This document shows positions 1-10,363 of a stretch of DNA of 10,363 nucleotides, one piece after another. Made by a program: the position numbers and the translations under genes. The notes beneath the pieces were generated by a model that searched no databases, was not told the DNA's origin, and worked only from the letters and a program-made list of their open reading frames with translations. Within the stretch, counting starts at the first letter, position 1; each line of letters opens with the position of its first letter. The stretch comes from Elusimicrobiota bacterium (GTDB taxonomy: Bacteria > Elusimicrobiota > Elusimicrobia > Elusimicrobiales > UBA9959), in NCBI GenBank assembly GCA_037137395.1, contig JBAXKK010000083.1, positions 1 through 10,363 on the forward strand. The letters are read 5' to 3'.

Positions 1-551
1 ATCGGTGTCTTCTGGGCGCCGAGCGCGCGGGTGAGGATGTTCTGAAGAGGAGATTTGTCCGCCTGCTCCTGTGTGAATAGTCCTTGGCGCACATGTTCCA
101 TTACCAGAGAATGGTCCTCCGTGATTTGCTGCAGCACTCCGTCGCGGAAAAGATAGACGCGGGAATCTCCGATATGGGCTATAATGATCCTGTCGCCGCT
201 CAGCAAGATGGCGCTCAGGGTCGTGCCCATGCCTTTTTTTTCGGGGACGGAATTACCGGCTTCGTAAATTACGCTGTTTGCAAGTTGTACGGCGAAGCCA
301 AGTTGGTTTGTTTCAAGGGAGTATTTGTCGTCGTAGGCTCCGGGTTTAAGGCCGGTACGCTGCATGGAATCCAATTTGTCGCGGGTAACATTTACAGCCA
401 TGGCTGAGGCCACCTCGCCGGAACTGTGTCCCCCCATGCCGTCAGCCACTATTGCCAGGCTCATGGCCGGGTCGGCCAGAGCGCAGTCCTCGTTATTGCT
501 GCGCATCTTTCCGGTATCCGACAAAAAAGCCAATTCCATCTTTAATCTCAT
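1..551 (-). CDS. PP2C/PPM-family (Stp1/PrpC-like) Ser/Thr protein phosphatase; 3' end runs off the window
   Basis: Not in the ORF track; hand translation gives MRLKMELAFLSDTGKMRSNNED...AIVADGMGGHSSGEVAS...GMGTTLSA...HIGDSRVY...TEDHSLV...NILTRALG, the standard PPM motifs (RxxNED, DGxGG, GTT, GDSR, DHS, TRALG). The ATG at 551-549 overlaps the upstream TGA (ATGA); an in-frame alternative ATG is at 539. Confidence 0.95.
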   Translation of the reverse strand, partial: MRLKMELAFLSDTGKMRSNNEDCALADPAMSLAIVADGMGGHSSGEVASAMAVNVTRDKLDSMQRTGLKPGAYDDKYSLETNQLGFAVQLANSVIYEAGNSVPEKKGMGTTLSAILLSGDRIIIAHIGDSRVYLFRDGVLQQITEDHSLVMEHVRQGLFTQEQADKSPLQNILTRALGAQKTP

Positions 552-3550
552 TTTCTTTCTTCCTCCGGGTAGATCAGCGGGAGCGTTTTTTCAAAATCAG
601 GGCCGCTCATTGTCAGGGGCGCCGGCTTTGGAGGCGGCTGTGGGATGGGCTGCGGCCGGGGCGGCGCCTCGGCGGTCAGCTCCTCCGGTTTTTTTTGCGA
701 TACAGGAAGGGCGGTTACAGGCTGATTAAGTTCCACTTTGTTGAGCCCCGGGGTTAAAGTATCTGGCCGGGGCGCCGCCGGTTCCGGTTTTGGAACCGGA
801 ACTTTTAGCGGCCGGGGTTCCATCTTCAGAGTCTGTGCCACCCCGAGTTCCTTTTCAATCACGGCCAGGGGCGGCGCCTTTTGCTGTGGCGCGGCTGAGC
901 CCGGTTGGGGTTGAACGGGGGCGGTGGGATGGATCGTGGATCCGGCCAACGGCATCTCTGGCGCCGGCTTAGGGGTGGTAACCGGGGCAGTCAAAACTTT
1001 TCGCTCCGGCTTTGAAATTTCTGTGGTCGCGGGCGCATTGCTGAGCAGCAGGCGCCTTATATCTGCCGCCATTTCGGCGCCAGTCTGATATCTTTCATCC
1101 GGGTTTTTCTTAAGCGCTTTGTCAAGTATCGGCGCGATCCCTTTGGGCAGATCCGGCCTGACCAACATGGGGTCGGGGTAGGGGTCCGAGCTTATCTGGA
1201 AGAAAAGAGTTCCGATAGCTTCTCCCCCTTTCCAGGGGCGTTCTCCGGTAAGAAGTTCATACATCGTTACACCCAGCGAGAAAAGGTCAGCCCTCCCATC
1301 CACTTTTTTTCCGGAAATTTGCTCCGGGCTCATGTAGTACGGGGTGCCAAGCACGGTTCCCGTGGCGGTCTTGGAAGAAGCCTGAATGCGGGCTATGCCG
1401 AAGTCGGCCACGCGCAGCGCCCCGTCCTCAAGTAGCATGATGTTGGCCGGCTTTATGTCACGGTGTATGACTCCGTTCTTGTGGGCGTAGTCGAGGGCTT
1501 CGGCGGCAGTAGCCATGTAATCCAGCACTTTTTTTACTGGTAGCAGATTATCCTTTGAGGCCCATTTTTTTAGATCCTCGCCTTTCAGAAGTTCCATAGC
1601 CATGTAGGCGATATCCTGTTCTTCTCCAGCGTCATAAATCTTCACGATGTTCGGGTGGGAGAGATTTCCGGCCGCCTGGGCTTCCCGAAAAAAACGATCC
1701 TTCATTTCTTTCAGCGCTCCCTCTTCAGTCCCCTCCTCGAAACGCAGTGTTTTAATGGCTACAGTCCTGTTGATCTTGGGATCGCGTCCCAGGTAAACTA
1801 TGCCCATGGCGCCTTTGCCCAGCTCCTTTGTGATCTCGTAGCGGCCGAGGGTCGGGGTTGTCGAGGATCCGGCAACCAGCATAGTGGACTCGCTGGTCTT
1901 GCCGACACCGCCTCCGAAGACCGCGCCGTCCGAAGCCTTGTTGAGTATCTTAATCTTGCTCTGGATATCTTTGTAAGCGGGGTCCTTGGTCGCTATGTGT
2001 CCGTATACAGCGACGGCTTTATTGAACTGGCGCTTTCTCTCAAAATCCAGGGCCAGATTGTAGAGCAGCTCTTTCATCGTGTCGTCCACGGGGCAGTTCC
2101 TGAACTTCTCAAAGGAGAGGTCCAGCATGCCCTGCCCCTGGAAGGAGAGGCCCAGCATCTTGTTGGTCTCTATGGCGGAAACCTCTATAAGTTCTTTTTT
2201 CTTTTCCGTGGAAAAAAAACGTTTTGTAACTATAAAAATATAGCCTGCAACCAGCAGGAAGGAAGGGTAGGCAGTTTTGACCCAGAGGCCTTTGTGCGTA
2301 AACAGGTGTATGCCCGCGCCGCTTAAGCCGGCCAGCGCCAGGGCCGCCAGAACCGCGCCCAAACCGGCCCTGAGACGCGGCAGCAGGAAAGTGATGAAGA
2401 GTCCCGTGAGGATAATAAGTCCCAGCTCCGCCTTCGTCGCCCAGTCCGGCTTTACTATGAAATGACCGTGCAGGATGTTTTCCGTGACATTGGCCGAGAA
2501 TTCAACGGCCGGAAGATTTTTTTCTACCGGCGTTACGTAGAGGCTTCCGACTCCCTGTGCGGTGAGGCCGATAAGCACGATTTTATTCTTAAAAGCTTCG
2601 GGAACAATCTTGCCGTTAAGCACGTCGTAAAAGGAATAATATTTGAAGGACGTTTTGCTTTTATTGAACGCGACCAGCATGGAGGAAGAGTAATCCAACG
2701 CGACCTTTCGGTTGCCCAGCGCAAGCAGGCGCCCCGGAGTTATCAGAGCGTCGGAGGGATTAAGCTTTAGATATGTCCTGGCCAGCTCTTCCGCGAATGA
2801 CGGATAAAAATTCTGGTTGTAGGCGAGCAGTGGGTATTCCTTCCTGACGGTCCCGTCGCTGTCGTTGAAAATGTTTACATGGCCTATGCCCGCAGCCGAG
2901 GATGCCAGTATCTCAACCGGCGCGGTGAAGTCCGAGCCTTCTATCTGGATGTCGGAGGCGTAGGCGGACTGTGTCACGGTGGCGGCGTACTTTTTAAGCC
3001 AATCCGGTTCCGGCCTCGGCTTTGAGACCATCTCGTCGGTTTTAAAGTACATGGGCAGTACGACATTCCCCGCCCCTGAGATGGCGGCCGCCAGCTTGGC
3101 GTCGTTATCCATGTCTTTGGCCGTCTCAAGCAATATTTTTTCAAATTCCGATTCCTTCGTGGTCTCTTTTATTTTTTTAGCCGCCAGAAGTTCCAAATAT
3201 TTACGGCGTAAAAGATCAGTAATCACCAGATCTTTGTTGTTTTCAGGTTCCGAAAAAAGAATATTCAGACCGATGACGGCGGGTCTGGCCGTGCCGGTGG
3301 AAAGCCATGTGATTATGTCCGCCACGCGTGAGCGGGGCCAGGGCCAGCGTCCTATTTTTGAAATACTGTCATCATTTATCTCTATGATGGCGATTTCGTT
3401 TTTGGAAGAGGTTTGCGCGGTGAGCTGGGCCCGGAAGTCGTAAAACTTCAGTTCCAGGGGTTCTATTCCGGTCCCGGAAAAATAGAAGAATAACACGGCC
3501 AGCGTTATGGCCACACCCCATATTGTGTTGGAAAAAATAAATCTTTTCAC
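548..3550 (-). CDS. CHASE2-domain membrane Ser/Thr (Hanks-type) protein kinase: N-terminal TM, CHASE2, 3 TM, TPR-like segment, kinase, Pro-rich tail
   Basis: CHASE2 hallmarks: LELKFYDFR, IAIIEINDDSISKIGRWPWPRS, GHVNIFNDSDGTVR, FKNKIVLIG, followed by three hydrophobic helices. Intact kinase motifs: LGKGAMGIV, VAIK, HRDIKPAN, DFG, GTPYYMSPE, DLFSLG. GTG start with a GGAGG SD upstream. Confidence 0.95.
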   Translation of the reverse strand: MKRFIFSNTIWGVAITLAVLFFYFSGTGIEPLELKFYDFRAQLTAQTSSKNEIAIIEINDDSISKIGRWPWPRSRVADIITWLSTGTARPAVIGLNILFSEPENNKDLVITDLLRRKYLELLAAKKIKETTKESEFEKILLETAKDMDNDAKLAAAISGAGNVVLPMYFKTDEMVSKPRPEPDWLKKYAATVTQSAYASDIQIEGSDFTAPVEILASSAAGIGHVNIFNDSDGTVRKEYPLLAYNQNFYPSFAEELARTYLKLNPSDALITPGRLLALGNRKVALDYSSSMLVAFNKSKTSFKYYSFYDVLNGKIVPEAFKNKIVLIGLTAQGVGSLYVTPVEKNLPAVEFSANVTENILHGHFIVKPDWATKAELGLIILTGLFITFLLPRLRAGLGAVLAALALAGLSGAGIHLFTHKGLWVKTAYPSFLLVAGYIFIVTKRFFSTEKKKELIEVSAIETNKMLGLSFQGQGMLDLSFEKFRNCPVDDTMKELLYNLALDFERKRQFNKAVAVYGHIATKDPAYKDIQSKIKILNKASDGAVFGGGVGKTSESTMLVAGSSTTPTLGRYEITKELGKGAMGIVYLGRDPKINRTVAIKTLRFEEGTEEGALKEMKDRFFREAQAAGNLSHPNIVKIYDAGEEQDIAYMAMELLKGEDLKKWASKDNLLPVKKVLDYMATAAEALDYAHKNGVIHRDIKPANIMLLEDGALRVADFGIARIQASSKTATGTVLGTPYYMSPEQISGKKVDGRADLFSLGVTMYELLTGERPWKGGEAIGTLFFQISSDPYPDPMLVRPDLPKGIAPILDKALKKNPDERYQTGAEMAADIRRLLLSNAPATTEISKPERKVLTAPVTTPKPAPEMPLAGSTIHPTAPVQPQPGSAAPQQKAPPLAVIEKELGVAQTLKMEPRPLKVPVPKPEPAAPRPDTLTPGLNKVELNQPVTALPVSQKKPEELTAEAPPRPQPIPQPPPKPAPLTMSGPDFEKTLPLIYPEEERK

Positions 3551-3572
3551 CTGTTGCCTCCGTTAATATCTG

Positions 3573-5708
3573 CTACTTGCTATCGGAATTGTGTCCAGCG
3601 TAATAAGCCAGTGTTTCTTCCATAAAATAAATATTGGTCATCAATAATAAAAAAACAGCGAGGAAGAGTAAGCCGACTGTGTTGAAAATGGCGTTCTTGA
3701 TTCTGATTGCGCGCATATCTGAGTATTCAAGTCCGGCTATCCGGCTGAGTTCCTCGCGCGGCGCCGGCGCTATTTCGGCTGGTTTTGCGATCGGAGGTTT
3801 TTCAATGGGGCGTCCTTCGATATCGAACTCCGGCATTGAGGCTTCCTGCGTCAGCAGATCTTTCCGGTATTTTAGGTAGCTCTGGTGTCTGAGATTCTGT
3901 ACGCGAATGGCGTCGCGGTTGACCATGTTTTCCGTGATTGCGCTAATATGCGGGTTTGTGAACATTATTGATATTAGCGCGTTTGCCGCCAAAAAGAAAA
4001 GAGCGGGGCTGGAGAGAATGGTGAATTGTTTCTGCGTAAGCGCCGCGGCCAGGCCCGCCAGCGCCGCGGTGCCGGCCAATATCAGATAGATCTTATCGGG
4101 GGGAACCGGCTGGCCTGCCTTAAAATAGATGTAGGTAAACAGGATTGACATCAGGTAAGCTGTTATGGAACCGGCCTTTGCCCCCCAGTGCGGTTTAAAA
4201 ATGAACTTTGAGGCCGCGAGAAACAGGCACAGAGAATAGCTCGGCAGATTGGCGGGCGAGGCGATGTTTTCGGAGGCGACCTTGAGGCATAAAAAAGTTT
4301 TTGATACCATGTCGGCAGTCTCCGGCGCCGGAACGTATACGCCGGCGGTATAGGCCGTCAAAGCGGAGGCGCACGACAATAAAAGGCGCATAGGAGTAAG
4401 CTTAAGCGGCTTCATTATCAGCGCCCAAATCGTGAGGGCGAGGCCGGCCGTAAAGAAGAAGCCGGCGCCATACGGATTCGCGGCGAAAGGAGAGATCAGC
4501 GATTTAGCCAGTCCGGGTTCGGGGTTGCCGGCGGAACCGGTCAGCAGGAAGCAGCCTATGGCCGCGAACGTTACCGCGAAATATGTTGTGGTTTTTATAG
4601 TGTTGTGGAGCGCCGGAAGCTGGAGATTTTTGCCTTTAAGAGTCTCCCTGCGGGGTGAGACGGGAGCGCCGAGCGGGAGGGCGCTGTTGACCGCATCAGC
4701 GGGCCGCGAAGCCTGCGCGGGCATCAGGCGGTCGGAAACCAGTGTGGCTATAGGCTGCCTGTACTCGGGAGGCGGAGGAGGCGCGGGTGTGGCGGCCGCT
4801 TCCGCTGCGAAAAACTCTGAGATCTTGGGCAGATCGATGGACCGTTCATTTGAAACGGCCGTCCCGTCATTTTCGGCCGCTCTGAGGCGCTTTATTTCAC
4901 CTATCACCTGAGCGGCGCTTTGGTAGCGATCTTCAGGTTTCTTACGCGTGAGCTGCTCCAGGACGCGGGAGATCCAGAGCGGAAAATCTGGTTTAAGAAG
5001 TATTATGTTGGGGAAAGGAATGCCGATGTGCTTGTGTATGACTTCTATGGAGCTTTTGCCTTCAAAAGGATATTTGCCGGTAAGCAGATAAAAATAAGTG
5101 GCGCCTATGGCGTAAAGATCGGCCCGGTGGTCCACCTTGCCGGCCAGGCCCTGCTCCGGAGACATGAAGTAGGCGGTCCCAACCATTTCGCCGGCCATAG
5201 TCAGCTGTTTTTCCTCGCTTATGCTGCGGGCTAGGCCAAAGTCCACGATCTTCGGGTGGCCGTCGGTGCCCAGCAGAATGTTTGCGGGTTTTATGTCCCT
5301 GTGTATTATTGTTTTTGAATGCGCGTGCCGCAGCCCGTCTAGCACTTCCAGTATTATATCGGTCGCGGTGTCCGGGTTCAAGGGGCCTTTTTCCGCGATT
5401 ATATCCGCGAGACTCTTGCCCTCGATATAGGACATTATGATGAAATATGAGCCGTTCTCTTGGCCAAAATTATAAATGTGGACGATGTTCGGATGCTCAA
5501 GCTTGGCGGCTGAGCGGGCTTCCCGCAGAAAGAATTCAATATTGCGCTCTTCGCGGGCGAGTTCCGCGGAAAGAATTTTAACGGCCACCATCTTATTGAT
5601 GGCGTCCTGCCGCGCCGTATAGACAGAACCCATGCCGCCCTGGCCTATCTTCGCCAGGATCCTGCAGCCCGCGAAAGCGGTGCCTATTAACTTGTCTGTT
5701 TCAGGCAT
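3573..5708 (-). CDS. Ser/Thr (Hanks-type) protein kinase with N-terminal catalytic domain and polytopic (~8 TM) C-terminal membrane region
   Basis: Motifs IGQGGMGSV, VAVK, HRDIKPAN, DFG, GTAYFMSPE, DLYAIG; a Pro/Ala linker; about eight hydrophobic segments counted by eye. The ATG overlaps the upstream stop (TGATG, 5706-5710). Confidence 0.93.
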   Translation of the reverse strand: MPETDKLIGTAFAGCRILAKIGQGGMGSVYTARQDAINKMVAVKILSAELAREERNIEFFLREARSAAKLEHPNIVHIYNFGQENGSYFIIMSYIEGKSLADIIAEKGPLNPDTATDIILEVLDGLRHAHSKTIIHRDIKPANILLGTDGHPKIVDFGLARSISEEKQLTMAGEMVGTAYFMSPEQGLAGKVDHRADLYAIGATYFYLLTGKYPFEGKSSIEVIHKHIGIPFPNIILLKPDFPLWISRVLEQLTRKKPEDRYQSAAQVIGEIKRLRAAENDGTAVSNERSIDLPKISEFFAAEAAATPAPPPPPEYRQPIATLVSDRLMPAQASRPADAVNSALPLGAPVSPRRETLKGKNLQLPALHNTIKTTTYFAVTFAAIGCFLLTGSAGNPEPGLAKSLISPFAANPYGAGFFFTAGLALTIWALIMKPLKLTPMRLLLSCASALTAYTAGVYVPAPETADMVSKTFLCLKVASENIASPANLPSYSLCLFLAASKFIFKPHWGAKAGSITAYLMSILFTYIYFKAGQPVPPDKIYLILAGTAALAGLAAALTQKQFTILSSPALFFLAANALISIMFTNPHISAITENMVNRDAIRVQNLRHQSYLKYRKDLLTQEASMPEFDIEGRPIEKPPIAKPAEIAPAPREELSRIAGLEYSDMRAIRIKNAIFNTVGLLFLAVFLLLMTNIYFMEETLAYYAGHNSDSK

Positions 5709-6658
5709 CAGAGTCTTCTGTCCTTTACGTAGAGGCTGCCCTTGCGGTCGGGAAGTTCTTTGGCGTAGTGCTTAAGCTCAGCCGCGATTTGCACCAGCTT
5801 CCCGTAGTGCTTAAGCGCTTTTGGGGTTATAGCCGCGATCGTCAGCGATATTATAGGAAAATTGCGGGTCTTGTTTTTTCTGTCCAATGTGACGATATAG
5901 CCCCTCTGTCTGTCTTCTTCTGTATAAAAAGATCCTATCGTTCTGTCGAATTCCTTCACTATCTCTTCTCCCGCAGCCTCCAGTAGTTCCGGTTTCGCGA
6001 CCAGCACAAAATCGTCACCTCCTACGTGCCCCAGGAAATAATCATGGCCGGCGTGCGCCTTGGCCGCGTCGCTGAGTACCGAGGCTATATGTTTAATAAC
6101 AATGTCTCCCTTGGCATAGCCGTAGACGTCGTTATAAGCCTTGAAATTGTCGGCGTCAATGTAGGCGAACGCGAACGGAATCTCAGTCGCCATGCGCTTA
6201 AGGACGTGTTCTTCTATGGCCGGACTGCCCGGCAGGTGGGTGAGCGGGTTGAGGGAAATGTCCGTGCTCTTGCGTTTAAGGATGCGGTTGATGCGCGCGC
6301 GCAGTTCCCGCATGTCAAAAGGCTTGGTTATAAAGTCGTCAGCGCCCAGTTCTATGGTCTTAACTTTAACGTCAATCTCGGAAACACCGCTGAGGATGAT
6401 AATCGGGAGGTCGTGGGTGTCGGGGTTGTCGCGGATGCGCTTGCAGAGAGCATAACCGTCGAGACCGGGCATCCTGAGATCCATAAGGATGAGGTCCGGC
6501 TTCTCGGTGTCTAGAAAACGCAGAACTTGCTCTCCGTTGTCCAATGCAACTACGCTGTAATTAAATTTTTTCAGCACTGCCGAGATCAGCAGACCCACAT
6601 TCGGATCATCGTCAACGACCAACACTGTTTTATCGAGCACGCAGTCCCCCAATCCCAT
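5708..6658 (-). CDS. Response regulator receiver + GGDEF-family domain (GGDDF variant); putative diguanylate cyclase
   Basis: REC: VLVVDDD, DLILMDLRMPGLDG (phospho-Asp), LSG, DDFITKPF. GGDEF domain: NPLTHLPG, DADNFKAYNDVYGYAKGD, GHVGGDDF. The real start may be the GTG at 6640, which follows a GGGGGA SD-like sequence. Confidence 0.92.
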   Translation of the reverse strand: MGLGDCVLDKTVLVVDDDPNVGLLISAVLKKFNYSVVALDNGEQVLRFLDTEKPDLILMDLRMPGLDGYALCKRIRDNPDTHDLPIIILSGVSEIDVKVKTIELGADDFITKPFDMRELRARINRILKRKSTDISLNPLTHLPGSPAIEEHVLKRMATEIPFAFAYIDADNFKAYNDVYGYAKGDIVIKHIASVLSDAAKAHAGHDYFLGHVGGDDFVLVAKPELLEAAGEEIVKEFDRTIGSFYTEEDRQRGYIVTLDRKNKTRNFPIISLTIAAITPKALKHYGKLVQIAAELKHYAKELPDRKGSLYVKDRRL

Positions 6659-6733
6659 CAGTAAAAACTAAACGCGTAAACACTTTTAACGGCGCGGCCC
6701 GGCTGTGAGAGAAATGGAGGCGCGCCGATTTTA

Positions 6734-6763
6734 ATTATAAGATATATGTAATCCTGAAAGCAA
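6734..6763 (-). promoter_or_regulatory. Putative sigma70 promoter for the REC-GGDEF/kinase/kinase/phosphatase operon
   Basis: Minus strand TTGCTT (6763-6758), 18-bp spacer, perfect TATAAT (6739-6734), about 75 bp upstream of the first ATG. Confidence 0.6.
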
Positions 6764-6818
6764 TTGCCGGGGCAGGCTTCCGGAGCGTGGCGGCGCGGTG
6801 AATATTTTGAAAGACCCA

Positions 6819-6848
6819 TTGCGAAAAAAAGCAATTATGTGGTAATAT
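6819..6848 (+). promoter_or_regulatory. Putative sigma70 promoter for the HTH-REC regulator
   Basis: TTGCGA (6819-6824), 18-bp spacer containing extended -10 TG (6840-6841), then TAATAT (6843-6848), about 45 bp upstream of ATG 6893. Confidence 0.45.
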
Positions 6849-6892
6849 ATCAAAAGCCCAAAAACTTCAAAAACACAAAAAGGTTTAATTTT

Positions 6893-7471
6893 ATGCGCGT
6901 AAATACTTATTCCACTTTTGACATCGCCAAAATGCTGGAGATAGTTCCCGGGACAGTAGCGAACTGGGTGGACAGCGGCAAACTGAAGGCGTTCATCACT
7001 CCGGGAGGACACAGGCGCGTATACATGGAGGACCTGCTCGCTTTTTTGAAGGAAAATGCCATTCCTGTGCCGGAACTTCTGGCAAATTCTTCCCGCAGAA
7101 AAAAAATACTCATTATAGAAGATGATGAAAAATTCCTGAAGTTGATTGTTAAGGCTTTGAAAACTTTTAAGGATTTTGAGCTGCTGACGGCGACAGACGG
7201 TTTTCAGGCAGGCCAGATTGTGGAGGGGAGCAAGCCCGATCTGGTGGTCCTTGATATAATGCTGCCGGATATCAACGGCTTTAAGGTCTGCGAACTGATA
7301 AAAGCTAAGAACAAAAATACCAAGGTGATCGCCATAACAGGCTACGATTCTGAGGATATAAAAAAGAAGATATTAGATTCCGGCGCTGACGCTTATCTTA
7401 TAAAACCCTTTCATTTTAAAACTCTTTTTGAACATATCGGTAATTTTCTCGGTTTAAAAATCCGGAAATGA
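6893..7471 (+). CDS. Response regulator with N-terminal excisionase-like/MerR-type HTH (HTH_17) and C-terminal receiver domain (192 aa)
   Basis: YSTFDIAKMLEIVPGTVANWVDSGKLKAFITPGGHRRV is the HTH_17 signature (W..G.L....TPGGHRR). REC: ILIIEDD, DLVVLDIMLPDINGF, AITG, DAYLIKPF. Start reassigned from TTG 6764 to ATG 6893, which has an AAGGT SD-like sequence and sits where the domain begins. Confidence 0.92.
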   Translation: MRVNTYSTFDIAKMLEIVPGTVANWVDSGKLKAFITPGGHRRVYMEDLLAFLKENAIPVPELLANSSRRKKILIIEDDEKFLKLIVKALKTFKDFELLTATDGFQAGQIVEGSKPDLVVLDIMLPDINGFKVCELIKAKNKNTKVIAITGYDSEDIKKKILDSGADAYLIKPFHFKTLFEHIGNFLGLKIRK

Positions 7472-7525
7472 GAGTCCCAACAACGGCGACAGATCCGCGC
7501 TAGTGGCATCCAATAATAATCTTAG

Positions 7526-7541
7526 TGTAACTTTTGTTACA
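7526..7541. promoter_or_regulatory. Perfect palindromic operator-like site TGTAAC-TTTT-GTTACA
   Basis: 6-4-6 perfect inverted repeat 12 bp upstream of the -35 hexamer. It also reads as TGTAA-N6-TTACA or GTA-N8-TAC, the Crp/NtcA-type geometry. Confidence 0.6.
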
Positions 7542-7553
7542 TTCGGGCACACC

Positions 7554-7582
7554 TTGACAAAAATCAAAATAGGTGCTAGAAT
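7554..7582 (+). promoter_or_regulatory. Near-consensus sigma70 promoter
   Basis: TTGACA (7554-7559), exactly 17 bp, TAGAAT (7577-7582), with extended -10 TG at 7574-7575. Predicted +1 near G7589. Confidence 0.85.
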
Positions 7583-7588
7583 CAATTT

Positions 7589-7643
7589 GTCAGGGCTGCC
7601 TCCCTCACCCTACCCCCCCAAAAGGCAGCCCTGCCTTTTTTTT
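7589..7643 (+). ncRNA. Candidate ~55-nt single-hairpin small RNA with C-rich loop
   Basis: Bounded by the strong promoter and a U8 tract. 11-bp perfect stem CAGGGCUGCCU (7591-7601) / AGGCAGCCCUG (7623-7633); 21-nt loop CCCUCACCCUACCCCCCCAAA; no ORF inside. Confidence 0.65.
7591..7643 (+). terminator. Intrinsic terminator-like hairpin + T8
   Basis: GC-rich 11-bp stem followed by CC and T8 (7636-7643). The loop is unusually large for an ordinary terminator. Confidence 0.7.
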
Positions 7644-7693
7644 GTCTAAAAACATGATGCCCCGGCTGTTTTCCCTAGTGCGGACGCAAAAGT

Positions 7694-7749
7694 AGCCATA
7701 AGCTTTATAAGGAGTTCCTTAAAAGCGTATGGCTTAAAGCCTATGGCTT
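7694..7749. repeat. Three copies of AAAGC(G/C/T)TATGGCT, one inverted and two tandem, forming an imperfect hairpin
   Basis: Inverted copy 7694-7706; direct copies start at 7722 and 7736 (14-nt period); inner stem TAAGG/CCTTA at 7708-7721. Lies just downstream of the stop codon of the minus-strand operon. Confidence 0.7.
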
Positions 7750-7760
7750 ACGGCAATGAG

Positions 7761-8693
7761 TTACTTTGGGAAATATCCGTAGCGGAACTGGAACATTCCG
7801 AGTACATCCCAGCCCCCTTTGAAGGTGAGGTAGGAAATTTCAAAATTCATTTTCAGGAGCGTGCCCAGATGGAAGTTAAATAGCGTGGGGCTCTGCGACG
7901 CGCCCTGCGGCATCATTACTTCCACGCCTATCGGTGAATTGGGTTTGGGCAGCCACATCAGGCCGCCGAAAACCATGCCGGTGGGGATAGTCAGGCTGGT
8001 TACTCCGCTTCGGCTAAGGGCTTCTTTTGACAGGAATTCAGAAAGCTGATAGATGACTTTTGGCATATCCCCGTCCGAATAGCCGGCGTTCAGGATGAAC
8101 TTGGGGTGGAGCCGCTTTGTCAGGACGATATAGGCGTTGGCGTAAGTATCGGTTTTCTTGCCGGTTGCTTTAACCGTAAGGTTGAAAGTTCCGGCTATGG
8201 GGGGCTGGGGCGCGTCGCGGAACATGAAAATGCCCTGCACGCCGGATGCCACGGCCGGACGCCAGCGTCCCTCGGTCTGGATCAGCATTTTAGTGTCGGC
8301 GCTGAGCATCCAAAATCCTATGCGGTCCAGATAGTTGGTTTTCTCTATGGTCCAGTCGTATTTGTTTTTTCCGTAAAGGCGTCCTATGTAATAGGCGGCG
8401 TTAAAATCAAGTCCAAGACCTATGGAGTTTTTCCCCCGGCCGCGATAGGCGGTCGGCATGAGCACAATGCCGCTTAGAGGCACCTTGGTTTCCTCGTATT
8501 GCGCGGGTTTGGACGGCATGCCGGGTTTGGCCGCCTGCGGGAGATAAGAGGCCGTGGAAAGAGACAGACCTTCCAGAGTGGTTGTGCTGGGCGCGGGAAT
8601 GACCTGCATCATCTGCGCGGCGGCGGGGCCGGAGAAGGCGATGGTCAGGAGAAAGACTGTGTAGAGTGGTTTTTTCATATTATCAATTATCAC
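7761..8693 (-). CDS. Hypothetical secreted protein, probable outer-membrane beta-barrel
   Basis: Sec signal peptide MKKPLYTVFLLTIAFSGPAAA|Q. Start is either GTG 8693, overlapping the pgpA stop, or ATG 8678. Alternating amphipathic strands (IGLGLDFNAAY, FILNAGY, MNFEISY) and an aromatic C-terminal strand GMFQFRYGYFPK. Confidence 0.7.
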   Translation of the reverse strand: MIIDNMKKPLYTVFLLTIAFSGPAAAQMMQVIPAPSTTTLEGLSLSTASYLPQAAKPGMPSKPAQYEETKVPLSGIVLMPTAYRGRGKNSIGLGLDFNAAYYIGRLYGKNKYDWTIEKTNYLDRIGFWMLSADTKMLIQTEGRWRPAVASGVQGIFMFRDAPQPPIAGTFNLTVKATGKKTDTYANAYIVLTKRLHPKFILNAGYSDGDMPKVIYQLSEFLSKEALSRSGVTSLTIPTGMVFGGLMWLPKPNSPIGVEVMMPQGASQSPTLFNFHLGTLLKMNFEISYLTFKGGWDVLGMFQFRYGYFPK

Positions 8694-9217
8694 TTGCCGA
8701 TCCAGAAAATCATCAAAAGTCTGGTAAGCAGGTTCGCTTCCAGCCCAGCCAGAGCGTCGTCGAACACTACGCCAAAGCCTCCGGCCAGATTTTTCTCAAA
8801 CTTTTTTATGGGCCAGGGCTTTAATGTATCTAATATTCTAAAAAAAATGAACGCGGTTGTTAAGGAAAATATTGTGCGCTCCATGAACGCAGCCGCTATC
8901 CAGTAACCGGCGATTTCGTCTATAACTATGCGGGGATCATCGTGAGTGCCGTATATCCGGGACGCACGGTCCGCCACCTTCACTGAGAAAACAATAAATA
9001 TCGCCAGAAAAACACCGTACGCCGTATCGCCTGCCGGCAGGAGCGGGAACATCAGGAAAGCCAGAGCTGTGCCCATAAACCCGGCCCCGGTAAACTTCCT
9101 GAACCCTGTCAGTTTCTCCGGGATAAGGCTGATGAAAAATCCGGTTGCGAAGAACTCGGTAAGTTTCTCCCCGAAACTCATTCCCGGCACTCGCGCGCGG
9201 AGTTGGGAGGGCGTCAC
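8690..9217 (-). CDS. pgpA: Phosphatidylglycerophosphatase A
   Basis: Motifs GTHDDPRIVIDEIAG, FFRILDTLKPWPI, GGFGVVFDDALAG. Start reassigned to GTG 9217 (GTGA overlap with the pgsA stop) instead of 9352, giving 175 aa. Confidence 0.92.
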   Translation of the reverse strand: MTPSQLRARVPGMSFGEKLTEFFATGFFISLIPEKLTGFRKFTGAGFMGTALAFLMFPLLPAGDTAYGVFLAIFIVFSVKVADRASRIYGTHDDPRIVIDEIAGYWIAAAFMERTIFSLTTAFIFFRILDTLKPWPIKKFEKNLAGGFGVVFDDALAGLEANLLTRLLMIFWIGK

Positions 9218-9825
9218 GCTTTTTTCTCGCTCCAGGATTTCCTGATAAGTTCCCGGTGATTGTAAAGGTATATAACCCCGCTTATAAGCGTTACAAGGGC
9301 GGTGAGGACCGTCAGGTCGTGGGAAATCCGTCCTGAATGCCCGCTTAGCCATGTGAGCCAGTCAAGGTCGATAGGGTGCTTTCGCAGCCAGGCCTTGAGA
9401 ACCAGCAGCGCCATGATAATAAACGCGGAGGTCAGCTGTACGGCCGTCTTGAACTTGCCGGCTGCCTCCGCCTTCATAACTTCTCCGTTCAGTGCGGCCA
9501 GCACCCGCAGCGTGGAGATAGTGAACTCCCGCAGCAGAATTATGAAGACCGCCCATAGCGGTATCGTCAGTTCACGAATTGAGGCGAAGGCGAGAAAGGT
9601 CGACATGATCAGGATCTTGTCGGCCAGCGGGTCAACGATGGCGCCGAAGCGGGTGGTTGTCCGGGTGCGGCGGGCGATAACGCCGTCCACATAGTCGGAA
9701 ATGCTGGCGACTGTCAGCAGTATAAAAGCGATTATTACGGACCAGAAGCCGCGGTAGAATATCAGGAAAAATATAATAAGGCTCAGGAGCATTCTCATGA
9801 GCGTTATGCGGTTTGCTAGGGTCAT
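9214..9825 (-). CDS. pgsA: CDP-diacylglycerol--glycerol-3-phosphate 3-phosphatidyltransferase
   Basis: NRITLMR N-terminus; CDP-alcohol phosphotransferase motif DYVDGVIARR...FGAIVDPLADK; LREF..S.LR; GKFKT..Q. Adjacent to pgpA. Confidence 0.95.
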   Translation of the reverse strand: MTLANRITLMRMLLSLIIFFLIFYRGFWSVIIAFILLTVASISDYVDGVIARRTRTTTRFGAIVDPLADKILIMSTFLAFASIRELTIPLWAVFIILLREFTISTLRVLAALNGEVMKAEAAGKFKTAVQLTSAFIIMALLVLKAWLRKHPIDLDWLTWLSGHSGRISHDLTVLTALVTLISGVIYLYNHRELIRKSWSEKKA

Positions 9826-9831
9826 AAAGGA

Positions 9832-9964
9832 AGCGCGGCAGCTGGACAGCGCGGCAGCGAGATAGTATTAAAAGGTGAATATGCCGACATAACTCCTGTG
9901 TCTTTCATGGTATGTCTTCCCGGTTTCTAACTGTCGCGCTGTCTTGCTGCCGTGCTGTCGAGCT
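9832..9964. repeat. Two inverted arrays of degenerate octamers (consensus AGCNNGRC) flanking a ~65-bp core
   Basis: Plus strand 9832-9863: AGCGCGGC AGCTGGAC AGCGCGGC AGCGAGAT. Minus strand 9964-9933: AGCTCGAC AGCACGGC AGCAAGAC AGCGCGAC. Confidence 0.75.
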
Positions 9965-10363
9965 AATTATTAAACTCAAGTACTTCTGTGCCTTTGGGCG
10001 GTATGAATCTGAAGAGCGCCTTGTCAAGGGAGGCGTTCTTTTCGGGGTTTTCCAACCTGGTCCGGATGGTTGTGTTTTCCACGGTGAGTGCGGCCTCTGC
10101 GGGAAAATAGTCGGTAGAAGACAGGGTCAGCGTAAGCGTGTATAACCCCGGATTGTGTTTGCCGGTAAGGACCATGGTGATGTAATAAGGTGCGGCTGTG
10201 TCTTTGGCGACCTTTACATTATTTTTTTCAGTAAGGGCCGCGTAGTTACCGAAGTCCATGATGCCGGAAAAATTGCTGCTCTGGTTCTTTTTCCACGCGC
10301 CCCACGACGTGCGCACGGCCTGAGAATCTTCGGGTTTGTATACCCACAGCTCTTTCTTATCGG
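9963..10363 (-). CDS. lolA: Outer-membrane lipoprotein carrier LolA family protein; 5' end outside the window
   Basis: The frame stays open upstream of 10316 to the window edge: DKKELWVYKPEDSQAV resembles LolA DG..lW.Y.P...Q. C-terminal LDKALFRFIPPKGTEVLE matches the LolA F.F.pP.G..v motif. Confidence 0.8.
   Translation of the reverse strand, partial: DKKELWVYKPEDSQAVRTSWGAWKKNQSSNFSGIMDFGNYAALTEKNNVKVAKDTAAPYYITMVLTGKHNPGLYTLTLTLSSTDYFPAEAALTVENTTIRTRLENPEKNASLDKALFRFIPPKGTEVLEFNN

What the first reader, a model, noticed from the sequence alone, without database searches (positions are those of the whole stretch)
7554..7643. Candidate novel ~55-nt single-hairpin small RNA with a C-rich loop, driven by a near-perfect promoter
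Seen: TTGACA-17-TGcTAGAAT places +1 at about G7589, at the foot of an 11-bp perfect stem. The 21-nt loop has 14 C including a C7 run, then U8 follows. There is no ORF, and the next gene is convergent, so this promoter has nothing else obvious to transcribe. Known: C-rich loops are the pairing seeds of RepG (Helicobacter, targets G-repeats), 6C RNA (Actinobacteria), cuckoo/CcsR RNAs and RsaE/RNAIII, and often bind G-rich Shine-Dalgarno regions. I do not recognise this sequence as any of them. Inference: an abundant minimal riboregulator, acting as an anti-SD or as a decoy for a C-rich-RNA-binding protein such as a KH protein or Rho, and serving as the output of the adjacent signalling cluster.
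Basis: partly seen in the sequence, partly recalled or inferred. Interest (0 to 1): 0.85.

Follow-up and report, generated by a model that had tools for sequence, protein, structure and literature searches.

The report
Minimal C-loop RNA with candidate sponge
A 55-base hairpin RNA gene with its own promoter is kept almost unchanged across one group of uncultured Elusimicrobia bacteria, matches no catalogued RNA family, and a second small RNA in several of the same genomes carries its exact complement, which looks like a regulator-and-decoy pair that has not yet been tested.

Summary
Confirmed: promoter TTGACA-17-TGcTAGAAT, 11-bp stem (7591-7601/7623-7633), 21-nt loop with 14 C, U8. It is a conserved stand-alone small RNA gene of Elusimicrobiales, found in 28 of 36 family relatives plus one diverged copy, with promoter, start position, stem and loop all kept, and no Rfam match. 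It is not the regulator's terminator: that gene lies upstream in 33 of 54 loci, and one 96%-complete relative keeps the gene without the hairpin. The promoter carries conserved CRP/FNR-type palindromes. New here: a second promoter-driven non-coding RNA elsewhere in the genome keeps GAGGGAGGC in 8 of 8 homologues recovered while its body diverges; this is the exact complement of 7598-7606. Best reading: a RepG/RoxS-like C-rich pairing RNA reduced to one terminator hairpin, with a RosA-like sponge. G-run ribosome sites (fnr-like gene, 39 of 42) are candidate targets, but two controls did not support them. Expression is untested.

The parts
7526..7541 (.). Palindrome TGT(A/G)AC-N4-GT(T/C)ACA, candidate site of a CRP-family regulator
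   Evidence: At most 1 mismatch in 37 of 62 distinct promoters, 33 of these 7-8 nt before the -35 (12 nt here); 3 sites in the whole genome; resembles the TTHB099 motif (PMC7662524, abstract)
7554..7582 (+). Sigma-70 promoter: -35 TTGACA, 17-nt spacer, extended -10 TGcTAGAAT
   Evidence: 61 of 62 distinct homologous promoters have a 17-nt spacer, 56 of 61 the TG extension
7554..7567 (.). FNR-type palindrome TTGAC-N4-(A/G)TCA(A) overlapping the -35 box
   Evidence: TTGAC-N4-RTCA in 45 of 61 promoters, 1.1-1.5 bits at spacer positions 11-13 against 0.04-0.5 at positions 8-9 and 14-18; FNR consensus recalled; an FNR-like protein with a Cys cluster is encoded on C38
7589..7643 (+). Predicted ~55-nt small RNA (start inferred)
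   Evidence: Purine at this position in 74 of 76 and pyrimidine just before it in 72 of 76 distinct copies with this spacing; fold
7591..7601 (+). 5' arm of the 11-bp stem
   Evidence: 98.9% of cells paired in 43 distinct sequences, double changes at 2 pairs, a third in a metagenome copy
7597..7607 (+). Seed spanning stem top and loop start, complementary to the conserved motif of the partner RNA (core 7598-7606)
   Evidence: Core exact in 49 of 52 distinct hairpins, the other 3 differ only by C-to-U; partner keeps the complement in 8 of 8
7602..7622 (+). C-rich loop, 21 nt (19-23 in homologues), with a C5-C8 run
7623..7633 (+). 3' arm of the stem
7636..7643 (+). U tract; the stem doubles as intrinsic terminator
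   Evidence: U tract in 47 of 52 distinct copies
6896..7471 (+). Neighbour: HTH_17-REC response regulator; not a required part
   Evidence: Pfam; upstream in 33 of 54 loci; kept without the RNA in G006
5708..6634 (-). Neighbour: REC-GGDEF gene, the stable syntenic partner; G5 run before its start; candidate target
   Evidence: Pfam; within 1.5 kb in 49 of 54 loci, 44 divergent upstream and 5 downstream; G5 in 45 of 46 rows read by eye

Best explanation
A stand-alone, Hfq-independent, trans-acting small RNA reduced to a single terminator hairpin. RNA polymerase starts at G7589, the stem folds and ends transcription at the U tract, and the open C-rich loop pairs with G-rich single strands. Shown here: gene anatomy, conservation, strand, independence from neighbours. 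Inferred: (1) it represses translation by covering G-rich ribosome-binding sites, as RoxS and B11/6C do; (2) a second, 127-210-nt G/U-rich non-coding RNA (G000:C41, minus strand from about 5867) is its sponge or partner: its invariant GAGGGAGGC would dock on the first loop bases and invade the top four stem pairs, which would explain why the 5' arm is frozen in sequence; (3) CRP/FNR-family proteins set its level through the two promoter palindromes.
For: Conservation with promoter and start. Loop-only searches returned the same stem in 67 of 82 genome hits and 60 of 69 metagenome hits, so stem invariance is not a search artefact. One-sided changes give G-U pairs on the + strand. U7601 never changes although its 3' partner does in 4 of 52. 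Partner RNA: GAGGGAGGC is the only word of 9 nt shared by all 8 homologous bodies, at offsets 17-103; in G010 and G019 the blast hits covered terminator or promoter only, so the motif was not selected for; no conserved ORF follows it; predicted joint fold gains 3.8-11.7 kcal/mol in the 6 pairs computed; 1023 of 100000 dinucleotide shuffles of the hairpin hold the 9-nt complement, 39 the 11-nt one. No partner hit in G006 (no hairpin found) or G025 (diverged hairpin). No Hfq found; the genome uses Shine-Dalgarno sites. Precedents: PMC8295292, PMC8216469, PMC12395582 (passages).
Against: No expression data. mRNA targets are not pinned down: shuffled loops pair as well with the fnr sites (204 of 300 at least as good); G5-before-ATG is not richer in genomes with the RNA (median ratio 1.62, n=28, against 1.66, n=7, and 2.56 in other orders, n=19); the fnr G run is absent in two carriers (G056, G266) and present in four genomes where the RNA was not found. 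The partner motif contains GGAGG, so both RNAs could have met the same Shine-Dalgarno-like word independently; the motif is predicted largely paired within the partner. The partner was not recovered in G004 and G008 or G009 and G027, all carriers, though with narrow queries. The 8 partners come from 4 genera and are not independent. No compensatory change between the two RNAs was seen.
Confidence: 0.6

Rival explanations
1. Protein decoy or small ribonucleoprotein: the invariant stem and C-rich loop are read by a protein (KH-type, RRM or Rho) and pairing to RNAs is incidental.
For: Stem sequence is frozen, not just its pairing: 5 of 11 pairs never vary in 52 distinct copies, unlike cuckoo RNAs whose stems vary (PMC4615179, passages); IsrR's invariant stems were suggested to bind a protein (PMC9410917, passage). 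The genome has 2 RRM genes and a KhpA/B-type gene.
Against: The partner's complement accounts for the frozen top of the 5' arm without a protein; all variants in the seed are C-to-U, which keep pairing to G. No TROVE/Ro60 found. Rho was not searched.
Confidence: 0.17
2. Cis-acting leader or attenuator: the promoter serves the downstream gene and the hairpin is a regulated terminator, perhaps opened by the partner RNA invading the 5' arm.
For: The longest downstream ORF is co-directional in 48 of 62 loci; 5 of 52 copies lack a good U tract; a few copies have 11-63 nt of extra 5' sequence.
Against: The downstream gene varies (MoxR-like ATPase, a membrane protein, REC-GGDEF, others; names from translations, MoxR label recalled) and is convergent in 14 of 62 loci including this one; G006 keeps the downstream gene without the element.
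Confidence: 0.1
3. The roles are reversed: the G/U-rich partner is the acting regulator or ribosome-binding decoy and the hairpin is its antagonist only, with no mRNA targets of its own.
For: The best-supported pairing is RNA-to-RNA while mRNA targets failed two controls.
Against: The 3' part of the loop (CCUACCCCCC) is equally conserved but not used by the partner motif; the hairpin was found in many more genomes than the partner, though searched far more widely.
Confidence: 0.08
4. Plain terminator of the response-regulator gene, or a DNA element (G-quadruplex on the minus strand) with a chance promoter.
For: It lies 120 nt behind the regulator's stop here; the minus strand reads G7-TA-G3-TGA-G3-A-GG.
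Against: Promoter, spacing and start bases are conserved; the regulator is absent upstream in 21 of 54 loci; wobble changes favour an RNA on the + strand; many copies shorten one G tract to two.
Confidence: 0.05

Closest known systems
RepG of Helicobacter pylori (PMC8295292, passages seen)
   Same: C/U-rich terminator loop is the pairing site, and the second stem-loop alone is sufficient; gene lies beside an orphan response regulator; targets G runs in leaders.
   Different: RepG has two stem-loops; this RNA is the terminator hairpin alone. No Rfam match to it, different phylum, and no long variable G repeat target was identified.
RoxS/FsrA with the sponge RosA of Bacillus subtilis (PMC8216469, abstract and passages seen)
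   Same: C-rich small RNA plus a stand-alone second RNA whose G-rich region is complementary; each under its own transcription factor; no Hfq found here.
   Different: RoxS has several C-rich regions and RosA three G-rich regions in ~229 nt; here one hairpin and one 9-11-nt site that reaches into the stem. No sequence match; pairing is predicted only.
B11/6C RNA of Actinobacteria (PMC12395582, passages seen)
   Same: C-run in hairpin loops, including the terminator loop, pairs with targets; a cited title states chaperone independence.
   Different: B11 has more than one C loop; no Rfam match.
Cuckoo/CcsR RNAs of Alphaproteobacteria (PMC4615179, passages seen)
   Same: Anti-Shine-Dalgarno-like loop.
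   Different: 2-4 hairpins with CCUCCUCCC and highly variable stems; here one hairpin, another loop word and an invariant stem.
AbnZ of Caulobacter crescentus (PMC11724286, passages seen)
   Same: Hfq-independent, C-run loops bind G repeats at a ribosome-binding site.
   Different: Three hairpins, part of an operon; no Rfam or sequence match tested beyond.

Membership tests
Any Rfam family (release 15) | Covariance-model match | tested here: not met
   one match at E<=5 in the window, at 632-694, none at the element; 7 weak matches in 6 homologous loci, all far below gathering scores; one search likewise for the partner
RepG | C/U-rich terminator loop, single-stranded | tested here: met
RepG | Two stem-loops and sequence homology | tested here: not met
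   One hairpin; no Rfam match
RepG | Pairs with a G repeat in a target leader | tested here: inconclusive
   Conserved G5 sites exist but controls are negative
Cuckoo/CcsR | Loop motif CCUCCUCCC in 2-4 hairpins with variable stems | tested here: not met
   None of the 24 loop variants holds the motif; single invariant stem
B11/6C | More than one C-run hairpin; actinobacterial range | tested here: not met
   One loop; strong model hits only in the window's own order
RoxS/RsaE-RosA type pair (works-like) | A stand-alone second RNA with a conserved G-rich complement | tested here: met
   8 of 8 recovered partners
RoxS/RsaE-RosA type pair (works-like) | Pairing in vivo that changes level or activity of the small RNA | not testable with these tools
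   Needs cross-linking, gel shift or reporters
Bacterial Y RNA | Ro60/TROVE protein in the genome (feature recalled) | tested here: not met
   no match in a 98.9% complete genome; control rang in 2 of 14
Small RNA gene in general | A discrete transcript with mapped ends | not testable with these tools
   One search listed no RNA run

The most novel reading that the evidence does not exclude
Free-living Elusimicrobiales run an Hfq-free circuit built on about the smallest pairing RNA possible: a lone terminator hairpin whose loop silences G-run ribosome sites, including that of the FNR-like regulator whose box overlaps its own promoter and that of the neighbouring REC-GGDEF gene, and which is switched off by a dedicated G/U-rich sponge RNA that opens the stem by toehold strand invasion.
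Probability: 0.2. Interest if true: 0.82.

Novelty: new variant of a known kind. Interest (0 to 1): 0.66.

Why it matters
Three literature searches naming Elusimicrobia with small or non-coding RNA terms listed no paper on a regulatory RNA of this phylum (listings only), and the loop word was in no paper searched. If the reading holds, this gives the group a defined riboregulator with its promoter logic, a named partner RNA and named candidate targets, each testable in a laboratory strain with short synthetic RNAs. It would show that the C-rich-RNA-plus-sponge design known from Firmicutes arose again in a distant phylum in minimal form, the natural equivalent of RepG's engineered single stem-loop, and that sponge binding can freeze a stem's sequence.

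Tried and rejected
Expression: no RNA holder was listed; this is no evidence either way, and no reads were laid. Viral contigs: 0 hits with stem plus loop; 26 loop-only hits, none with the family stem or promoter; 2 hits of the partner pattern that do not show the partner's layout. Wider range: the covariance model gave strong hits only in the own order; of 74 and 42 genomes searched I inspected 36 weaker hits: one was a diverged true copy (G025), one a C-rich hairpin without promoter (G156), the rest looked like ordinary terminators or fragments; the first look scored only 78-137 candidates per genome, so absence is not shown. No copy beside 29 REC-GGDEF homologues from non-carriers or more distant genomes. 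rRNA as target: best duplexes no better than shuffled loops (13 of 60 for 23S, 45 of 60 for 16S). The longest complement in the genome (14 nt, C24, before a truncated rpoN-like gene) is not kept in the closest relative. Genome-wide G5 enrichment did not follow the RNA. fnr pairing is not order-specific. A minus-strand ORF behind the G-rich, SD-like reading: no conserved start follows in homologues. No 6S, Hfq or TROVE match in the genome. Supplements of the papers were not opened; motif lists in supplements or in papers outside the library could hold this RNA.

Full report
Observation. The 55-nt strand 7589-7643 folds into one 11-bp hairpin at -20.8 kcal/mol, with 0 of 200 shuffles as stable, and the 21-nt loop is fully open. 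The rival short hairpin 7620-7639 is 12 kcal/mol weaker. Rfam has no match at the element down to E = 5. The element is single-copy in the 2.7-Mb genome.

Organism and range. An exact scan of the genome collection with the loop alone gave 82 stretches; 67 carry the same stem, and of the 65 whose titles were shown 59 are labelled Elusimicrobia and 6 only 'bacterium'; the other 15 lack stem and promoter. Among relatives the hairpin was found in 28 of 36 genomes of the own family, a diverged copy with a longer stem in one more (G025), and in G040, G056 and G266 from two sister families. It was not found in 7 family members (60-96% complete) nor in the small-genome genera of the sister family searched. 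The exact loop was in 22 of 301 genomes drawn from the phylum, all in the own order, and a covariance model gave no convincing copy outside it. G001 and G040 have second copies. A metagenome scan added 60 members among 69 hits; none was found in viral contigs.

It is a gene, not a terminator. Of 72 loci examined, 3 were cut short and 1 had no promoter by my pattern; the other 68 gave 62 distinct promoters, 61 with a 17-nt spacer, 56 of 61 with the TG extension, and the -10 box ends exactly 10 nt before the stem's GGG in 53 of 62. The predicted first base is a purine in 74 of 76 distinct copies with this spacing and follows a pyrimidine in 72. The HTH_17-REC gene lies upstream in 33 of 54 loci with enough flank; the REC-GGDEF gene lies within 1.5 kb in 49 of 54, divergent in 44 and downstream in 5. 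G006 keeps both genes but not the element. The downstream gene varies and is convergent in 14 of 62 loci.

Structure and strand. In 43 distinct sequences 98.9% of stem cells pair, with double changes at two pairs and at a third in a metagenome copy. This is thin covariation from few events. One-sided changes give G-U pairs on the + strand. The striking point is invariance: 5 of 11 pairs never change in 52 distinct copies although neighbouring proteins fall to 53% identity, and loop-only searches show this is no artefact. A U tract follows in 47 of 52.

Promoter control. Spacer positions completing TTGAC-N4-RTCA are conserved in 45 of 61 promoters, and TGT(A/G)AC-N4-GT(T/C)ACA stands with at most one mismatch in 37 of 62, 33 of them 7-8 nt before the -35. 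The genome encodes two CRP/FNR-family proteins: one with an N-terminal Cys cluster, FNR-like, and one whose recognition helix recalls NtcA (the likeness and the FNR consensus are recalled). The upstream site fits the motif of the CRP-family protein TTHB099 (PMC7662524, abstract). The FNR-like gene was found in 42 of 45 family relatives; the three without it are among those without the RNA. In the sister family it is in 3 of 13, two of them carriers; it was not found in the carrier G040, 83% complete. Which protein binds which site is inference.

Targets among mRNAs. The genome uses Shine-Dalgarno sites, the 16S end of a relative is the usual one, and no Hfq was found. The fnr-like gene has a run of five or more G within 25 nt of its start in 39 of 42 family orthologues (one of 43 dropped for want of a start), against 91 of 1908 predicted genes in this genome and 1 of 24 homologues outside the family. 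The REC-GGDEF gene shows the same in 45 of 46 rows read by eye, greA in 11 of 19 family members and 0 of 9 outside, a phosphofructokinase in 6 of 10 (labels recalled from the translations), and an ATPase control in 0 of 19. Against this: shuffled loops pair as well with the fnr sites (204 of 300); the run is present in four genomes where the RNA was not found and absent in two carriers; and G5-before-ATG is no richer in carriers than in other genomes. These genes are candidates only. rRNA and the longest complement in the genome were rejected.

A partner RNA. Among the 77 strongest promoters, one on contig C41 is followed by an 11-nt exact complement of 7597-7607. It heads a non-coding unit with a long terminator and no Rfam match. 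Homologues were recovered in 7 more genomes from 4 genera in all, at one syntenic site. Their 72-142-nt bodies are G/U-rich and diverged, and GAGGGAGGC is the only 9-nt word common to all 8, at offsets 17 to 103. Three were found with the whole sequence, G016 by the motif itself, G032 by terminator, promoter and motif, and G010 and G019 by terminator and promoter hits that did not cover the motif; those two are the unbiased test. No conserved ORF follows the motif. Its complement covers the top four stem bases and first five loop bases; it is exact in 49 of 52 hairpins and differs only by C-to-U in 3, and U7601 stays fixed while its stem partner changes. Joint folding gains 3.8-11.7 kcal/mol in the six pairs computed. 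Chance is about 1% for the 9-nt word and 0.04% for the 11-nt one in dinucleotide shuffles, 2% when only the loop is shuffled; since the word contains GGAGG and I looked at several candidates, this is suggestive, not proof. No partner hit was seen in G006 or G025, but also none in the carriers G004, G008, G009 and G027 with narrow queries. G010 also carries the complement twice in a tandem rearrangement just behind its hairpin gene, which may be an assembly artefact.

Mechanism. Most likely (0.6) a trans-acting pairing RNA that is only a terminator hairpin, whose loop binds G-rich strands and which is held in check by the partner through a toehold and stem invasion. Anatomy, conservation and independence are shown; transcription, pairing, targets and regulators are inferred. 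Rivals: protein decoy (0.17), regulated leader (0.10), reversed roles (0.08), plain terminator or DNA element (0.05).

Comparison. It works like RepG, whose C/U-rich terminator stem-loop alone suffices (PMC8295292, passages), and like RoxS with its sponge RosA (PMC8216469, abstract and passages); also B11/6C (PMC12395582), AbnZ (PMC11724286), cuckoo RNAs (PMC4615179) and IsrR (PMC9410917), each seen as passages. It is a member of none by Rfam, hairpin number or loop word. Searches for Elusimicrobia with small-RNA terms and for the loop word listed no description; supplements were not opened. The scan's earlier notes hold nothing on this sequence but report unchecked look-alike designs in other lineages, which I treat as leads only.

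Verdict. A real, undescribed small RNA family with a candidate sponge: new variant of a known kind, interest 0.66.

Noticed in passing
window 7696-7758: A multi-copy repeat with a palindromic TAAGGA-TCCTTA core flanked by 7-base units; 8 exact cores, 159 runs of three or more GCnTAnR units and 57 runs of AGGGnnn units in the genome; many copies in G001, G002, G008, G016, G019 and G025.
   Followed up: partly
G000:C41 about 5690-5867, minus strand (L433): The partner non-coding RNA: own promoter with a TTGAC-AA-GTCAA palindrome, G/U-rich body, conserved GAGGGAGGC, long terminator; no Rfam match.
   Followed up: yes
G000:C2 near 106534, C8 near 259, C12 near 17353; L447, L448, L450, L451, L478, L479, L482: The same TTGACAAGTCAA promoter heads several other structured leaders or stand-alone RNAs conserved in relatives, one looking like a cyclic-dinucleotide riboswitch (recalled likeness; no Rfam hit at gathering score in the 5 loci). 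Possibly a regulon of non-coding RNAs.
   Followed up: partly
G000:C149 near 1740 and C19 near 3249, minus strands (L434, L435): Two paralogous units of strong promoter, ~50-nt hairpin and U tract: a second minimal small-RNA family; no Rfam match.
   Followed up: partly
G000:C1 64823 and 117341, C5 11111 and 39448, C8 26083: Promoters whose -35 overlaps TTGA(C/T)-N4-ATCA, like the hairpin's promoter, ahead of genes for signal-peptide proteins, several protease-like (labels recalled).
   Followed up: no
G000:C24 about 14920-15110 (L432): An rpoN-like gene that is whole in G001 but here has lost about 950 bases, leaving the leader and the C-terminal end.
   Followed up: partly
L005:1530-1860 (G010): Two tandem 111-base repeats behind the hairpin gene, each with an inverted piece of the seed and the 3' half of the hairpin; rearrangement or assembly artefact.
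   Followed up: no
window 7761-8693, minus strand: 310-aa protein with a signal-peptide-like start and no Pfam or NCBIfam family; feature search points to unnamed Elusimicrobiota clusters and, lower, DUF3034.
   Followed up: partly
G000:C2 26990-27778 (L166, L167): Two nearly identical RRM-protein genes in tandem, each with its own promoter-like region.
   Followed up: no
G000:C77 9687-9990: tRNA-Thr followed by two degenerate tandem copies.
   Followed up: no
G000, whole genome: No 6S RNA match with the Rfam model in a 98.9% complete genome.
   Followed up: no
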